Below, one piece after another: positions 1 through 64,000 of a stretch of DNA of 64,000 bases. The DNA lies in contig JAHBYA010000005.1 in NCBI GenBank assembly GCA_019636195.1, forward strand, positions 174 through 64,173, in the 5' to 3' direction. The translations under genes were made by a program, and so were the position numbers. The stretch's first letter is position 1, and each line of letters starts with the position of its first letter. Below the pieces are notes generated by a model. It did no database searches, was not told where the DNA came from, and saw nothing but the letters and a program-made list of their open reading frames with translations. This DNA is from Planctomycetota bacterium (GTDB lineage Bacteria > Planctomycetota > UBA8742 > UBA2392).

Positions 1-841
1 CCGCAAGGTCGGTCTGGCTCAGGTCGCCTGTGATTACGGCCTTGCTGCGGCGGCCAAGGCGCGTCAGGAACATCAGCATCTGCTTGGGCGTGGTGTTCTG
101 CGCCTCGTCCAGCAGGATGAACGCGCGGTCCAGGGTGCGGCCGCGCATGTACGCCAGCGGCGCGACTTCAATGACGTCGCGTTCAATGTAACGCTGGATC
201 TGCTGCATCGGCAGCATTGCCCCCAGGGCGTCGAAGATCGGCCGCAGGTAGGGGTTCACTTTTGCCTGAAAGTCGCCCGGCAAGAAGCCGAGTTTCTCGC
301 CCGCTTCAACGGCTGGGCGCACAAGCACCACCTTGCTTACGTTGCCGTGGATCAGCGCCGCGACGGCCATGCTGGTGGCAAGGTAGGTCTTGCCGGTGCC
401 GGCGGGGCCGACGCCGAAAACTACGCGCGCGGACTTGATGGCCTCAATGTATGCCTCTTGTCCCGGTGTCAGGGGCTTTGCGCCCTGCAAGCCCAGCGGC
501 GCGATTTCGGGTTCGCTGCCGGTGGGGTCTTCCATGTGCAGCAACGCGCTTTCAACGTCGCTGGTGCGAATCTGGCCGTACTTGCGGACTTTCTCGATCA
601 AGGTCAGCAGGGCGACGTATGCGTCAAGCACGCCCTGTTCTTCGCCGGCGATGCGCAGGTTGTTGTCGCGGGCGAAAATCTTGACGTCAAAGTGACCGCG
701 GATCATTTTCAGGTGGCGGTCGCGCTCGCCGAAGAGCGCGTAGCACTCTTCTTTGTCACGCAGGCGGATGGACTTTTCCATGTACTCCAGTGCTTCACGG
801 TGTTTTTCGCGCCCGCGCGCAAGCATCTTTCCCATGTTCAT
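1..841 (-). CDS. phoH: PhoH-like ATPase (N-terminal ~280 codons; C-terminus runs off the left edge)
   Basis: Reverse translation from ATG 841..839 gives MNMGKMLARGREKH.... It contains Walker A GPAGTGKTY and the segment LDEAQNTTPKQMLMFLTRLGRRSKAVITGDLSQTDL typical of PhoH/YbeZ. It is absent from the ORF track because there is no stop inside the window. Confidence 0.85.
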   Translation of the reverse strand, partial: MNMGKMLARGREKHREALEYMEKSIRLRDKEECYALFGERDRHLKMIRGHFDVKIFARDNNLRIAGEEQGVLDAYVALLTLIEKVRKYGQIRTSDVESALLHMEDPTGSEPEIAPLGLQGAKPLTPGQEAYIEAIKSARVVFGVGPAGTGKTYLATSMAVAALIHGNVSKVVLVRPAVEAGEKLGFLPGDFQAKVNPYLRPIFDALGAMLPMQQIQRYIERDVIEVAPLAYMRGRTLDRAFILLDEAQNTTPKQMLMFLTRLGRRSKAVITGDLSQTDLA

Positions 842-905
842 AGCTTACCACGCGTTGCAAGGTTTCTGCCACACCGGGGACCACAGTGTTCATGGTGTGT
901 GGAAA

Positions 906-967
906 GAGTTCCGGGTTCTGAGTTCTGAGTCAACTGCCAAGTCGCTGGAACCCAGAACCCGGAACTC
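906..967. repeat. Heptamer-periodic palindromic element (copy A) between phoH start and cdsA stop
   Basis: Sequence reads GAGTTCC GGGTTCT GAGTTCT GAGTCAA ... GGAACCCA GAACCCG GAACTC. The arms 906-920 and 953-967 are perfect 15-bp reverse complements. The left arm is visibly built of 7-nt units. Confidence 0.8.
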
Positions 968-1885
968 TCACGCCGGCCACAGCGCCAGCACGACAATCAG
1001 CAACGGCCCGGTCAGCATGAAGTTGTCCATGATGTCCATGACGCCGCCGAACGCCGGTACCAGTTGCCCGCTGTCCTTGATGCCCGCGGCGCGTTTAAAG
1101 CCGCTTTCCACAAGGTCGCCGGCCTGTGCCGCAATGCCGACAAACAACCCCAGCACCGCCCCGTACCACGGCTGAACGAGCAGCGGTTTCAACATGCCGC
1201 CCGTCGCCCAGTCGCCCCAGTACGCGATGCCCAAACCGCCGGCCGCACTGAAGATCAAGCCGAACACCGCACCTTCAATCGTTTTGCCGGCGCTGAGGTG
1301 CGGGATCAGCTTGTGGCGGCCAAACGCCTTGCCCATCAGGTACGCGCCCACGTCGCCCAAGCGGCTTGCCGCGAGCAGAAAGTACAGCAGCCATTCGCCG
1401 GTGTTGGGCACACGGCGGATCCACAAGATCAGCGCGATCGGGAAAATGAGATACAGAAACATGCCCAGGTTGTTCGTGATGCGCGGGGCAAGGTTGCTTA
1501 CGTCTTTGCTTGTGATGCCGATCAGCGGGTACAGCACAGCGACCAGCAGCGGGATCAGCAGCATGAAGTGCGCGGCTTCGCCGGGCAGGCGCACAATCGT
1601 GTCGGCCTGGCCGCCGGCCCACAGTTCGTCAAAGGCGCCAAAGCGGGGCGGCTCCGCGACCATCTGCACAAAGCAAAGCATGACGACGGCGGTAAACGCC
1701 AGCAGGCCCGCATCCAGAGGCAAGCCGCGAAAGCGGAACATGCGGGCAAGCTCATGGATGCCGCCCAGGGTCATGCCGATGCAAAGCGCGAAAAATCCCC
1801 ACGTAAAGCCGGCAAAGTGGTCCAGCGCCAGCACGCCGACCAGCGCAAAGAACATCGAAAAACCGAACAGGAAACGCTTACCCAT
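968..1885 (-). CDS. cdsA: Phosphatidate cytidylyltransferase
   Basis: 305-aa multi-pass membrane ORF. C-terminal signature: GKAFGRHKL..LSAGKTIEGAVFG...FKRAAGIKDSGQLVPAFGGVMDIMD. Confidence 0.9.
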   Translation of the reverse strand: MGKRFLFGFSMFFALVGVLALDHFAGFTWGFFALCIGMTLGGIHELARMFRFRGLPLDAGLLAFTAVVMLCFVQMVAEPPRFGAFDELWAGGQADTIVRLPGEAAHFMLLIPLLVAVLYPLIGITSKDVSNLAPRITNNLGMFLYLIFPIALILWIRRVPNTGEWLLYFLLAASRLGDVGAYLMGKAFGRHKLIPHLSAGKTIEGAVFGLIFSAAGGLGIAYWGDWATGGMLKPLLVQPWYGAVLGLFVGIAAQAGDLVESGFKRAAGIKDSGQLVPAFGGVMDIMDNFMLTGPLLIVVLALWPA

Positions 1886-1949
1886 CGCGCGCGGACGTTA
1901 GCAGCAACCGGCAGGGGTGGATAGTTAACGGTCGATTGTTGACCACAGC

Positions 1950-3266
1950 CTAGAGCCGCCCGCCGGTGACGATGCTGCCGTACATGTTCAGCAGCGGTCC
2001 TTGCAGCTCATTGGGTTCGGCGTCGATTACATGGACCCCGGTGCTGTGAATCCGGCTGAGTATCGTCTGGCGCTCCTCCAGCAGCGTCAGCGCGGCGAGT
2101 TGCCGGTATGCGGCGTCGGTGTCGGGCACGTCGGCGGCCACGGTCGCGTGATAGACGGGGTCGCGCATGGCGGCCACGATCGCCACGTGACGGCGTGTAA
2201 TCTGCGCGATGTTGCGTTGCAACTCCCAGCCTTGTGCCTCGTTGTCGAAGTCAGTTGCCAGAATCACCAGCGCGCGCCTTGGCAGCGCGTGGTTCAGCGT
2301 CACAAAGGCCGGCGTAAACGCCGTTTCGCTGTGGCGCGGCTTTACGCTAAGCGAAGCGCGCACGATCTTTGCCAACTGGCCGCTGCCCGCGCGGGGCGGG
2401 ACTAAGCTCTGGACTTCGCCGTCAAAGATGATCATGCCGCACAGGTCGCCGCGCTGCAGCGCCGCCGCCGCCACGCGCGACATGGCTTCCAGGGCAAGAT
2501 CGACCTTGCGCGTGTTGCCGACGCGCGTGCCCATCAACCGGCCGGCGTCGCAGGCCAGCATGATGTGGCGGCGGCGCTCCGGCACATAGCGGCGCACAGC
2601 CAGCTGGCCGGTGCGGGCGTAGGCGCGCCAGTCCACCGATTGGGGCGGGTCGCCGGGAACGTAGGGCGCAAGTGACTCGAATTCGCCGCCGCGGCCCACG
2701 CCGCGCGCGCGTGTGATGCCGGCGTCAGCGTCGCGGGCGGCCTTGAGGATCAGTTCGTTGCTGCGCAGGATTTCGACGCCGGGGATGACGGCCACGTTCG
2801 CCGGCGCCGAGACGCGCACAATGCGGCGCATCAGGCGCAGCGGGCCGACAATGACGGCTGTCGCCCTGTCCAGGGTAAAGCTGCCGCGCTCGTTGGCCGA
2901 CAGCTCGAACTTCCATTCTGCGATTTCGTCGGGCGCAAGCGAGTAGGGCAAGGCCACGCGCTGGCCGTCGAAACTGGACGGCAGGATGTCAAACACCGCG
3001 CCGGAAAGGGAACGCAACCCATCATTCTGGAGACCCAGCGTCATAATGAACGGCGTGCTGATGCCGACATCCGACGGCAGGTGCCGCAGCAGCGTCAACT
3101 CAGGTTTGCGGGGCAGGAACAGCGCGTCAGCGCCGATCACCACCAGCAGGCCGACCATGCAGGTGGCCCAGGGCAGCACCAGCGAATCATCCATAAGCAC
3201 AAACACGCTCAGCGCGATCAGCGCCAGCGCCAGGATGATCGTGATGCGCGTGGGCGAGTACCCCAT
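1950..3266 (-). CDS. DUF58 (vWA-like) protein, MoxR partner
   Basis: 438 aa with two N-terminal TM helices. Contains the ...PPQSVDWRAYARTGQLAVRRY... motif characteristic of DUF58. It starts 2 nt after the MoxR stop. Confidence 0.85.
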   Translation of the reverse strand: MGYSPTRITIILALALIALSVFVLMDDSLVLPWATCMVGLLVVIGADALFLPRKPELTLLRHLPSDVGISTPFIMTLGLQNDGLRSLSGAVFDILPSSFDGQRVALPYSLAPDEIAEWKFELSANERGSFTLDRATAVIVGPLRLMRRIVRVSAPANVAVIPGVEILRSNELILKAARDADAGITRARGVGRGGEFESLAPYVPGDPPQSVDWRAYARTGQLAVRRYVPERRRHIMLACDAGRLMGTRVGNTRKVDLALEAMSRVAAAALQRGDLCGMIIFDGEVQSLVPPRAGSGQLAKIVRASLSVKPRHSETAFTPAFVTLNHALPRRALVILATDFDNEAQGWELQRNIAQITRRHVAIVAAMRDPVYHATVAADVPDTDAAYRQLAALTLLEERQTILSRIHSTGVHVIDAEPNELQGPLLNMYGSIVTGGRL

Positions 3267-3268
3267 GG

Positions 3269-4276
3269 CTACCTCGGCGGCGGTATGCGCTGGATGATGT
3301 CGGCCAGGATCGTGTCGGTGCTCGTTCCTTCCATTTCGGCGGCGGCTGTGCGGTACAGCCGGTGGCGCAGCGCGCTGGGGGCGAGCTCGCGCACGTCGTC
3401 GGGCACGACAAACCCGCGCCCGTAGGTGGCGGCCAGCGCCCTTGCCGCGCGCAGCAGCATCACACCCGCGCGGGTGGATGCGCCGGCGCGCAGGTACGGG
3501 TGCTCACGCGTGGCGCGAATGATGGCCAGCGCGTAGTCGGCAATGTCGGGCCTCACGGTCACGGCGTACACCACGTTGCGCATGGCCATGATCTCGCTGC
3601 TGCCGAGCAGCGGCTTTTCAGACAGGCCCGAGAATTCGTCGCTGCTGGTGGGCGCGCCGTGCTGGCGAAAGATGGCGGCCTCGGCGCTCTCGTTGGGGTA
3701 ATCGATCATCAGCTTGAACAGGAAGCGGTCAAGCTCGGCTTCGGGCAGCGGATAGGTGCCCTCATTTTCAAGCGGGTTCTGGGTCGCGATCACGGTGAAA
3801 ATGTCCGACAACTCGTGGTCGTGGCCGTCGGCGCTTACAATGCGCTCCTGCATGGCCTGCAACAGCGCGGCCTGTGTGCGCGCCGGCGCGCGGTTGATTT
3901 CGTCGGCCAGCAGCAACTGGGTAAACACCGGCCCGCGCCGGAACTCAAACGTCGCCGAGTCAGGCCGGAAAATGCTGGTGCCGGTGATGTCGCTGGGCAT
4001 CAGGTCAGGCGTGAACTGGATGCGCCGGAACTCAAGCTGGCACAAGCGGCCCAGTGTGCGCACCAGCAGTGTCTTGGCTGTGCCCGGGTTGCCCTCAAGC
4101 AGCACATGGCCCTGCACCAGCATCGCGACCAGGATGTGCCGCACCACGCCCGGCTGGCCCTTGACCACAACATCGACGGCCTGGTCGATGGCGTCAGCGA
4201 AGCGCTGCATCTTGCGGTGGACGGGCTCGGCGGCGGGTTGCGCCGGCGGCGGCGTAGGCTGTTCGAATTCGTTCAT
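3269..4276 (-). CDS. MoxR-family AAA+ ATPase
   Basis: Walker A is LLEGNPGTAKTLL. Walker B/sensor region is LLLADEINRAPARTQAALLQAMQE. The length of 335 aa is typical of the family. Confidence 0.9.
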   Translation of the reverse strand: MNEFEQPTPPPAQPAAEPVHRKMQRFADAIDQAVDVVVKGQPGVVRHILVAMLVQGHVLLEGNPGTAKTLLVRTLGRLCQLEFRRIQFTPDLMPSDITGTSIFRPDSATFEFRRGPVFTQLLLADEINRAPARTQAALLQAMQERIVSADGHDHELSDIFTVIATQNPLENEGTYPLPEAELDRFLFKLMIDYPNESAEAAIFRQHGAPTSSDEFSGLSEKPLLGSSEIMAMRNVVYAVTVRPDIADYALAIIRATREHPYLRAGASTRAGVMLLRAARALAATYGRGFVVPDDVRELAPSALRHRLYRTAAAEMEGTSTDTILADIIQRIPPPR

Positions 4277-4303
4277 GGGTATGCCGGTTCCAGGTTTCAG
4301 TGC

Positions 4304-5584
4304 TCAGGTTTCTACTTCGGAGTGTTCCGTTTCGCCCGTGCGTTTCTGGTGCGCCACACGGCGCGCCACCGCCACCAGCCGTTCTTCGCTGCTGCCCTCC
4401 GCCATGCGCAGGAACTTGCCGGTGCGGCCCTTGATCACGGTCGTGCTGCGGCCGGCGCCCTGCACCTGCGCGCCGCCCTGCCCCAGCACAAGCCGTGAGC
4501 GCCGGACAATTCGGCGCGCGGCCTCGTTGTGGTCGCCCGCGCGCTGCATCATGCGGGCCAGCCCTTCAATCGCAAAGCGGCGCTCGGCGCGGTCGCTGCC
4601 TTCGGCTTCCCGCGGGCGCAGCACGGTCGCCTGCCGCCAGCCGTACAGCAAGAGCGCCGCGAAGACGCTGAGTGTTACCCACAGCCCCGGGGGCGTCACA
4701 GCCAGGTACTCAACGCTGGCGTCGGCACCGAAGCCGTGCATAGCTTCATCGATGATGATCGCGCCGCCGGGCGGCGTTGAATCCAGCAGCGACAGCGCCG
4801 AAACAGCCATGCCCGGCTCGCCCAGGAAGCGGTTGCTGAACACGTCGGGGTCGCTCACGACAATCAGCCCGCCGCGGCGTTCATACTCGTTGACGCGCAG
4901 GCGCACGGCCACCGCGTCGCCACGGTCCGTCCATGCCAGCACCTTCACCGTGGGCGGCAAATCCGCGAGGTCGGACTTGGGCACCAGCACCTGCACGGGC
5001 GAGCTCAGGCGCGTGTCCCAGGTTCGGCCTGAGCTGCCGGCTTCAAAGGTTACGGGCACGGTCTCGCGCACGTCGTGCTCAACCCGGAACCAGCGGCTGA
5101 CGCCGCTGTGGCCGGCCAGCTCGTCCAGAAAAACCGGCGGAAAGATGTACTCGTGCAGCACCAGGTCGTCGCCCTCTTCGCCCGCCGCGTGGTATGAGCG
5201 CTTGGGCAGCGCCAGCAGCACGCTGCTTGAGCGCGACCGGGCGTCTTTCAGCACGCCCTCAAGCTCGCCAGGATACTCCTCCATGAACTCGGGCCGCGGC
5301 TCAAGGATCATGAGTGTGTCGCCTGAATAGTCGTCAAACTCGGGGATCTCGAGCGTGGTGGATGAACGCCGCACTTCGCGCCCGTTTTCGCGCAGCAGAG
5401 CCACGAAGGCGTGGTGGCCGCCGGGGCTGCCGCTGTGGCTGTTCGTGAAATTGTCGGGCACCAGCGGCACGTCAAAGACGCCGACAATCAGCCACACGGC
5501 CGCCGCCAGCAGAAACGTGCCCATCAACACCACACGAAAGATGGTCTCACGGCGGGCGCCGTCGCGTTCGGGTGCGTCGCTCAT
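4304..5584 (-). CDS. DUF4350-like membrane-anchored protein
   Basis: The ORF runs 4304..5638. The likely start is ATG 5584..5582, which forms an ATGA overlap with the upstream stop. It has an N-terminal TM helix. The segment ...LIVVSDPDVFSNRFLGEPGMAVSALSLLD...IIIDEAMHGF resembles DUF4350. Confidence 0.6.
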   Translation of the reverse strand: MSDAPERDGARRETIFRVVLMGTFLLAAAVWLIVGVFDVPLVPDNFTNSHSGSPGGHHAFVALLRENGREVRRSSTTLEIPEFDDYSGDTLMILEPRPEFMEEYPGELEGVLKDARSRSSSVLLALPKRSYHAAGEEGDDLVLHEYIFPPVFLDELAGHSGVSRWFRVEHDVRETVPVTFEAGSSGRTWDTRLSSPVQVLVPKSDLADLPPTVKVLAWTDRGDAVAVRLRVNEYERRGGLIVVSDPDVFSNRFLGEPGMAVSALSLLDSTPPGGAIIIDEAMHGFGADASVEYLAVTPPGLWVTLSVFAALLLYGWRQATVLRPREAEGSDRAERRFAIEGLARMMQRAGDHNEAARRIVRRSRLVLGQGGAQVQGAGRSTTVIKGRTGKFLRMAEGSSEERLVAVARRVAHQKRTGETEHSEVET

Positions 5585-6441
5585 CGCAGCACCTCGCGCG
5601 GCTCGATGCTGTCCAGTTGCCGGCTGAAGTTCTGCCATTCGCCTTCATCGGGCGTGTGGCGCCCGTAGCGCACGCGCTCGATCAGCCCCAGAAGCTCGCG
5701 CACGCGGCTGCGCAGGCTTACCTCGCGCACCATGCGCAGCGCGTCGCGCCAGGTCTGCACGTCGGTGTCTTCGACGCAGCCGCGCCACCCGGCTTCCAGC
5801 CAGAAGATGCGGTAGCGCAACAGCGCGGCGCGGGCCCAGTCGTGGTCGCGCAGGGCTGCTTCCAGCTCGCGGCGGGCGACCGCGAGCGCGTCAATGAACT
5901 CCTGCCCGGCGTCTTCGCCCGCCGCTTCAGCTTCCTGCGTGGCGGCGGCGGGTTTGTCCTTGCGAACGGCCCTCTTCTTTTCGGCCTTGGGCTTGCGCTT
6001 GAGCTTCAGGCCGATCAGCGCCTTGATGATGAAAAACAGCGCCACGGCCGCGCCCGCGATCACGACAATCCAGAACACCACTTCTACCAGTTTGCCCAGC
6101 CAGCCCAGGTCAGCACCGGACCTGCTGCTTCCGCTGTTGTCGCCTCCGCTGCGTTCAGTGCGCTGGGGTCGGCGCGAGGGCGCGGCGTCGGCGGAACGGC
6201 GCGGCGTGGACTTTTCACGCCGCCAGCCTGAGCCGCCGCGTGAGTAGCCGTCTTCGCCGGTGGCTTCGCCGCCGGTGTCGCTGCCCACCTCGCCGGACGG
6301 GTCGCCTGCGTAATCGCGCTTTTCAATGCGATAGCCCTGATAATCCGGGCGCTCAAGAATGCGCCGGGCGCGCGCGTTCTGGTCTTGTGCGCCAAGGGCG
6401 CACGGCAACAGCAACAGCAGCGTCAACGCCGGCAGCCTCAT
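5581..6441 (-). CDS. DUF4129-like exported/membrane protein
   Basis: The real start is taken as ATG 6441..6439 (signal peptide MRLPALTLLLLLPCALGAQ), which overlaps the upstream TGA as ATGA. There is a TM helix mid-protein. The C-terminal region RDALRMVREVSL..LIERVRYGRHTPDE is DUF4129-like. Confidence 0.6.
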   Translation of the reverse strand: MRLPALTLLLLLPCALGAQDQNARARRILERPDYQGYRIEKRDYAGDPSGEVGSDTGGEATGEDGYSRGGSGWRREKSTPRRSADAAPSRRPQRTERSGGDNSGSSRSGADLGWLGKLVEVVFWIVVIAGAAVALFFIIKALIGLKLKRKPKAEKKRAVRKDKPAAATQEAEAAGEDAGQEFIDALAVARRELEAALRDHDWARAALLRYRIFWLEAGWRGCVEDTDVQTWRDALRMVREVSLRSRVRELLGLIERVRYGRHTPDEGEWQNFSRQLDSIEPREVLR

Positions 6442-7736
6442 TGGCGCCTCCGCGGCACTGGCACATTCGGCCTGCGCGGCGGCGAGGCTGGGCCCTGCTG
6501 CCAGCCCGGCGGGGGCGGCATTTGGGGGCCCTGCTGCCAGCCCGACGGGGGCGGCATTTGCGGGCCCTGCTGCCAGCCCGGCGGGGGCGGCATTTGCGGG
6601 CCCTGCTGCCAGCCCGGCGGGGGCGGCATCTGCGGGACCTGTTGCCAACCCGGTGGCGGCGGCATCCAGCCCGGAGGCGGCGGTTGCTGCTGCCAGTGCG
6701 GCTGAATGAACGGCTGGGGCTGGGGGGGGCGCACCACAGGATGACGGCCGCTGCGCCGGCCCTTGGGGGGCTTGTAGCCGGGCGGAGTGTAGCCCATGTG
6801 CGGATTCATGCGGTAGCGCATCATCTCGCCTTCTTCGATGCCGAAGTTGCGGGCCATCACGGCAAGGTCGTAGCCTTCTTTGCGACAGCGCATGTCAAAG
6901 TAGTACACGACGACCGGCGCGAAAAACAGCGGCAGCAGGAAGCCGTCCCAGCACACGCGAATCAGGTCGCCCGCCAGCGGTGAGCCGGCCTTGGTAAGCA
7001 GTAGTTCCTGTCCGATCCAGGCCGGCAGCGTCAGCAGGCCCGGCACCCCGGGCGCGCCCACCAGCAGCATGGCCGAAGTCAGCACGCCGAACAGCCGCAT
7101 CCGGTAGCCCTTGGTCAGGTACAGGCTGCGCGTGAAACTCTCGCCGCCAGTGCAGTCATCCAGCACCGTCACCGGCACGCAAAGGCCGCACGCGCCCGTG
7201 TACCAGCCGATCAACGGCACCCACCCGAACGCGAACAGCACCGCCAGCGCCACGCCGCCGGCCACGTTGCCGTCCAGCGCCGTGCCGGCTGGGATCGCGA
7301 AGCAGGCGATCGTGATCACCAGCAGCAGGATGACAAACAGAAGTGACGACCCCAGCACGTGTCCGCTGCGCGTGCCCAGCGCCTTCACCACTTCGCCCAG
7401 GGTCGGCTTTCCGCCCACATACACCCGCGCGGCCTGGTAGTAGATGCCCGCCGCGCCCACCGAAAACCCCAGCACGATCGCCGCCAGCTTCAGCAACCAG
7501 TAGTAGGCGGCGCGGCTGGTGGCCTCAAGCACGCTTTGCTCGGCGCGCGCCGAGTGGCCGACCCAGCCGTAGGGGTCAAACAGGAAGTACAGGCCCAGCG
7601 TAAGCACCAGCATGGGCAGGGTGTACGCGATCAGAAACCAGCGCACGAAGCCGACAAACGCGGACGCGTACAGGGAAAAGCCCCGCCCCATTACGTCGCC
7701 AAACGCCAGTGGTTTGAGATCAAAGGCCCGCCGCAT
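6438..7736 (-). CDS. Multi-pass membrane protein with Pro/Gly/Gln-rich repeat tail
   Basis: 432 aa with several hydrophobic helices. The C-terminal ~110 aa are proline-rich and include the PPPPGWQQGPQM repeats. It is the first gene downstream of the kinase on the same strand. Confidence 0.75.
   Translation of the reverse strand: MRRAFDLKPLAFGDVMGRGFSLYASAFVGFVRWFLIAYTLPMLVLTLGLYFLFDPYGWVGHSARAEQSVLEATSRAAYYWLLKLAAIVLGFSVGAAGIYYQAARVYVGGKPTLGEVVKALGTRSGHVLGSSLLFVILLLVITIACFAIPAGTALDGNVAGGVALAVLFAFGWVPLIGWYTGACGLCVPVTVLDDCTGGESFTRSLYLTKGYRMRLFGVLTSAMLLVGAPGVPGLLTLPAWIGQELLLTKAGSPLAGDLIRVCWDGFLLPLFFAPVVVYYFDMRCRKEGYDLAVMARNFGIEEGEMMRYRMNPHMGYTPPGYKPPKGRRSGRHPVVRPPQPQPFIQPHWQQQPPPPGWMPPPPGWQQVPQMPPPPGWQQGPQMPPPPGWQQGPQMPPPSGWQQGPQMPPPPGWQQGPASPPRRPNVPVPRRRQ
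6490..6669 (-). repeat. 36-bp tandem repeat x5 (four near-identical copies, one degenerate), in-frame coding
   Basis: The units start at 6490, 6526, 6562, 6598 and 6634 and read GGGCCCTGCTGCCAGCCCGGCGGGGGCGGCATTTGN. On the minus strand each unit encodes PPPPGWQQGPQM in the C-terminal tail of the 432-aa membrane protein. Confidence 0.9.
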
Positions 7737-7784
7737 AATCGCATTATGGCGACGGTTTCAGCCCATGAAAGGCCGAACTGCGGC

Positions 7785-10724
7785 CTAGCGCCGCACCGGC
7801 AGCCATTGCGCGGCCCGCTCTTTCAGCATGACAATTCGGCCGGGCGACTGGCCGTCCGCTGCCCGTTCAAGCTGCTCGGCGGTGGCTTGGGGATCGGGGC
7901 CGCCGTACAGCGCAATGCAGTAGGTGGCAAACTCGCGCCAGCCCGCTTCCCCGAACCAGCGTGAATCATGGTCGCCGCGCCAGTTGCGCAGTGCGCGCTC
8001 CAGGTTGTCCTGCCGACGCTTCTGGTCGCGGGTGTCGATCGGGCTGCCGATAAAGAACTCGCACAGCGCCGCGGGCAGCGCGTGGCTGGCCTCGCCTGCG
8101 TTCAACTCATCGGCCAGCTCGCGCCACAGGCGCAGGCGGGCATCGGCTTCGCCGGCCAGCTCCGGTCGTTCCATGGCGGCCAGCGCAAGCTGCACCTTCA
8201 GCCAGACCGGGTCGGCGCCGGCGCGGGCCGCGGCGCCCAGCCAGACCTCGGCTTTGCGGGCGGGGCCAAAGTCGCTGCCGGATGCCGCCATGCGCGCCAC
8301 CCACGCGGCCTCGATCAGCCGGGGCGCCAGCAGGCTGTTGTCCACGAGGTAGCCATCGACCGCGGCGGCGGCCCAGTCGGCGGTTGTTTGCAGGTCGCCG
8401 TACTCGGGGGCCGGGGCCTCAAGCTTAAGTGCCAGCAACCGGCCCATGGCCGGAGCATAGACGGCGCCAAAGCGCAGATAGTTGGCGCCCTCAATGCGCG
8501 AGAGCGCGCTGAAGGCCTCGGCTCGCAGCGCTTCCGCCCGGTCGGTGTCGGTGGCGGCAACCTGCAGCCGCAGGCGTGCGCCGTGGTACAGCGCCTCGCA
8601 CACCAGGCCGGGGCTGCCCAGAGCGCTGCTGCTGACGAAGTCATAGTAGCGTACCGCGCGGCTGGGATGTTCTTCGGCCAGCAGTTGGGCGCGGCGCATG
8701 GCGTCGTGCAGCAGCCACGAGTTCATCTCCGGCGACATGCCGGTGCTGAGCTGCGCCACGCGCAACTGCGCAATCGCGGCGTCATCGTTGTCGCGGACTG
8801 TTTCCATGTCTGACGCGACCAGGAAAATCCGGGCGCGCAGACCGGGATCATTGACCAGAGCCTTGGCCTGGGTGCAGTCGGAAAGTGCGTCTTCAAGGCG
8901 CCCCAGCCGCTGGCGGCAGGTCGCGCGCAGCAGCAACAGGGCCGCCCGCTCGTTGCGGACAGCGGGCTCGGCGTCGGCGGGCAGCGGCAACGCCAGCCGC
9001 GCCGCCAGCCGAAGCTCGGCGTCGCTGTATTGGCCCACCGAGTACAGCAGCATCTCGGTGCTTTGGGCTGTGTCGCGGTGGGTGACGGTCACGGTGCGCA
9101 AACTGAGTTCCGAGACTTCGCCGCGCACGGCAAAGCGCCGGCCCGCGGCGGCAAACGCCGGGTAGATGTCGTCAAACTCGAACGCCGCCATCGGGCCCGG
9201 GGCCGCAACCTCCGAAAGGGAAAAAGCGATCGATTGTCCGCGCCGCGTGATCACCGCCCGGTACCAAACCCCCGGCTCAAGCGCAGGCCGCAGCCCGCCA
9301 CGGTAGGCGCCCAGCACCGGCACGCCCAGCCGCCGCAACTCAATACGGTCGCGCGCGCCGGCCCCCAGCGCGATGGTGTAGGCGGTGTCCACCTCGCCGG
9401 GTTGGTCGGGCATACCCACCAGCAGCTCAAGCGGCCCCTTTGCGTCGCGGATTCGGAGTTCAAGGTCCAGCGTGAAGTCGCCCCAGCAGGCGCGCTCTTT
9501 GGGTGAAATGAACAGCGGGTCGGCGCCGGTGCGAGCAAGCACGATTTCGCCGCCCTGGCCGGTGGTGACGACACCGCCGTGCTGTGTCCAGGTGCCGTCT
9601 TTGCCGAACATCGGCTCAATGTCTTCGCGCTGGCGCGGGTCGTTGCCCAGGATGCGGCGCTCGTCAATGAAGCCGCCTTCGCTGTTGCTCATGAACGCCG
9701 GGTTCAGGCCCGTGTAAACCATGCCGCCCGCCAGCCCCAGCGCGACGAGAATCACGGCCGCCACCGGCACATAGCGCCGGGTGCGAAGCCAGATCCGCGC
9801 CAGCTTGCCCCTTGAGCGCGCGACCACCCACTCGCCGTGAAGGTAGCGCTCAAGGTCGTCGGCCAGCGCGTCGGCGGACTCGTAGCGGCGCGCCGGGTCC
9901 TGGGCCATGGCCATCTCAACGATGGCGCGCAGGTCGGGCGGCACATCTTCAAGGGCGGTGCGCGGCCACTTGGGCCCCTGGCTTTCCGCTACCCGCAACA
10001 TCAGTTCGTAGGTGCTGTCGCCCTCAACGGGGCGCTTGCCCGTTAACAGCGTGTAAAGCGTGGCACCCATTGCGTATATGTCGGTCTTGACCCCCACGCG
10101 GTTGCGCTCGCCCCGGGCCTGCTCGGGCGCCATGTAGGCGGGCGTGCCCATACTGATACCGGTCTGGGTAAGCTGTCCGCTGTGCGTAAGGTCCTGTGCC
10201 AAGCCGAAGTCAGTCAAAATCGGGGTGCCGTCGCGTCGGACGATGATGTTGCCGGGCTTGATGTCACGGTGAACGATTCCCTGTTTGTGTGCCTGGCCGA
10301 CGGCGCGGGCGATGGCCTCAATGAGTGTCGCGGCTTCGTCGGGGTCCAAGGGCCCGCGGCGCGCCGCGTCGTCGGCGTCCTGGCCCTCAATGAAGTCCAT
10401 GGTGAAGAAAGGGTGGCCTTCAATCTCGCCGGCCTCAAAGACGCGGACGATGTTGGGGTGGCTGATGCGCGCGACATTTTCAATCTCGCGGCGAAAGCGC
10501 GTAAGCGCTTCTGCGTCAGTTGCATAAGAGGAAGGAAGGAGCTTAAGGGCGACCGGGCGCTGAAGGTCAGTCTGCCACGCGCGATAGACGCGGGCCTGTC
10601 CGCCGCGCGGCAACTCGCGCTCTATAATGAAGCGACCGAGTTCCTGGCCGATGCGCGGCAGGGGTGCGATGTGCAGGCCTGAGTCATTCTGTTCCACGCG
10701 CGCTCCGGGCGTAATGGTAAGCAC
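7785..10724 (-). CDS. Ser/Thr protein kinase with TM helix and large extracytoplasmic beta-sandwich plus helical-repeat region
   Basis: Hanks-type kinase motifs are present: VALKLL, HRDIKPGNIIV, DFGLA and GTPAYMAPE. The TM helix is at ...YVPVAAVILVALGLAGGMVY. Total length is 979 aa. Confidence 0.9.
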   Translation of the reverse strand: MLTITPGARVEQNDSGLHIAPLPRIGQELGRFIIERELPRGGQARVYRAWQTDLQRPVALKLLPSSYATDAEALTRFRREIENVARISHPNIVRVFEAGEIEGHPFFTMDFIEGQDADDAARRGPLDPDEAATLIEAIARAVGQAHKQGIVHRDIKPGNIIVRRDGTPILTDFGLAQDLTHSGQLTQTGISMGTPAYMAPEQARGERNRVGVKTDIYAMGATLYTLLTGKRPVEGDSTYELMLRVAESQGPKWPRTALEDVPPDLRAIVEMAMAQDPARRYESADALADDLERYLHGEWVVARSRGKLARIWLRTRRYVPVAAVILVALGLAGGMVYTGLNPAFMSNSEGGFIDERRILGNDPRQREDIEPMFGKDGTWTQHGGVVTTGQGGEIVLARTGADPLFISPKERACWGDFTLDLELRIRDAKGPLELLVGMPDQPGEVDTAYTIALGAGARDRIELRRLGVPVLGAYRGGLRPALEPGVWYRAVITRRGQSIAFSLSEVAAPGPMAAFEFDDIYPAFAAAGRRFAVRGEVSELSLRTVTVTHRDTAQSTEMLLYSVGQYSDAELRLAARLALPLPADAEPAVRNERAALLLLRATCRQRLGRLEDALSDCTQAKALVNDPGLRARIFLVASDMETVRDNDDAAIAQLRVAQLSTGMSPEMNSWLLHDAMRRAQLLAEEHPSRAVRYYDFVSSSALGSPGLVCEALYHGARLRLQVAATDTDRAEALRAEAFSALSRIEGANYLRFGAVYAPAMGRLLALKLEAPAPEYGDLQTTADWAAAAVDGYLVDNSLLAPRLIEAAWVARMAASGSDFGPARKAEVWLGAAARAGADPVWLKVQLALAAMERPELAGEADARLRLWRELADELNAGEASHALPAALCEFFIGSPIDTRDQKRRQDNLERALRNWRGDHDSRWFGEAGWREFATYCIALYGGPDPQATAEQLERAADGQSPGRIVMLKERAAQWLPVRR

Positions 10725-11249
10725 AATCGGCAGAATTCAAAGGCAGGTTGCGGGTTTCAGGTTCCAGATGGCAAGGGGCGAGAGTGCAAAGCAGAGACAT
10801 CTGCAGGGCGACCAACCGGTTGGGTAGGCTGGGCAAACCCCGGAACCCGGAAGTGAGTTGGGCAAGATGTTGCATTTTGGTTACAGAAGGGGGTTGCATC
10901 GAACAGGGTGCAAGGTAAGGTTTTAGGCCAAAGGTGTGTCAGTAATTTTGGCTCCGGCGTGGCAGGCGAAAGCTGCGCTGTGGGCTTGGGGCAAGGCGGG
11001 GGCAACCCTCGCCGACGGGCGGCCCGCCCTGGCCGCGCCGCGGGAAAGCCGCGGGGAAAGGAGACGCGTCGATTGGGGGCGGCTCAGGCGTTGTCGGATG
11101 AAGATTCCGGCGATTTGCCCAAAGTTATCGGACACAAGCGGCCGATATGGGTCGCGAAGCCTGTCGATTGCGATGTGCGGGCGATGCGGGTACTGGCGAT
11201 GGTCATCCGCCGCGTAGGTCAGCCACGCAAAAAACAGGTTAGAACAGTG

Positions 11250-11277
11250 TTGACGGCGTGATAAGCATTTCTATGGT
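11250..11277 (+). promoter_or_regulatory. Sigma70-like promoter candidate upstream of the porin gene
   Basis: TTGACG (11250-11255), a 16-nt spacer, then TATGGT (11272-11277). This is a pattern match only, and promoter rules for this lineage are unknown. Confidence 0.3.
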
Positions 11278-11309
11278 CTGCCTGCCCTTCAGGGGATGGC
11301 GAGACGTTT

Positions 11310-11340
11310 CTTGACACGGATCGGAAAGGGTCGTGTCAAG
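11310..11340 (+). promoter_or_regulatory. Perfect 9-bp inverted repeat in the porin leader
   Basis: CTTGACACG (11310-11318), 13 nt, then CGTGTCAAG (11332-11340). It lies ~60 nt upstream of the porin ATG. It could be an operator or an RNA hairpin. Confidence 0.4.
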
Positions 11341-11402
11341 ACTCTCCTGAGGCAGCGACGGACGGACGACTGACTTTCTTGGGATTAAAGGGAGAGCAAG
11401 GC

Positions 11403-12872
11403 ATGGCAAAACTATGGTCTATGGCTCTGGCGCTGTTTATCGGCGCGGGGCTATGGGCTGTGCCGGCGATGGCACAGTCCAGCGACGCAGATGACGTCGC
11501 GAAGGTTACGCGCGGTGGCGGCGAAGGCGTTGACACCTCGCTTGGCAAGAAGGGTTTGGGCGTCGAAACCGACGGCTTTGCCCTGTGGATGAGCACCCGC
11601 GTCCAGTTCCGTCTGACCTACCAGACGGAAGTGGGCAACGGTCCTGACGGCACGAACGGCCGGACGTTTATCAACTTCCGCGTTCGCCGCGCCAAGACCA
11701 ACTTCAAGGGTTTCATCTTCGACAAGGACTTCCAGTACAACCTGCTGTTGAACTGGACCTCCGGCGGCAACAACATCATTGAAGAAGCGTGGTTCCGCTG
11801 GGCCATCATGCAGTACATCAACGTCACCGCAGGCCAGACCAAGCTCCAGTACAACTGGGAAGAAGCGGTCAGCAGCGGTGCACAGCAGTTCGTTGAGCGC
11901 GGCTACGTCAACGAGAAGTTCAACCAGGACTACGCCAAGGGCATCACGCTTGACGGCAAGATCGGCGAAGACGTGAGCTGGCTGAAGTACTGGATCGGCA
12001 TTTACAACGGCGTGCTCAAGGGCAACACGGACTTCCGTAATGCCGACTGGGCGCTTCGTGCCGACACCTTCGACAACCTGACCGACGGCGAGATGATGAT
12101 CAATCTTCGTCTCGAAACGCACCCGATGGGTGACGTTGCCCGCAGCATGAACGACATGCGCAGCAAGGAAGAGATGGACAAGATCCTCTTTGCCATCGGT
12201 TTGGGCTTCAACTGGTTCATGAGCGGCTTTGATGCTCCGGACCTGCGCGGCGACACCGCGACCGGCAGCCCGGCTTCGGGCCGCTTCCGCACCAGCCAGG
12301 ACACCATGTCGGTCGTTCTGGACGGTCACTTCCGCTTCTACGGCTTGAGCGTGGACATCGAGTTCCACATGCGTCACACCGAGTTCCACAACCGTGGCCG
12401 TAACCGCTTCAACCCGCAGCGCGACGAGCCTCTGAACACCGCGCTGGCGGCCACCGGTAACCTGACCGACTACGGCATCAGCTTCCTGATCGCCTACTTC
12501 ATCCTGCCTGAGCAGCTGAACGTCGGTATCCGCTGGGATCACTTCGATGCAGACGAAGTGTGGGCCAACGCCGGCAACCAGAGCCGTACCCGCTTCATGG
12601 CTGTGCACCCGGACGCCAACGAGATCGGCCTGTCCGTGAACTACTACATTCACGGCAACAACCTGAAGCTGACCTTCGACCTGCTGATGGTCAGCCAGAC
12701 CCTGGCCTTCTCGGCGAACACCGCTGACTCGAGCGGTAACCGCACGCTGAACGGTGTGTACAACAGCGTTCCGGAACGTCACGCGTTCACCACCCAGGGC
12801 TTCCACCTGAACCGTGGCAGCGACCACAACGACCTCTGGATCATCCGCCTGCAGCTTCAGTGGATCTTCTAA
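11403..12872 (+). CDS. Outer-membrane porin, phosphate-selective porin O/P-like
   Basis: SD AAGGGAGAG precedes ATG 11403. The signal peptide is MAKLWSMALALFIGAGLWAVPAMAQ. It has FINFRVRRAKTNFKGFIF and an alternating beta-strand pattern. The C-terminus LQLQWIF is a beta-barrel terminal signature. Confidence 0.8.
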   Translation: MAKLWSMALALFIGAGLWAVPAMAQSSDADDVAKVTRGGGEGVDTSLGKKGLGVETDGFALWMSTRVQFRLTYQTEVGNGPDGTNGRTFINFRVRRAKTNFKGFIFDKDFQYNLLLNWTSGGNNIIEEAWFRWAIMQYINVTAGQTKLQYNWEEAVSSGAQQFVERGYVNEKFNQDYAKGITLDGKIGEDVSWLKYWIGIYNGVLKGNTDFRNADWALRADTFDNLTDGEMMINLRLETHPMGDVARSMNDMRSKEEMDKILFAIGLGFNWFMSGFDAPDLRGDTATGSPASGRFRTSQDTMSVVLDGHFRFYGLSVDIEFHMRHTEFHNRGRNRFNPQRDEPLNTALAATGNLTDYGISFLIAYFILPEQLNVGIRWDHFDADEVWANAGNQSRTRFMAVHPDANEIGLSVNYYIHGNNLKLTFDLLMVSQTLAFSANTADSSGNRTLNGVYNSVPERHAFTTQGFHLNRGSDHNDLWIIRLQLQWIF

Positions 12873-12895
12873 GATCGTTGCAAAGCATCAAACCC

Positions 12896-12929
12896 AAGGG
12901 CGGCCGATCACGGCCGCCCTTCTGTTTGT
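12896..12929. terminator. Rho-independent terminator (possibly bidirectional)
   Basis: AAGGGCGGCCG, loop ATCA, CGGCCGCCCTT (11-bp stem), followed by CTGTTTGT. It lies between the convergent porin gene and the small ORF. Confidence 0.7.
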
Positions 12930-12937
12930 CTGGCCGA

Positions 12938-13078
12938 TCACGCCCGCCTGCCCGCACCTGCAACCAGACACGCGAACAGCAGCACCGTGTGCAGCACCAC
13001 TCCCAGCACCCACAGCTTGGGCACAACGTACAGCGCGCAGATCGCAAAGAACGCCGACAACCAGAAGAAGCGGTACAT
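12938..13078 (-). CDS. Small hydrophobic protein (46 aa), below the ORF-track cutoff
   Basis: A strong SD (GGAAGGAGG) sits 5 nt upstream of ATG 13078..13076. The translation is MYRFFWLSAFFAICALYVVPKLWVLGVVLHTVLLFACLVAGAGRRA, which suggests two TM helices. GC-rich third positions are consistent with coding. Confidence 0.4.
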   Translation of the reverse strand: MYRFFWLSAFFAICALYVVPKLWVLGVVLHTVLLFACLVAGAGRRA

Positions 13079-13257
13079 CGCTGCCTCCTTCCGGGGGGCC
13101 TGTCATTTCGCTCAGGCACCCGCAATCAGCCTATCCCGTGCGGGTTTGCGGGCCATGACAAACCCCGCCATCGATTGGAGCGGCCTGCGCAAGCTGCCAG
13201 CCGCAAGCCTCTGGGAATGAAGGGTGCGCGGTTGGTTGTTGAACTGGCAGGTGTGCC

Positions 13258-14127
13258 ATGAACCATTTGAAGACATTCGCGCTGATGGCAGCCCTGACTG
13301 CGGTCGCGGTCGGAACCGGTTGGCTGATCGGGGGTTACAACGGTCTCCTGATCGCCCTCGCGGTGGCTGGCCTGATGAACTTCGTCGGCTACTGGTTCTC
13401 GGACAGCATTGTGCTGCGTCTGTACCGCGCCCGTGAAGTCGGCCCCGAACAAGCCCCAGAGTTGCACGCAATGGTGGCAGAACTGGCCAAGCGCGCTGCT
13501 ATTCCGACTCCGAAGGTATGCATCATCCCCAGCGCCGCGCCCAACGCCTTTGCCACGGGCCGCAACCCGCGTTACGCCGCAGTGGCGGTCACCGAGGGCC
13601 TGCTGCATTTGCTGACGCCTCGTGAGGTGATGGCTGTGCTGGCCCATGAGATCGCGCACGTCGTAAACCGCGACACGCTGATCGGCACGATTGCCGCGAC
13701 GTTTGCCGGTGCCGTCTCGATGCTCGCGCACATGCTGATGTGGACTGCCATGCTGGGCGGCAACGACCGCAACAACCCCCTGGGTGCCATTGGCGCGCTG
13801 GTTGCCATGATCTTCGCGCCGCTTGCGGCTGCGATGATCCAGATGGCAATCAGCCGCAGCCGCGAGTATCAGGCAGACCGCACCGGCGCCGAGTTGATGG
13901 GCGGCGGGCGTGAACTTGCCGGCGCGCTTCACAAGCTGCACTTTGGCGCGCAACAGGTTCCGTTTGAGCACGAGCCGGAGCCCGCCACCGCGCACATGTT
14001 TATCGTGAACCCGCTTCGCGCACGCGGCCTGGGCAGCCTGTTCAGCACCCACCCGCCGGTTGAAGCGCGCATTGAACGGCTGTTGCAGTACACCCCGCAG
14101 CCGCAGGAGTATCGCCGGGCGGCCTAG
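13258..14127 (+). CDS. htpX: Zinc metalloprotease HtpX (M48 family)
   Basis: Contains the HEIAHVVNRD (HExxH) motif and four TM segments. The 289-aa length and N-terminus MNHLKTFALMAALTA... are typical of HtpX. Confidence 0.9.
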   Translation: MNHLKTFALMAALTAVAVGTGWLIGGYNGLLIALAVAGLMNFVGYWFSDSIVLRLYRAREVGPEQAPELHAMVAELAKRAAIPTPKVCIIPSAAPNAFATGRNPRYAAVAVTEGLLHLLTPREVMAVLAHEIAHVVNRDTLIGTIAATFAGAVSMLAHMLMWTAMLGGNDRNNPLGAIGALVAMIFAPLAAAMIQMAISRSREYQADRTGAELMGGGRELAGALHKLHFGAQQVPFEHEPEPATAHMFIVNPLRARGLGSLFSTHPPVEARIERLLQYTPQPQEYRRAA

Positions 14128-14522
14128 GCAGGCAAACGCTGGGCCACGCCGATGCGGTTGCCTTCAGGGTCTTCCATCAGAAAGTCCCGCAGGCCGTAGG
14201 CCTGGTCGCTGATCTGGTGGATGATCTTTGCGATGGCTTGGGCGGTTGCGTACACGTCGTCCACGGCATGCACAAAGACGTAGGCGCTGCCCTGGCCGGC
14301 GACTTTGCCGTCGCGCTCAGGGTACAAGTGCATTTGCACCGGCCCGTTGCGCAGCACGGCGTACACGGGAGTCTTGTAGGTTGCCTCAAGCCCAAGCAGC
14401 TTGCCGTAGAACGCGCACATGGCATCCAGGTTCCGTACGGCAAACGCAGGCGCGATTTCGATCAGCATGGTCAAGGCCGCTCCGACATAGTCCGTCATTC
14501 GACCGTTCGTTCGTTCAGCCAA
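14124..14522 (-). CDS. Glyoxalase/bleomycin-resistance (VOC) family protein
   Basis: 132 aa. The pattern ...FAVRNLDAMCAFYGKLLGLE...MHLY...VFVHAVDDVY...GLRDFLMEDPEGNRIGV is the typical VOC beta-alpha-beta-beta-beta pattern. Confidence 0.75.
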   Translation of the reverse strand: MAERTNGRMTDYVGAALTMLIEIAPAFAVRNLDAMCAFYGKLLGLEATYKTPVYAVLRNGPVQMHLYPERDGKVAGQGSAYVFVHAVDDVYATAQAIAKIIHQISDQAYGLRDFLMEDPEGNRIGVAQRLPA

Positions 14523-14823
14523 GCCTGAATGTCACGGCTTCCGTGTACAACGCCGATGAAGAACAGGGTACAACGCCGATGAAGAACAGGTCCGCTTTCG
14601 TGAACTGGTAAACGAGCAGGTCCTTGAAAGGGCGCAAGACAACGCGCCGAACGCCACCTTGCACACGGCCGCTCGCGCCGGGAAACCTCAGAATGCGGGC
14701 AACTGCATCGTCCAGGCACTGCGCGAAACGGGTGGACAAGCCGGGCCGGCGCGATTCACACCACACGTATCGGTCGGCAACGTCTTCCCAGAACTCCGGA
14801 AGAAAACGCGGTGTCAACTTCAC
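14495..14823 (-). pseudogene. RelE/ParE-family toxin, C-terminus frameshifted by a 23-bp tandem duplication
   Basis: GTG 14823..14821 overlaps the antitoxin TGA as GTGA. The N-terminal 77 residues are ParE-like (..FWEDVADRYVW..RFPGASGRV..VRRVVLRPFKDLLVYQF..). After the duplication the frame reads PCSSSALYTEAVTFRLG*. Removing one copy restores ..LFFIGVVHGSRDIQAWLNERTVE*, ending at 14495. Confidence 0.7.
14545..14590. repeat. Perfect 23-bp tandem duplication inside the toxin gene
   Basis: GTACAACGCCGATGAAGAACAGG occurs at 14545-14567 and again at 14568-14590. Confidence 0.95.
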
Positions 14824-15041
14824 TGGACAGTCCGAAGGCGCTTGCGGAACTCCTCTAGCGTAAGGCACTTGTCCGGGTTGGCTTGCGCCCATGCAAGGCG
14901 GCGCTCCATCTCGGCTAGTTGATCCGGGGTGAGCCCGATCTCGGGCTCAGCATCAAGACTGTTCCACAACTCGTCGATCAACTGCAACTTCTCGTCGGCG
15001 GTCATGGCTGCGAGCTTGGCCTTGTCAATTGCGGAACTCAT
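14820..15041 (-). CDS. Addiction-module antitoxin component (TIGR02574-like)
   Basis: MSSAIDKAKLAAMTADEKLQLIDELWNSLD...LTPDQLAEMERRLAWAQANPDKCLTLEEFRKRL matches the putative addiction module component pattern. Its stop overlaps the toxin start. Confidence 0.75.
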   Translation of the reverse strand: MSSAIDKAKLAAMTADEKLQLIDELWNSLDAEPEIGLTPDQLAEMERRLAWAQANPDKCLTLEEFRKRLRTVQ

Positions 15042-15083
15042 GGAATGAAGTTTACGCAACCTTCTTCGCACGTCCACCCGCCG

Positions 15084-15440
15084 TCAGGCAGTTCGGCGCA
15101 GCAGGCCCAGCAGCGCTTCTTTCAGTTCGTTGTGGTCGGCGTGCTTGGCCTCGTCGCGCTTGCCGGGCAGCACCACGATGTCGCGGCTGCCGGCCGCCTG
15201 CTTATGGCGGCGAAAGATGTCGCGGATCCGCCGCTTCCACTTGTTGCGAGCTACCGCGTTGCCGAACCTGCGGCTTACTACCAGCCCCAGCCGCGGATAA
15301 CCCAGGCTGTTCTCAAGCCAGTGGACGATCAGGCGCTTGTTGCCGGCGCTCTGGCCGCCGTTGAACACGCGGTCGAAGTCGGCCTTGGTCAACAGGCGTT
15401 CATCTTTGCGCAGCCGCTGGTCCGTGAGGTACGCGTGCAT
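15084..15440 (-). CDS. rnpA: Ribonuclease P protein component
   Basis: 118 aa and basic. Contains LRKDERLLTKADFDRVF...RLGLVVSRRFGNAVARNKWKRRIRDIFR. Confidence 0.85.
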   Translation of the reverse strand: MHAYLTDQRLRKDERLLTKADFDRVFNGGQSAGNKRLIVHWLENSLGYPRLGLVVSRRFGNAVARNKWKRRIRDIFRRHKQAAGSRDIVVLPGKRDEAKHADHNELKEALLGLLRRTA

Positions 15441-15490
15441 GTCGCGTCCTGTTTTACACTCAACAATCGGCTGACACAGGGGTTTGCACG

Positions 15491-17902
15491 GTGCGACGCA
15501 CTATAGTTCCAACCATGGCGGCAAAGACGCAACTGTTTGAAGACTCGCGCCGCGTGCTGGGCCGCTTCATTGAAGTCGCCCTGCCCACCCCTGTCGATCG
15601 CCTGTTTGACTACTCCGTGCCTGACGCGTTGATCGACCGCGCGCGCGTCGGCCACCGTGTGACCGTGCCGTTCGGCAAACGCAGCCTGCAGGGCTTTGTC
15701 GTCAGCGAAAAGAACGAATCGACGCTGCAGCGCCACCAGGTGAAAGACATCCTGGAAGCGCCCGACGAAGAACCGCTGGTCAACAAGGGCATGCTGGAGC
15801 TGGCCCAGTGGATGGCCGAGTACTACGCGTGCAGTTGGGGTGAGGCGCTGCAGGCGGTGCTGCCCGCCGTCGTGCGCACGGGCCGCAAGCGCCGCAAAAT
15901 TGCCGTGATCCGCGCCGGCAAGCCGCACCCCGAGCTGCTGGCCTTTGCCGCCGAGCTTGAAGAAAAAGTCCGCGACGCCAGGGCCGCAAAGGGCGCAGGC
16001 GCCAACGCCGGCGAGCGCAACGCCGGCTACGCCCGCGTGCTGCGCGCCGTGGGCACATACACAGAAGACACGTTTACGCCCCGCGACCTGGCCGAAAAAC
16101 TGGGCATCAGCGAGGCGCCGATCCGCACCCTGGCCAAACAGGGCTGGCTGCGCCTTGAACGCATTGAGCCCGAGCACGCGCCCGGCGGCATCTACGGCTG
16201 GGGGCCGGGCGACGGGCCCAAAGAGCCGACCGGCGACCAGCAGATCGCGCTTGAGCGCATTGCGTCAGCGCTGGACCGCGACGAGTTTCGTACCTATCTG
16301 CTGTTCGGCGTAACCGGCAGCGGCAAGACCGAGGTGTACGTCCGCGCTATCCAGCGCGCGCTGGCTGCCGGCAAGTCTGCCATTGTGCTGGTGCCCGAGA
16401 TCAGCCTGACGCCGCAGACCGTGCGCCGCTTTGCCAGCCGCTTCGACAACGTCAGCGTCCTGCACAGCAGCATGACCGACGCGCAGCGCCGCGACGCCTG
16501 GCGCGCCATCAAGTCCGGCAGTTCCCGGGTGGTGATCGGCCCGCGCAGCGCCCTGTTTGCGCCCGTCGTTGACCTCGGGCTGATCGTCGTCGATGAAGAA
16601 CACGACGGCGCCTACAAGCAGGACCACACGCCCCGCTACCACGCGCGCGACACAGCCGTCATCCGCTGTCGGCTGGAAAAGGCCGTGGCCCTGCTGGGCA
16701 GCGCGACGCCAAGCCTTGAAAGCTGGCACAACGCGCAGACAGGCAAGTACGAGCTGCTTGAGTTGCGGACCCGGGTGACAAGTCTCGAGTCCCCGGTCCC
16801 GGGTGCCGAGTCAGCGGACTCGGCACCCGGCACACGGCACGCGGCACTTGCCAGCGTTGAGATTATCGACATGGCGCAGGAGTGCCGCGAGCAGCACAAG
16901 TTCACGTTCTTTTCGCGGCGCCTGCGCGGCGCCTGCGCGCAAGCCCTTGAACGCGACGAGCAGGTAATCGTGTTTCTGAACCGGCGCGGCTATCACACGC
17001 TGCTGAATTGCGGCAATTGCGGCCAAGCCATGATGTGCCCGCAGTGCGCGGTGCCCATGTCGTACCACCGCGGTCTCAAGCGCATGACCTGCCACTACTG
17101 CCTGCACACCGCGGAGTTGCCGCGACAGTGCCCGTACTGCCTGGGCGGCCCGGTCAAGCTGCAGGGCATGGGCACCGAGCGCCTTGAAGAGGAACTGAAT
17201 GTGATCTTCGCCGGTCACAGCATCGCGCGCATGGACAGCGACGTGATGAAAACCCGCGACGACTATGAAGACACGCTCGAGGCCTTTCGCGCGGGGCAAA
17301 CCCGCATCCTGGTCGGCACGCAGATGATCGCCAAGGGACTGGACTTTCCCGACGTCACTGTGGTCGGCGTGGTCAGCGCCGACGTGGGCATGGGGCTTGG
17401 CGACTTTCGAAGCTTCGAGCGCAGCTTTCAGTTGCTCACGCAGGTCGCAGGCCGCGCGGGCCGCGGCAGCAAGCCCGGCGTTGCAATCATCCAGACGTTT
17501 CAGCCGCAGCACGTTTCAATCGTGACCGGCGCGCGCCAGGACTTCCGCGCCTTCAGCGAGTACGAACTCAAGCATCGAAAAGAGTCAAAGTACCCGCCGT
17601 TTTCTAGGCTGGTGCTAGTCACCGTAGAAGCCCAGGGCGAGGACAAAGCCGACGAAGAGGCCCGCAAGGCAGCATACACGGCGCAGGACTTCGCGCAGCG
17701 CTACCCGAACAGCATTTACTCCGTGGCGGGGCCCTTTGACGCGCCGATCGCGAAGCTGCGCGGCAAGCACCGCAAGCAGGTGATCATCAAGGCCAGGGGC
17801 TTCCGCGAGGTGCGCGGCGTTGTGGAGGCGCTCAAGCCGCTGGTAAAAGTCAGCGAAAGACTGAAACTCAGCATAGACGTGGACCCCGTGAACATGCTGT
17901 AG
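15491..17902 (+). CDS. priA: Primosomal protein N' (replication restart helicase PriA)
   Basis: Walker A is GVTGSGKTEVY and the DEAH-like motif is VVDEEHD. The Cys-rich zinc region is CGNCG..CPQC...CHYC...CPYC. FLNRRGY is also present. Confidence 0.92.
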   Translation: MRRTIVPTMAAKTQLFEDSRRVLGRFIEVALPTPVDRLFDYSVPDALIDRARVGHRVTVPFGKRSLQGFVVSEKNESTLQRHQVKDILEAPDEEPLVNKGMLELAQWMAEYYACSWGEALQAVLPAVVRTGRKRRKIAVIRAGKPHPELLAFAAELEEKVRDARAAKGAGANAGERNAGYARVLRAVGTYTEDTFTPRDLAEKLGISEAPIRTLAKQGWLRLERIEPEHAPGGIYGWGPGDGPKEPTGDQQIALERIASALDRDEFRTYLLFGVTGSGKTEVYVRAIQRALAAGKSAIVLVPEISLTPQTVRRFASRFDNVSVLHSSMTDAQRRDAWRAIKSGSSRVVIGPRSALFAPVVDLGLIVVDEEHDGAYKQDHTPRYHARDTAVIRCRLEKAVALLGSATPSLESWHNAQTGKYELLELRTRVTSLESPVPGAESADSAPGTRHAALASVEIIDMAQECREQHKFTFFSRRLRGACAQALERDEQVIVFLNRRGYHTLLNCGNCGQAMMCPQCAVPMSYHRGLKRMTCHYCLHTAELPRQCPYCLGGPVKLQGMGTERLEEELNVIFAGHSIARMDSDVMKTRDDYEDTLEAFRAGQTRILVGTQMIAKGLDFPDVTVVGVVSADVGMGLGDFRSFERSFQLLTQVAGRAGRGSKPGVAIIQTFQPQHVSIVTGARQDFRAFSEYELKHRKESKYPPFSRLVLVTVEAQGEDKADEEARKAAYTAQDFAQRYPNSIYSVAGPFDAPIAKLRGKHRKQVIIKARGFREVRGVVEALKPLVKVSERLKLSIDVDPVNML
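16782..16847. repeat. Heptamer-periodic palindromic element (copy D) embedded in-frame in priA
   Basis: A perfect 12-bp stem: GGGTGCCGAGTC (16801-16812), loop AGCG, GACTCGGCACCC (16817-16828). The right flank is the tandem heptamers GGCACCC GGCACAC GGCACGC GGCAC. The left flank is GAGTCCC CGGTCCC GGGTGCC. Confidence 0.75.
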
Positions 17903-17904
17903 CC

Positions 17905-18117
17905 ATGCCCGTATTCGATATCCAGTGCCCGATCATCGACGAACCCGCCCGCATTGACTTCGGCGGCGAAGAAGTGCGCGGCGCGCTGCGCTTTCGCGGG
18001 TTCACTTGTGAACACGAAGCCGCCTGCCGGCAGGCCGGCATCAAGTGCGCGTTGTTTGACGCCGACGGCCTTGAGCCCTTTGACGCGGCGGACGCCTTCG
18101 ACTTTTTCAACGGTTAG
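17905..18117 (+). CDS. Small acidic hypothetical protein (70 aa)
   Basis: The ATG lies 2 nt after the priA stop. Third-position GC bias is consistent with coding. No recognisable motif was seen. Confidence 0.4.
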   Translation: MPVFDIQCPIIDEPARIDFGGEEVRGALRFRGFTCEHEAACRQAGIKCALFDADGLEPFDAADAFDFFNG

Positions 18118-19901
18118 TGGTTCGTCGCGAACTCGGTGCTGCACACCAGCGCGTAAAACAGGTCTTCGTATGCCGCGGACTCGGGCTCGTTGCCCGCTGT
18201 TACCGACTTGATGTGCTCCTTGGCGCGCTTGAGTTCTTCAGCTGTCGGTTTGCGCGACAGCACACTCAAGTACAGCGCCTCCACGCGCGAGTCCACAGTG
18301 CTGAAATCGCGCATCACCGCGTACACCGTGCTGCCGTTGGTGCTGCCGCTCAGGCGCCGCGTCACGTCGCCGTTCAGCATCAGCAGCGCCTGGTCAATCG
18401 ACTGCGTGAACCCCTCGCTCAACGCCATTTCGTCGTCCTGCGCCAGCGCGGCATACTGCGCCGCCAGCGCACGCCGCAGCCGCCACTTCGGCCGCATACC
18501 GTCGATGCGGCCCATGTAGCGCTTCAGCAGGTCGTCGTCGAACTTCGTGTTGTTTTCAGGCTCCTGCCCGTTCTTCCTCTGCATCTCCAGAAACGCCGCG
18601 AACTGGCTTAATCGGTGGTATGCGCTGGGGTGCTGGCGCGCAAAACTCTTCAGCAGCGCGTCGCCATCCTCAAGGCTGAACAACGTCCCGAACAACTGCT
18701 CGGGCGTCAATTGCCGCACCGGCGCCGCCGCGAAGTGCCACAACTCGGACTTCTCCGGCTTGCCCGCGCTCGAAAGCTGATACGTCCGCGAGTTCAGTAT
18801 TCCGCGGTACAGCCGCTTCACGTCCCAGCCGTGCTTCACGAAGTCCGCAGCCAGCGCGTCCAGCAGCTTCGGGTGGCTGGCCTCGTTCAGGCTGTTGAAG
18901 TCATCCACCGGGTTCAAAAGCCCGATCCCGAACAGGAAGCTCCAGTGGCGGTTGACCACATACCGCGCCGTGGTCGGGTGTTTCGCGCTTACCAGCCAGT
19001 TGGCGAGCGCGCGGCGCCACACCTTGGGGTCGCGCGTTTTCAGCGCCTTGTCGCCCGGCAACTGCGGCGTGTTGTAGCGCATCAGGTCGTCAAGCCGCCC
19101 GCGATACTCGGCGGGAATGTCTTCTTTCAGCGTCTTGAGGTACGCAGCCAGCTGGTCCGCGGGCGGCACGTCCTTGGTCTCAATGCGCGGGTCAATCGGC
19201 TGGACGTAGAAGTCCGCCTGTATCTCGATCGGCGCGAAGAAGGCCGCCACGCCCGTGAACGCAGCCTGCGTCCACGCCGGGTCGTACGGATGGTCATGGC
19301 ACTCGGCGCACTGGATCTGCACGCCCGAAAAGTGCTTGCTGGTCACGCCCGCCGCGTCGGCTGTGCGAACCGGAAAGCCCGCCAGCCCGTAGTACGCCGC
19401 CGCCGGGTGTTCGCTGATGCGGCCCTCGGCGGTGATCATCGCCAGCGCGATTGCGTCAAAGCCTGCGCCCGCGTTGAAGCGCTCGGCCAGCCAGCCGGCC
19501 AGCACGTCGTTGGCAGAGTGCGCGAGCTCGCCCAGTTCGTCGTTGCCGCGCTCGCGGAACACGGGCATCCAGCGGTCGGCCAGGTGCTCACCGAAGCGCG
19601 GGTCAGCCAGCAGCCTGTCGATCAGGGCCGCGCGCTTGCCCGGCGCGTCGTCACCGAGAAAGGCCAGCGTTTCGGCGCGAGTCGGGGGCTCGCCGACGAC
19701 GTCGAGATACACGCGCCGCACGAACTCGCTGTCGCTGCCGGTTGGCGCGGGCGTAAGGCCATCGCGCTTGTGGACCGCGGCAACTTCGCGGTCAATCAGC
19801 GCCGAAACGCCCTCCGGCGCCTGCCCCCGCGCGGGCCAGCCAAGCCAGCCGGCCGCCGAAAGCACAGCCAGCGCCGCAAACAATGCGCACACCCGGTTCA
19901 T
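18114..19901 (-). CDS. DUF1549/DUF1553 domain protein (planctomycete-type)
   Basis: Has a signal peptide, the IQCAECHDHPYDPW motif typical of DUF1549, and a long C-terminal DUF1553-like region. Total length is 595 aa. Confidence 0.8.
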   Translation of the reverse strand: MNRVCALFAALAVLSAAGWLGWPARGQAPEGVSALIDREVAAVHKRDGLTPAPTGSDSEFVRRVYLDVVGEPPTRAETLAFLGDDAPGKRAALIDRLLADPRFGEHLADRWMPVFRERGNDELGELAHSANDVLAGWLAERFNAGAGFDAIALAMITAEGRISEHPAAAYYGLAGFPVRTADAAGVTSKHFSGVQIQCAECHDHPYDPAWTQAAFTGVAAFFAPIEIQADFYVQPIDPRIETKDVPPADQLAAYLKTLKEDIPAEYRGRLDDLMRYNTPQLPGDKALKTRDPKVWRRALANWLVSAKHPTTARYVVNRHWSFLFGIGLLNPVDDFNSLNEASHPKLLDALAADFVKHGWDVKRLYRGILNSRTYQLSSAGKPEKSELWHFAAAPVRQLTPEQLFGTLFSLEDGDALLKSFARQHPSAYHRLSQFAAFLEMQRKNGQEPENNTKFDDDLLKRYMGRIDGMRPKWRLRRALAAQYAALAQDDEMALSEGFTQSIDQALLMLNGDVTRRLSGSTNGSTVYAVMRDFSTVDSRVEALYLSVLSRKPTAEELKRAKEHIKSVTAGNEPESAAYEDLFYALVCSTEFATNH

Positions 19902-19952
19902 GGTTCACCAGTGTACATGATTGCATGAAGCCGTTGCGCGATTTCAGGGGCG

Positions 19953-20408
19953 CTACTTGACCTCAAGGCCGGGGAAGTCCTTGAAGAACTCAAGAAACGC
20001 CGCCAGCTCGGCCTTGCCCGGCCGAAAGCCCAGCGCGCCGAACTCGTAGCCCGTCTCTTTGGTCGAAAACACCACGCTGCGCCGGATGAATCCCGTGAAG
20101 ATGCGCATGCGCTTGAAACCAGCCAGCGGCTTCACTTGCGGGCCGGTCTCCTGCGCGGCCCAGGCTGCAAGCTGCTGTTCAAGGCGCTCAGCCGTTGTGG
20201 CGGGGTCAGCCAGCAGCTCGGCAATCACGTCACCGGGCTTGCGTCCGCCGATGGAGTATTGCCGTTCGGTCTCGCCGATCGTGTCGTGCGGGAACAGGTA
20301 AAGCGCCGTACGCGTGGCAACCACGGTGCAGTTGCCCACGCCCAGGTTCTCAAGGGCAATCGAAACCTTGGCGGCAACAGCAAAGTCCTTTCCCGGTTGA
20401 ATGGCCAT
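19953..20408 (-). CDS. Hypothetical protein
   Basis: 151-aa ORF with coding-like codon bias. No recognisable motif. Confidence 0.55.
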   Translation of the reverse strand: MAIQPGKDFAVAAKVSIALENLGVGNCTVVATRTALYLFPHDTIGETERQYSIGGRKPGDVIAELLADPATTAERLEQQLAAWAAQETGPQVKPLAGFKRMRIFTGFIRRSVVFSTKETGYEFGALGFRPGKAELAAFLEFFKDFPGLEVK

Positions 20409-20449
20409 GCATCCCCCGAAGCCCAGTATCGCCAGCGCTTGATCAGGCG

Positions 20450-21124
20450 CTATTCCCTTGGCGCAGTCGCCCGCAAGGCCTTTGACATGAGTTGGGTCAG
20501 CCGGACCACGTCATCCACCATGGTCTCCATGTCCGGCACGTTCGCGAGCACTTCAGGAATCTCAACCTTGACTTGGTCCCCTTGCACCAGCACCAGCGGG
20601 TACTGCGACAACAGCGCTTGCAGCATTGTACGCACTGGGCCAGTCAGCAAAGCCTTGGCGCCGGCTGAGTCGCGGCTCCAGATGGTATAGTCTTTCAGCT
20701 CGGGGAGCTTCAACGCCAACGGGGTTTCATTCGGCCCCCCGCCGAGAAGGTCCATCCGCTCGGTGGACATCAGCATCATAGGCAATTGCGTGCCCAGCCA
20801 AGCGGTGACGGCGGTGTAGTACACGCGTTCTCCGCCGTGGCTGTGCCATTCGGTCGTGATCATTACGGGTACATTGCGAAAGTCTCCGCGCAACAGTGGC
20901 GCACCGACGTTGCTGGGCATGTGCTCAAAGCCGTGCTTGGCAGCGAAGGCCTTCCACGCTGCGCCAACCCGCAGCCGCATGCGCACAAACCAAATCACCA
21001 GACCGGCAATCACGCCGCCAGCAGCCAGCCCGACCAGCCCGACCACAAGCCCTGTGTTCGCAAACATGAACCAATCCAACACCGGAGACTGAGCCCAGTC
21101 AATCCTGCCACAAGCGAGAAGCAT
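20450..21124 (-). CDS. Hypothetical membrane-anchored protein
   Basis: 224-aa ORF with one N-terminal TM helix (GLVVGLVGLAAGGVIAGLVIWFV). The start may instead be the internal M at 21067. Confidence 0.55.
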   Translation of the reverse strand: MLLACGRIDWAQSPVLDWFMFANTGLVVGLVGLAAGGVIAGLVIWFVRMRLRVGAAWKAFAAKHGFEHMPSNVGAPLLRGDFRNVPVMITTEWHSHGGERVYYTAVTAWLGTQLPMMLMSTERMDLLGGGPNETPLALKLPELKDYTIWSRDSAGAKALLTGPVRTMLQALLSQYPLVLVQGDQVKVEIPEVLANVPDMETMVDDVVRLTQLMSKALRATAPRE

Positions 21125-21230
21125 GGGGGTGCAGGCGTCTCTCCCGCACGGCCGGACACACCCTGTGCCCGTAAGAACAGAGGCGCGGGCCAGAGGCCGG
21201 CAGCAAGTGCAGGCAGGATGCCCGCGCTCC

Positions 21231-23270
21231 CTACCATTTCACGAGTTCTTCGATGGCGGCCATTACGCCAGCTTTTTGGGGCAGGACTGCGTTTTCGAGC
21301 GGCTTGGCGTAGGGGCAGAAGCTGTCTTGGGCGGCTACTCTTTTTACCGGGGCGTCCAGTTCATTGAAGGCTTCTTCCATGATCCGTGCGCTGATCTCGG
21401 CGCCGAAGCCCATGGTCAGGGTGTCTTCGTGGAGCACGAGGCAGCGGTTGGTCTTGGCGATGCTCTTGAACACTGCCTCCTGGTCCCACGGCAGAATCGT
21501 TCGCAGGTCGATTACTTCGACGCTGATCTTGTCCTCAAGGGCCAGCGCGGCGTCTTGCGCGATCATTACTGTGTTGCCCCACGTTACCAGCGTTACGTCT
21601 GTGCCTTCGCGTACTATGCGCGCATGGCCGAAGGGCAGCACGTAGTCCTTGTCCGGCTCGGGGCTCTTGCAGCGCTCCTGTCGGTACAGGTTTTTGCACT
21701 CCATGAACAGCACCGGGTCTTCGCCCCGTATCGCGGCCTTGAGCAGCCCCTTGGCGTCGGCGGCGTTTGAAGGCATCGCGATGCGCAGGCCGGGCCGGGT
21801 CGCGAACGTGCCTTCAATGCATTGGCTGTGGTACATCGCGCCTTGAATGTAGCCGCCGACGGGTACGCGAATCACCATGGGCGCGGGCCAGTTGTTGTTG
21901 CTGCGGTAGCGGGCGGTCGCCACCTCGTTCACGACCTGCATCATGGCTGGGAAAATGTAATCGCCGAACTGGATTTCGACGACGGCTTTGCGGCCCGGCT
22001 TGTACGAGTAGCCCAGCGCGGTGCCGATGATGGTGGCTTCCGCCAGCGGGCTGTTGAACACGCGGTGGGTGCCAAAGCGGGTACTCAGGCCCTTGGTGGC
22101 GCCGAACACGCCGCCTTTGCCGTCCTGTACGTCCTGGCCCCAGCACACGAGGTGTTCGTCGCGTTCGAACTCTTCGTGCAGGGCGTGGTTGATGCCTTCA
22201 ATCAGGGGTATGCGTTCGCCTTCTGACTTGGGCCCGGCACTGGCGTGTCGGGCTGTAAGCGCGTTTTCTTCTTCAAAGTACACGTGGCGGGCGGCGGTGC
22301 TGGGGTCCGGGTGCGGGTGGGCCTCGGCGCGCTCGGCGGCTTCGTCGATTTCCTGCTTTACTTGTTCTTCAAGGGCGACGAGTTCGTCTTCGTCGGCCAG
22401 CCCGTTGTCGACGATCCACTGGCGCAGCTTCTTGTTGGGGTCCTTCTTTGACTCTTCGGCGATCTGGTCGTCGGTCATGTACAGCTTGCGGTTGTCGCTG
22501 CTGCTGTGGCCCCACAGGCGCACGACGTGGCTTACGACAATCGCGGGGCCTTTGCCCTTGCGGCACCATTCGTGGGCCTTGCTGAAAGCCTCATAGCTTT
22601 CAAACAGGTCCAGGCCGTCGCACGGGAAAATGCCGAGGTTGGCGTAGCCCTTGACCCATTGCTCGATCGGTTGCGCGCGCTCCTGGCTGTGGTGCGTGCT
22701 GATGCCGTAGCCGTTGTCTTCAACGTGGAAAAGCACGGGGCACTTGTGGATGGTTGCCCAGTTCAGGCCCTCGTGAAATTCGCCCTGTGCACAGCCGGCA
22801 TCGCCGCCTGACACGTACACGACTTCATCTTCGCCATCAAGTTTGGCGCCGTGGGCGCGGCCGGCGGCTTGAAGCCACTGGGTGCCGACGCAGCTTGACT
22901 TGCTGATAATGCGGTGCTTCTTGTGGCCGAAGTGGCTGGGCATCTGGCGCGAGCCGCTGGCGGGGTCGCCTTCGCGTGCCATGAAGCCGGTAAAGATTTC
23001 TTCGGTGGTGACGCCGAGGCCGAGCACGTAAGTGAGGTCGCGGTAGTGGCAGATGCTCCAGTCCTTGCCGGCGCGAAAGACCATGCTGGCGGCGGCGAGC
23101 GCGGCTTCGTGGCCGGGGCCGGAAATCTGGAAAGTGCCGCCCTTGGACTGGCGCAGGATGATGGCGCATTTGTCCTCAGTCATGCGCGAGGTAATCATGG
23201 TGCGGTAGGCCGCGAGGACCTGGTCGTTGGTGAGTCCACGCGTGTCTTTGCGGGCGGCGGTTTTTGCCAT
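21231..23270 (-). CDS. Thiamine-diphosphate-dependent 2-oxoacid dehydrogenase E1 component, fused alpha and beta subunits
   Basis: 679 aa. The TPP-binding segment is VYVSGGDAGCAQGEFHEGLNWA...VEDNGYGIS. The C-terminal half resembles a transketolase-like E1 beta subunit (..VFNSPLAEATIIG..). Confidence 0.88.
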   Translation of the reverse strand: MAKTAARKDTRGLTNDQVLAAYRTMITSRMTEDKCAIILRQSKGGTFQISGPGHEAALAAASMVFRAGKDWSICHYRDLTYVLGLGVTTEEIFTGFMAREGDPASGSRQMPSHFGHKKHRIISKSSCVGTQWLQAAGRAHGAKLDGEDEVVYVSGGDAGCAQGEFHEGLNWATIHKCPVLFHVEDNGYGISTHHSQERAQPIEQWVKGYANLGIFPCDGLDLFESYEAFSKAHEWCRKGKGPAIVVSHVVRLWGHSSSDNRKLYMTDDQIAEESKKDPNKKLRQWIVDNGLADEDELVALEEQVKQEIDEAAERAEAHPHPDPSTAARHVYFEEENALTARHASAGPKSEGERIPLIEGINHALHEEFERDEHLVCWGQDVQDGKGGVFGATKGLSTRFGTHRVFNSPLAEATIIGTALGYSYKPGRKAVVEIQFGDYIFPAMMQVVNEVATARYRSNNNWPAPMVIRVPVGGYIQGAMYHSQCIEGTFATRPGLRIAMPSNAADAKGLLKAAIRGEDPVLFMECKNLYRQERCKSPEPDKDYVLPFGHARIVREGTDVTLVTWGNTVMIAQDAALALEDKISVEVIDLRTILPWDQEAVFKSIAKTNRCLVLHEDTLTMGFGAEISARIMEEAFNELDAPVKRVAAQDSFCPYAKPLENAVLPQKAGVMAAIEELVKW

Positions 23271-23359
23271 GGCGATCTCCTGCCGCGATTGTGGCCAGCG
23301 GCGCGAGTCGGGTCAAGAAAGGCTTGACCGGCAATGATTCAAAACGCCAATAGGGCGTT

Positions 23360-24256
23360 ATGGACTTCAACGAGCTGATCAAAAACGGCTGGGCAAGGCA
23401 TGACAAGCACACCGGCGAGGTTTCCGCCGAGCTGGAAGCGCACGCGGGACTGGCCGATGACCCCGGCAAAGCCGTGCAACTGATCACGCTGGCTGTGCAC
23501 ATGATGGGCGGCCACGCCGGCGAGTGGGCGCGTGCGGCGGCGCTGGCGGATCGTGTGGTGAAGGCGCTTGCTGAAAGCGCAGAACTTGCGCCGGCCCTGG
23601 GTAACCTTGCAGTCGCGCGCTTCATGGCGGGCGATTACGCGGGCGCGCTGGCCGCCGAGTCTGACGCGGCGCGGCTGACGGACGGCCAGCCGGTATCGGT
23701 GATGGCGCGCACGCGGGTGCTGATTGCGTCGGCGCTGGTGGATGCAAGGCGGCTTGACGAGGCCGTACGGGTGTATGAGGCGGCAGTGGCGCTGGCGAAG
23801 TCGCGCGACGACAAGCTGGCCTGCGACCGCGCGATTGCCGTGACCAGCAACAACCTGGCCAGCGAGTTTCTGGGCCGTGAGAACCTGCCGGATGCTGAAA
23901 AGGCGCTGATGCTCAGCGCGGCGATCAATGCCCGCGAGTTCTGGCTCAAGTGCGGCACATGGGAAAACGAAGAGCGCGCCGAGTACCTGCTCGCGTGCGT
24001 CTATAACAAGCTTGGCAAGCCGCAGCAGGCGCTGGAGCACTCCGAGCGCGGCCTTGAGGTGATTGCCGCCAACGGTGAAGAAGTGGTGGATGAAGCGTTC
24101 CTGAACCTCACGCAGGCCAACAGTTGCCGGTTACTGGGCAACCGGGAGGGCTATGACCGCGCAATCCAGCGCGCCGATGAGCTTGCCGCCGAGTGGACCG
24201 ACCAGGGGCTGAAAGACTGGTACGCCGAAGATCGTGCAAAGGTGGCGTGGCAATAG
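23360..24256 (+). CDS. Hypothetical helical-repeat (TPR-like) protein
   Basis: 298-aa ORF that is Ala/Leu-rich and helical. A short hairpin (AACGCC..GGCGTT) abuts the ATG. Confidence 0.6.
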   Translation: MDFNELIKNGWARHDKHTGEVSAELEAHAGLADDPGKAVQLITLAVHMMGGHAGEWARAAALADRVVKALAESAELAPALGNLAVARFMAGDYAGALAAESDAARLTDGQPVSVMARTRVLIASALVDARRLDEAVRVYEAAVALAKSRDDKLACDRAIAVTSNNLASEFLGRENLPDAEKALMLSAAINAREFWLKCGTWENEERAEYLLACVYNKLGKPQQALEHSERGLEVIAANGEEVVDEAFLNLTQANSCRLLGNREGYDRAIQRADELAAEWTDQGLKDWYAEDRAKVAWQ

Positions 24257-24267
24257 CGCGCAAACCC

Positions 24268-25158
24268 ATGGCCGAGATACTTCCTTACAATGATGAGCTG
24301 CTTCCGCACTGGGCCGAGTTGCACAACGCGGCCTTCAACGGCCTGCACAACTTCTGGCCGGTGACGGCCCGCGACCTCAAGCGCCGCGTGGTACTGGCCC
24401 CGGGCTTTGAGCCGGACCACCTGCGGTTTGCGCAACTGGGTGACGAGCTGGTGGGCTTTGCCCACGGCGGCGAGCGGGGCTTGTACGCGATTGGCGTGCG
24501 GCCGGACGCGCGCCGTGCGGGCATCGGCAGCGAGCTGCTGGCGGCACTTGGCGTGCGGGGCTTTGACGGACGGGCGCTGAACCCGTACTGGGGCAACACC
24601 CGCGGGCCCGAGACGAGCTTCTTCGGCATGGTTGAGGGCATCGGCATTGAGGCTGACCAGCCGGCGTGCGAGTTCTTCAGGCGCCGCGGCGCGCGGCAGG
24701 TCGCGACGGCGGTCAACCTGCGCGCCACGCCGGACGGCATTGATCTTGAGCCAGGGCGCGACGCGCGCACGCGCGCGGAAACGCTGGGATACGAGTTCGC
24801 GACGCTGATGGGCCGTTGCCCGCGCCTTGGCGATGAACTGGCCAGCGAGCGGCCCCTGCGCGGCACATACTTCACAGCCGCGGCCACTCACGAAGGAGTG
24901 GTGGCAGGCGTGGCGGTGGGCTTCCCGACGCCGGAGCTCGGGCCCGGGCGCTACGGCGTGTTCACGCTTGAGGTTGCGCATGAGCACCGCCGCCGGGCGG
25001 TGGGCAGCGCGCTGGTGATGCAGCTGCTGCTGGAAATGCAGGCGGGGCCATTCACGGCCTGCGAAGTGACGACCGTGCCCAACGACAGCCCGGGCGCGAT
25101 GGAACTTTACGAGCGCCTGGGCTTTCAACCTTGCGCGCGCTTTGCGGTGTGGGAGTGA
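24268..25158 (+). CDS. GNAT-family N-acetyltransferase (two acetyltransferase-like halves)
   Basis: The start is taken as MAEILPYND.... Acetyl-CoA-binding-like motifs are RRAGIGSELLAAL and RRRAVGSALVMQLL. Confidence 0.75.
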   Translation: MAEILPYNDELLPHWAELHNAAFNGLHNFWPVTARDLKRRVVLAPGFEPDHLRFAQLGDELVGFAHGGERGLYAIGVRPDARRAGIGSELLAALGVRGFDGRALNPYWGNTRGPETSFFGMVEGIGIEADQPACEFFRRRGARQVATAVNLRATPDGIDLEPGRDARTRAETLGYEFATLMGRCPRLGDELASERPLRGTYFTAAATHEGVVAGVAVGFPTPELGPGRYGVFTLEVAHEHRRRAVGSALVMQLLLEMQAGPFTACEVTTVPNDSPGAMELYERLGFQPCARFAVWE

Positions 25159-25189
25159 CGGGTTCAAAGTACGCAGGCCATGATCTAGA

Positions 25190-28135
25190 GTGGCGCGGAT
25201 GGGTTCAGGTGCGAAAGTGCTGTTGGGGGCGGTCGCCGGCGTCGTCGTCGTGGCGCTGCTGCTGTTGCTGACCGCGACCGTGAAGGCGCCCGGCGAAGGC
25301 GGCAATGCTCCGCGCGTCAACCGGCCCGACCGGCCGAAGAACAAGCCTGTTGACCCCGTCCCGCAACCTGAGCCCGACCCGGAGCCTGAGCCGCCGCGCG
25401 ACCCGCTGCCCGGACCGCTGCTGGGCGTGATGGCTCGAGTGCGCGTGCTGCTGCCGGACCTTTCGCCGGCGGTCGGCGCAACCGTGAACTTGCGCGCGCT
25501 GGTTGACCGCCACGACTTGCCCTGGAGCCCCGAGCACGGCCCGCGCTGGGATGAGCGCGGCGAGGCCACCACCGACGCACAGGGCCGCGCCGAGCTTGAC
25601 GTCAGCCTGAAAACCGACAGCAACGGCACGCGGCTGGTGCAGGCTGGCGCCAGCCTTGAGGGCTGGGCGCTTTGCCGCTCCGTGCCCGCGATTGTAAGCA
25701 TTGCTGACCACTCGCCCCTGCTGACCATCATGTTGCGGCCGGCTGTGCAGGTCAGGCTTGAAGTGCACGGCGGCGGTGCGCCGGTCGCCGGCGCGCGGGT
25801 TCTTGTCGGAACACGAGACGGATCTGTCGCCGCGCGCGACGGCACGACCGGTGATGATGGCGCCTGGGCCGGCGAAATTGCAGACGAGGTCGAGCTACCG
25901 TGGGTGCTGGTGTGCGCGCCCGGGTTTGCCCACTGGCACAGGCAACTTGAAACCGCAGCGTTGCAGCGCATCGAGTTGACCACCACGGGCGGCATCGAGG
26001 GTCGCGTGGTTGACGCTGCCGGCAAGCCGGTGCCGTTCGCGCACGTGGCCGTCAGGGCGCTGAAGTCGTCAGGCAACAGTGAAGGGCCGTCCCCCGAACT
26101 GGTGCCTGTCGCCGATGGCTACGCGGCAGTAACGACCATGGCCGACGCGCGCGGGCGCTTTCTGGTAGAGCATGTGCGGCATGGCCCGGGTGACCACAGA
26201 GTGACTGTCGTTGCTTCCGGGTTCGCGCCCGAGTGGTTGGATCTGTTCGTTAACGCGGACGACATCGCCGATGCAGGACAGTTAACACTCAAGCGCGCCT
26301 TTGATCAGCCGTTGACGGTCAAAGACCCGCTGGGTCGCCCGGTGCGTGACGCGCGCATACGCCTGATGCCGCGCGCGCCGGAGCTGGCGGGCTGGGCGAT
26401 CGACCGCTTCGTGGCAAGTGCAGATGCCGCGGGCAAGGCGACGCTCGCCGGCGTGTGGCAAGGCGAATGGACGCTGAACGTGCATGCGGCCGGTTACGCC
26501 CGCTATCAGGCGGACTTCTCGCCCGGCGCCCCAGCCGAAATCCAGCTGGCAGCCGGTGGCGGCTTGACCGGCACGCTGCTGGACTGGAAGAAGCAACCCG
26601 TAGCCAGTGCGCTGGTGGTGATCGTTGGCGCCAAGGACACACGGTTCCTGAACTGGGGTGCAATCGCCAATATCGAGCAGTGGCACATCGACACCCCGCA
26701 CCCGCCGGTACGGGCGGGCAGCGACGGGCTGTTCCGGTTCGCCGACCTGCCCGTCGGCGAGTATGCGATGCTGGCAGTGGACAGCGAGCATCGCACAACT
26801 CTCGTGCGCGACGACATCGTGGTGCACCCCGGCGCGGTGATTGACCTTGGCCCGAACACCTTTCCCGCCCGCACCGACCTGCTGGTGCGCGTGCGCCGCG
26901 ACGGCAAGCCGCTGCCCCGCGTGGCGTTTGAGACCCCAAGCGGCGAAGTTCTGCGCACCGATGAGTACGGCCTGCTGCGCCTGACCAACCAGAAGCCCGG
27001 ACAATTGCTGCTGCGGCTGGAAGGCGAAACCCTGCTGCGTTACGACGCGCGATTCGCGGCGCGCCGGGTTACCGCGAGTGAAGGCGAATTGACCGACACC
27101 GTGCTGGAGCTGCCGGGCGCCGGCTTCGGCGCCATTCAGGGTGAGGTCAGCTTCGCCGGCCAGCCGCGTGCGGGACAGATTTCGCTGCGCGGCGCGCGCG
27201 CCGAGTACACCGCGATCGTGATGCGAGACGGCCGCTATTCGCTGCCGAGTGTCGCGGCAGGGGAGTACGAGGCCGAGGTTTCCCTTCTGGACGGCATGGT
27301 GGTCCGGCAGGCGCTGGAGATCAGTGAGGGTTCAGCAACTCTGGACATCGCCGTGGCGCCTGGCGTGGTGCGCGGCAGTGTCGGCAGGCAGGAGCGTTCC
27401 GGGCAGGTGCGCGCCATGAGCGTGGATGTGCCCGGCGCATGGATTGGCGCGGTAGTCGGCAGCGACGGGCAGTTCAGGTTTGAGTTGCCCCCCGGCCGCT
27501 GGAAGGTGCACGCGATGTGGCCCGGCGCCGCGGGCGTTGCGGAGGTGGTGGTTGCGGCGGGCAGCGAGTCAGTCGTTGAAATCGCGCTGGCGCCGGCGGG
27601 TGAGGCCGTGTTCCGGGTCGGCAAGCTGCTGCCCGCGAACTTCAGCGGCGCGTCAACCGCCCGCCTGATCTGCGCTGACGGCACGCCCTACCCCGGCCTG
27701 CTTGAGCTGGAGGGCAAGGCCGGCGCGGAGGCGCACTTTGCCTGCGTAATGCCCGGCGAGTACACGCTTGAAGTGCGCGGCGCCGCGTTACAGTACCTGC
27801 GCGGCATCACCATTGAGGCCGGCGCACTGAAAGAAGCGAGCCTTGAGCTGCAGGCGCCGGCAAGCCTTGAGATTGAACTTGCGGGTGCCGACGCTGAAGC
27901 GGTCGCGCAAGCGCTCGTGCGCATGACAGGGTTTGAAGGCGCGGCGGTCAAGCCGCCTGCCGGCCGCGGCGTGCCGGTACAGAAGGGCGAGCGGACACTT
28001 CTGGTTCCGGACATCATGCCCGACGTGCGCCAGGTGATCATTGAAGTCCCGGGCTTTGAGCCGGCCACGGTGGCCATCGACTTCAAGGCGGGCGCGGCCG
28101 TCACCACGCGCGTTGCCCTCAAGAAAGCGCCGTAG
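25190..28135 (+). CDS. Large exported protein with multiple carboxypeptidase-regulatory-like (Ig-like beta-sandwich) repeats
   Basis: 981 aa with an N-terminal TM/signal anchor and a Pro-rich linker (PQPEPDPEPEPP). It has recurring G-x-V-x-D-x-x-G-x-P-V..A.V modules, e.g. GRVVDAAGKPVPFAHV. Confidence 0.7.
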   Translation: MARMGSGAKVLLGAVAGVVVVALLLLLTATVKAPGEGGNAPRVNRPDRPKNKPVDPVPQPEPDPEPEPPRDPLPGPLLGVMARVRVLLPDLSPAVGATVNLRALVDRHDLPWSPEHGPRWDERGEATTDAQGRAELDVSLKTDSNGTRLVQAGASLEGWALCRSVPAIVSIADHSPLLTIMLRPAVQVRLEVHGGGAPVAGARVLVGTRDGSVAARDGTTGDDGAWAGEIADEVELPWVLVCAPGFAHWHRQLETAALQRIELTTTGGIEGRVVDAAGKPVPFAHVAVRALKSSGNSEGPSPELVPVADGYAAVTTMADARGRFLVEHVRHGPGDHRVTVVASGFAPEWLDLFVNADDIADAGQLTLKRAFDQPLTVKDPLGRPVRDARIRLMPRAPELAGWAIDRFVASADAAGKATLAGVWQGEWTLNVHAAGYARYQADFSPGAPAEIQLAAGGGLTGTLLDWKKQPVASALVVIVGAKDTRFLNWGAIANIEQWHIDTPHPPVRAGSDGLFRFADLPVGEYAMLAVDSEHRTTLVRDDIVVHPGAVIDLGPNTFPARTDLLVRVRRDGKPLPRVAFETPSGEVLRTDEYGLLRLTNQKPGQLLLRLEGETLLRYDARFAARRVTASEGELTDTVLELPGAGFGAIQGEVSFAGQPRAGQISLRGARAEYTAIVMRDGRYSLPSVAAGEYEAEVSLLDGMVVRQALEISEGSATLDIAVAPGVVRGSVGRQERSGQVRAMSVDVPGAWIGAVVGSDGQFRFELPPGRWKVHAMWPGAAGVAEVVVAAGSESVVEIALAPAGEAVFRVGKLLPANFSGASTARLICADGTPYPGLLELEGKAGAEAHFACVMPGEYTLEVRGAALQYLRGITIEAGALKEASLELQAPASLEIELAGADAEAVAQALVRMTGFEGAAVKPPAGRGVPVQKGERTLLVPDIMPDVRQVIIEVPGFEPATVAIDFKAGAAVTTRVALKKAP

Positions 28136-28153
28136 CAGCAAGCCGCGAATTGA

Positions 28154-28182
28154 AAAAGGACAGGCGCTGTGCGCCTGTCCTT
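28154..28182. terminator. Bidirectional rho-independent terminator
   Basis: AAAGGACAGGCGC, loop TGT, GCGCCTGTCCTTT (13-bp perfect stem). It is flanked by an A-run and a T-rich tract and lies between convergent genes. Confidence 0.8.
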
Positions 28183-28199
28183 TGCACTGTTTGCGGCAG

Positions 28200-29882
28200 C
28201 TATCTTGGGTCAACGTACAGCCGGATCGCATCTTCCTTGATGGTGTTGAAGCGCAGGTCCGTGCGGGCGTCGCGATACCACTCGTCGCCGAACAGGTTGC
28301 TGCCCAGGATCACGAGGTCCACGCCCGGCTGGACTTTGTCAACGACGCGGCAGCCCATCTGCTTGAGCAGTTCCGACATGCGTTCCTTGGTGTAGGCCTG
28401 GTTGGGGGCCTCGAACTCGCCGTGCAGGGCGATGGTCAGGAAGCGCCCGTTGTGCCACAGGTGACTGACAAGCTTGTCGCCCTTGCGCACAGGCTCTTTC
28501 TCGTTGGTAAGGGCAAGCACGGTGGCAAGGCTGTAGTGGGCTGACAGCGTGCGGATGATTTCGACCACGCCGATCAGCTCGTCGCGATCGCGGCCGTGGA
28601 TGCGCCATACTTCGAAGCGCTGGCCGGCCTTGACGCCGCTGGCGTGCCCGAGGTCAATGTGGCAGATGCCACGGCCGTAGTCGCTGTAGCTGACTTCGCC
28701 GTCGGGGTCGGCCTTGTCCATTTTCAGCGGCGTCTTGATGCGCGGCAGGCCGCGGATCATGTCCACAAACTTGCGGCCGTCGTCTTCGTGGTTGGTTTTT
28801 TCAGTTTCGAACTCGGCCTGCAGGCCCTCAATACGCGAGACGGCGGCGACGACCATGAAGTCAAGGCGCGTCTTGCGGCCCGAGGTCTCGGTGATTTCGG
28901 TTTCCACGGACTCGTTTACGTCGCGCAGGCGCTCCATGCTGATGTCGCGGCGCTGCGTCACGCCGGCCTTGATGCCGTCCACGATGTTGCGCACAGCCTG
29001 CATGCGCGCCTCTTCGCCCTGGAAGCCGACAACGATCGTCTTGGGCGTGCCGTCGGCCAGCGTGATCTGCGTGCTGCCGCTGACTTCGGCGTACAGCAGG
29101 TTGTACTGGTGGTGGTTGGCGGCAATCAGGTCACGCAGCAACTGCTGCTGGCGCCGGAAAATCAGTTCAAGGGTGATGCGCGTCGGCTTTTGCAGCACCT
29201 TGTCGGCGGGCTGGTAGTTCGGGTCCAGTGACCGCTCGAAAGCCGAAACGACGGCGGCGTCGTCGGGCTTGTACACAGTGCTGGTCGGGTCAACGTCGCC
29301 GGGGCGGCGCAGGTCGCCGGCAGCGGCGACAACGGCGGTGCCGCCGACGTCGATGGTCTGGACGGTGTAGTACTGCGTGGCCTTGTAGGCGAGGTAGCGG
29401 CGCACTTTCAGTTCGTAGTCGGCGATCCATTTGCGGGCGCTGGCGTACTCATAGACCATGCCTTCGCCGGGCGTGCCGCTGCCGTAAAACAGGCCTTCGG
29501 CGTCGATGTAGCGCTGCAGGATCGGGCTTTGCTTGTCGCGGGGCTTGGCGCGCTCTTCGCCGCCGACCAGCGGCGCCTTGGGCACGTTGTCAACGCGCGT
29601 CTTGTAGCCCATGGGGTCGCCCGCTTCAAAGCCGATGAAGGCCGCGGTGTTGTTCATCTCTGCGATCAGCGGCTCAAGCTGCTTGTGGTTTTCGGTCACG
29701 CGTTCAAGCAGGATCTTGGACTCGGACTGATAGGTCTGCACCTGGTGGAAGAAGAACATCCACACCACCGTTGCTACCAGCACGCAAGGCGTAAGGATGG
29801 CCGAGACGATCCAGTACCAGCTTGCCACACTTTGTTTCGTTGCCATGACTGCTCCCTTCAACCGTTTACGTTCCGACTGCAA
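28200..29882 (-). CDS. TM, coiled-coil, beta-domain, BRCT-like protein (paralog B)
   Basis: 560 aa with an N-terminal TM helix. The C-terminus ...GRFLTIALHGEF...YTKERMSELLKQMGCRVVDKVQPGVDLVILGSN... resembles the LigA-type BRCT pattern. It aligns by eye with the C-terminal ~170 aa of the upstream gene. Confidence 0.7.
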   Translation of the reverse strand: MQSERKRLKGAVMATKQSVASWYWIVSAILTPCVLVATVVWMFFFHQVQTYQSESKILLERVTENHKQLEPLIAEMNNTAAFIGFEAGDPMGYKTRVDNVPKAPLVGGEERAKPRDKQSPILQRYIDAEGLFYGSGTPGEGMVYEYASARKWIADYELKVRRYLAYKATQYYTVQTIDVGGTAVVAAAGDLRRPGDVDPTSTVYKPDDAAVVSAFERSLDPNYQPADKVLQKPTRITLELIFRRQQQLLRDLIAANHHQYNLLYAEVSGSTQITLADGTPKTIVVGFQGEEARMQAVRNIVDGIKAGVTQRRDISMERLRDVNESVETEITETSGRKTRLDFMVVAAVSRIEGLQAEFETEKTNHEDDGRKFVDMIRGLPRIKTPLKMDKADPDGEVSYSDYGRGICHIDLGHASGVKAGQRFEVWRIHGRDRDELIGVVEIIRTLSAHYSLATVLALTNEKEPVRKGDKLVSHLWHNGRFLTIALHGEFEAPNQAYTKERMSELLKQMGCRVVDKVQPGVDLVILGSNLFGDEWYRDARTDLRFNTIKEDAIRLYVDPR

Positions 29883-29892
29883 TGCGCGGGCA

Positions 29893-31311
29893 TCACCTTC
29901 GGTCCGGCCCGGTCAAGCCCAGGAAGTGAAGCACTTCTTCCTCGGGGTAGGTTTCAATGTTCAGGCGCAGCTCTTTGGCCTGTTGCCATTCGGGGTCGTC
30001 GCGCCAGTTGCCGCCGATGATCACGGCGTCCACAGTCTGGTCCACGCGGTCTGACACCTGGAAGCCCACGCGGCGCAGGATGTCAATCAGCTCCTGCCGC
30101 GTGTGCTTGGTGTAGCCGCGCCCGAATGTCCCCACCAGCGCCCAGCGCTGGTACTGGCGTGAAGTGAAGCTGCTGCTCTTGATCAGGTCGCCGGCCTTGG
30201 GGTACAGGCTGGGATCGTCCAGCGCGTCCACGCGGCAGCGGGCGATGTCGCCCCGCAGCAGTTCTTTGACGCGGATCTCACCGATCTGCAACTCGCTGTT
30301 GCGGCTGTTGTCAGGCCGCACGACCTGGAATGTCTGTTCAAGCTGCACGCCGCTGCGCTGGCCAATGCTGATCCAGACCCAGCCCGAGCGATCGTCCACC
30401 AGGAACACAAAGCCGTCCGGGTCGCGGCTGTCATCGCGGCGCCGCTTGTCGGCCTGAATGCGGTAGGCCTCCTGGCTTTCGACGGCGGAATGGCGGGCCT
30501 TGGCGGCCTCGCGCGACATGGCAAAGGCGCGTTCGCGGGTTTCACGCACAGTCTCGGAGTCAAGGCTGCGCAGCGCGTCGTTTTCTTCCACCAGGGCGCG
30601 GGCGAGGTCGTTTTCGCGATCGACCAGCTCTTCGTGGCGGCCCTTCATCTGCTCGTTGGCCGCTGCCATGGCGTTGTCGGCATCCCTGAACTGCTGCTGC
30701 GAGTCGCTGGTGCGGATGGCCGACTTGGCGTCGCGCAGCTCGCGCTGCTTTACGCGGTGGTCGCGCACGCGCGGGATGTGCTCTGTCACCAGCTTGTGGA
30801 TCACCTGGTCCTGGCGGCCGATTGCGCCCTCAAGCGTGCGCACTTCGCCTTCAATGTAAAGCCGCTTGCCGCTGCGGCTGGTGTTGCGGACCTGGCTTGC
30901 CGAGACCTTCTTTTCTTTCCATGAACCGTCTTCCTGCCGTTCCAGCACTGTGGCAGTGCCGCTTTCCGTACCCGAAAGCTGGCTTGAATCCTCGGCGGGA
31001 ACAGCCGGCACGTCGTAGAAGTCTGCAATCAGGCGCGTGCCGTCCTTGAGCATGCGATCGATCTGCGCCGGCGAGCTGTACTGCGCTTCGCCCTTGAAAC
31101 CGATGTGGGTGCACAACTCGGCGTAGCGGGCGCGCACGCTGTCAATCTCGGCCTGCTGGCGCGCGGGAATCTCGCGCAGGGCCGCGATGTACGTGCGCTC
31201 TTTTTGCGCCTTGTCGTAGGTCAGGAATGCCAGCACACCCATGGCCAGCAGAAACACGATCATCACGATCATGATGATCAAGTCCACCAGCCCGCGTCGC
31301 GAACTACGCAT
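29893..31311 (-). CDS. TM, coiled-coil, beta-domain, BRCT-like protein (paralog A)
   Basis: 472 aa with an N-terminal TM helix and a long charged coiled-coil region. The beta domain is GWVWISIGQRSGVQLEQTFQVV..IGEIRVKEL..KAGDLI. The BRCT-like tail is RWALVGTFGRGYTKHTRQELIDILRRVGFQVSDRVDQTVDAVIIGGN. Confidence 0.7.
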   Translation of the reverse strand: MRSSRRGLVDLIIMIVMIVFLLAMGVLAFLTYDKAQKERTYIAALREIPARQQAEIDSVRARYAELCTHIGFKGEAQYSSPAQIDRMLKDGTRLIADFYDVPAVPAEDSSQLSGTESGTATVLERQEDGSWKEKKVSASQVRNTSRSGKRLYIEGEVRTLEGAIGRQDQVIHKLVTEHIPRVRDHRVKQRELRDAKSAIRTSDSQQQFRDADNAMAAANEQMKGRHEELVDRENDLARALVEENDALRSLDSETVRETRERAFAMSREAAKARHSAVESQEAYRIQADKRRRDDSRDPDGFVFLVDDRSGWVWISIGQRSGVQLEQTFQVVRPDNSRNSELQIGEIRVKELLRGDIARCRVDALDDPSLYPKAGDLIKSSSFTSRQYQRWALVGTFGRGYTKHTRQELIDILRRVGFQVSDRVDQTVDAVIIGGNWRDDPEWQQAKELRLNIETYPEEEVLHFLGLTGPDRR

Positions 31312-31499
31312 GGATCACTCCGTGAAACGTACCCAAGGCGCAACCGCCAAGGCGGACGCCTGTTACGTTTCCTGTCGGGGGGAGGGCAAAAGCATACGGG
31401 CGGGCGGGGGTTTGGGCAATAATCCGGGTACAAAAACCTTGACACCGGTTTGTCATGGGCGATCGGGCGAATTTCGTACTGTGACCAACCGCTCGCGCC

Positions 31500-31598
31500 G
31501 GATTTTGGATTTTGGACTTTGGATTTCGGGATCGCGTGCGCATGGTATGCGGGCCGCTGCGGGATCGGATCGAAATCCAAACTTGCAAGTCCAGAATC
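31500..31598. repeat. Heptamer-repeat imperfect palindrome (copy C) immediately upstream of polA
   Basis: GGATTTT GGATTTT GGACTTT GGATTTC occupies 31500-31527. The 28-nt arm 31501-31528 matches the reverse complement of 31571-31598 at 22 of 28 positions, and the inner 11 bp are perfect (TTTGGATTTCG/CGAAATCCAAA). The loop is 42 nt. Confidence 0.75.
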
Positions 31599-34376
31599 GT
31601 GCCGAAATCTCTTTACATCATTGATGGTCACTCCCAGATTTTCCGGGCCTACTACTCGCCGGCTGCGCGGTCGCGCACTGTGCGCAGCAAGCCGATCGGG
31701 GCTGTGTACCTGTTTACACGCATGCTGCAAACGCTGGTCAAGCGCTATAGGCCCGACTTCCTGGTCTGCGTGATGGACCCCAAGGGCAAGACGTTCCGCA
31801 ATGACATTTATCCCGAGTACAAGGCCAACCGCGGCGAAATGCCTGAAGACCTGCGCGACCAGATGCCCGTCATCATCGACATGGTCAAGGCCTTCAACAT
31901 ACAGCTGATTATCCGCGACGGGTTTGAAGCCGACGACGTAATCGGCACCTTGGCCAAACAAGCCGCCCACCACAACATGGAAGTGCGCCTTGTCAGCAAG
32001 GACAAGGACCTGAAGCAACTGCTTGAGCCGCACATCAAGCTGCTCAACGCCGAAGACGGCGCCGAGTACGGCCTTGAGCAATTGAAGGAAGAACTGGGCG
32101 TCACCCCGGAGCAATTCATCGACATTCAGGCGTTGGCGGGCGACAGCGTGGACAACATTCCCGGCGCCAAGGGCATCGGTATCAAGACCGCCGCCGAGCT
32201 GATCAAACAGTACGGCACGCTGGACGAAGTGCTGAAGCACGCCGAAGAAATCAAGCAGCCCAAGCGCCGTGAAAACCTGATCGCCTTCAAACCTGAAGCG
32301 GCACTGAGCAAACAGCTGGTTCAAATCAAGACCGACGTGCCGGGCGTCAAGCTGGATCCCGAGCATGCCTCACTGAAAGAGCCCGTGAAAGAAGTCCTGC
32401 TGCCCATGCTGCAGGACCTCAACTTCAAGTCGGTAATGAAGGACTTCGGCTGGGACGAAATGGCCGGCACAGTCACAGCCGGCGAAGAAACGCAGGCCGA
32501 GAGCCCCGCCCGTAAGGGCGGGGCAGAAAAGCCCAGGCAAGCCAAGTCCACGGGCGCCCAAGCCAGCCTGTTCGGCGATGTCGCCCCCAAGCCCGACGTG
32601 CCCAAAGCCCTGCTGAGCGCAGACGCAGACGTTGAATACACACTGGTGGACGGCAAAGCCGCACTGGAAAAGCTGCTGAAGGCCAAAGCCAAGCGCTGGA
32701 GCATCCATTGCGCCGCCGAAAGCTATGACCAGCTTGCGGGCATCGCGGTCTGCACTGAGCCGGGCAAGGCCTGGTACATCCCCTGCGAAGGCAAGCTGGA
32801 CGAAGCGCTGGCAGCAAAGCTGCACGACGAAAAGCTGCCCAAGATCGGCCACGACCTCAAGGCCGACCTGCGGGCGCTGCTGCTGAGGGGCCACGATATC
32901 CGCGGCATTGAAAGCGACACGAAGCTGCTGGCGTTCCTGGTCGATCCGTCGCGCGAAGACGCCAAGCTGGCCAGCCTGAGCCGCGAGTTTCTGGGCCTGG
33001 ACGTCATCGACTGGGATAAGCTGTTCGGCGACAAGAAGGCCCGCAAGCCTTTGCATCAGCAGCCCGCGGAGCGAGTCATGCAGTACGCCTGCCAGTTCGC
33101 TGACTACGCCCTGCGTGTCAACGACGTGCTGGCCCCCCAAGTCAAAAAGCTGGGTCTGGAGCAACTTGCTACGGACCTTGAGTTTCCGCTGATCGAGGTG
33201 CTGGGCCGCATGGAGCACCGCGGCATCAAGATCGACAAGCCCTACCTCAAGACGCTCAGCGCCGACTTTGACAAAGAGATCCATACGCTTGAAAAGGCCT
33301 GCTACAAGCTGGCTGGGCGCGAGTTCACGCTGGGTTCGCCCAAGCAACTGGGCGAAGTGCTGTACGACGAACTGAAACTGCCCGAGCAGGGCAAGACCGC
33401 CAAGGGCACCGGCCGCAGCACCGATCAGGGCGCGCTGGAAGCGCTGGCGCCGCTGCATGAGCTGCCCGCCAAAGTGCTTGAATGGCGGCACCTGACCAAG
33501 CTCAAGTCAACCTACGTCGATCAACTGCCCGACCTGGCCGACGAGCACGGCCGCGTGCACACCACGTACCGGCAAACGGTCGCCACAGGCCGCCTTTCCA
33601 GCAAAGACCCCAACTTGCAGAACATTCCGGTGCGCACCGACACGGGCAAGAAAATCCGGCGCGCGTTCATTGCCGAAAAGGGCAACGTGCTGGTCAGCGC
33701 CGACTACAGCCAGATTGAGCTGCGCATTCTGGCCCACATCGCCGACGAAAAGCCGATGATTGAGGCCTTCAAGGCCGGCATCGACATTCACAAGGCCACC
33801 GCGGCGGGCATTTTCGGCGTCAGCGCCGACAAGGTGACCGGCGAGCAGCGCAACGTGGCCAAGACCGTGAACTATGCGGTACTCTACGGCCAAAGCGCGT
33901 TCGGGCTGAGCCAGGGGCTGGGCATTTCGCGCGGCGAAGCCAAAGAGTTCATCGACAACTACTTCAATGCCCATCCCAGGGTCGCCAAGCTGACCGACAA
34001 CGTGCTGGAGCAATGCCGCAAAGACGGCTATGTGACCACGCTGGCGGGGCGCAAACGCTTTTTGCCGGATATCGGCAGCAAAAACGTAATGGTACGCAAG
34101 CAAGCCGAGCGCCAGGCGTTCAATACAGTCTTGCAGGGCACAGCCGCAGACCTGATCAAGCAAGCCATGCTCGACGCGCACAACGAAATCGAAAAGAAAA
34201 AGCTACCGTACAAGATGCTGCTGCAAGTCCACGACGAACTGGTTTTCGAAACGCCCGAAAAAGAAGCCAAGGCGTGCGCCGAGTTCGCAAAGAAAGTCAT
34301 GGGCGACGCCATGAAACTGAAAGTCCCTCTCGAAGTAGATGCCGGGGCCGGCACAAACTGGCTGGAGGCAAAATGA
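31542..34376 (+). CDS. polA: DNA polymerase I
   Basis: The 5'-nuclease N-terminus is SLYIIDGHSQIFRAYY. Polymerase motifs are LVSADYSQIELRILAH, RNVAKTVNYAVLYG and LQVHDELVFE. The start is uncertain: ATG 31512, ATG 31542 or GTG 31599 (VPKSLYIIDG). Confidence 0.92.
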   Translation: MVCGPLRDRIEIQTCKSRIVPKSLYIIDGHSQIFRAYYSPAARSRTVRSKPIGAVYLFTRMLQTLVKRYRPDFLVCVMDPKGKTFRNDIYPEYKANRGEMPEDLRDQMPVIIDMVKAFNIQLIIRDGFEADDVIGTLAKQAAHHNMEVRLVSKDKDLKQLLEPHIKLLNAEDGAEYGLEQLKEELGVTPEQFIDIQALAGDSVDNIPGAKGIGIKTAAELIKQYGTLDEVLKHAEEIKQPKRRENLIAFKPEAALSKQLVQIKTDVPGVKLDPEHASLKEPVKEVLLPMLQDLNFKSVMKDFGWDEMAGTVTAGEETQAESPARKGGAEKPRQAKSTGAQASLFGDVAPKPDVPKALLSADADVEYTLVDGKAALEKLLKAKAKRWSIHCAAESYDQLAGIAVCTEPGKAWYIPCEGKLDEALAAKLHDEKLPKIGHDLKADLRALLLRGHDIRGIESDTKLLAFLVDPSREDAKLASLSREFLGLDVIDWDKLFGDKKARKPLHQQPAERVMQYACQFADYALRVNDVLAPQVKKLGLEQLATDLEFPLIEVLGRMEHRGIKIDKPYLKTLSADFDKEIHTLEKACYKLAGREFTLGSPKQLGEVLYDELKLPEQGKTAKGTGRSTDQGALEALAPLHELPAKVLEWRHLTKLKSTYVDQLPDLADEHGRVHTTYRQTVATGRLSSKDPNLQNIPVRTDTGKKIRRAFIAEKGNVLVSADYSQIELRILAHIADEKPMIEAFKAGIDIHKATAAGIFGVSADKVTGEQRNVAKTVNYAVLYGQSAFGLSQGLGISRGEAKEFIDNYFNAHPRVAKLTDNVLEQCRKDGYVTTLAGRKRFLPDIGSKNVMVRKQAERQAFNTVLQGTAADLIKQAMLDAHNEIEKKKLPYKMLLQVHDELVFETPEKEAKACAEFAKKVMGDAMKLKVPLEVDAGAGTNWLEAK

Positions 34377-35692
34377 AACGAAACAAGGAAACAAGAGCCC
34401 GGAGCGCAAGCGACGGGTTGGCACATTGCAGTTTTTCGGCGCAAAGCCCCGTCGCTTGCGCTCCGGGCTACTGTCTTGTGGTGCTCGCGGCCTGTTTGCT
34501 TCTCACAGCGTGTGCCAAGCCGGGGCCGGCGAAGATAGATGACGACGACTTTGAAATTCCGCCCAAAGAGGCCCAAAGCGACTTTCTGGATGTCGGCACA
34601 CAGGCGGGCATCAAGTGGCTGAGCTTTGTACCCAACGCCGAGCGCGACTACCCCGAACTGTTTGACGGCCTCGACCGCGACCAAAGGCGCCGCCTGCGCC
34701 TTGCGCCGCTGGCACCCGCCGATCAGCGCGTTCTGCTGGAGTTCAAGTTGCCGCCGGACAACAAGATTTGGCCTGTCGAGTGGTACGAGGTTGAGCTTGC
34801 GGCCGTTGATCACGCATCCGGGCCGGAAGTCCAGTCATCGGTTGCCATCGCGACTGACGACGGCCGTGACCCGCTGGACTACGCCTACGCAATCGCCAAA
34901 GCCCGCGGAGGGGCCGCCATTGACCGCGACGCGCCCGCCGGCCAAGCCGAAAAGTGGTGCTTTACAGCCGCAAAGGGCGCGTACCTTTACGTTTATGGCG
35001 CGAAGCGACTTTCGGGCAAAGGCGCGTCGATGATTGTCGTTGTCGAAGACCGCATTGAGCGCACGCCCATCAAGCCCGCTGATCTCGGGGCTGTCGAGGC
35101 GCTACTTAAGGCAATCAACATCAAGCGCGAACTGGCCCTTGAGGGCTCGCCCAAGCACAAGGTCAGCAGCTCGATCGAAGTGCTGCAAAAGGGCACCCTG
35201 CATTACCCCGACGGCTCGCTGGCTTTGCCCGTCGGCGATGGCCACGCCGTGCGCAAGATTGGCGGCGATTCCACTGTCCAGGTGGACGGCGAGGGCGCGT
35301 CGCCATGGCTGCTGCTTCGCCGACTTGCGCCGACCAAGGCCGCGGGTGACATTCGCGTGCGCGTGCGCAACGACCCTGTGTTCAACCGCCGCCTGAAAGA
35401 CCCGTCGGGCAGGTTTTCGGCGGGGTATGACCCCGGCTGGAACTTTCCGGCTGTGCTGTGGGATTACAGCGGCAGCGGGCTGGAGCAGTACGTGCTGGGT
35501 GTCATGGTGGTGGGCGACGAACTGCTGACACTGGAAGTCGTCAGCACCGGCCTGCGCGAGGGCGAGGCCCGCCGCAAAGCCAAGCAGGCGGCGCTTGAGC
35601 TGCTTGCGGGCGCGCACACTGCGCCGGTGGGCCAGCGCGGGCGCATTTCAACGCTGATTGGCTGGAACGTCGGCACCATGGGCAAAGAATGA
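34373..35692 (+). CDS. Hypothetical lipoprotein
   Basis: ATG 34373 overlaps the polA TGA as ATGA. It has a lipobox-like LLLTAC after a hydrophobic segment. Length is 439 aa and no other motif was recognised. Confidence 0.65.
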   Translation: MKRNKETRARSASDGLAHCSFSAQSPVACAPGYCLVVLAACLLLTACAKPGPAKIDDDDFEIPPKEAQSDFLDVGTQAGIKWLSFVPNAERDYPELFDGLDRDQRRRLRLAPLAPADQRVLLEFKLPPDNKIWPVEWYEVELAAVDHASGPEVQSSVAIATDDGRDPLDYAYAIAKARGGAAIDRDAPAGQAEKWCFTAAKGAYLYVYGAKRLSGKGASMIVVVEDRIERTPIKPADLGAVEALLKAINIKRELALEGSPKHKVSSSIEVLQKGTLHYPDGSLALPVGDGHAVRKIGGDSTVQVDGEGASPWLLLRRLAPTKAAGDIRVRVRNDPVFNRRLKDPSGRFSAGYDPGWNFPAVLWDYSGSGLEQYVLGVMVVGDELLTLEVVSTGLREGEARRKAKQAALELLAGAHTAPVGQRGRISTLIGWNVGTMGKE

Positions 35693-36288
35693 AGGCAAAG
35701 CCGGTGATCGCGTTGGCCGGCGGGGTGGCAAGCGGCAAGAGCGCCGTGGCGGCGGCATTTGGGCGGCTTGGCGCGCTGGTGGTGGATGCGGACCTTGAGG
35801 GCCACGCGGTGCTGGGCGACCCGGCGGTGGTGCAGGAGATTCGCGCGGCCTTTGGCGAGGGCGCATTTACGGACGGGGCAGTTGACCGGAAAAAACTTGG
35901 TGCCATAGTGTTCGCCGACGGCGGAAAGCTTGCTACACTGAACGCCATCACCCACCCGCGTATCCGTCAGCGCACCAACGCGAAGATCGAGGCGGGACTC
36001 AGCGACCCTGGCATTGCGGCAATCGTACTGGATATCAGCCTTTTGCTTGAATCCGGCGCTTATGGGGGAAAGTACAGCCTGCTGGTTTTTGTTGAATCAT
36101 CGGACGAAACCCGCAGAAAGCGCGCCGCACAGCGCGGCTGGGACGAAGGCGAGCTTGACCGCCGCCAGTCCCGGCAGATGAAGCTTGAAGAAAAGCGCAG
36201 GCTTGCCGACGTCGTGATCGACAACAACGGCAGCCTTGCCGACCTTGATCGCCAGGTACAGGAAATCTGGCACAAATACGTTCCCTGA
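35689..36288 (+). CDS. coaE: Dephospho-CoA kinase
   Basis: The P-loop is IALAGGVASGKSAV. ..VVDADLEGHAVL.. and ITHPRI are also present. It forms an ATGA overlap with the upstream gene. Confidence 0.88.
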   Translation: MKAKPVIALAGGVASGKSAVAAAFGRLGALVVDADLEGHAVLGDPAVVQEIRAAFGEGAFTDGAVDRKKLGAIVFADGGKLATLNAITHPRIRQRTNAKIEAGLSDPGIAAIVLDISLLLESGAYGGKYSLLVFVESSDETRRKRAAQRGWDEGELDRRQSRQMKLEEKRRLADVVIDNNGSLADLDRQVQEIWHKYVP

Positions 36289-36420
36289 ACGTGGATCGGG
36301 CCGCCGGGGGCCCCTGCAAACACTTTCCCGGTATAAGTCCCGCGTCACTGCCTCCATCCCCGGGGGCGCGCGGGCAAACGCCGAAGGCCCGCTCCCCGCG
36401 GCAACCGGCATGAGGTCAAC

Positions 36421-38043
36421 ATGAATTCGGATGGCAAGTCAGCACCCAAGAGGCGCGGTCGCTCGCGTGGCGGGCATCGCAATGGCGGACAGCGTCGCGG
36501 CCAGCGCAAAGGCGGTACCGACATCGTGATGAGCGAAGAAATGCAGCGCCAGCACGAAATGGCCCGCATGGAGGCCCGCCGCGAGCGCGAAGAAGAAGAG
36601 TTCGCGCGCCGCACACCTGAAAGCAATGACGACAGCCTGGGCAATAAGGCCGACCCCGGCGCAAGCGCTGAACGCAAAGTCGCCCCGCCCAATGAAGACA
36701 CCCCGGTCGTTGAAGATACCGCCAAGTCCAACGGCGAAAACGGTGAAGACACCAGCGCCATTGAGCCGCCGCCCAGGGGGCCGGTCGTCACGATCAACCT
36801 GAACGAGCTCCAGAAGATGAAGATGGAGCAACTTCAGAAGGACGTGCGCAACCTCGGCATCCAGGACACCAGCGGCCTCAAGAAGCAGGACCTGATTTTC
36901 CAGCTGCTCAAGGACCGCGTGAAACGCGGCGCCATGATCTACGGCGAAGGCGTCATGGAAGTCCTGAATGAAGGTTTCGGCTTCCTGCGCAGCCCCGACT
37001 ACAACTACCTGCCAAGCCCCGACGACATTTACGTCAGCCCCAGCCAGATCCGCCGCTTCGGCCTGAAGTCAGGCCACATTGTCGCCGGCCAGATTCGCCC
37101 GCCCAAGGACAACGAGCGTTACTTCGCGCTGCTCAAGGTCGAGCACGTGAACAACGAAGACCCCAACAAGCTGGCAGAAGTGGTGCCGTTTGACGAACTG
37201 ACGCCGCTGTACCCCGACAAGCGCATCTTTCTTGAGATCAAGAACGACCTGAACCTGCGCATTATTGACCTGGTCACGCCGATCGGCATGGGCCAGCGCT
37301 GCCTGATCGTGGCGCCGCCCCGCACCGGCAAGACCGTGATCCTGCAGAAGATCGCCAACGCCATCCGCGCCAACCACCCCAATATCTACGTCATTGTGCT
37401 GCTGATCGACGAGCGCCCCGAAGAAGTCACCGACATGGAGCGCACCGTTGACGCCGAAGTGATCGCGTCCACCTTCGACGAAGCCACGGCCCGCCACGTG
37501 CAGGTCACGGAAATGGTACTCGGCAAAGCCAAACGGCTGGTCGAGCACAAGGTCGATGTGGTCATCCTGCTGGACTCGATTACCCGCCTTGGGCGTGCCT
37601 ACAACGCTGAGCAGCCGCACAGCGGCAAGATTCTGACCGGCGGCGTGGACGCCAGCGCCCTGCAGCGGCCCAAGCGCTTCTTCGGCGCCGCGCGCAACAT
37701 TGAAGAAGGCGGCAGCCTGACCATCATTTCCACGGCGCTGATCGACACTGGCAGCCGAATGGACGAAGTGATCTTCGAAGAGTTCAAGGGCACCGGCAAC
37801 GCTGAGTTGCACCTTGACCGGAGGCTTGCCGACCGCCGCGTTTACCCGGCGATTGACGTGACGCGCAGCGGCACGCGCAAAGAAGAGTTGCTGCTCGACC
37901 CGGAAGAGCAAAAGCGCATGTGGGTGCTGCGGCGCATCCTGAACGACATGAACCCGATCGAGGCCATGGAGCTGCTGAAAGAGAAGCTGAAGAAGACCAG
38001 CAGCAACGCCGAGTTCCTGATGACCATGAGCGTGGGCAACTAG
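36421..38043 (+). CDS. rho: Transcription termination factor Rho with ~120-aa Arg/Gly/Glu-rich N-terminal extension
   Basis: Walker A is [24 protein letters not shown] and the RNA-binding region [31 protein letters not shown] are present. The conserved core starts near [12 protein letters not shown]. Confidence 0.93.
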
Positions 38044-38149
38044 CGAACGGGAGGGTTGAACCCCCGGTGAATCCGCCAGTTTTCTTGCATTGGCATACGG
38101 GAACTTCATGGGGGATCCTGACGTTAGATTGACGAACAAGGAGACGAAC

Positions 38150-38572
38150 ATGCGCCTCTTGATCACAACCCTGCTGCTGATGGCGATGGCTGTCCCCGCT
38201 TTTGCGCAGGACAAGCCGCCGGAAGCACCGGCCGAAAAGAAGGCCGAAGAACCCAAGATGTCCGAAGACGGCGCCAAGCTGTTTGCGGACGTGAAGGTTG
38301 TGTACGCCAAGTACTACGAGATCATCCTGGCCAAGGCCAAGTCCAACGAAGAGTACAAGGCCGATGAAGTGTGGGACGCAGCGGTCAAGGAAGCCAAGGA
38401 CGAAAACGGCAACCCCAAGTTCAAGGACCGCACAGTCTTTCACGACGCCGTGTCCAAGATGAAGGCCAAAGACCGCATCTTCCGCAAGGAAGTGAACGAG
38501 CTGGTGACCAACCACGCCAAAGAGTTCGCGGAAGCGGTCAGGAAACACGCCGAAGAGAAAGACGGCAACTGA
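38150..38572 (+). CDS. Small exported Lys/Glu-rich hypothetical protein
   Basis: The start is taken at MRLLITTLLLMAMAVPAFAQ (signal peptide), preceded by AAGGAGA. Length is 140 aa. Confidence 0.6.
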   Translation: MRLLITTLLLMAMAVPAFAQDKPPEAPAEKKAEEPKMSEDGAKLFADVKVVYAKYYEIILAKAKSNEEYKADEVWDAAVKEAKDENGNPKFKDRTVFHDAVSKMKAKDRIFRKEVNELVTNHAKEFAEAVRKHAEEKDGN

Positions 38573-38596
38573 ACCTCGCACCAGCGTTAAACCACA

Positions 38597-38628
38597 GCGG
38601 GCGCCACTTTCGTGGCGCCCGCTTGTTC
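38597..38628. terminator. Rho-independent terminator
   Basis: GCGGGCGCCAC, loop TTTC, GTGGCGCCCGC (11-bp perfect stem), followed by TTGTTC. It lies between convergent genes. Confidence 0.8.
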
Positions 38629-38674
38629 GGGCCGAAGAAGTGCCTGCCCCCCCATAACAGCAAACACTTCCCTT

Positions 38675-39571
38675 TTATCGGCCCTCAATTCGTTCTTCGG
38701 GGCGTGAGGTATAATCTTTTTCCGGAATTGTCGCATCAGAATTTTTCAGAGTTTCTCCGGGCATTGGTGACTTTCGTTTCCGCATCAGGCGCAGCGTCGC
38801 CAGCAGGATCAGCAATGCAAATGTCGCCTTCAACGCGTCCTGCGGCACATGATACGCCAGCCAGACACCCCCAATCGCGGTGATCGCCGCCACCGGCGAA
38901 ATCTTCAGCGCCAGCGCCTTGTCCACATTGCCCGCCCGCAAGTGCAGTACTGCGCTCAACAGGCTGGTCGGCAGAATCACCGCAAGGCTGGTGGCACGGG
39001 TGGCCGTGAACTGGTCATGAAAGTACCCGAACGCCAGCGTCAGCATCGGCACAATGACCACCCCGCCGCCAAGCCCGAACATCGCCCCCACCACGCCGGC
39101 AAACAGTCCCACCGCAAGCATGAACAGCACGTGCCCGACGCTGGTTGCGTCAGAAGCGCCGCCGATTATCGGCTGGGTGTCGGGGATCACGTTCAGCATC
39201 CGCGCGGCAATCAGGACCAGCACGGCGCAAAACGCGTACCGGAAGGGCATTTCCGGCAGCAGCTTGTGCAGCCGCTCACCGATCACCGTGCCCGCCAGCG
39301 CCCCGACGGCCAGGATGCCCGCGGCGACCCAGTGCACGTCGTCCGGTTCACGAATCAATTGCGCCACAAGCCCGACGGCGACCACCAGCACGATCACAGC
39401 AAGGCTGGTGCCCGCGGCGCGCTTGACGCGCATGACCCCGAAGAGTGCAAACAGCGGCACCATCACCACGCCGCCGCCGACACCCAGCATGGTGCTGACC
39501 AGGCCTGCCAGCGCGGCAACGCCTGTGGCGCGAATGGTGCGGGTCTTGAACTGGGGGTCAGGCTCTGCCAC
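38675..39571 (-). CDS. TauE/SafE-family sulfite/anion exporter-like membrane protein
   Basis: 298 aa and multi-pass. The repeated G-G-G-x-(V/I)-x-V-P motif (GVGGGVVMVPLF, GLGGGVVIVPML) is typical of the family. Confidence 0.8.
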   Translation of the reverse strand: MAEPDPQFKTRTIRATGVAALAGLVSTMLGVGGGVVMVPLFALFGVMRVKRAAGTSLAVIVLVVAVGLVAQLIREPDDVHWVAAGILAVGALAGTVIGERLHKLLPEMPFRYAFCAVLVLIAARMLNVIPDTQPIIGGASDATSVGHVLFMLAVGLFAGVVGAMFGLGGGVVIVPMLTLAFGYFHDQFTATRATSLAVILPTSLLSAVLHLRAGNVDKALALKISPVAAITAIGGVWLAYHVPQDALKATFALLILLATLRLMRKRKSPMPGETLKNSDATIPEKDYTSRPEERIEGR

Positions 39572-39621
39572 GCGCGCAGAAAAGCAATGCGCGGGCCGCG
39601 ATGCAACCCCGGCGGCTATTC

Positions 39622-41061
39622 CTAATCTTCAGGCGCGGGTTCCGGCTCAGGTTCTGGTTCCGGCTTCGGCTCGGCGCGGCCTTGCTCGGTCCAGACAATG
39701 TCCGCCGCGTGGCCTTGGCCGCCGGCGGCTCTATCGCTGCCTGTGCAGGTCAGCTTGAAGCCCGCTTCCGTGCGCTCGTAACTGAAGTCGCTGTCCCACG
39801 GGTCTTTGGGGATCTCACCTGAGGGCATGCGATCGGCAACGTCAGCCAGTTTTTCGGGGTAGCTGCCCTTGTCCTGCTTGAACGCGGAAAGCTTCTCGGC
39901 CAGGTCGCGCATCTGTTCGGCGGCGACCTCGGCCTTGGCTTCGTGCTCTTTCTGGTCGGTCCTTTCCTTGGGGCGCACGATCACCGCGCCGCCGCGCCCG
40001 CGCCGCTCCTGCGGGTAGCTGCCAGGCTCTGGAAAGATCACGTCCGCGTCTTCGCGAATGCCGCCGGCCAGCGCGTCTTTGCCCAGGCCGATGACCGCGA
40101 AGTCATCGTCGCCCATGCGCAGGTAAATGTACTCGCGGCCCCAGTTGTCGGTGGGCAGCACGTTGCGCAGGGCGTTCTGCTGCTTGCCGTCGGGCATTGG
40201 CACCGGGCGCGTCAGGTCGGCAAGCTCGTTGGGCAGCCTGCCCGCGAGCTTGCGCCATGCCTCAATTTCTTCGGCCAAGCTCTGGGCCTGCCAGTCGGTG
40301 TTGGGTCGCCAGTCGCCCCAGCGGTCGGTCTGGCGCGTCTTGCGGCGCACGTCGCGCTCGCTGACCACAAAGTCGGCGTTGCGGCCGGTGCCGTCCTCGG
40401 CACCTTCTTCGCCGCGGCAGATGATGGCGACGTTGTCGGCCGGCAGCACGCGCAGCTCAAAGGGGTTGCCCCACGGGTCGTTGAAGCAGGCGTTTACGCG
40501 CTTGTCTTCGGGCGTGTCACCCTTGCGCATGGCGTCGGCAAGTGTTCCGGGCCACTTCTGGTTTTCGCGCCGGAAGTTCAGGGCTTGCTCGGCGCATACG
40601 ACCATGCGGGCGCGGGCCAGTGTCAGGCGCGCTTCGTGGCGCTGTTCGTCGCGCCGGCGCTCAAGCTCGGCTTTTTGCTCGGGCTTCAGCTCAACCAACT
40701 CGCCGTTGCGCGTGAACGTGATGTCCGCCGCGGCGCCCTCGCCGCCGGCCTTGCCGTCTGACCCCAAGCTGACCAGCCGGTACCCGGCGTCGCTGTCCTG
40801 CTTGTACTGAAATGCGTTACCCCATGCGTCTTTGGGCACTTCCTTGCGCAGGCCGGCCTCAACCAGCGCCTGCAACTTTTCGGGGTAGGCGTTCTCGTGC
40901 GTTTCAGCCCATGCCCGCAGGTCCTGCATCAGGCTGCGCATGGTTTCGCGGGTTTCGCGCATGCGGGTGCGGTCGGCACGCGCGATGTCGTCGTCCTGCG
41001 CCAAAGCTGTCACAGCCAGGCACAGCAGCAGTACCGCGGTAACCAGAGTGCGCGCACGCAT
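39622..41061 (-). CDS. Exported protein with four tandem GspG (type II secretion pseudopilin) core domains
   Basis: The start is taken at MRARTLVTAVLLLCLAVTALAQ (Sec-type signal). The four modules are KDAWGNAFQYK..YRLVSLGSDGKAGGEGAAADITF, NDPWGNPFELR..RGEEGAEDGTGRNADFVV, TDNWGREYIYL..IGLGKDALAGGIREDADVIF and KDPWDSDFSYE..CTGSDRAAGGQGHAADIVW. The tail is (PE)n. Confidence 0.75.
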   Translation of the reverse strand: MRARTLVTAVLLLCLAVTALAQDDDIARADRTRMRETRETMRSLMQDLRAWAETHENAYPEKLQALVEAGLRKEVPKDAWGNAFQYKQDSDAGYRLVSLGSDGKAGGEGAAADITFTRNGELVELKPEQKAELERRRDEQRHEARLTLARARMVVCAEQALNFRRENQKWPGTLADAMRKGDTPEDKRVNACFNDPWGNPFELRVLPADNVAIICRGEEGAEDGTGRNADFVVSERDVRRKTRQTDRWGDWRPNTDWQAQSLAEEIEAWRKLAGRLPNELADLTRPVPMPDGKQQNALRNVLPTDNWGREYIYLRMGDDDFAVIGLGKDALAGGIREDADVIFPEPGSYPQERRGRGGAVIVRPKERTDQKEHEAKAEVAAEQMRDLAEKLSAFKQDKGSYPEKLADVADRMPSGEIPKDPWDSDFSYERTEAGFKLTCTGSDRAAGGQGHAADIVWTEQGRAEPKPEPEPEPEPAPED

Positions 41062-41161
41062 GGGAAACCCCGAACCGTTCATGGTACGCAGACCGCTGGC
41101 AGCGGCAAGCCGCGCGCGCCCCCTTGACGTGCAAACCCGCTTTAATACGGTTTGCAAGCCT

Positions 41162-41236
41162 TCCGCCGTAGCTCAATGGTAGAGCATTCGACTGTTAATC
41201 GACAGGTTGCTGGTTCGAGTCCAGCCGGCGGAGCCA
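41162..41236 (+). tRNA. tRNA-Asn (anticodon GTT)
   Basis: Manual cloverleaf over 75 nt including an encoded CCA. The acceptor stem is TCCGCCG/CGGCGGA and the D arm is GCTC-AATGGTA-GAGC. The anticodon loop is CTGTTAA and the T arm is GCTGG-TTCGAGT-CCAGC. Confidence 0.9.
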
Positions 41237-41245
41237 CTCATGCAC

Positions 41246-41275
41246 AGCGCCTCGCGATCGCGGGGCGCTTGTCTT
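41246..41275. terminator. Hairpin terminator after tRNA-Asn (also abuts the convergent pseudouridine synthase stop)
   Basis: AGCGCCTCGC, loop GATC, GCGGGGCGCT (10 bp with one G-U pair), followed by TGTCTTTC. Confidence 0.65.
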
Positions 41276-41806
41276 TCAGGCGTCCAGCGCGGTTTGCTCG
41301 GCTTCGGTCAGCCAGCGCCATTGGCCGCTCTGGATGTCGAGTTGGACCGGGCCGAAGCTTGTGCGCTTGAGGTCCGTGACCTTAAGGGCGCGGCTGGTTT
41401 CATCTTTCAGTGCGCTGAACATGCGGCGGATCTGGCGGTTGCGGCCTTCGTCCAGCGTTACCAGCACGCGCGACTTGCCGCCTGCGCCGCCGCGCAGCTC
41501 TATCGTGGCCGCGCGCAGCCGTCCCGCCGGGGTGTCCACGCCGGCCAGCAACTGCGCCGCGTGCTCTGGCGTGACACGGCCGCGCACCCAAACCTCGTAA
41601 ACCTTGCGGTGTACACCGGGGCGCGACAACTGCTCCTGCAGCTTTCCGTCGTTCACGAACAGCAGCAATCCGCGCGTATCCATGTCCAGCCGGCCCACCG
41701 GCTGCCAGCCCTGCTCATGCACCCAGGCGGGCAGCAGGTCAAACACGGTGCGGCGGCTGTGCTCGTCGCTGCGGGTGACCACGCAGCCCCGCGGCTTGTG
41801 AAACAT
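41276..41806 (-). CDS. RsuA/RluE-family pseudouridine synthase (no S4 domain)
   Basis: MFHKPRGCVVT... is followed by the catalytic-Asp motif PVGRLDMDTRGLLLFVNDG. ..KVYEVWV.. and EGRNRQIRRMF are also present. Length is 176 aa. Confidence 0.85.
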   Translation of the reverse strand: MFHKPRGCVVTRSDEHSRRTVFDLLPAWVHEQGWQPVGRLDMDTRGLLLFVNDGKLQEQLSRPGVHRKVYEVWVRGRVTPEHAAQLLAGVDTPAGRLRAATIELRGGAGGKSRVLVTLDEGRNRQIRRMFSALKDETSRALKVTDLKRTSFGPVQLDIQSGQWRWLTEAEQTALDA

Positions 41807-41827
41807 GAAAATGCGGGGTGGGATGCG

Positions 41828-43303
41828 CTAACCCTTCTCGGCGTAGTTGCCGTGGTTCTGTTCAGCGAGCTTGCGCATCAGGTCTTTGTTGGCGTCTTTG
41901 CCCAAGGCAATGCCATGGATGACCACCTTGCGGAACGTGTTGATGCGGCTGATGTCGGCCAGGATGTTGTCAGGCTCACAGAAACGCCCGTTGCCGATGG
42001 CGCCCCACTTGGGGTCCACCCGCGCGTAGTCGGTGCTTTCGTCGCACCAGCTGGGGCTGCCGTCGGTGAGAAAGAAGATTGTGTCCACGCCTTCCAGCAT
42101 GGCTGTGCGGTCAAGCGACGGATCGTCCTTCACGGTGCCCTTGCGCACGATCTTGAAGGCGCGAGTCAGGCTGCCATGAATGTTGGTACCGCCATTGGCG
42201 CGCAGCGCCCGGACCGCGTCGGTCATCTTTTTCTTGTTGGCTGCGTTGGCGGGGATCAGCCCTTCGATGGCCACGTCGATCATCTGGTGCTTGGTTTCGT
42301 AGGTCACGATGTTGAAGAAAAAGTCCTCGGGCAGGTTTTCCAGGCTCCAGAGCAGCTCGACTTTTGCCAGGTCCAGCTTGGTGCGCACGCCGCTGTAGTC
42401 GGGGCCTTTGTCGCGCTGCTTGCCGGTGACCGGGCCTTTGCCGCCGCCCATTTCGGCTGGCCAATCCATGCTGCCGGAAATGTCGATCACGAACAGCACA
42501 CGTTTGCCGACGGCGACAGTGTCAAAAAACGTCGGCGCCGCGACGGACTTGCCCTGCTGTTCGTCGGCGTCGCCCTTGAGGATCCAGTTGCGCCACCAGC
42601 GGCCGTCAAGGTAGGCAGGCTTGCCGGTGATGCGCGACAGGCCCAGCGCCGCAAAGTACTGGATGCGGTCGTCCTGCGACTTTTCCAGCACGTTGATCAG
42701 CGCCATCAGGTACGGCTTTTGCGCGTCCATGCCGTCCTTGGGGCACAGCTTGCGGGCGGCGGTGAGGGCCGACAGCGTCTCAAACACGTTGCCTTTGTCG
42801 TCGGTGTACGACTCAAGGATCGGCAGCACCAGCGGCGCAAGCTCAATGCGGCCTGACTCGCCGATTGCTTCAAGGGCGCAGGACGCAAGGCTGACTTCCT
42901 TGGCGTGGGTCCTGGTCAGGGCGGACTTCAGAAGGGCGTCGCCCTGTTCAGTCGCGCCTTCCGCGATGCCGCTAAGGGCCCAATACGCCGCGAACATTTC
43001 TTCTGACTTCTTGAAGCCGAGGATCGTGCGTTCTGCCTGTTGCAGGCCGTCCTTGTCTTTGAGTTCCTTGAACTGACGCCCGATTTCGCGGCCCGCAAAA
43101 CCGTCGCGTTCAGTGACCAGGTGCTTCAACACAGCCGCCACGGACTTCTTGTCGCCATCCTTGATCAGGCGTTTGGCGCCCTCAACGCGGTGGCTTGGTT
43201 CCTTGGCGCCTAACAGCGCAACGGATGTCGCGTTTTGCGCAGAAGCGCTGAACGCGATCAGGAAGAGCACCGGGGCGGCGAAGAGCAGTCGTCGCATGGT
43301 CAT
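41828..43303 (-). CDS. Exported HEAT-like repeat plus von Willebrand factor A domain protein
   Basis: Has a signal peptide. The MIDAS motif is VLFVIDISGSMD, followed by ..GGTNIHG.. and ..IFFLTDGSPS... Length is 491 aa. Confidence 0.8.
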   Translation of the reverse strand: MTMRRLLFAAPVLFLIAFSASAQNATSVALLGAKEPSHRVEGAKRLIKDGDKKSVAAVLKHLVTERDGFAGREIGRQFKELKDKDGLQQAERTILGFKKSEEMFAAYWALSGIAEGATEQGDALLKSALTRTHAKEVSLASCALEAIGESGRIELAPLVLPILESYTDDKGNVFETLSALTAARKLCPKDGMDAQKPYLMALINVLEKSQDDRIQYFAALGLSRITGKPAYLDGRWWRNWILKGDADEQQGKSVAAPTFFDTVAVGKRVLFVIDISGSMDWPAEMGGGKGPVTGKQRDKGPDYSGVRTKLDLAKVELLWSLENLPEDFFFNIVTYETKHQMIDVAIEGLIPANAANKKKMTDAVRALRANGGTNIHGSLTRAFKIVRKGTVKDDPSLDRTAMLEGVDTIFFLTDGSPSWCDESTDYARVDPKWGAIGNGRFCEPDNILADISRINTFRKVVIHGIALGKDANKDLMRKLAEQNHGNYAEKG

Positions 43304-43391
43304 CTCCGTGGGCCTGGTTTGAGCATAGTCATTTGAAAGCGCTGTTTGTCACGCGAAAGTCAGGGCGCGGCAGTTTTTTCATCCATAGAAA

Positions 43392-43417
43392 CGGGGCCCG
43401 AGTGCTCTCGGGCCCCG
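43392..43417 (-). terminator. Rho-independent terminator for the 43438..44460 gene
   Basis: CGGGGCCCGAG, loop, CTCGGGCCCCG (11-bp perfect stem). On the minus strand it is followed by TTTCTATGGATGAAAAAA. Confidence 0.75.
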
Positions 43418-43437
43418 CGCAGGTCTGGTGATTCGGT

Positions 43438-44460
43438 TTACTTGCGCCGGCGGCGGACAGCCGCAAGGGCCATCAGCGCCAGCATGGCCGCCAAGCCCGC
43501 GCCGCCCGCGACGGTGCAGCCACCGCTGCCCGCGTTGGACTTTTGTGAGCCGGGGATGATGCCGTTGTCGTTGACGTGAACAATCACGTCGTCAGTGTCC
43601 ATGGCGTTGGCTGGGTCAGTGACAGTCAAGCGGAACTTGAGCGTGTCGTAGGTGGCGGGCGACGTGAAGCTGGGGGTGGCCGTGGTCTGGCCGTTCAGGG
43701 TCACGTTGCCGCCGGAGATCTGCACCCAGTAGTAGGTCAGGCTGCCGTTTTCCGGGTCGCGGCTGCCGCCGCCGTTCAGGGTGACGACGGTGTTGTAGGT
43801 CGCGCCCTGGTCAGCGCCCGCGTTTGCGATCGGGGCCTGGTTGGGGGGCGGGTTGCCGCCGCCTCCACCTCCACCGCCGCCTCCGCCGCCACCACCGCCA
43901 CCACCGCCACCGCCAGCCGGATACTGGTTCTTCCAGTTCTGGACCATGGTATTGGTGATCTGGCTGCTGGGGCCCTTGTGGATCAGCTTGCCGGTGCGGT
44001 CAAACACGAAGGCTGTCCCGTAGGAAAGGGAGCCGCTGCCAAAGTAGTAGGCCGGCACCTGGGTGGTAGCAGCATAGGGGTGTTGCATGCCCCATGACTG
44101 GCCGGTGCTGCCGATCGAGGCCTGCGTGCAGCCGTTCCAACCGATCTGGCAGACGGCGATGATCTGGAAATCAGACCCGGCGTGAGTGTTGTGAAGTGAA
44201 TTCATGTGCGGAACTCCGCTCTGGCAGATGCTTCAGCCAGGGGCCCACAACTCCAGCATTGTGATGTAGCCGGGCGCGGTGAAGTAGTTGTTCAGCTGGG
44301 TGAAACCGCTGGGGATTGGCCCCCAGCTCTGGCTGAACGTGATGTTGGCGGCCTGGCTGCCAATGGCCTGTGCCGACACGGCGGTGCTGAACAAGGTCAG
44401 CGCTGCGACAATCGCCAGACGCAGGACCAGCTTGCCGCCTGCCTGTAAGTTCCTCGACAT
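43438..44460 (-). CDS. Candidate selenoprotein: exported redoxin/TlpA-like domain (U-S-I-C), poly-Gly linker, Ig/PKD-like domain and Cys-containing C-terminal sorting tag
   Basis: ORFs 44233..44517 and 43438..44205 are in the same frame and separated only by TGA 44235..44233. The read-through product is ..ITMLELWAPG-U-SICQSGVPHMNSL.., with the TGA at the CxxC first-Cys position. SD GGAGGGGG lies 5 nt before ATG 44460. The signal peptide ends ..STAVSAQA. Confidence 0.65.
44206..44221 (-). promoter_or_regulatory. Candidate bacterial SECIS hairpin downstream of TGA 44235..44233
   Basis: The mRNA reads UGA, 11 nt, G, A, GCGG, AGUU, CCGC, A, C. The stem is GCGG/CCGC with an outer G-C pair and an A.A mismatch. 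The apical loop AGUU contains GU. Confidence 0.4.
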
Positions 44461-44573
44461 TTGAACCCCCTCCGGACCGATTTGCGAATCTGTGATGTGC
44501 CCACTGTCTGCGGGCATTAGATGCCAACGATTGTTAGATAGAAAGGTTTAAGTGTTTAGTGAATATTCATATG

Positions 44574-44589
44574 CTTGCTAAATAGCAAG
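44574..44589. promoter_or_regulatory. Palindrome in the AT-rich divergent control region
   Basis: CTTGCTA-AA-TAGCAAG has 7-bp perfect arms. It lies in the locally AT-rich 224-bp gap between the two divergent redoxin genes. Confidence 0.35.
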
Positions 44590-44684
44590 AAGCTGGCCCG
44601 GCTTGTCCCTTGGCAAGACCGGAAGGGTTGCGGCGCAGGTAAGCGCTGCAAGCGTCAATCCACACACAGTTTGGAGGGGACCGC

Positions 44685-45665
44685 GTGGCCAGAGTGCTCT
44701 TGTTTCTCGTCTTGGCGTGCGCGCCCCTGTGCGCACAGTTGCAGCTTGTCGGGCAGGACGCCCCCGACTTTCATGCCCGCACGTGCGTCAACCCCGTTGA
44801 TGCCGACACCATGGCCCAGTGCAAGGGTGGTGTTGTGCTGCTGAAATACTGGGGCCCCAAGTGAGGGCCTTGCGTGAAGGCGTTGCCTTCAAACCAGGCC
44901 ATGTGGGAGGCACACAAAGATCGGGGACTGCATATGTTCCTGATCGACTGCCAGGGCACGTCCCTTGAAGACAGCCAGAAGTACGCGGCCCAGCGCGGGC
45001 TGACCATGCCGATCGCGATTCACCTTGAGTGCGACTTCATCAAGTGGGACAACGCCGAGCGCCTGAGCCTGCCCTACAGCTATGTCGTCGGCCCCGACGG
45101 CAAGGTGGTCTGGCAAGGTCGCGGCGACGGCTACGCCGCCAAAGTTCGCGAGCAGCTTGCCCGCCTGAAGTACCCCAGCCTGCGCCGCATGGACATCGCC
45201 CCTGAACTTGTCACAGCCGCCACGCAGTTTGAAGCCGGCGAGTACGCGGCCGCCCGCGCCGGCGCCGAGAAGGTCAAGGCGGCTGCACCGAATGAAACCG
45301 CCGTCGCCGACGCCGAGCACGTGATTGCCGCGGTGGATGACCATGTGCTGAAACTGCGCCTGCGTATTGATGAGCTTAAGGCCGACCGCAAGTACCACGA
45401 GGCGATCCCGCTGCTCGAGAAGCTGGCTGGCAAGCAGTACAAGGGCCTGGAGTACGGCGACGCCGCCGGTAACGAGTTGAAAGAGCTGCGCAAGGACAAG
45501 CAGGTTCAGAAAGAGCTGAAGGCTTGGGAGCAATGGAAGTTGACCCAGGAGGCGAACAGGAAGCTCAAGACTGAAGAAGAGCGCAAGGCCGCCACCCAGA
45601 AGTTCATCAAGAAGCACGAAGGCACAGCCGCCGCCGACGAAGCGCAGGCCGGCCTTGACGGTTAG
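44685..45665 (+). CDS. Candidate selenoprotein: exported TlpA/thioredoxin-like oxidoreductase (U-G-P-C) with helical C-terminal domain
   Basis: GTG 44685 has SD GGAGGGG 5 nt upstream. The signal peptide is VARVLLFLVLACAPLCAQ. The sequence continues LVGQDAPDF...VVLLKYWGPK-TGA(44862-44864)-GPCVKALPSNQ.., in frame with the listed ORF 44874..45665. Confidence 0.7.
44866..44900 (+). promoter_or_regulatory. Candidate bacterial SECIS hairpin downstream of TGA 44862-44864
   Basis: The lower stem is GGCCU (44866-70) with AGGCC (44896-900), then a 5x5 internal loop. The upper stem is GAAGGC (44876-81) with GCCUUC (44885-90), and the apical loop is GUU. The upper stem begins 11 nt after the UGA. Confidence 0.5.
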
Positions 45666-45973
45666 TCGTGCAGCATGCGCCGGTCGCCGCGCAAGGTGCA
45701 CACTTCCATGATCAGCTCACGCATGGTGGTCGCGTAAACGCGGCCCCGCAAGCTGCCCCACACGTCGGCGGGATCGGTGCTGCCGTGCAGGGCGGCGTCG
45801 GGCGAATCAGCGTCAGCGACCTCGCGAAACTTGTCCTGCATCAGTTTCAGTGTGTGCCTGAACCGGTGCTTGGTCATGCGTGTCAGCGCGGAAACGAACA
45901 CCGTGTGAGGAGGATCTTCTTGCCGCAAGGGCGCGGCCCATGCCCCGCACTTGTCCGACGAGTGGCCAAACAA
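45662..45973 (-). CDS. Hypothetical small protein
   Basis: 103-aa ORF with a possible internal start at M 45877 (MTKHRFRHTLKLMQDKF..). Codon bias is coding-like. No motif was recognised. Confidence 0.45.
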   Translation of the reverse strand: MFGHSSDKCGAWAAPLRQEDPPHTVFVSALTRMTKHRFRHTLKLMQDKFREVADADSPDAALHGSTDPADVWGSLRGRVYATTMRELIMEVCTLRGDRRMLHD

Positions 45974-45999
45974 CTCAAACCAGCGCGCCTACGCGGGGT

Positions 46000-46494
46000 T
46001 CAGGCCGGTACTGCCCTGCGAATCAGGTGGGTCAGGGCCACCGCGCAGGCATCGGTCACGTCTTCCGGGGCCGGCGGCTTGGCAAGGCCCATTTGCAGCG
46101 CGACCATGCGTGCCACTTGCTCTTTGCTGGCGCTGCCGTTGCCGGTGACCGCCCGCTTGATCACCTTTGCGGCATACGGTGCAACTTCAAGGCCCGCGGC
46201 CCCCAGCGCCGCAAGGGCCACGCCGCGACCTTCGCCGATTGCCAGCGCGGACTTCAGGTTCTTGCCTGCAAACACTTCCTCGACCGCGGCTGCGTCCGGA
46301 GCGTGCTTGCGTGCCGCCTCATGCAGTTGTGCATAGATCTCGGCCAGCCGGGATTCGCGTGACTTGCCCGCAGGCGCGATCGAACCGCTGGCCAGCAGCC
46401 GGTAGCTGCGGCCCTGCTGTTCAACCAGCGCCCAGCCGACAACGCGGGTACCAGGATCGACGCCCAAAACGCGATAGCTAGACTGGCTCGCCAT
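46000..46494 (-). CDS. ruvC: Holliday junction resolvase RuvC
   Basis: RVLGVDPGTRVVGWALVE contains the catalytic Asp. ..EEVFAGKN.. and ..DVTDACAVAL.. are also present. Length is 164 aa. Confidence 0.9.
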   Translation of the reverse strand: MASQSSYRVLGVDPGTRVVGWALVEQQGRSYRLLASGSIAPAGKSRESRLAEIYAQLHEAARKHAPDAAAVEEVFAGKNLKSALAIGEGRGVALAALGAAGLEVAPYAAKVIKRAVTGNGSASKEQVARMVALQMGLAKPPAPEDVTDACAVALTHLIRRAVPA

Positions 46495-46861
46495 GCCGGA
46501 AAGAGTAACTGAGCCCGAGGTTGCATGGTATCGCCTGAGCCGGGGTAACGTCGCGGCGGTGGCGGCGATCAGCCTGGTGCTGGTGGTGTTGTGCGCCCTT
46601 CTGGCGTTAGGCGGCAGCGGCGCCGCGCCGCCGGATGTGAGCGATGGGTCGTTACCGCCGGTGCGAATCTACGTCAATCGGGCCTCTGCCGCTGAACTGA
46701 TGGCCCTGCCAGGCATAGGCGAACGCAAGGCAGAACGCATTGTCCGGCAACGGGAGGCCAAGCCGCTGAAGGACATGAACGAACTGGCCGCCGCGGCGGG
46801 CGGCATTCCGGCCGCACAACTTGAACGCATGCGGCCCTTCGTGTCCTTTGATACCCCTTGA
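46493..46861 (+). CDS. ComEA-like helix-hairpin-helix DNA-binding protein
   Basis: An N-terminal TM helix is followed by VNRASAAELMALPGIGERKAERIV and a second HhH-like segment. Its ATG overlaps the ruvC ATG within CATG. Confidence 0.75.
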   Translation: MPERVTEPEVAWYRLSRGNVAAVAAISLVLVVLCALLALGGSGAAPPDVSDGSLPPVRIYVNRASAAELMALPGIGERKAERIVRQREAKPLKDMNELAAAAGGIPAAQLERMRPFVSFDTP

Positions 46862-46924
46862 GTGCATGCAGCATTCGCACAGGTAGCGCGTGGCGTAGAT
46901 CACGGTGGCGCTGTGAGTTGCGTG

Positions 46925-46944
46925 CAACTTCAACCTTCAAGTTG
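46925..46944. promoter_or_regulatory. Near-perfect palindrome upstream of pckA
   Basis: CAACTTCAA-CC-TTCAAGTTG has 9-nt arms with one mismatch. It lies ~90 nt upstream of the pckA ATG. Confidence 0.3.
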
Positions 46945-47034
46945 TATGCGGCTTTACGCTCGCTACACTGCTGCCTTCCACGGAGGCTCGGTGGCCGTTG
47001 CCCCAATGCCTGGCCGTGGCTTACGAGGATTCGC

Positions 47035-48612
47035 ATGTCACTGCTGACCTCTATCGGCATTACCCGCCCTTCCACCATCCATCGCAACCTCACGGCCCCG
47101 CGCCTGATTGAAGAAGCTGTCCGCCGCGGCGAAGGCCACTTGACCCAGCACGGCGTGCTGATCGTCAACACCGGCAAGTACACCGGCCGCTCGCCCAACG
47201 ACAAGTTTACCGTCCAGGATGGCGAAACCAGCGACACCGTGTGGTGGGGCAAAGTCAATCGCCCGATCACGCCCGCCGTCTTTGACGCCATCCACAAGCA
47301 GGTGCTCGAGTACTACAACCGCCGCGACGAAGCCTTTGTGCTGGATTGCCACGCCGGCACCGACCCCGAGTATCGCCTGCCCGTGCGCATTGTCTGCGAA
47401 GCCGCCTGGCACAACCTGTTCGCGCGCAACATGTTTGTGCGGCTTAGCGACGCTGAACTTGCCGACTTCAAGCCCGCGTTTACCGTCATTCACGCCCCGT
47501 ACTTTGAAGCCAAAGGCGCGACGGACGGCTTGAACAGCGAAGCCTTTATCCTGGCCGACTTCAGCCGCAAGATTGTCCTGATCGGCGGCACCAAGTACGC
47601 CGGCGAAGTAAAGAAAAGCGTCTTCACCGTCATGAACTACCTGCTGCCTGCCCGCGGCGTGCTGCCCATGCATTGCAGCGCCAACATCGGGCCGGCAGGC
47701 GACAGCGCCCTGTTTTTCGGCCTCAGCGGCACCGGCAAAACCACCCTGTCCGCCGACCCCAAGCGCAAGCTGATCGGCGACGACGAACACGGCTGGAGCG
47801 ACAAGGGCATCTTCAACTTTGAAGGCGGATGCTACGCCAAGGTGATCAACCTCAGCGCCGAAGCCGAGCCTGAGATTTACGCGACGACGCGCCGCTTCGG
47901 CACGGTGCTTGAAAACGTGGTCTTCGACGAACACAGCCGCAGCATCGACCTTGACAGCAACAAGCTGACCGAGAACACCCGCGCCAGCTACCCCATCGAC
48001 ATGATCCCCAACTTTGAGCCCAGCGGCCGCGGGGGCCACCCCAAAAACGTCGTCTTTCTGACCTGTGACGCCTTCGGCGTGCTGCCGCCGATCAGCCGGC
48101 TTTCCGTTGAGCAGGCGCAGTACCACTTTATTTCCGGCTACACAGCCAAAGTGGCCGGCACCGAGCGCGGCGTAAAAGAGCCCAGCGCGACCTTCAGCTC
48201 ATGTTTCGGCGCGCCCTTCATGCCCCGCCACCCCGGAGTCTATGCCCGCCTGCTGGCCGACAAGCTGACCAGGCACGGCGCACAGTGCTGGCTGCTGAAC
48301 ACCGGCTGGACCGGCGGCCCCTACGGCGTGGGCAAGCGCATGAGCATCAAGCACACGCGCGCGCTGTTGAACGCGGCCCTTGAGGGCAAGCTCAACGCCG
48401 TCGAGTACGCGCACCGGCCGCTGATGAACCTGCATTATCCGGTCAAGGCGCCTGACGTGCCCGCCGAAATTCTCGACCCGCGCAACACCTGGGCCGACAA
48501 GGCGGCATACGACGAAAAGGCAAAGCACCTGGCGCAACTGTTTAAAGACAATTTTAAACAGTTCGAGGACGGCGTAAGCGAAGCCGTCCGCGCCGCCGGC
48601 CCCAAAGGTTGA
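47035..48612 (+). CDS. pckA: Phosphoenolpyruvate carboxykinase (ATP)
   Basis: The start is taken at MSLLTSIGI... (ATG 47035). TGKYTGRSPNDKF, GGTKYAGEVKKS and the kinase-1a P-loop FFGLSGTGKTTLS are present. Confidence 0.93.
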   Translation: MSLLTSIGITRPSTIHRNLTAPRLIEEAVRRGEGHLTQHGVLIVNTGKYTGRSPNDKFTVQDGETSDTVWWGKVNRPITPAVFDAIHKQVLEYYNRRDEAFVLDCHAGTDPEYRLPVRIVCEAAWHNLFARNMFVRLSDAELADFKPAFTVIHAPYFEAKGATDGLNSEAFILADFSRKIVLIGGTKYAGEVKKSVFTVMNYLLPARGVLPMHCSANIGPAGDSALFFGLSGTGKTTLSADPKRKLIGDDEHGWSDKGIFNFEGGCYAKVINLSAEAEPEIYATTRRFGTVLENVVFDEHSRSIDLDSNKLTENTRASYPIDMIPNFEPSGRGGHPKNVVFLTCDAFGVLPPISRLSVEQAQYHFISGYTAKVAGTERGVKEPSATFSSCFGAPFMPRHPGVYARLLADKLTRHGAQCWLLNTGWTGGPYGVGKRMSIKHTRALLNAALEGKLNAVEYAHRPLMNLHYPVKAPDVPAEILDPRNTWADKAAYDEKAKHLAQLFKDNFKQFEDGVSEAVRAAGPKG

Positions 48613-48680
48613 GTTCGCGGTTCGGAGTTCGGCGTTCGGAGTTGGCGCTGACTTGCCCCGAACCCCGGATTCTGAACACC
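48611..48680. repeat. Heptamer-periodic imperfect palindromic element (copy B) filling the pckA-orn intergenic space
   Basis: The left arm is GAGTTCG CGGTTCG GAGTTCG GCGTTCG GAGTTGG. The right arm is CCCCGAAC CCCGGATTCTGAAC. GTTCGG (48634-39) pairs with CCGAAC (48658-63), and imperfect pairing extends outward. The unit is the same GAGTTC type as copy A. Confidence 0.7.
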
Positions 48681-49214
48681 ATGAACGACCCAACGTTTGT
48701 CTGGATTGACCTTGAGATGACCGGCTTAAACCCGGACACCGACGTCATTCTGGAAATCGCCTGCATCATCACCGGCCCGGACCTCAAGCCGCTTGGCCAG
48801 TACCACGCCGTTATCTTTCAGCCCGAAGAAGCCCTTGAACGCATGTCGCCCTTCGTCCGCGATATGCACACTCAAAACGGCCTGCTGCCGCGTGTCAGGG
48901 CCAGCCGCACGGAACTCAAGCAAGCCGAAGCGGAAACCCTGGCGCTGGTCACAAAGCACTGCAAGCCCGGCGCGGGCGTGCTGGCCGGAAACAGCATTCA
49001 CCAGGACCGCCGCTTTCTGTACCGCTACATGCCCGCGCTGGAGGGCTTCCTGCATTACCGGCAAGTGGACGTAAGCACGCTGAAAGTGCTGCGCGAGGCG
49101 TGGTACCCCGACACGCCCAAGTTCGAGAAACCAGGCAAAGACCACACCGCGCTCGCGGACATAAAAGAAAGCATCGCCGAGCTTGCCTACTACCGCGCAC
49201 ACATGCTGCGTTAG
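48681..49214 (+). CDS. orn: Oligoribonuclease
   Basis: The start is taken at MNDPTFVWIDLEMTGLNP (DEDDh exonuclease motif I). ..AGNSIHQDRRFL.. and ..HTALADIKESI.. are also present. Confidence 0.9.
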   Translation: MNDPTFVWIDLEMTGLNPDTDVILEIACIITGPDLKPLGQYHAVIFQPEEALERMSPFVRDMHTQNGLLPRVRASRTELKQAEAETLALVTKHCKPGAGVLAGNSIHQDRRFLYRYMPALEGFLHYRQVDVSTLKVLREAWYPDTPKFEKPGKDHTALADIKESIAELAYYRAHMLR

Positions 49215-49281
49215 CCGTTTTCTTCGTGCCCTTCGCGGCCCTTCGTGGTTAAACACCAGCCGGAAAAACCGGAGACACGCC

Positions 49282-50205
49282 ATGCCCCTCGAAATTCTTG
49301 GCCGTATGTACGAAAAAGCCAACCGCGAGTACTACGCGATCGGCCAGTTCAACTTTTCCAATCTTGAGTTCCTGCAGGCCGCCGTCGAAGCCGCCGAGGA
49401 AATGAAGTCGCCCGTGATCGTCGCGCTTTCAACCGGCGCCATCAAATACGGCGGCATCAAGAACCTTGTCGCCCTTACACGCACGATGGCCGAGCAAGTC
49501 AGCGTGCCCGTGGCTTTGCACCTTGACCACGGCGAGAAAATCGACGACATCAAGCGCTGCGTCGATGCAGGGTTCACCAGCGTCATGATCGACGGCAGCC
49601 ACCACTCGCTGGACGAAAACATCGCCCTTACTCGTCAAGCCGCCGAGTACGCCCATGGCAAGGGCATCACCGTCGAGGCCGAGCTTGGCCGCCTGGGCGG
49701 CATTGAAGACGACATCAATGTCGATGAACGCGACGCCCGCCTGACCGACCCCGACGAAGCCGTGCGCTTTGTGAAAGAAAGCGGCTGTGACGCGCTTGCC
49801 GTCGCCGTGGGCACCAGCCACGGGGCCTACAAGTTCAAGGGCGAAAACCGCATCGACTTTGACCGGATTAAGACCATCAAGTCGCGCCTGGGCATACCGC
49901 TGGTGCTGCACGGGGCGAGTTCGGTGGACGCACAGTCGGTGGCCCAGATCAACGAGTACGGCGGCAAGATCGAGGGCGCCAAAGGCCTGGATGCCGAAAG
50001 CTATGCACGGGCGATCAAGAACGGCATCAACAAGGTGAACATAGACACGGATTTGAGGCTCAAGTGGACGGCTGTGCTGCGCAAGATCATGCACGACAAG
50101 CCCGGCGAGTTCGACCCGCGCAAGTTTTTGGGCCCCGCCCGCGACGCCGTAAAAGAGATCATCAAAGAAAAGATGAAGCTCCTGGGCAGCGCCGGCAAAG
50201 CATGA
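49282..50205 (+). CDS. fba: Class II fructose-bisphosphate aldolase
   Basis: The start is taken at MPLEILGRMYEKA... QFNFSNLE, VALHLDHG, GTSHGAYKF and LVLHGASS are present. Confidence 0.9.
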   Translation: MPLEILGRMYEKANREYYAIGQFNFSNLEFLQAAVEAAEEMKSPVIVALSTGAIKYGGIKNLVALTRTMAEQVSVPVALHLDHGEKIDDIKRCVDAGFTSVMIDGSHHSLDENIALTRQAAEYAHGKGITVEAELGRLGGIEDDINVDERDARLTDPDEAVRFVKESGCDALAVAVGTSHGAYKFKGENRIDFDRIKTIKSRLGIPLVLHGASSVDAQSVAQINEYGGKIEGAKGLDAESYARAIKNGINKVNIDTDLRLKWTAVLRKIMHDKPGEFDPRKFLGPARDAVKEIIKEKMKLLGSAGKA

Positions 50206-50240
50206 TGCAGCGGGGGCGCCGGGCAGCGCCCCCCGCGAGC

Positions 50241-52910
50241 CTATTTCGGTTCTCTGCGGCGTCGAAACAACAACGGCAGCAGCAGTCCCAGCGGCAGACC
50301 TGCCCCGCCGGTAGTGCACCCTGTCGATGGCGTTGACTTCGCGTGCCCGGGTGCCGGTGGCACACCTGGTGCGTAAACCACGGCGCTCAGATCAAACGTG
50401 AACGGATCTGTTGTGGTGATGTCGTTGTGGCTGAAGCTGACGGTACCCGGCTTGGCGCCGGTTGCTTGGGCCGACAAGGCGATCTTGAACGTCGCGCCGG
50501 CGCCCGGCGCCAGCGTTGGTGGCATCATTGACGTGTCAAGAATGTAGTCGCCCGTCACGATCGGAGTGCCCAGCAACAGGTCCGCGGTGCCGACGTTCTG
50601 GATGTACATGGAGATCGCCGGCAGCAATGTGCCAACTTCCGTGTACCCGAAGTCGCGGTTGCCGGCTGCGGCGGCCCCGTTGGCGATCAACGTGCCGCCA
50701 GGCCCGTTTTCGCGCACTTGCAACACAGGCGCAGCGGGTGGCAAGCCGACGCCGGAGACTTCAATGCGCCATGGGCGGGGCTGTGCGGCGTCGTTGTGGT
50801 CGATTTCGATCCATGCCATTTTGCTGCCTGCGGACTGCGGCGCAAATGCAATGGCTATGGTTGTGGTGTTACCGGGCACAATTGGCGGCGCCAGCGACAC
50901 GGGCAGGTTGGAAGCGTCAAGGTCAAAGTCGGCGGCGTCGCCGACCAACGTCGCGCCCGCGAGCTGCAAGTTGGCGGAGCCGGCGTTGCGCAGCGTAATA
51001 GTCAAGTAAGCCGAAGGACCACCACCGATTGCCAGGGGCGCGAATTCGCGGTTGCTGCCGGCAGAAGGTTCATTGTGCGCAAGTTGCTTGCCGCCCTCGC
51101 GTACTTCAAGTGTGGGCTGCGGCTGCGCAAACGACCAAACGTCGGATCGATCAAGCTCGTGGGCACCCGCCATCAACCAGATCCGCCCGCCGAACACTTC
51201 CTGCGCGTGGTAGCGCCGTGGCGGCCAGGCGGGCGTCGGCTCCTGCGTCCAGGTTACGCCGTCCACTGACGACCACACGTCATTCAGGCTTGGGCCAAGA
51301 TAGTCGGCGCCCCCAGTCAGCCAGAGCCGGTTGTTGAACGCCGAAACCTTGTGGGCAAACCGCGCAGTGAACCCGGCAGACGCAGTTTCAAGCGTCCAGT
51401 TGATGCCGTCAGACGAAGACCACACGTCCGCCGAACCATACACGCCGCCAATCACCCACATGCGGCCGTTAAAAACCGCCGACGCGTGACCAAATCGCGG
51501 CGTGAACGGCGCGCTTGCAGTTTCCTGCGTCCAGGTGAAACCATCCGGGCTTGACCAGACGTCGTTCTTGCCGGCGTTGTCGAAACCGCCGATTACCCAC
51601 AACTTGCCGCCAAAAACCAGTGCGGTGTGCATGGTGCGCGCCCCCCACGGCGCGGCTGATGTGGCCAGCGTCCATGAGCTGCCGTCCTGCGTAAACCACA
51701 CGTCGCGCTGGGCGCTTGAGCCGTTCCAGCCACCCAGCACCCACAGGCGGTGGTTGAAGCCGACGCATGCATGGCCAATGCGGGCGCTCCAAGGTGCCGA
51801 CTGAGTGTGGCGCGTCCAGTCCTTGCCGTTGAGCGATGACCATACGTCGTTTCTTTGTTGGGGTGGCGCGACATTGCCAACCCAGACTTCGCCGCCCATC
51901 ACCCACAGTCGATTGTCATGCACAGCCGAGCCATGACCGCGCCGCGCATTCCATTGCACGGAGGTGGCATTGAGCGTCCACTGCCTTCCGTCATTGGATG
52001 ACCATACTTCCGACAGCGGCGTCGGAACGGGATTCGACATGCCACCCAGTACCCACAACTGATTGTTGAATGCTGCACACGTGTGGCCGGACCTGGCGGG
52101 ACCGGTAGTCGTTTCCAGTCGCCATTGAACGCCGTCGCTGCTTGAAATCACGTCACCAGTTTCTACCCCGTTGATGCATCCGCCGATGATCCATAGTCGA
52201 TTTCCATGTACCACGGCGGCATGTTTTTGGCGGCCGGGGCCACCGGCAAATGCCTTGGTCCAGTTGGAACCATTGGTTGAGTACCAAACGTCGTTGCCGC
52301 CGTTCGCTCCGCCTCCCGCTGAGCCACCGATCACCCACATGCGATTGGAGAACACAGCCGTCGCCATGTACCATCGGGTTGACCATGCAGCTGCCGCGGT
52401 TTCCTGCGTCCAGTTGATGCCGTCTGCTGACGACCAGACGTCGTTCTGGCGACCGGACTGGCTGTAGCCACCCAACACCCACAGCTTGCCGTTGAACGCA
52501 AGGACCCCGTGACCCATGCGCCCCGCCCATGGCGCCGAAGCGGTCTCAAGCGTCCAGTTGACGCCGTCGGCTGACGACCAGACATCCTGCCGAAAGCCGC
52601 CCTGCCACGTGTCAGAGTCGTACCCGCCCAGCAGCCACATGCGGCCGTTGTGCACCGCAAGTCCGTGGCTATGGCGACGCGACCAGGCGGCTTCGCCAGT
52701 GGCCAGCGTCCAGTCGACACCATCGGTGGTGTACCAGACATCGTTCCAGAACGACCCGCCAAAGCCACCCATCACCCAAATGCGGCTGTTGAAGACTACC
52801 GTAGAGTGATCGCAACGTTCATTGAACAAGCGGGACTCGTGGGTCCATCCCTGGGCGGCCAGCACAGGCGCGAGCAGCAGCAGAAGGGCATGTGCGCGTA
52901 TCATCATCAT
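50241..52910 (-). CDS. Exported multi-Kelch beta-propeller protein with Ig-like (choice-of-anchor-D-like) domains and Cys-containing C-terminal sorting tag
   Basis: The signal peptide is MMMIRAHALLLLLAPVLAAQG. About a dozen ~48-aa repeats follow the pattern W..R.gH...vFn.rmWViGG...NDVWsS.DG..WT. There are two beta-sandwich modules. The C-terminus is ..STGCTTGGAGLPLGLLLPLLFRRRREPK. Confidence 0.85.
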   Translation of the reverse strand: MMMIRAHALLLLLAPVLAAQGWTHESRLFNERCDHSTVVFNSRIWVMGGFGGSFWNDVWYTTDGVDWTLATGEAAWSRRHSHGLAVHNGRMWLLGGYDSDTWQGGFRQDVWSSADGVNWTLETASAPWAGRMGHGVLAFNGKLWVLGGYSQSGRQNDVWSSADGINWTQETAAAAWSTRWYMATAVFSNRMWVIGGSAGGGANGGNDVWYSTNGSNWTKAFAGGPGRQKHAAVVHGNRLWIIGGCINGVETGDVISSSDGVQWRLETTTGPARSGHTCAAFNNQLWVLGGMSNPVPTPLSEVWSSNDGRQWTLNATSVQWNARRGHGSAVHDNRLWVMGGEVWVGNVAPPQQRNDVWSSLNGKDWTRHTQSAPWSARIGHACVGFNHRLWVLGGWNGSSAQRDVWFTQDGSSWTLATSAAPWGARTMHTALVFGGKLWVIGGFDNAGKNDVWSSPDGFTWTQETASAPFTPRFGHASAVFNGRMWVIGGVYGSADVWSSSDGINWTLETASAGFTARFAHKVSAFNNRLWLTGGADYLGPSLNDVWSSVDGVTWTQEPTPAWPPRRYHAQEVFGGRIWLMAGAHELDRSDVWSFAQPQPTLEVREGGKQLAHNEPSAGSNREFAPLAIGGGPSAYLTITLRNAGSANLQLAGATLVGDAADFDLDASNLPVSLAPPIVPGNTTTIAIAFAPQSAGSKMAWIEIDHNDAAQPRPWRIEVSGVGLPPAAPVLQVRENGPGGTLIANGAAAAGNRDFGYTEVGTLLPAISMYIQNVGTADLLLGTPIVTGDYILDTSMMPPTLAPGAGATFKIALSAQATGAKPGTVSFSHNDITTTDPFTFDLSAVVYAPGVPPAPGHAKSTPSTGCTTGGAGLPLGLLLPLLFRRRREPK

Positions 52911-53013
52911 CTCCTTGTCAGCAGTGTCACCTGCACAACCTTACCCTTTCCGGGAAACATGGCAAAAGTACGCTAAATCAATCTTCCCGGATTCAGAAAG
53001 GAGTTGCCGCCCT

Positions 53014-54477
53014 ATGCCTGAACGGAATGACGCGCCCGAAGCCATGCGCCGCCGGATTGAGTTCCTGTGCCGGCGTTACTCGCAATCCGAGATAGCACGG
53101 CGTACCGGCGTGCCTGTCAGCAGTGTCAACCGCTACCTGGGCGGTGCGCGCATACCCGCCGAGTTCTGTGGTTCCCTGGTGCGCGAGCTGGATGTCAATC
53201 CTGCCTGGATGCTGACCGGCGAAGGCGCACCCTGGCTGTCAGAAGTCGGCGCCGGCACGCAACAGATGGCCGGCGACCTCATGGAACTGGTGGAAGCCAT
53301 GAACGCTGTCGAGCGCATGCGCCTTGGCAGCCTTTCGGGCCGCGATCACTTGAAGTTGCTTCGGCGACTCTCCGATGCCTTGAAAGACTATGAGTCGCTC
53401 AAGCGCAGGCTGAATGACCATAGCCGCCCGATCTTTGAGCGCGTCTTGAACGACTGGCGCGCCGCGATGAACACCGACAAACTTGAAGAGTCCATCAGCC
53501 TTCGCAAGGCAAGCCATCAGGTCGCCCGCATGTGCGAAGATGCGCCATTGCGGCGGTTGCAGACGCGGCTGGAAGCGCAGCACGAAATGCTGTTCGGCGA
53601 TGGCGAGTCTTCGCTGCATTACGCGCGCCGCGCGCTTATGGGCGCTATTGCCACAGACGAGTTTCCGACTGACGAATTGCTGGAAGAGGCCCGCCGCTTC
53701 TGCATTGCGCTACGCTATGCCGGTCGCCTGAAAGAGTCGTTGCGCTACGTACGCGCGTTTCTGACGCTCGCCGCGAACGTCGGCTCAGAGTGGCGCAGCT
53801 ATGTGCTGCTGCAGCAATTTGAGGGTTACCTGCTGTTTGAACTCGGTGAACTGAGTGACGGACTGGCCATCATGCGCGCCAGCTTGCACAAGCTCAGCGG
53901 CGCGCCTAAAGAAGCCAGCGAGTGCGCCATTGCCACCGCGTTGTTCCTGACCGGAGTGGCAAACTACGAATCGTTGCAGCACTTCGGCACGCCCTGCAAC
54001 GGCCGCGCGATGACGTTGGTCGAGTTTGCCGTCTGGATTGATGAGCCTGACTGCCTGCGCCACTCGCTGAATCACTATGACGGCCCGCCGCAATACAGCA
54101 CGCACATCGCCCGCGCACTACTGGCGGCCCGCAGCCACAAGTCGCGAGCGCTGGCAGCGTTTACCGAGGCGACTGAACCCGAACATCGCGCGCGCAATTT
54201 TGAAGAAAATGCCGCACTGGCCCAGGTAGCGTGGCGTTGCGGCCACAAGTCGCTAGTAGAAGCGACAGCGCTGAAAGCCGATGCGGAACTGCGGACCATC
54301 CCGCCTGAGATTACACCAAGCCAGATGGTGGTGGCCGCGCATCACCGCACCGTGTTGCGCGCGCTGGACGCAAGGAACCACGCAGGTGTCCGGGCAAGGG
54401 CTCGCGCCTACTTTGAAGACCGGGTCAGGCAAGGATTCGGTTTGTACAAATCGGTGTTGGCCCAACACGCCACTTAG
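53014..54477 (+). CDS. HTH (Cro/XRE-like) DNA-binding protein with long helical-repeat C-terminal domain
   Basis: SD AAAGGAG precedes ATG 53014. The N-terminus ..YSQSEIARRTGVPVSSVNRYLGG.RIP..FCGSLVRELDVNPAWMLTGEG is a classic HTH. It is divergent from the Kelch gene. Confidence 0.7.
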   Translation: MPERNDAPEAMRRRIEFLCRRYSQSEIARRTGVPVSSVNRYLGGARIPAEFCGSLVRELDVNPAWMLTGEGAPWLSEVGAGTQQMAGDLMELVEAMNAVERMRLGSLSGRDHLKLLRRLSDALKDYESLKRRLNDHSRPIFERVLNDWRAAMNTDKLEESISLRKASHQVARMCEDAPLRRLQTRLEAQHEMLFGDGESSLHYARRALMGAIATDEFPTDELLEEARRFCIALRYAGRLKESLRYVRAFLTLAANVGSEWRSYVLLQQFEGYLLFELGELSDGLAIMRASLHKLSGAPKEASECAIATALFLTGVANYESLQHFGTPCNGRAMTLVEFAVWIDEPDCLRHSLNHYDGPPQYSTHIARALLAARSHKSRALAAFTEATEPEHRARNFEENAALAQVAWRCGHKSLVEATALKADAELRTIPPEITPSQMVVAAHHRTVLRALDARNHAGVRARARAYFEDRVRQGFGLYKSVLAQHAT

Positions 54478-55238
54478 CGCGAGCGGTCTTCGTCCACTTT
54501 GATTACGCCGAGGAACTCTTTGACGGTCTTTTCGAGCTTGTTGACTCGGAAGACGTTATCGACCACCAGTGCCTTGTGGGCGTCGGCACCCACGCCGGGC
54601 TTGAAGATCAGGCGGCCGCTGCCGAACAGGATGTACTCGAAGATGTCGGGGATTTCCTTCTCCACGGCCATGTTCAGCGTCGCGTAGTGGCGTTCGTCGC
54701 CGAGTATGCCGTGCTTGTGCGTCAACTGGTTCATGGACAGCACCCAGTAGTTGAAGCGCGTCGTCACAAACGCCATCAGCATCAGCACCGCCAGCACCGC
54801 CGCGATCATGGCGTAGAAGTTGGGGTGCATGTTCAGTTCCTGCTTTGCGAAAAAGTCGTAGATGCTGCCGTACACCGCAATGTCGCTTTGCAGGTCCCAG
54901 ACCCACAGGCCCAGCAGGCCCGCGCCGATCACCGCGATGGTGGCGATAAAGTTGTTTCGCCCGAAGTCAAACGTGTGCACCATCATGTTGAAGAAGAACA
55001 GCACGATCCACCACCAGCCCAGCGCTGACCGGTCAACGACCGCTTCGCCGGTTTCGCTCAGGCCGCCGCCCAGAAAGAAAAACACCAGGCTGCACAGCAT
55101 CACGGGCCACAGCAGCACCACCTTGGGAAACGGGTGAATCACGATCTTGTCCAGCGGCTTGGCGCTGCCGCCGGTCTTCTTCTTGGCCTCGGCGACTGTG
55201 ATTTCGCCGGACGCGGGTTTGGCTGGTTCGCCGCTCAT
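54474..55238 (-). CDS. Hypothetical multi-pass membrane protein
   Basis: 254 aa with four or so hydrophobic helices followed by a soluble C-terminal ~70 aa. Confidence 0.65.
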   Translation of the reverse strand: MSGEPAKPASGEITVAEAKKKTGGSAKPLDKIVIHPFPKVVLLWPVMLCSLVFFFLGGGLSETGEAVVDRSALGWWWIVLFFFNMMVHTFDFGRNNFIATIAVIGAGLLGLWVWDLQSDIAVYGSIYDFFAKQELNMHPNFYAMIAAVLAVLMLMAFVTTRFNYWVLSMNQLTHKHGILGDERHYATLNMAVEKEIPDIFEYILFGSGRLIFKPGVGADAHKALVVDNVFRVNKLEKTVKEFLGVIKVDEDRSR

Positions 55239-55290
55239 GGGTGCCTCCGGTCATGGTTTAGCCGCAACAAGTGCATGGCTCAAGAGTTGC

Positions 55291-56553
55291 CTAGCCTGCC
55301 CTGGCCAGCGGCAGGATTACACTTTCAGCGCCCCGCAAGGCGTCTTTGACTTTCTGGTCGCGTGCATAGTCGTTGTACAGCACGCGGCCGGCTTTGAGTT
55401 GCGCGCGGCCGGCCTGCATCACGTCGGCTGTGCGATAGAGCTGAAGCTGTATGTCGGTCTTGGGCTCAAGCAGGTCCGGGATGCCGCGGACCCATTCATC
55501 AAGCAGGAATGCCGCGGACTCCAGCGTCGCGTCGTCAATGCCCGTGGCCGCCTTCAGCGCGTCGGCGAGTTTCGGCTGTGCCTGCTCGCCGGGGTTGATC
55601 ACCGCCGGGGTGATGCCCGACGAAAAGATCAGGCCCGCCGAGTACAGGTCAAGGCCGATGATGCCATCGACTTCCGGCGGCACGGCGATCGCGCGCTGTT
55701 CGGGTGTGCACTCCGCCAGCATTAGCGCCTTGAACCACTCCTTCAGGTCGGCTTCATCGAGCTTCTTTTCCAGCTTGAAGCTGTGTTCGGTGTAGCCCTT
55801 CTGCAGGGCTTCCCAGCGGCGGTCGTAGTCTTCGCCGTGGCGCGCGATGGCCGCCTTCTGGTCTTCACTCAAGGGCTCGCCTGCGGCCTGCAACTGCATG
55901 GCCAGCATGTTCATCAGCAGGAATGGGTGGGCGAACTCGCCGTTGACGCTGCTGTGGGTCGGCAGTTTGCCGATGACCTTGGCGTACAGGCTGATGAGCT
56001 TGCGGTTCTCTTCGCCGATTTTCTGCATCAGCGCGGGCGGGGGCTGCTCGCCTTTTTCCATCAGCTCCGCAAGCTGCTTCAGCATCGGGATCATGGCCTT
56101 GGCCGCGCCGCCGGTTTCCTGCCAATCGGCGTCGCGCAACTCGGGCAATTCGGCCCACTTGCCGTACGTGATGGGTGCGCGCGGCGTGGCGGCTTGAGGC
56201 TGACCGGCGCGGGCCTGCGCGAGCTCGCCTTCAAGGCGCGTTACATCCTGCTGGGCCCGCTCCAGCTGCTCGGTCGCTGCCTTGCCTTCAGCGCGGGCAC
56301 TGCGCAGTTGCTCCTGCGCCTCGGACAGCGCGCTCTTGGCGGCATCGGCGTCTTCGCGGGCGCGGCGCAGGTCGGACTTGAGCTGTTCATCGGCGACTGC
56401 GGCCGGCACACGCTCGGACTTTTCCTGCACGCCGGCCGGCTGGGAGTTTTCGGGTTTGGTTTCGGGCGTCTTTTGCATCAGCACCCACACCGGCAGCGCG
56501 CCCAGGATGATGCCGCCGATCAAAGAGCCGACGATTGTCGCTACGCGTTCCAT
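55291..56553 (-). CDS. Hypothetical TM-anchored coiled-coil protein
   Basis: About 420 aa with an N-terminal TM helix and an Ala/Glu/Gln-rich coiled coil. Its start (GTG 56556 or ATG 56553) overlaps the upstream TGA. Confidence 0.6.
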   Translation of the reverse strand: MERVATIVGSLIGGIILGALPVWVLMQKTPETKPENSQPAGVQEKSERVPAAVADEQLKSDLRRAREDADAAKSALSEAQEQLRSARAEGKAATEQLERAQQDVTRLEGELAQARAGQPQAATPRAPITYGKWAELPELRDADWQETGGAAKAMIPMLKQLAELMEKGEQPPPALMQKIGEENRKLISLYAKVIGKLPTHSSVNGEFAHPFLLMNMLAMQLQAAGEPLSEDQKAAIARHGEDYDRRWEALQKGYTEHSFKLEKKLDEADLKEWFKALMLAECTPEQRAIAVPPEVDGIIGLDLYSAGLIFSSGITPAVINPGEQAQPKLADALKAATGIDDATLESAAFLLDEWVRGIPDLLEPKTDIQLQLYRTADVMQAGRAQLKAGRVLYNDYARDQKVKDALRGAESVILPLARAG

Positions 56554-57491
56554 CACTCACCTCGGGCTTTTTCGATGTTTGCCTTCTCAGCCAGCAGGCC
56601 GGCGTTCTGGGACGACTTTTGCAGGCCGTCATTGACCCGTGCCAGCGCGTCGTCGTACTTCTTTTGCACGCGATACCACATGCCGTAGGCGGCGTACACG
56701 TCGCAGAAGCGTTCTTCCCATGGCAGCTGCGCCTGCATTTCCAGAGCTTTGTCCAGGTCGGTTTTCGCGCCCTTGAACTCGGGCGTGAAGCTGGGGTAGT
56801 TGACTTTCAAAATCGCCAGAAAGTGCACGGCGTCGTAGTAGCCGGGGTCGATCTCGAGCGCCCTTTCAATCTCCTGCTTCACTTCGGCGGCCAGGGCGCC
56901 CTGCTTCATGGGCTCGTTGCGCAGGTCGATAAAGCGTGTGGTCAACAGCACAGCCAGCGCCAGCCGGGCCCTGGCGTTTTCAGGCTCCTGCTTCACCCAG
57001 TCGCGCAGGCGCTGGATAACGGTGTCGCGGAAAGACTTGTCGCCCCTCATGGCAAGCCCCGACAGCTCATCTATCGCGCTGGCGTCGGCGCCGCTCTGGA
57101 CCAGCGGCCACACGGCTTCCAGTTCGCGCTCAGGGTTGGGGGGCGACGGTTGGGCGGGCTCCGTCTGGTCGGTTCTCGAGTCGGGTTCGGGTCTGGCTGG
57201 CGGTGCGGGTTTTGGTGCGGCCTCAAGTTCAGCAACCCGCTTTTCAAGACGGGCGATGGCTTGCCGCAACTCATCGGTGTGGTCGGCCGGAGCCGCCGCA
57301 CGATCGGGCGCAGGGCGCGAAGCGGACTCGTCGCGCAGGCGCTGCAATTCGGCGGACTGGCGCGTGCTTTCGTCGCGCAGTTCGGCGGCTTGCGTTTCAA
57401 GCGCGGCGATGCGCGCCTGCTGGGCGGGGTCGGTGCGGTCGCAGGCCGCGAGCAGCACGCAAAGGGCAAGCAACGGGATCAGTGTTCTCAT
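56553..57491 (-). CDS. Hypothetical lipoprotein with coiled-coil and TPR-like region
   Basis: The start is taken at MRTLIPLLALCVLLAAC (lipobox). A coiled-coil segment is followed by helical repeats. Confidence 0.65.
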   Translation of the reverse strand: MRTLIPLLALCVLLAACDRTDPAQQARIAALETQAAELRDESTRQSAELQRLRDESASRPAPDRAAAPADHTDELRQAIARLEKRVAELEAAPKPAPPARPEPDSRTDQTEPAQPSPPNPERELEAVWPLVQSGADASAIDELSGLAMRGDKSFRDTVIQRLRDWVKQEPENARARLALAVLLTTRFIDLRNEPMKQGALAAEVKQEIERALEIDPGYYDAVHFLAILKVNYPSFTPEFKGAKTDLDKALEMQAQLPWEERFCDVYAAYGMWYRVQKKYDDALARVNDGLQKSSQNAGLLAEKANIEKARGE

Positions 57492-57582
57492 CTCGGTCTC
57501 CGGGGGCAGGATAGTGCGGTCGTGCCCGGGTCGTGTTTGCAATCTCGGGATTGGTTTGTAACGGATGGCGTGAAAGATCGCG

Positions 57583-59796
57583 ATGCATGAACGTGCACAG
57601 GCGTTGTTGGTAATCGCGCTGCTGGTCTTGCTGGCCGTGACGGTCGCGCTTGACCCGCGGGTGCCCGGCTATCGTTCGCGCTACGACGCGCAGGCCACGC
57701 CGGCCGAAGTCATGCGCTGGCAGCGCGACCTGCTGGACTGGCGCCGCGCGCCGACATGGTCGAAGCTGCCTGCGCCGGACTTCACAGCGAGCTACGTCTT
57801 CGGCAAGTATCGCTACCGGCTGGACGTGCAGATCAGCGCCAACGAGCTGCACTACGTAAGCTGGGGCACAGACGACCAGCAGGGCGGCGGGGCTTGGTAC
57901 GCGGTGGGCCACGGCCACCGTCAGGCGGATGGCGAGTGGTTCAGTATCTGGAGTTGCCTTGACCTTTCGCGCGAGGTCAGCAACGGCGGCGGCGCATGGT
58001 TTGCCTTTTCACCAGACCGCAGGCGCATTCATGTGCGCTACTACCACGACACGCTGCCGTTCGGCGCCGACCCGATGGAGCTGGGCGAAGCGGTGATGGT
58101 GAATCTGGACGCAGGCGCCGAGCTTACCGACGAAACGACCTACGCCGACCCGCAGTGGCAGACCCGCACACCGGAAGGCCGTGTGCGCACCTACATCGAG
58201 ACGTTGCAGGTGCGCGCCGAGCTGTGGGGGCGCGTGGTGGATGAACAGGGCCGCGGCATTGCGGGCGCCGCAGTCAAGCAGCGCGCGGCTGGCCGCATTG
58301 AGGCGGTCACGGACGCGAGGGGCTTCTTTCGGCTTGAGTTGGAAGAGCTTGAGGCACTGACGTTGCTGGCCGCCGGCAAGCCCGGCTACTACAACGGGAT
58401 CGTGACGCTGGAGCAGGCGACGGCGCTGCGCGCGATCGGCCCCGGGCGCGACAAGTCCAAGGTTGCGCTGGCGACGATCACGCTGCGCCGCTACGACACC
58501 CATGACTATCGCGAGTACGCGTGGGTCGCGCCCGACCCTGACCCGGCGCCGGAGAACCACCTGAGCTGCGGCAACTGCCACCGCCGCGAGCACGAGCACT
58601 GGTCGCGCTCGCGCCATGCAAGCATGGCGGTCAATGCATGGACGCGCGCGGCCTTTGAGCGCGACGCCCGCCCGCACGCGCTGGCCGACGGCCGCACGCA
58701 GGACGACTGCACGCCCTGTCACAGCCCAAGCCTGGCCTCGACCCTTGCGCGCTTTGACCTGCAGGGCGCCACGCTGCTGGACGCCGCGGGCGTGCACTTG
58801 CGCGGCAACCACTGCGATTTGTGCCACAAGATTGAGGCTGTGCCCGACCCCGACAAGCCGGGCATGAACGGGTCGGCGCGGCTGCTGCGGCCGGACCCCA
58901 ACGACGCGCGCGTACCGGGGGGCATCAAGCGTGTGTTCGGGCCGTTGCCGGACGTGAGCTTTCTGTACATGGGGGCGGCGTACAACCCGCTGTTCAGCAC
59001 GGGTGCGCTGTGTGCGGCCTGCCACCAGGACGGCAACGCCCAGGGCACTTACCGCGAGTGGCAACGCAGCAAGTACGCCACGCCGGCGCACCTGAAGCAC
59101 TGCCAGGACTGTCACATGCCGGCCTACACGCGCGGCGAGCCCAAGTCGTTCCCCGGGCCGGACGGTCGCCCGATCATGGTCGCCAGCGGCGATCTCACCG
59201 GCGAAGAGGCGGCGGCCAACGGCGTGGCGATCGCGCGCTACAGCACGCGCTTTCGGCCCTTGAATGAGGCGCACAAGCACAGCTTTGTCGGCACAGAAGA
59301 CGCCGACTTTCTGCGCGCGGGCGTGACCATGCACGTTGAAAAGGTGCCGATTGTCGATGGCGTGCGCCTGCGTGTGACACTGACCAACGTCGGCGCCGGC
59401 CATGCGATCCCGACCGGCCACGGCTTGAAACGCTATGTGCTGTCCGTGCATGGCCGCGCGGGCGGGCAGCCGCTGGCGTTTGCCGGCGGCCTGCCCGAGT
59501 CTGAACGCGCGGGCGCCGCAGCCAGCGCCACAACCGGCGCGTTGATCGGGCGGCAGTTCAGCAGCGACTGGAGCGTGCCGTACTGGCGCGGCCAGCCGAC
59601 GCAGGACACCCGCCTGCTGCCCGACGAGCCGCAGGTATTCACGTTTGACCTGCCGGGGGCTGAGAGCGTTGAGGTGAAATTGACCATGCGCCGCGGTTCA
59701 CCGGCGCTGTTGCAGCAGCACGGCCTGGACCCCGAACGCACCGCAATTGCAGGCGCGCAGAACGACCTGGTCGTGCACACATGGCGCTCGCGCTAG
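57583..59796 (+). CDS. Pentaheme c-type cytochrome-like protein with N-terminal beta-sandwich region
   Basis: Five CxxCH motifs are present: CGNCH, CTPCH, CDLCH, CAACH and CQDCH. It has an N-terminal signal anchor. Length is 737 aa. Confidence 0.85.
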   Translation: MHERAQALLVIALLVLLAVTVALDPRVPGYRSRYDAQATPAEVMRWQRDLLDWRRAPTWSKLPAPDFTASYVFGKYRYRLDVQISANELHYVSWGTDDQQGGGAWYAVGHGHRQADGEWFSIWSCLDLSREVSNGGGAWFAFSPDRRRIHVRYYHDTLPFGADPMELGEAVMVNLDAGAELTDETTYADPQWQTRTPEGRVRTYIETLQVRAELWGRVVDEQGRGIAGAAVKQRAAGRIEAVTDARGFFRLELEELEALTLLAAGKPGYYNGIVTLEQATALRAIGPGRDKSKVALATITLRRYDTHDYREYAWVAPDPDPAPENHLSCGNCHRREHEHWSRSRHASMAVNAWTRAAFERDARPHALADGRTQDDCTPCHSPSLASTLARFDLQGATLLDAAGVHLRGNHCDLCHKIEAVPDPDKPGMNGSARLLRPDPNDARVPGGIKRVFGPLPDVSFLYMGAAYNPLFSTGALCAACHQDGNAQGTYREWQRSKYATPAHLKHCQDCHMPAYTRGEPKSFPGPDGRPIMVASGDLTGEEAAANGVAIARYSTRFRPLNEAHKHSFVGTEDADFLRAGVTMHVEKVPIVDGVRLRVTLTNVGAGHAIPTGHGLKRYVLSVHGRAGGQPLAFAGGLPESERAGAAASATTGALIGRQFSSDWSVPYWRGQPTQDTRLLPDEPQVFTFDLPGAESVEVKLTMRRGSPALLQQHGLDPERTAIAGAQNDLVVHTWRSR

Positions 59797-59886
59797 GCTA
59801 GCGGCACCTAAGTTGCGTGCTTCGCAGCGTGCTTGATTGTTCAACCCGCACCCCTAGACTGCGCAACCCTTGCCGGGCTGTGAGGC

Positions 59887-60798
59887 GTGATGTCGCGAGC
59901 CATCTTGATTCTTTGCCTGCTGTGCGCCTCAGCGCCGCTGCTCGCGCAGGAGGCATCACCCGCCGAGTTTGACATCAAGCGCAAGCCGCCGCGCACCCTG
60001 CACCCGACCGAGACCGAAAGATTCCGGCAGCTCGGCCTTGAGGAGTGGGGCGTCGCCTGGAACGTGTTTTACACCGCGCGCAGCTACAACATCACCGATA
60101 TCCGCGGGCTCGACCAGTCGCTTTCCACCAGCTGGCTGTACAGTTTTGACTTTGCCGGTCTGGGCGCGCGTGCGCACATTGAGTATCGCATTTCGCCGGA
60201 GTGGACATTTTCGATTCTGCCGCGCGCGGACATCGGCTTCGGCATTCTCAACGAAGCTTACCACAACACGCACGAGCTGACCGACCTGCCCTTTGACCGC
60301 AACTACCGCGGCGCCAATGACATGCTGAAGCTGAGCACGCGCGCCGAGCTTGAGGTGGCGCTGCGCTGGCGCTGGATGTGGTTTGTCTTGAAGTTCGACT
60401 CGTGGATGGTCTTCCGGCGCCGTGAGATCCGCGCCAACGACACCGCCTACCGCGACCCCCAGTTCGGCACGCTGAGCAGTATCAAGGACCGCAAGCGCGT
60501 GGACTGGGAGCAGGCGTATGTCTTCGGCGCCGCGACCGGTGTCGGCTTTGAGTTCTTCTTTCTGGATCCAAGCGTGCGCTTTGTTCTGTTTGCCCTGTAT
60601 CGGCCGCTGAACAACGTCACGTTCCGGAACGGCACGAGCCTCACCCACGGTATGGAGTACACGGTGCGCAGCGCCGACTTCGACATCAGCAACGTCGTGG
60701 GCGTGTACTTTGAAGTCGGCTTCCAGGCCTTCCTGCAGACCGAAGAGTTCAACAACATCTACTACTCGCAATTCAGCATCGGCCTGAAATTCCGGTAG
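59887..60798 (+). CDS. Putative outer-membrane beta-barrel protein
   Basis: The signal peptide is MMSRAILILCLLCASAPLLAQ. It has an alternating hydrophobic/aromatic strand pattern. The C-terminus is ..YYSQFSIGLKFR. Confidence 0.6.
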   Translation: MMSRAILILCLLCASAPLLAQEASPAEFDIKRKPPRTLHPTETERFRQLGLEEWGVAWNVFYTARSYNITDIRGLDQSLSTSWLYSFDFAGLGARAHIEYRISPEWTFSILPRADIGFGILNEAYHNTHELTDLPFDRNYRGANDMLKLSTRAELEVALRWRWMWFVLKFDSWMVFRRREIRANDTAYRDPQFGTLSSIKDRKRVDWEQAYVFGAATGVGFEFFFLDPSVRFVLFALYRPLNNVTFRNGTSLTHGMEYTVRSADFDISNVVGVYFEVGFQAFLQTEEFNNIYYSQFSIGLKFR

Positions 60799-60803
60799 TC
60801 GGA

Positions 60804-61487
60804 TCACGCCACGCGCGCCAACAGCGTTTCCTGCCCGCCCTCGGTCAGCGACACGCCCTGTGGCTCTGCAAGGTGCACGTTGAAGCCCGGCAGGTTCATC
60901 AGGCGCGGCAGCAGTAGCGGCAGATCAACGCCCGGCAGGTCACGCTGCATCTGGGGCAGGTTCGCCCTTTCCATGCGTGACAGCAGGTAGGCTGCCAGCC
61001 TGGCCAGCCCGTCCGTGTCTGTCTGTTTCATGTATGCCGCGCGTTTGAAGTGCCGCCATGCCTGCGCCACGGCAATCGGCGTCGCCAGCGCAATCGATGC
61101 GACCGTCCGCCAGATCGAGTAGCCGCTTTCCTGGTCGTACCAGCCAAGGCGCGCTGTGCGCTCCGGCCGCGCCAACACCAGCTCGCCGGTGTCATCGGCG
61201 CGCTCAACGGTAAGCAGCGGCAGCTCCGCGTCGCGGGCGAAAAAGTAAGCTATGAACTGGAAGAACGTCGCCACCGGCGCGATCACGGTCGGGTGCGGCG
61301 GCGAAATGCCAAGCGCACCCAGGACCACGCCCATGACCATGAACAAACCGAAGATCACAAATGCCGTCACGAAGCAGGCGGCGGAAGCGACCAGCAGGAA
61401 GACCCACGCCGTCAGCTTGTGGTAGCGCACGCGACTACGAACCACGGCCTTGGCCCACGGCTGGGTAAGAGACAGATGTTGTTCCAT
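60804..61487 (-). CDS. Hypothetical membrane protein
   Basis: 227-aa ORF with two to three TM helices in the N-terminal half. Confidence 0.55.
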   Translation of the reverse strand: MEQHLSLTQPWAKAVVRSRVRYHKLTAWVFLLVASAACFVTAFVIFGLFMVMGVVLGALGISPPHPTVIAPVATFFQFIAYFFARDAELPLLTVERADDTGELVLARPERTARLGWYDQESGYSIWRTVASIALATPIAVAQAWRHFKRAAYMKQTDTDGLARLAAYLLSRMERANLPQMQRDLPGVDLPLLLPRLMNLPGFNVHLAEPQGVSLTEGGQETLLARVA

Positions 61488-61636
61488 TCTTTGCGCGGCG
61501 GCGACAGCGCCGCAACAGGGGAAGACGGGGTTCTACGCAGTGGGATTATCCCCCATGAAGAGGCGGCTGGCAAGTTTTCAGGGCCCTGGCGCAGCGCCCG
61601 TGGCGGAAGGGATGGGCGCAGCTTGGTTTGCGCTGA

Positions 61637-62800
61637 TCACAGGCGCGGCAGGCGCTCCATCACGCGGTTGAAGTTTTCTTCGGCCATCAGGAGTTTGCGG
61701 ACGTTTTCAGGCTCCTTGTCGATCCACTCGGGTTTGCGGTCGTCCAGCCGGATGTCATCCGCGGGCACATTCAACGAAGTCTTAAGCGCCGCGGATGCGG
61801 CCCCTTGGCGAAGGTACACGATCACGACAACGGGCTGCCGGCTGGTGTCGCCCGAAGTCTTGGATTCTGCGGGCTTCACGGCCTGCATCGCCATGATGAT
61901 CGGCTTTTGCAGGTCGAAGACAACCTCGTACTGCCGCCGCTCGCCGATTACGCGCACGAACGCCCTGTCAAAGTGGATGCCGCCACGGTACCACGCGTCT
62001 TCGTACCATGCGTCGAACCAGGCAAAGAACCTGTAGCCGACGTAGATGCCCGCAACCACAGCAGCGGCCTTGGTGAAGAAGTAGCTGATATCGTCTTCCG
62101 AAAACCGCGTGTTCAACAGTCCGCCCAGGGCCTCAATCGCGTAAATGTGGGCAATCCACAGTGCCGCGATCGGCCCTAAGAACAGCAGCATCATCACAAG
62201 ACAGCCGCCGCACCCGGAGTTTGAGCCGTAGTAGATGCCACGCTGCTGCAAGGTCTGGGCGCGCCTTGAGATATCCTTGGGCGCCCATTGCGATGGGGGC
62301 GGCGCGGTTGGCTTTGCCCGGCCCGATTCGGACGGCTTCGTTGCCTGCTTTGGCTGCGCGGGCTGTGGCGGAGGCTCAGGTGCCGGTTCAGCATGGAGTG
62401 GCGAAGGCATGGGCGCGGGTGGCGGCGCTTCGGGTGCCGGCGCCGGCATGGCGGGCGGCGGTGCCGGGCTGGCTGCCAGTTCGGCCAATACGTCCAGCAC
62501 GCGCTTGACGTTGTCGTGCTCAAACGAACTCACATTCAGCTCGTGGGCAACGCCATCGGCCAGCTTCAGGTGCAGCGTGTGGCTGAACGTGCCCGCCTCA
62601 AGACGCAGCCCGCCGGATGGGTCGGCGGCAACACGCGCAAGCTCGGCGAACAGGCTGTCGCGCGTGAAAACAATCAGTTGCCCGTTGGCGACAACCAGGT
62701 GTGTTTCGCCGATCGGCCCAGCCAGCCCGCAACCCAGCGCGGCGTGGGCCTGTGGAGCGGCCCCTTGCAGCAAGCGTTCAATTTCGGGCGGGATCAGCAT
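61637..62800 (-). CDS. Hypothetical membrane protein with Pro-rich linker
   Basis: 387 aa. The layout is an N-terminal soluble domain, an ~80-aa Pro/Ala linker, TM helices and a C-terminal domain. Confidence 0.55.
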   Translation of the reverse strand: MLIPPEIERLLQGAAPQAHAALGCGLAGPIGETHLVVANGQLIVFTRDSLFAELARVAADPSGGLRLEAGTFSHTLHLKLADGVAHELNVSSFEHDNVKRVLDVLAELAASPAPPPAMPAPAPEAPPPAPMPSPLHAEPAPEPPPQPAQPKQATKPSESGRAKPTAPPPSQWAPKDISRRAQTLQQRGIYYGSNSGCGGCLVMMLLFLGPIAALWIAHIYAIEALGGLLNTRFSEDDISYFFTKAAAVVAGIYVGYRFFAWFDAWYEDAWYRGGIHFDRAFVRVIGERRQYEVVFDLQKPIIMAMQAVKPAESKTSGDTSRQPVVVIVYLRQGAASAALKTSLNVPADDIRLDDRKPEWIDKEPENVRKLLMAEENFNRVMERLPRL

Positions 62801-62923
62801 GGCCCGACTTTACGCGGGTCCGCCAGCCGTTGGAATGCCATCCGCGCCATGACAGAATGTTTCCCGCGTACCCCGACGGCTTGGGATAGAGTAGCGCCAC
62901 TGGCGCGACAGTTGGGGCACACC

Positions 62924-64000
62924 ATGACCACCCGAATTCTCTCGTTCTTACTACTGGCTTTCGCGACTTGGTTGCTGGCTTCATGCGGCGCGGGCGGCGC
63001 GCCGCCGGGCGGCGGCTCTTCGGGCCCTGCGCCTGTGGTCGTTACGGTCTCGCCGGTTTCTGTGTACGTGCAAGTTGGCACGCAGCGCCAGTTCACGGCC
63101 ACGGTGCAGGGTGGCGGCGGGACCAGCGGCGTGACATGGAGCGTACCCGCAGGCGCCGGCTACGGCACGATTGACCAGAATGGCTTGTACACCGCGCCGC
63201 TGGCGCTGCCTGTGCCCAGCACCGTTGATGTGCGCGCGACCAGCCAGGTGGACCCCACAAAGTTCGCGACGGCCAGTGTGCAGCTTGTGGCGGGCACGGT
63301 GTGGGGCCAGTTGCCGGTGGCCTTTCAGGTGCGCACGCGGGGCAACTGGCAGTCCAACGTCGCGCCGGTCACTGCGGGCATACCGTTGCCGCGCGGCGTG
63401 CACAGCGACGTCAACCAGTTGCGCGTGCAGCAGCAGGGCGGCGCAAACGTGCCCGCGCAGTTTGAGGTCCTGTCGCGTTGGGGCGATGGCAGCATCCGCT
63501 GGGTGCTGTGCGACTTCATGGCTGACCTTTCGGCGGGCACCGGCATCGGCAACTACCAGCTGAACAACGGCGGCAGCGGCACCGCGCCCGCCGGCAACCT
63601 GAACGTCGTCAATGGAGCCAACGACATCACCGTCAGCACCGGCCTGCTGAACTTCAGGGTAAGCAAGACCGGCTTTCGGCTGTTTGAAAGCATACAGATT
63701 GACCGTGACAACAACGGCCAGGTCAACGACGAGTGCCTGGACACCGCGGCACTCAAGGGCGCGGTGGTGGTGGATGGCGCAACCGAGTACACCATGAACC
63801 GCACAGCGCCGACGCGCATTGAAGTGGAACAGACAGGGCCGATACGCGCGACCGTGCTTGTCGAGGGTCGCCACCAGGACGCCGGCAGCAACACCATTCT
63901 TGACTACGTCTGCCGCATTACCGCGTGGGCCAACCTGCCCTTTGTCAGAGTGCAGTACAGCTTCAAGAACATGGCCGGCCACGGCGTGGCCGCGGGCACA
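62924..64000 (+). CDS. Lipoprotein with bacterial Ig-like (Big_2-type) domain, 3'-truncated by the window edge
   Basis: ATG 62924 begins MTTRILSFLLLAFATWLLASC (lipobox). The Big_2 pattern is VTVSPVSVYVQVGTQRQFTATV...VTWSV...GTIDQNGLYTAP. The frame is open to position 64000. It is not in the ORF track because there is no stop. Confidence 0.7.
   Translation, partial: MTTRILSFLLLAFATWLLASCGAGGAPPGGGSSGPAPVVVTVSPVSVYVQVGTQRQFTATVQGGGGTSGVTWSVPAGAGYGTIDQNGLYTAPLALPVPSTVDVRATSQVDPTKFATASVQLVAGTVWGQLPVAFQVRTRGNWQSNVAPVTAGIPLPRGVHSDVNQLRVQQQGGANVPAQFEVLSRWGDGSIRWVLCDFMADLSAGTGIGNYQLNNGGSGTAPAGNLNVVNGANDITVSTGLLNFRVSKTGFRLFESIQIDRDNNGQVNDECLDTAALKGAVVVDGATEYTMNRTAPTRIEVEQTGPIRATVLVEGRHQDAGSNTILDYVCRITAWANLPFVRVQYSFKNMAGHGVAAGT

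What the first reader, a model, noticed from the sequence alone, without database searches (positions are those of the whole stretch)
43438..44460. Second in-frame TGA in a redoxin CxxC position (U-S-I-C) on the opposite strand: candidate modular selenoprotein
- Reading frame: the minus-strand ORFs 44233..44517 and 43438..44205 share one reading frame. They are separated only by TGA 44235..44233, and 44232 down to 44205 is 9 sense codons.
- Product: from ATG 44460 (SD GGAGGGGG, 5-nt spacer) the product starts with signal peptide MSRNLQAGGKLVLRLAIVAALTLFSTAVSAQA.
- Motif: it continues ..ANITFSQSWG..PGYITMLELWAPG-U-SICQSGVPHMNSLHNTHAGSDFQIIAV...GTAFVFDRTGKLIHKG. This is a redoxin/TlpA pattern with the TGA at the first Cys of CxxC.
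- Hairpin: 11-13 nt after the UGA there is a small hairpin (GCGG, AGUU, CCGC, plus an outer G-C pair). Its apical loop again contains GU, starting 18 nt after the UGA, the same distance as in the neighbouring gene.
- Strength of evidence: two independent TGAs, each exactly at the catalytic Cys column of adjacent Trx-fold genes, is hard to explain by random nonsense mutation.
- Downstream modules: the redoxin domain is fused through a poly-Gly linker to an Ig/PKD-like domain and a C-terminal membrane sorting tag. That implies a surface-tethered oxidoreductase.
Basis: partly seen in the sequence, partly recalled or inferred. Interest (0 to 1): 0.85.

Follow-up and report, generated by a model that had tools for sequence, protein, structure and literature searches.

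The report
Exported selenocysteine thioredoxin-like protein gene
This is very probably one real gene for a secreted, surface-anchored thioredoxin-like enzyme of a planctomycete. Its catalytic cysteine is replaced by selenocysteine, encoded by an in-frame TGA, so public gene predictions always split it into two nameless pieces.

Summary
The minus-strand gene runs from ATG 44460 to TAA 43438 and has one in-frame TGA (44235..44233) in ...ELWAPG-U-SIC..., the first position of a CxxC redox motif.

I read the DNA of eight lineages: the window, Logan/JGI/ENA metagenome contigs, and three Planctomycetota MAGs at 55-90% protein identity.
- All keep TGA at this column, with the frame kept on both sides.
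- dN/dS is 0.06-0.37 on both sides, at near-saturated dS.
- The terminal stop varies between TAA and TGA.
- TGA is an ordinary stop for 13 of 33 confident window genes.

Searches of 5.8 and 15 billion proteins found only split halves, about 16 N-terminal clusters all ending at ...ELW[AG][PI][GN], and no cysteine form.

A family profile aligns over the whole domain to solved TlpA/DsbE/ResA/Etrx/DipZ structures (E 7e-6), with U on their first Cys.

A small hairpin with GU in its loop follows the UGA in every lineage. It sits in three different registers and is not statistically exceptional.

The signal peptide, PKD domain and MYXO-CTERM-like tag are confirmed.

Not shown: the Sec machinery (none in the 64 kb window), selenium incorporation, and the fold (AlphaFold failed).

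Verdict: an unannotated family within a well-known kind, Trx-fold UxxC selenoproteins. Moderate interest.

The parts
43438..44460 (-). Complete coding sequence (340 codons plus TAA) with one in-frame TGA. It encodes a signal peptide, a TlpA-like redoxin domain, a Gly linker, a PKD domain and a Cys-containing C-terminal sorting tag.
   Evidence: The same architecture is present in 8 lineages.
44466..44473 (-). Shine-Dalgarno GGAGGGGG, 5 nt before ATG 44460.
   Evidence: Read directly. GGAGG is kept before the start codon in the orthologues.
44365..44460 (-). Signal peptide, residues 1-32, ending ...SAQA before IGSQ.
   Evidence: Read directly. An equivalent h-region followed by AQA occurs in all N-terminal fragments. 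No predictor was run.
43915..44364 (-). Diverged thioredoxin-fold (TlpA/ResA/DsbE-like) domain, residues 33-182.
   Evidence: Family profile against PDB: 3gl3 E 6.7e-6, 4evm 2.3e-5, 2hyx 2e-4, 4nmu 2.7e-3, aligned over positions 29-144. NCBIfam TlpA E 7.5e-5 and ResA E 1.1e-3. Below the gathering score of every Pfam family.
44233..44235 (-). In-frame TGA, proposed selenocysteine codon (residue 76). It is the first position of U-S-I-C.
   Evidence: TGA at the same column in 8 lineages. It aligns to the first Cys of CxxC in solved homologues.
44224..44226 (-). TGC, the resolving Cys (residue 79) of the U-x-I-C motif.
   Evidence: Invariant in alignment A3.
44203..44223 (-). SECIS-like hairpin CAG AGC GGA GUU CCG CAC AUG. 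The core GCGG-AGUU-CCGC is at 44219..44208, with loop GU at +19/+20 after the UGA.
   Evidence: A hairpin is present at this place in all lineages, but in three registers. Energy against synonymous-codon randomisation gives p 0.004-0.25.
43855..43914 (-). Run of 20 Gly codons forming a flexible linker.
   Evidence: The linker varies in length and composition among orthologues, as Gly, Gly/Thr or Pro runs.
43573..43842 (-). PKD / Ig-like domain, residues 207-296.
   Evidence: PF22352 E 7.3e-16, PF18911 2.6e-6, PF17963 4.6e-5. Some orthologues have two copies.
43441..43527 (-). Tripartite C-terminal sorting tag: GGC-TVAGG, then a hydrophobic helix, then RRRRK.
   Evidence: TIGR03901 MYXO-CTERM 23.5 bits (cutoff 20). 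The tag is kept in all members and also ends an unrelated 891-aa protein in L015.
43387..43416 (-). GC-rich 10-bp hairpin GGGGCCCGAG-AGCA-CUCGGGCCCC followed by GUUUCU. It is a probable terminator.
   Evidence: Read directly. It does not meet the terminator scan's requirement of 5 T.
44685..45665 (+). Divergently transcribed neighbour: a second TlpA-like gene with an in-frame TGA (44862..44864) in YWGPK-U-GPC.
   Evidence: The TGA is kept in L001/L002. It is only 23% identical to this gene around the motif, so it is not a recent duplicate.

Best explanation
This is one gene for an exported selenoprotein.

Decoding (inferred): the ribosome reads UGA 44235..44233 as selenocysteine. It is presumably guided by SelB bound to the small hairpin that starts 11-13 nt downstream and presents a GU in its loop about 19 nt after the UGA.

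Product (from the sequence): a 340-residue precursor. It has a Sec-type signal peptide, a diverged TlpA/ResA-like thioredoxin-fold domain with the redox motif U-S-I-C, a poly-Gly linker, a PKD domain and a Cys-containing tripartite C-terminal tag of the MYXO-CTERM type.

Function (inferred):
- The selenolate at the N-terminal nucleophilic position attacks a substrate disulfide or another oxidised group.
- Cys79 then resolves the intermediate by forming a selenenylsulfide.
- The tag is cleaved and lipid-anchors the enzyme in the envelope or at the cell surface, with the PKD module acting as a stalk.

Shown here: gene continuity, conservation of the TGA, homology to TlpA-type proteins, and the domains.

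Not shown: Sec insertion itself, catalysis, the electron donor, and the final location.
For: - Conserved TGA: it sits at the same column in 8 lineages at 55-90% identity, drawn from independent assemblies.
- Selection on both sides: dN/dS is 0.06-0.32 upstream and 0.06-0.37 downstream, with dS 0.75-2.8.
- Stop codon pattern: the internal stop is always TGA, while the terminal stop varies between TAA and TGA.
- No code change: TGA terminates 13 of 33 confident window ORFs.
- No conserved restart: the downstream Met is Leu (TTG/CTG) in three clades.
- Homology: the U aligns with the first Cys of WC-x-x-C in solved TlpA/DsbE/Etrx/DipZ/ResA proteins.
- Only split products are known: 4 C-terminal fragments and about 16 N-terminal fragments ending at the same residue, with no Cys form.
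- A hairpin with GU in the loop is present after the UGA in all lineages.
- The neighbouring gene has the same layout and a stronger hairpin with a GUU loop 17 nt after its UGA.
- A further split CT-U gene lies in MAG locus L013.
- Some Planctomycetes have full Sec machinery (PMC4807772).
- TlpA-family and other Trx-fold UxxC selenoproteins are established kinds (PMC13188914).
Against: - No selA, selB, selD or tRNA-Sec is present in the 64 kb window or in the fetched loci. The rest of the genome could not be read.
- The hairpin is short: 4 bp of core stem in the window.
- Its energy is not exceptional against dinucleotide shuffles (z -0.2 to -0.6).
- It is only marginal against synonymous recoding (p 0.07-0.25 in most lineages).
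- Synonymous sites after the UGA are not significantly more conserved than elsewhere (p 0.33-0.5).
- The loop GU is the first two bases of a conserved Val codon, so its conservation is not independent evidence.
- No Rfam SECIS model matches.
- The redoxin domain is below the gathering score of every Pfam family.
- Two AlphaFold runs gave unusable models (pLDDT 35 and 40).
Confidence: 0.85

Rival explanations
1. Translation stops at the UGA, and the locus makes two products. One is a 75-residue secreted peptide. The other is a separate downstream protein started at ATG 44205.
For: This is how every public gene call treats the locus. Sec machinery was not demonstrated.
Against: - The nine codons between the TGA and the ATG are conserved as protein.
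- The Met is replaced by Leu (TTG or CTG) in the L005, L008, L013 and L015 clades, so there is no conserved restart.
- The downstream part would have a C-terminal sorting tag and a PKD domain but no signal peptide.
- The two parts together align as one thioredoxin fold to solved structures.
- The internal stop is never TAA or TAG in any lineage.
Confidence: 0.05
2. The UGA is read through, but not as selenocysteine. Near-cognate or suppressor decoding inserts Trp, Cys or Arg, or the lineage has reassigned UGA.
For: The hairpin is small and not statistically compelling. Sec machinery was not seen.
Against: - TGA is a normal stop in 13 of 33 window genes, and it is the terminal stop of this same gene in L013/L015, so there is no reassignment.
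- The position is exactly the nucleophilic Cys of CxxC in two unrelated neighbouring Trx-fold genes. That is the signature of Sec, not of leaky readthrough.
- If Cys were inserted, a TGC/TGT form would be expected in some lineage. None was found.
Confidence: 0.06
3. The gene is a pseudogene, or the TGA is a sequencing or assembly error.
For: There is a single in-frame stop in an otherwise intact ORF.
Against: - The same TGA occurs in independent assemblies from Logan, JGI, ENA and NCBI, across lineages with dS near saturation.
- There is strong purifying selection on both sides.
- No lineage has a frameshift or a second stop.
Confidence: 0.01

Closest known systems
[quoted passage not shown]
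   Same: An exported TlpA/ResA-like thioredoxin fold with Sec at the nucleophilic redox position. The W-A-x-x-U context is shared. The gene is truncated at the TGA in databases.
   Different: - The motif is U-x-I-C, with CxxC spacing, rather than U-G-C.
- NF041054 does not match this protein at E<=1.
- This family adds a Gly linker, PKD domain(s) and a Cys-containing C-terminal sorting tag.
- It has Gly where the fold's cis-Pro normally sits.
Prx-like thiol:disulfide oxidoreductase and thiol:disulfide interchange selenoproteins (UxxC), known from genome and metagenome selenoproteome surveys (PMC1794560, PMC2398784, PMC13188914)
   Same: The UxxC motif lies in a Trx-fold oxidoreductase. The bSECIS follows the UGA directly, inside the coding region.
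   Different: Those families meet PF00578 or PF13098 and have many Cys-containing orthologues. This one is below all Pfam thresholds, and no Cys orthologue was found.
Cys-containing extracytoplasmic reductases ResA, CcmG/DsbE, TlpA, Etrx1/2 and the DipZ C-terminal domain (PDB 4nmu, 3gl3, 1jfu, 4evm/4hqs, 2hyx)
   Same: These are the best sequence matches over the whole domain. 4evm even has WCSIC against WAPG-U-SIC. All are exported.
   Different: They have Cys rather than Sec and keep the cis-Pro ([MY]PT against [FY]GT here). They are single-domain or membrane-anchored at the N-terminus, and are supplied with electrons by CcdA/DsbD. No such partner is seen near this gene.
MYXO-CTERM proteins of Myxococcota, such as TraA, processed by myxosortase (PMC11980579; bioRxiv 10.1101/2023.06.07.544157)
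   Same: The tripartite tag has an invariant Cys, a hydrophobic helix and an Arg cluster. It scores above the TIGR03901 cutoff.
   Different: The host is Planctomycetota, not Myxococcota, and the preprint does not mention planctomycetes. The cognate CPBP protease was not looked for beyond the window. No oxidoreductase or selenoprotein passenger is described there.
The neighbouring gene 44685..45665, which is partly related to the NCBIfam NF041382 VPGUxxT thioredoxin-like (seleno)protein family
   Same: A TlpA-like domain with TGA at the first CxxC position, a signal peptide, and a hairpin with a GUU loop 17-18 nt after the UGA.
   Different: It is only 23% identical over 43 residues. It has a helical C-terminal half in place of PKD and tag. 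It is absent from most loci that carry this family.

Membership tests
Bacterial selenoprotein gene (UGA recoded as Sec) | An in-frame UGA is conserved at the same column among orthologues. | tested here: met
   8 of 8 lineages read have TGA. About 16 database N-terminal fragments end at the same residue.
Bacterial selenoprotein gene (UGA recoded as Sec) | Protein-coding conservation in the same frame on both sides of the UGA. | tested here: met
   dN/dS 0.06-0.32 upstream and 0.06-0.37 downstream, with dS 0.75-2.8.
Bacterial selenoprotein gene (UGA recoded as Sec) | The UGA aligns with a redox-active Cys in homologues. | tested here: met
   The first Cys of CxxC in 3gl3, 4evm, 4hqs and others aligns with the U. 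These are distant homologues only. No close Cys orthologue was found.
Bacterial selenoprotein gene (UGA recoded as Sec) | A bSECIS: a stem-loop just 3' of the UGA with a conserved G(U) in the apical loop, roughly 16-37 nt downstream. | tested here: inconclusive
   A hairpin with loop GU at +19/+20 is present in every lineage. It occurs in three registers, and its energy is not significant in most lineages. There is no Rfam match.
Bacterial selenoprotein gene (UGA recoded as Sec) | selA, selB, selD and tRNA-Sec in the same genome. | not testable with these tools
   None is present in the 64 kb window or in the fetched loci.
Bacterial selenoprotein gene (UGA recoded as Sec) | Selenium is actually incorporated at that residue. 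| not testable with these tools
   This needs 75Se labelling or mass spectrometry.
TlpA/ResA/DsbE-like thioredoxin-fold oxidoreductases (cd02966; Pfam Redoxin / AhpC-TSA) | A significant profile match over the whole domain. | tested here: inconclusive
   The family profile against PDB gives E 6.7e-6 over positions 29-129 and 2.3e-5 over 33-143. Pfam Redoxin and AhpC-TSA score only 12-15 bits against cutoffs of 26. No usable structure model was obtained.
TlpA/ResA/DsbE-like thioredoxin-fold oxidoreductases (cd02966; Pfam Redoxin / AhpC-TSA) | A W-x-x-x-C-x-x-C active site at the start of helix 1. | tested here: met
   LW[AG][PI][GN]-U-[SG]-I-C is invariant in layout and aligns to WCGPC / WCSIC.
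TlpA/ResA/DsbE-like thioredoxin-fold oxidoreductases (cd02966; Pfam Redoxin / AhpC-TSA) | A conserved cis-Pro loop facing the active site. | tested here: not met
   The aligned position is Gly (S[YF]GT) in all members, against MPT / YPT in the solved homologues.
Curated NCBIfam selenoprotein families (NF041382/3 VPGUxxT, NF041054 WAxxUGC and others) | A score above the model's cutoff. | tested here: not met
   No such model matches this protein at E<=1. Only the neighbouring gene shows partial hits.
MYXO-CTERM sorting domain (TIGR03901) | A model score above cutoff, with an invariant Cys, a hydrophobic helix and an Arg cluster at the extreme C-terminus. | tested here: met
   23.5 bits against a cutoff of 20. 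The tag GGC..hydrophobic..RRRR is kept in all members.
MYXO-CTERM sorting domain (TIGR03901) | A cognate CPBP-family myxosortase in the genome, with many tagged proteins. | not tested
   No PF02517 hit was found among the window ORFs scanned. One other tagged protein was seen, in L015.
PKD domain (PF22352 / PF18911) | A Pfam score above the gathering cutoff. | tested here: met
   58.4 bits against 27, and 27.8 bits against 27.

The most novel reading that the evidence does not exclude
This may be a Planctomycetota-restricted enzyme family that exists only in the selenocysteine form. It would be displayed on the cell surface through a myxosortase-type Cys tag, making it a surface-tethered bacterial selenoenzyme. 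It lacks the thioredoxin cis-Pro and would be out of reach of the usual CcdA/DsbD electron supply. That implies an unusual extracellular redox chemistry, such as peroxide, metal(loid) or environmental disulfide turnover, rather than classical periplasmic protein reduction.
Probability: 0.3. Interest if true: 0.6.

Novelty: new member of a known kind. Interest (0 to 1): 0.42.

Why it matters
- Annotation: every public gene call cuts this gene in two and labels both halves as hypothetical. Recognising it fixes that for a whole family in Planctomycetota. It also adds a family to the prokaryotic selenoproteome that no Pfam or NCBIfam model captures.
- Sec-only family: it is unusual that no cysteine-containing orthologue was found. 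This makes it a useful case for asking when Sec becomes irreplaceable.
- Exported selenoenzyme: the combination of a selenoenzyme with a PKD stalk and a Cys-containing C-terminal sorting tag suggests that selenium chemistry is exported to the envelope or cell surface.
- Trait marker: with the neighbouring TGA-containing gene, it marks the host as a likely Sec user, a trait little documented in this phylum.

Tried and rejected
- Structure prediction. Two runs were made: one on the single sequence with X at the Sec position, and one on a 20-row alignment of the window protein with the database half-fragments. They gave pLDDT 35 and 40. The models were unusable, so no fold search was run.
- Submitting the read-through protein with Cys, or a DNA reference spanning the TGA, to the exhaustive protein search. 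Only the post-TGA half could be searched.
- Rfam, at gathering thresholds on the window and at permissive thresholds around both TGAs. No SECIS family matched.
- Test for excess synonymous-site conservation after the UGA. Not significant: 4 of 9 sites against 14 of 46, p 0.33.
- Hairpin energy against dinucleotide shuffles (z -0.2 to -0.75 for window and L005, -1.3 for L001) and against synonymous-codon randomisation (p 0.07-0.25, and 0.004 only for L008). The hairpin therefore counts as consistent, not as proof.
- A single covarying SECIS structure across lineages. Rejected, because the stems use three different registers.
- Search for sel genes and tRNA-Sec in the window and loci, using ARAGORN, Rfam, motif regexes and Pfam on about 40 ORFs. 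None was found.
- Window-wide scan for further in-frame TGAs with coding signal on both sides. Only this gene and its neighbour show a redox-motif context.
- Recent duplication of the two adjacent redoxin genes. Rejected, since they share only 23% identity over 43 residues.
- Promoter and terminator consensus scan. No hits.
Full report
**Observation.** On the minus strand an ORF starts at ATG 44460. It is preceded by GGAGGGGG and a 5-nt spacer, and it ends at TAA 43440..43438. It is interrupted once, by TGA 44235..44233. The product reads:
- signal peptide MSRNLQAGGKLVLRLAIVAALTLFSTAVSAQA;
- then IGSQ...GYITMLELWAPG-[TGA]-SICQSGVPHMNSL...;
- then a run of 20 Gly, a PKD domain, and ...GGCTVAGGAGLAAMLALMALAAVRRRRK.

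**Is the TGA part of a gene? The comparative evidence.**
- A word-indexed search with the U-to-C redoxin domain found a single protein, P0001. It is 89% identical but begins only at the Met after the TGA.
- Its contigs (L001-L004) are syntenic with the window. They show the same in-frame TGA, with the upstream ORF conserved mostly through synonymous changes.
- The genome collection gave two Planctomycetota MAG loci (L005, L006; 59% identity). The match runs across the stop, and the stop is again TGA.
- Further lineages came from three sources: the exhaustive search (P0002 and P0004, giving L007-L009), the metagenome scan (L010, L011), and a profile search (L013-L018, including NCBI MAG GCA_019636215.1).
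- In all eight distinct lineages whose DNA I read, the codon is TGA. The motif is LW[AG][PI][GN]-U-[SG]-I-C.
- The profile search of 5.8 billion proteins returned only halves. There were 4 C-terminal fragments and about 16 different 70-76-residue N-terminal fragments, every one ending at ...ELW[AG][PI][GN].
- No full-length form, meaning a Cys form, was found there or among 1.84 billion cluster representatives.

**Selection.**
- Nei-Gojobori estimates give dN/dS of 0.06-0.32 for the 42-43 mature codons upstream of the TGA (18 codons where L007 is one of the pair) and 0.06-0.37 for the 100 codons downstream. Synonymous divergence is 0.75-2.8. Both parts are therefore translated in this frame in all lineages.
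- The internal stop is always TGA, whereas the terminal stop is TAA in some lineages and TGA in others.
- TGA is a normal terminator in this genome: 13 of 33 confident ORFs end in TGA. A changed genetic code is therefore excluded.
- The ATG that gene callers use to restart (44205) is TTG or CTG (Leu) in the L005, L008, L013 and L015 clades. This argues against an independent downstream gene.
- A pseudogene or an assembly error is excluded by the number of independent assemblies and the intact frames.

**What the domain is.**
- Pfam recognises the PKD domain (PF22352, E 7e-16). The redoxin part is seen only faintly (AhpC-TSA and Redoxin at 12-15 bits against a cutoff of 26).
- NCBIfam gives local TlpA (E 7.5e-5) and near full-length ResA (E 1.1e-3) matches. 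It also gives MYXO-CTERM above its cutoff (23.5 bits against 20).
- A profile of five family members was searched against all PDB sequences. It matches exported TlpA-type thioredoxin folds over essentially the whole domain:
  - 3gl3, DsbE-like, E 6.7e-6;
  - 4evm/4hqs, pneumococcal Etrx, E 2e-5;
  - 2hyx/5cyy, DipZ, E 2e-4;
  - 4nmu, ResA, E 2.7e-3;
  - 1jfu, TlpA, a weaker match at E 0.07, above the significance level.
- In these alignments the first Cys of WCGPC or WCSIC falls on the TGA, and the second falls on Cys79.
- One deviation stands out. The position of the near-universal cis-Pro ([MY]PT) is Gly (S[YF]GT) in every member.
- AlphaFold could not confirm the fold (pLDDT 35 and 40).

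**The RNA element.**
- In the window, GCGG-AGUU-CCGC (44219..44208) starts 13 nt after the UGA. It can be extended to a 21-nt interrupted hairpin (44223..44203).
- The UGA itself can pair with CUUCA about 35 nt downstream.
- Every lineage has a hairpin at this place with GU in the loop 19-20 nt after the UGA, but the registers differ:
  - GCGG/CCGC in the window clade;
  - (A)AGUGC(G)/(C)GCACU(U) in the L005 and L008 clades;
  - GCGGG/CCCGC in the L013 and L015 clades.
- The position and the loop GU fit what is known of bacterial SECIS elements. From my own knowledge, the E. coli fdhF minimal element is a stem-loop 11 nt after the UGA with a loop GU near +20.
- The statistics are weak:
  - z-scores against shuffles are -0.2 to -0.75 for the window and L005, and -1.3 for L001;
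  - against synonymous recoding, p is 0.07-0.25, and 0.004 for L008 only;
  - there is no significant excess of synonymous conservation;
  - the loop GU belongs to a conserved Val codon;
  - Rfam has no match.
- I therefore count the hairpin as compatible, not as proof.
- The neighbouring gene has a much stronger hairpin with a GUU loop 17 nt after its UGA.

**Context.**
- The window is planctomycete-like. It has a PSCyt2/PSD1 protein and many T2SS-G-like repeats, and the relatives are Planctomycetota MAGs.
- The gene sits among housekeeping genes: Rho, TauE, RluB-like, VWA, RuvC, ComEA-like and PEPCK.
- Synteny with RuvC and VWA is kept in L001 and L017.
- The divergently transcribed neighbour (44685..45665) is a second TlpA-like gene, with TGA in YWGPK-U-GPC. 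Its TGA is kept in L001/L002. It is only 23% identical around the motif, and it is absent from L017 and from the other loci. The two genes are therefore independent selenoprotein candidates.
- No sel gene or tRNA-Sec lies in the window or in the fetched loci. The rest of the genome was out of reach.
- Indirect support for the Sec trait comes from three points:
  - two such genes lie side by side here;
  - a third split gene, (...GHPFGCT-U-NNG), with a local GU-loop hairpin, lies in MAG locus L013;
  - complete Sec machinery has been published for several Planctomycetes (PMC4807772).

**Mechanism proposed.**
- Shown: one continuous, selected reading frame with a conserved UGA at the nucleophilic position of a TlpA-type CxxC; a signal peptide; a PKD domain; and a Cys-containing tripartite tag that is also found on another protein of a related genome.
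- Inferred, in order:
  - SelB-dependent insertion of Sec at the UGA;
  - export by the Sec pathway;
  - thiol/selenol-disulfide exchange through a Sec76-Cys79 selenenylsulfide;
  - processing of the tag by a myxosortase-like CPBP protease, with lipid anchoring at the envelope or surface, as shown for MYXO-CTERM in Myxococcus (PMC11980579);
  - PKD and the Gly linker acting as a stalk.
- The substrate and the electron donor are unknown.

**Comparison and novelty.**
- Trx-fold UxxC selenoproteins are established. They include TlpA-family ('UGC'), Prx-like, thiol:disulfide interchange, DsbG-like and VPGUxxT families, catalogued in PMC13188914. The kind is therefore known.
- This particular family is not captured by any Pfam or NCBIfam model.
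- It is seen only in Planctomycetota-type contigs.
- It has no detectable Cys orthologue.
- It lacks the cis-Pro.
- It carries a PKD plus sorting-tag architecture that the selenoprotein review does not mention.
- I rate it a new member of a known kind, of moderate interest.

Noticed in passing
L013:3854-5059 (minus strand): Another split gene in the Planctomycetes MAG GCA_019636215.1: 81 codons, then TGA, then 320 codons. It reads ...MFFAMNGHPFGCT-U-NNGVIARR..., has a signal peptide, and has a local hairpin CCAGAC-GGUCC-GUCUGG 16 nt after the UGA. No NCBIfam model matches. It is possibly a further unannotated selenoprotein family.
   Followed up: partly
window 44685..45665 (+), TGA 44862..44864: The neighbouring TlpA-like gene has TGA in YWGPK-U-GPC and a strong hairpin with a GUU loop. 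Its helical C-terminal half matches NF041382 (VPGUxxT thioredoxin-like selenoprotein, E 2e-18), although its own motif differs. The TGA is kept in L001/L002, and the gene is absent from the other loci.
   Followed up: partly
window 43441..43527 (-); L015 about 2705..2806 (-): A MYXO-CTERM-like tag (GGC, then a hydrophobic helix, then RRRR) occurs in a Planctomycetota genome. The same kind of tag ends an unrelated 891-aa protein next to the family member in L015/L016. It therefore looks like a general sorting signal outside Myxococcota.
   Followed up: partly
window about 44016..44005 (-), residues S-Y-G-T of the redoxin domain: The cis-Pro loop of the thioredoxin fold is replaced by Gly (S[YF]GT) in all family members. 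The consequence for catalysis is unknown.
   Followed up: no
window 44531..44551 (-): The 21-nt block TTAAACCTTTCTATCTAACAA lies in the divergent intergenic region. It is identical in the window and in L001/L002, while the flanks have diverged. It may be a shared promoter or operator for the two TGA-containing genes.
   Followed up: no
L013 about 9900..9925 and L015 about 1240..1265: The upstream regions of the L013 and L015 orthologues carry TGGCAC-N5-(G)TGCT / GCGCT, with sigma-54-like -24/-12 spacing, about 70 nt before the ATG. The window clade does not fit this spacing.
   Followed up: no
window 43855..43914 (-): A run of 20 consecutive Gly codons (GGN). The orthologues have Gly/Thr or poly-Pro linkers of different length here, so this is a rapidly changing linker that is probably prone to slippage.
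   Followed up: no
window 18114..19904 (-), 39622..41157 (-), 57583..59796 (+): Three planctomycete-typical features: a PSCyt2+PSD1 (DUF1549/DUF1553) protein, a 511-aa protein with three T2SS-G pseudopilin-like repeats, and a multihaem cytochrome-like protein.
   Followed up: no

What the first reader, a model, noticed from the sequence alone, without database searches (positions are those of the whole stretch)
44685..45665. In-frame TGA at the first Cys of a thioredoxin WCGPC motif: candidate exported selenoprotein (U-G-P-C)
- Reading frame: translation from GTG 44685 (SD GGAGGGG at 44673-44679, 5-nt spacer) gives a signal peptide VARVLLFLVLACAPLCAQ. It continues LQLVGQDAPDFHARTCVNPVDADTMAQCKGGVVLLKYWGPK, then TGA (44862-44864), then GPCVKALPSNQAMWEAHKDRGLHMFLID....
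- Continuity: this runs in the same frame into the 263-aa ORF listed at 44874..45665.
- Motif position: the layout is the canonical TlpA/ResA/redoxin arrangement (APDF, hydrophobic strand, W-x-x-C-G-P-C). The TGA sits exactly where the nucleophilic Cys belongs.
- Hairpin: directly 3' is a two-tier hairpin. The lower stem is 44866-70/44896-900. The upper stem GAAGGC/GCCUUC starts 11 nt after the UGA. The apical loop is GUU.
- Comparison: the spacing and the GU in the loop resemble the E. coli fdhF SECIS paradigm.
- Site-specific recoding: TGA is a normal stop elsewhere in this window (polA, DUF4129, antitoxin), so a global reassignment is unlikely.
- Annotation consequence: the 59-codon N-terminal part is below the ORF-track cutoff, so standard annotation would report a truncated gene.
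Basis: partly seen in the sequence, partly recalled or inferred. Interest (0 to 1): 0.85.

Follow-up and report, generated by a model that had tools for sequence, protein, structure and literature searches.

The report
Exported selenocysteine redoxin, mis-split by annotation
The in-frame TGA very probably encodes selenocysteine in the active site of an exported thioredoxin-like enzyme. It belongs to a Planctomycetota protein family that public annotation cuts in two, but it is a familiar type of selenoprotein.

Summary

- **Reading frame:** GTG 44685 to TAG 45665 is one frame with a single TGA at 44862-64. With U read as C, Pfam AhpC-TSA and Redoxin match across that codon.
- **Conservation of the TGA:** all 28 homologous genes whose DNA I read, the window included, carry TGA at this column. 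None has TAA, TAG or TGY there. The 41 codons upstream are under purifying selection as strong as downstream.
- **TGA is still a stop:** nine of these genes also end in TGA.
- **Cys counterparts:** full-length two-domain homologues have CGPC or CPPC, with the first Cys aligned to the TGA.
- **Hairpin:** a hairpin sits 16-17 nt after every TGA and fits the published bacterial SECIS model. In the close subfamily it is frozen at synonymous sites. In other subfamilies the sequence differs but the structure stays. It is absent from two TGC forms.
only the upper stem is conserved. The lower tier is not.
- **Not tested:** selA, selB, selC and selD are absent from the roughly 400 kb I could read, and no whole genome was reachable.
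- **Novelty:** UxxC Trx-fold selenoproteins are a well-known predicted class, so this is a new member of a known kind. It is unrecognised in NCBI annotation and NCBIfam.
- **Bonus:** the divergent neighbouring gene (TGA 44235-33, minus strand) is a second candidate selenoprotein.

The parts
44673..44679 (+). Shine-Dalgarno-like GGAGGGG, 5 nt before the start codon
   Evidence: Read directly.
44685..45665 (+). Complete selenoprotein CDS: GTG start, 326 codons including one UGA = Sec at codon 60, TAG stop at 45663-65
   Evidence: Translation. Pfam AhpC-TSA (40 bits, cutoff 26) and Redoxin (31.8 bits, cutoff 26.6) span residues 22-150 across the TGA. Full-length homologues align end to end.
44685..44735 (+). 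Probable Sec-type signal peptide, residues 1-17 (VARVLLFLVLACAPLCA | Q). The position of the cleavage site is inferred.
   Evidence: A basic residue, a hydrophobic core and a small residue before Q are conserved in all homologues (...APAVFA|Q...). AF2 pLDDT is below 50 for residues 1-16. No signal-peptide predictor was available.
44736..44861 (+). Mature N-terminal part of the Trx fold: APDF motif, conserved Cys34 and Cys46, and the central beta strand VVLLKYW (residues 50-56)
   Evidence: Conserved at protein level with saturated synonymous change (pS 0.59-0.78, pN/pS 0.24-0.53). Strand 50-56 appears in the AF2 model.
44862..44864 (+). UGA read as selenocysteine (U60), the nucleophilic position of U-G-P-C
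   Evidence: TGA at this column in 28 of 28 genes read. It aligns to the first Cys of CGPC/CPPC in full-length homologues. It lies just before helix 62-77 in the model, at the N-terminal cap.
44875..44891 (+). SECIS core hairpin U-GAAGGC-GUU-GCCUUC-A. Arms 44876-81 and 44885-90, apical loop 44882-84, 17 nt between UGA and loop.
   Evidence: The 6-bp stem is paired in 19 of 19 distinct sequences, with one compensatory A-U to G-C change. Codons V64, K65, A66 and L67 are invariant at synonymous sites, and P68 changes (CCT to CCC) only together with the compensatory substitution on the other arm. The hairpin meets the bSECIS model. It is absent from TGC forms.
44866..44900 (+). Lower stem (44866-70 with 44896-900). 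It forms in this sequence but is not conserved, so it is probably not part of the functional element.
   Evidence: It is in the MFE structure of the window. Only 45% of cells are paired across 19 distinct homologues.
44742..45179 (+). TlpA/ResA-like thioredoxin-fold domain (residues ~20-165)
   Evidence: PDB sequence hits to ResA 4nmu (E 3e-11), 1st9 and DipZ. Foldseek top hits are ResA chains, TM 0.69-0.75 normalised by target.
45180..45662 (+). C-terminal all-alpha domain (residues 166-326, eight helices) of unknown function
   Evidence: AF2 pLDDT 94. No significant PDB fold match: best E 0.8, to TPR-like BamD/YbgF. It is homologous to the C-terminal part of NCBIfam NF041382, E 2.4e-18. It is conserved in Sec, Cys and redox-dead family members.
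43438..44460 (-). Divergent neighbour and second candidate selenoprotein: signal peptide, TlpA-like domain with ...LELWAPG-U-SIC..., poly-Gly linker, PKD domain, MYXO-CTERM-type sorting tail
   Evidence: Translation. PKD domain in Pfam. MYXO-CTERM TIGR03901 at 23.5 bits (cutoff 20), plus weak TlpA/ResA hits across the U. The same gene with TGA occurs in L002 and L025.
44233..44235 (-). In-frame TGA of the neighbouring gene (candidate Sec codon)
   Evidence: TGA is conserved in all three relatives that carry the gene.
44208..44219 (-). Hairpin GCGG-AGUU-CCGC, 17 nt after the neighbour's UGA (candidate SECIS core)
   Evidence: Core hairpin -6.5 kcal/mol. The segment is identical in all three relatives while flanking synonymous sites differ. 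Only three sequences, so this is weaker evidence.

Best explanation
The segment 44685-45665 is one gene for an exported, two-domain thiol:disulfide oxidoreductase whose catalytic nucleophile is selenocysteine.

Proposed mechanism:
1. During translation, the 17-nt hairpin beginning 10-11 nt after the UGA acts as a bacterial SECIS. It recruits SelB-GTP-Sec-tRNA(Sec), so UGA 44862-64 is read as Sec instead of stop. This step is inferred from the comparative data.
2. The N-terminal signal peptide sends the chain through the Sec translocon to the periplasm, where it is cleaved after Ala17. This is inferred from sequence features.
3. The mature protein has a TlpA/ResA-type thioredoxin fold with a thioredoxin-like U-G-P-C centre. 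Sec60 attacks substrate disulfides and Cys63 resolves the intermediate as a selenenylsulfide.
4. A conserved eight-helix C-terminal domain probably mediates partner or substrate binding. This is a guess.

The reductant that recycles the enzyme and its substrates are unknown. Standard gene callers stop at the UGA and restart at GTG 44874. They therefore report a 59-aa ORF plus a 263-aa 'redoxin domain' or 'hypothetical' protein.
For: 1. One frame and one fold. Pfam AhpC-TSA and Redoxin exceed their gathering scores across the TGA. ResA and DipZ structures align over residues 21-149. The AF2 model (pLDDT 87, pTM 0.78) places strand 50-56, then U60 just before helix 62-77. Its best Foldseek hits are ResA.
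2. TGA at the same column in all 28 genes read: the window, L001-L020, a tandem paralogue in L008, L025, and five divergent representatives L026-L030. These come from independent MAGs and metagenomes.
3. The upstream 41 mature codons are under purifying selection (pN/pS 0.24-0.53 with pS 0.59-0.78), as low as or lower than downstream.
4. TGA is also the terminator of 9 of the 20 homologous genes and of many window genes.
5. Thirty-four full-length family proteins have C..C at the U and +3 columns, as CGPC or CPPC.
6. [quoted passage not shown]
7. Of 67 conserved four- or six-fold degenerate codon columns, only 3 use a single codon in all 21 sequences. All three lie in the hairpin.
8. The stem changes sequence but not structure. 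GAAGGC/GCCUUC becomes GAGGGC/GCCCUC, GCGGC/GCCGC, GCGUC/GACGC or AGCUGC/GCAGCU.
9. Two TGC-containing homologues lack the hairpin (-3.2 and -1.9 kcal/mol).
10. A second TGA-interrupted UxxC redoxin lies next door and is conserved in two relatives. This suggests the lineage decodes Sec.
11. Some Planctomycetes have complete selA/selB/selD sets (PMC4807772).
Against: - No selA, selB, selD or tRNA-Sec was found in the 64-kb window or in about 335 kb of related loci. No whole genome of this lineage could be scanned, so the decoding machinery is unverified.
- The hairpin of the window sequence taken alone is not statistically unusual (z = -1.6).
- Within the close subfamily the stem is nearly invariant, so classical covariation rests on one compensatory pair. 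The cross-subfamily comparison supplies the rest.
- The signal peptide, the periplasmic location and the redox role are inferred from sequence and homology only.
- There is no protein-level or selenium-labelling evidence.
Confidence: 0.9

Rival explanations
1. The UGA is recoded, but not to selenocysteine. One route would be Cys, through a SelB-like factor and a selC-like tRNA charged with Cys. Such systems have been described for some bacteria (from my own knowledge, not checked here). Another route would be near-cognate read-through, for example with Trp.
For: The comparative data prove a recoded, hairpin-dependent UGA at a Cys-equivalent site. They do not identify the residue inserted. No Sec biosynthesis genes were seen in the sequence available.
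Against: The hairpin matches the SelB-type bSECIS model. If Cys were the product, a TGC codon would do the job without recoding machinery, yet TGA is kept in 28 of 28 genes while TGC forms exist elsewhere in the family. Trp at the nucleophilic position of a CxxC centre would kill the activity.
Confidence: 0.05
2. There are two separate genes: a 59-aa secreted peptide ending at TGA, and an independent 263-aa protein starting at GTG 44874. This is how current annotation reads the region.
For: Gene callers produce exactly this. GCA_016712285.1 has a 62-aa and a 262-aa product, and 105 of 189 family proteins in the databases start just after the U column. A GTG or ATG is usually present at the V/M of VKALPS.
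Against: The split falls in the middle of a single thioredoxin fold, between the central strand and the active-site helix. It would remove the first redox residue. Full-length Cys forms are single polypeptides. The stop is always TGA and always sits at the Cys column. Synonymous constraint maps to a hairpin, not to a ribosome-binding site.
Confidence: 0.02
3. The TGA is a pseudogene lesion or a sequencing or assembly error replacing TGC/TGT.
For: TGA is one substitution away from TGC or TGT. The window is a single sequence of unknown quality.
Against: The same TGA occurs in 27 other genes from independent assemblies and technologies: NCBI MAGs including long-read ones, JGI, ENA and Logan. Both flanks are under purifying selection. 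There are no other lesions in the frame.
Confidence: 0.01
4. TGA is a sense codon throughout this organism (a reassigned genetic code).
For: None beyond the in-frame TGA itself.
Against: TGA ends 9 of the 20 homologous genes and many well-supported window genes, such as PEPCK at 46858-48612 and the aldolase at 49183-50205.
Confidence: 0.005

Closest known systems
Predicted bacterial UxxC selenoproteins of the Prx-like / Trx-like group. [quoted passage not shown] They were first reported from genomes and from Sargasso Sea and GOS metagenomes (PMC1088965, PMC2398784).
   Same: Thioredoxin fold. Pfam PF00578 and PF08534 hits. Sec at the first position of a UxxC redox motif, with Cys homologues. 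A bSECIS hairpin directly downstream.
   Different: This family adds a conserved ~160-residue all-alpha C-terminal domain and a signal peptide. It comes from Planctomycetota MAGs. Among the close representatives retrieved, apparent Sec forms (105) outnumber Cys forms (34), but the search profile was built from Sec forms, so the ratio is biased. I could not compare sequences with the exemplar accessions in the review. Identity with one of those listed families is therefore neither shown nor excluded.
ResA / TlpA / CcmG-type extracytoplasmic thiol-disulfide reductases (Cys enzymes; PDB 4nmu, 1st9, 1su9; the DipZ C-terminal domain 2hyx)
   Same: Fold, active-site position, a reducing-type xGPC/xxPC motif, and extracytoplasmic targeting.
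   Different: Sec replaces the nucleophilic Cys. Sequence identity is only 19-24%. The score against the NCBIfam ResA model is 55.7 bits against a cutoff of 170, so it is not a ResA orthologue. It has an extra C-terminal helical domain. No cytochrome c maturation or CcdA/DsbD gene was seen among the roughly 30 window ORFs I scanned.
NCBIfam NF041382, 'VPGUxxT family thioredoxin-like (seleno)protein, type 1' (related to 'hypothetical protein OS_HP5' in PMC13188914)
   Same: Two-domain layout. The C-terminal helical domain is homologous: residues 173-322 match profile positions 193-345, E 2.4e-18. It is also a selenoprotein family.
   Different: The whole-protein score is 66.5 bits against a cutoff of 350. 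The N-terminal domain does not match. The motif is WGxxUGPC, not VPGUxxT. It is not a member.
E. coli fdhF SECIS and the consensus bSECIS model
   Same: A short hairpin in the coding sequence starting about 11 nt after the UGA, with G-U in a small apical loop. All four constraints of the consensus model are met.
   Different: A 3-nt loop and a perfect 6-7 bp stem. It lacks the bulged U of the fdhF element (that detail is from my own knowledge). Binding to SelB is untested.

Membership tests
Bacterial selenoprotein gene (UGA = Sec, SECIS/SelB-dependent) | In-frame UGA conserved in homologues from other organisms | tested here: met
   TGA at the same column in 28 of 28 genes read; never TAA, TAG or TGY.
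Bacterial selenoprotein gene (UGA = Sec, SECIS/SelB-dependent) | Cys-containing homologues align Cys to the UGA, with conserved flanks on both sides in one frame | tested here: met
   Thirty-four family proteins have C..C at the U and +3 columns. Upstream pN/pS is 0.24-0.53.
Bacterial selenoprotein gene (UGA = Sec, SECIS/SelB-dependent) | bSECIS model: apical loop 3-9 nt with G in its first two positions, upper stem 4-16 bp, 16-37 nt from the UGA, MFE <= -7.5 kcal/mol (PMC13188914, Fig. 2) | tested here: met
   Window: loop GUU, 7-bp stem, 17-nt spacing, -9.1 kcal/mol. All 28 genes: 6-8 bp, 16-17 nt, -7.7 to -14.8 kcal/mol. Structure is conserved with different sequences, synonymous sites are frozen, and the hairpin is absent in TGC forms.
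Bacterial selenoprotein gene (UGA = Sec, SECIS/SelB-dependent) | The genome encodes selA, selB, selD and tRNA-Sec (selC) | not testable with these tools
   None is present in the window or in 20 related loci, about 400 kb in all. Other Planctomycetes do have full sets (PMC4807772).
Bacterial selenoprotein gene (UGA = Sec, SECIS/SelB-dependent) | Selenium is incorporated into the protein | not testable with these tools
   Needs 75Se labelling or mass spectrometry.
TlpA/ResA-like redoxins (Pfam AhpC-TSA PF00578, Redoxin PF08534) | Pfam score above the gathering threshold | tested here: met
   AhpC-TSA 40 bits (cutoff 26) and Redoxin 31.8 bits (cutoff 26.6), with U read as C.
TlpA/ResA-like redoxins (Pfam AhpC-TSA PF00578, Redoxin PF08534) | Thioredoxin fold with the xxxC redox pair at the N-terminus of helix alpha-1 | tested here: met
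   AF2 pLDDT 87. Strand 50-56, U60 and C63 at the start of helix 62-77. Foldseek matches ResA at E 7e-8, TM 0.69-0.75 by target.
ResA orthologue (NCBIfam NF002854) | Score above the curated cutoff | tested here: not met
   55.7 bits against a cutoff of 170.
VPGUxxT family thioredoxin-like selenoprotein, type 1 (NCBIfam NF041382) | Score above the cutoff and a VPGUxxT motif | tested here: not met
   66.5 bits against 350. Only the C-terminal domain matches. The motif is WGPKUGPC.
Peroxiredoxin (Prx) selenoprotein | PxxxTxxU/C peroxidatic motif | tested here: not met
   The sequence around U60 is KYWGPKUGPC: UxxC, with no Thr three residues before U.

The most novel reading that the evidence does not exclude
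This is not just one more Sec-for-Cys variant. It would be part of a selenium-dependent extracytoplasmic redox module specific to a Planctomycetota lineage, with three features:
- An exported two-domain redoxin family in which Sec forms are the rule rather than the exception, often in two paralogues per genome.
- A minimal 17-nt SECIS held nearly invariant across about 50% protein divergence.
- In some genomes, divergent pairing with a second, cell-surface-sorted (MYXO-CTERM, PKD) selenoprotein.
Probability: 0.2. Interest if true: 0.55.

Novelty: new member of a known kind. Interest (0 to 1): 0.4.

Why it matters
- **Annotation fix:** it corrects a systematic error. The five distinct copies checked for which gene calls were shown are split into a ~60-aa ORF and a ~260-aa fragment that lacks the catalytic residue. 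Public databases name the fragments 'redoxin domain-containing' or 'hypothetical'.
- **Size of the problem:** about 105 of the 189 family proteins retrieved start just after the Sec column and so appear to be such truncated calls.
- **Selenium use in Planctomycetota:** it adds a well-supported exported selenoprotein family to a phylum whose selenium use is little described. It also implies that these wastewater, soil and groundwater lineages need selenium.
- **A useful test set:** the clean Sec, Cys and redox-dead triads in one architecture suit comparative questions about why Sec is retained.
- **What it does not do:** it does not change how Sec decoding is understood.

Tried and rejected
- **Sec machinery:** ARAGORN on the window and 20 loci found no tRNA-Sec. 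Rfam at gathering thresholds found only a tRNA-Asn. Pfam scans of about 30 window ORFs found no SelA, SelB or SelD. Six-frame motif scans of about 400 kb for the SelA PLP site, the SelD N-terminus and GHVDHGKT found nothing. This is uninformative because the genomes are 3-4 Mb or more.
- **Why I stopped there:** a database search with an E. coli SelA, SelB or SelD query was considered and dropped. Planctomycetal hits would rank far below thousands of proteobacterial ones.
- **Source of the window:** an exact-sequence look-up of the 263-aa product found no record.
- **GC3 screen for other TGA-interrupted genes:** too noisy in this high-GC DNA. It recovered only the target, the neighbour and a tandem paralogue at L008:8877.
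- **Lower stem of the hairpin:** tested and rejected as a conserved feature.
- **Fold of the C-terminal domain:** no significant PDB match.
- **Neighbour's family:** only one database protein was found, so wide conservation could not be tested.
- **Promoter and terminator scan of 43300-46100:** nothing above shuffled expectation.
- **Metagenome scan:** one true family member (L020) plus three distant ones that were not used.
Full report
**1. The observation**

- GGAGGGG lies at 44673-79, followed by a 5-nt spacer and GTG at 44685.
- The frame runs ...VVLLKYWGPK, then TGA (44862-64), then GPCVKALPS..., to TAG at 45663-65.
- The ORF track splits this into a 59-aa ORF (44685..44864) and a 263-aa ORF (44874..45665).
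- The hairpin UGAAGGC-GUU-GCCUUCA (44875-91) and a lower stem (44866-70/44896-900) are in the MFE structure of 44862-44910, at -19.8 kcal/mol.
- On its own this fold is not remarkable (z = -1.6; 12 of 200 shuffles fold as well).

**2. One gene, one fold**

With U replaced by C, Pfam AhpC-TSA (40 bits, cutoff 26) and Redoxin (31.8 bits, cutoff 26.6) match residues 22-150, straight across the TGA. PDB sequences of ResA (4nmu, 1st9) and DipZ align over residues 21-149.

An AlphaFold2 model (pLDDT 87, pTM 0.78) shows three things:
- a disordered residue 1-16 segment, consistent with a signal peptide;
- strand 50-56;
- position 60 and Cys63 at the N-terminal end of helix 62-77, which is the classical CxxC location.

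Foldseek's best hits are ResA chains (E 7e-8, TM 0.69-0.75 normalised by target). The TGA therefore cuts a single thioredoxin fold between its central strand and its active-site helix.

**3. Comparative evidence**

A search of 5.8 billion proteins found 37 close homologues. All were about 262 aa long and began at M/V-KALPS, just after the TGA. I then fetched DNA from several sources:
- 19 loci from Planctomycetota MAGs plus one metagenome locus;
- a 92%-identical Logan contig;
- five divergent representatives.

Every one of the 28 genes, counting the window and a tandem paralogue in L008, has TGA at the same column. Each is preceded in frame by a signal peptide and the conserved segment APxF...C.N.P....CxGxVxLIKxWGxx.

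Further points:
- Two genomes carry two paralogues each, all with TGA: L002 and L017 lie on one 4.1-Mb contig, and L001 and L014 come from one MAG.
- The 41 mature codons upstream have pN/pS 0.24-0.53 at pS 0.59-0.78, which is as constrained as the downstream domains.
- Nine of the 20 homologous genes end in TGA, and so do many window genes. TGA is therefore still a stop in these organisms.

**4. Sec/Cys pairs**

A profile search of 1.84 billion representatives gave 102 hits at E <= 1e-30. I classified 189 family proteins:
- 105 start just after the U column. These are presumably Sec forms truncated by gene callers, which DNA confirmed for all five divergent representatives sampled; the 23 close-homologue genes read all carry the TGA as well.
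- 34 cover the column with C..C (CGPC or CPPC).
- About 20 have degenerate, redox-dead sites.
- 29 are fragments.

In alignment A4 the TGA aligns with the first Cys of eleven full-length homologues that share the two-domain architecture. The Sec-to-Cys ratio is biased, because the profile was built from Sec forms.

**5. The SECIS**

The published consensus requires four things (PMC13188914): a 3-9 nt apical loop with G in its first two positions, a 4-16 bp upper stem, 16-37 nt between UGA and loop, and MFE <= -7.5 kcal/mol.

All 28 genes comply. Stems are 6-8 bp, loops are GUU, AGUU, AGGU or CGUGCC, spacing is 16-17 nt, and dG runs from -7.7 to -14.8 kcal/mol.

Within the close subfamily:
- The 6-bp stem is paired in 19 of 19 distinct sequences. 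It shows one compensatory A-U to G-C change (L012, L020) and one G-U.
- Of 67 conserved four- or six-fold degenerate codon columns, only three use a single codon in all 21 sequences: V64 GTG, A66 GCG and L67 TTG. All three lie in the hairpin.
- K65 is always AAG when it is Lys. P68 is CCT, except CCC where the compensatory change occurs.

In other subfamilies the stem is GCGGC/GCCGC, GCGUC/GACGC or AGCUGC/GCAGCU at the same place. Two homologues with TGC at the active site have no such hairpin (-3.2 and -1.9 kcal/mol).

**6. What could not be shown**

- No tRNA-Sec, SelA, SelB or SelD is encoded in the window or in the roughly 335 kb of related loci.
- Whole genomes could not be scanned.
- Complete Sec-insertion gene sets are documented in other Planctomycetes (PMC4807772), so the trait exists in the phylum.
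- The identity of the inserted residue, the export and the redox function are all inferences.

**7. Mechanism proposed**

SelB with Sec-tRNA(Sec) binds the 17-nt hairpin and decodes UGA 44862-64. The chain is exported through the Sec translocon and cleaved after Ala17.

In the periplasm the U-G-P-C centre acts as a reducing, thioredoxin-like selenol/thiol pair. Sec60 is the nucleophile and Cys63 the resolving residue. The lower pKa of the selenol (5.2 against 8.3 for a thiol; PMC13188914) would keep it reactive.

Conserved Cys34 and Cys46 may form a structural disulfide (inference).

The C-terminal domain has eight helices and is modelled at pLDDT 94. It has no significant solved relative; the best match is E 0.8 to TPR-like BamD/YbgF. 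It is shared with NCBIfam NF041382, the VPGUxxT selenoprotein family, at E 2.4e-18. It persists in redox-dead members, which suggests a binding or scaffolding role.

**8. Comparison with what is known**

UxxC selenoproteins with AhpC-TSA, Redoxin or TlpA-like domains have been predicted since 2005. They are among the most abundant bacterial selenoprotein classes. By Pfam domain and motif this gene belongs to that kind.

It is not any of the following:
- a ResA orthologue (55.7 bits against a cutoff of 170);
- a member of the VPGUxxT family (66.5 bits against 350);
- a peroxiredoxin (no PxxxTxxU motif).

No NCBIfam model reaches its cutoff, and NCBI names the fragments 'redoxin domain-containing' or 'hypothetical'. 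My verdict is a new, well-supported member or subfamily of a known kind.

**9. The neighbour**

The divergent gene on the minus strand runs from 44460 to 43438. It reads signal peptide ...LELWAPG-TGA-SICQSGVPH..., then a poly-Gly linker, a PKD domain and a MYXO-CTERM-type tail.

The same gene, with TGA and an identical GCGG-AGUU-CCGC hairpin 17 nt downstream, occurs in L002 and L025. Annotation splits it as well. Only one database protein was found for this family.

It is a second candidate selenoprotein. It also supports Sec decoding in this lineage.

Noticed in passing
window 43438-44460, minus strand (TGA 44235-44233; hairpin 44219-44208): The divergent neighbouring gene is a second candidate selenoprotein. 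It has a signal peptide, a TlpA-like domain with ...LELWAPG-U-SIC..., a run of 22 Gly, a PKD domain and a MYXO-CTERM-type sorting tail. The TGA and a GCGG-AGUU-CCGC hairpin 17 nt downstream are conserved in L002 and L025. Gene callers split it (94 aa + 255 aa in the ORF track). The family is very small: one protein among 5.8 billion.
   Followed up: partly
L008 8877 and 9989; L002 and L017 (same 4.1-Mb contig); L001 and L014 (same MAG): Several genomes carry two paralogues of the target family. L008 has them in tandem about 1.1 kb apart. All have the in-frame TGA and the same hairpin.
   Followed up: partly
proteins P0065, P0079, P0081, P0099, P0103, P0122, P0127, P0134, P0043: Full-length family members with the same two-domain architecture have lost both redox residues (for example WxxRD..S/T at the U..C columns). 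They may be redox-dead paralogues kept for a non-catalytic role of the fold or of the C-terminal domain.
   Followed up: no
window 43799-43864 region, minus strand (within the neighbouring gene): An uninterrupted run of 22 glycine codons forms the linker. In L025 it is replaced by GGGGGGTGGGGTGGGGTGGGGT, and in L002 by a short GGPGGG. The linker is therefore a variable low-complexity stretch, and may be prone to assembly error.
   Followed up: no
window 41828-50205 compared with L001, L002 and L025: Gene order is conserved with two Planctomycetota MAGs and one Logan contig: VWA protein, [neighbour selenoprotein], target, variable insert, RuvC, HHH protein, PEPCK, RNase T, class II aldolase. 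L001 lacks the neighbour selenoprotein. The stretch between the target and RuvC differs in each genome (L002: Proton_antipo_M; L025: a protein with a faint SQHop_cyclase_C hit).
   Followed up: partly
window 18114-19901, minus strand: This ORF carries the PSCyt2/PSD1 (DUF1549/DUF1553) domain pair. From my own knowledge these domains are typical of Planctomycetes, which fits the taxonomy of the related loci.
   Followed up: no
window 57583-59796, plus strand: A 737-aa ORF has weak multi-haem cytochrome c matches (MtrC/MtrF-like, cytochrome c7 and c554), two of the three at or just above Pfam thresholds. It could be a substrate class for a periplasmic ResA-like reductase, but no link was tested.
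   Followed up: no
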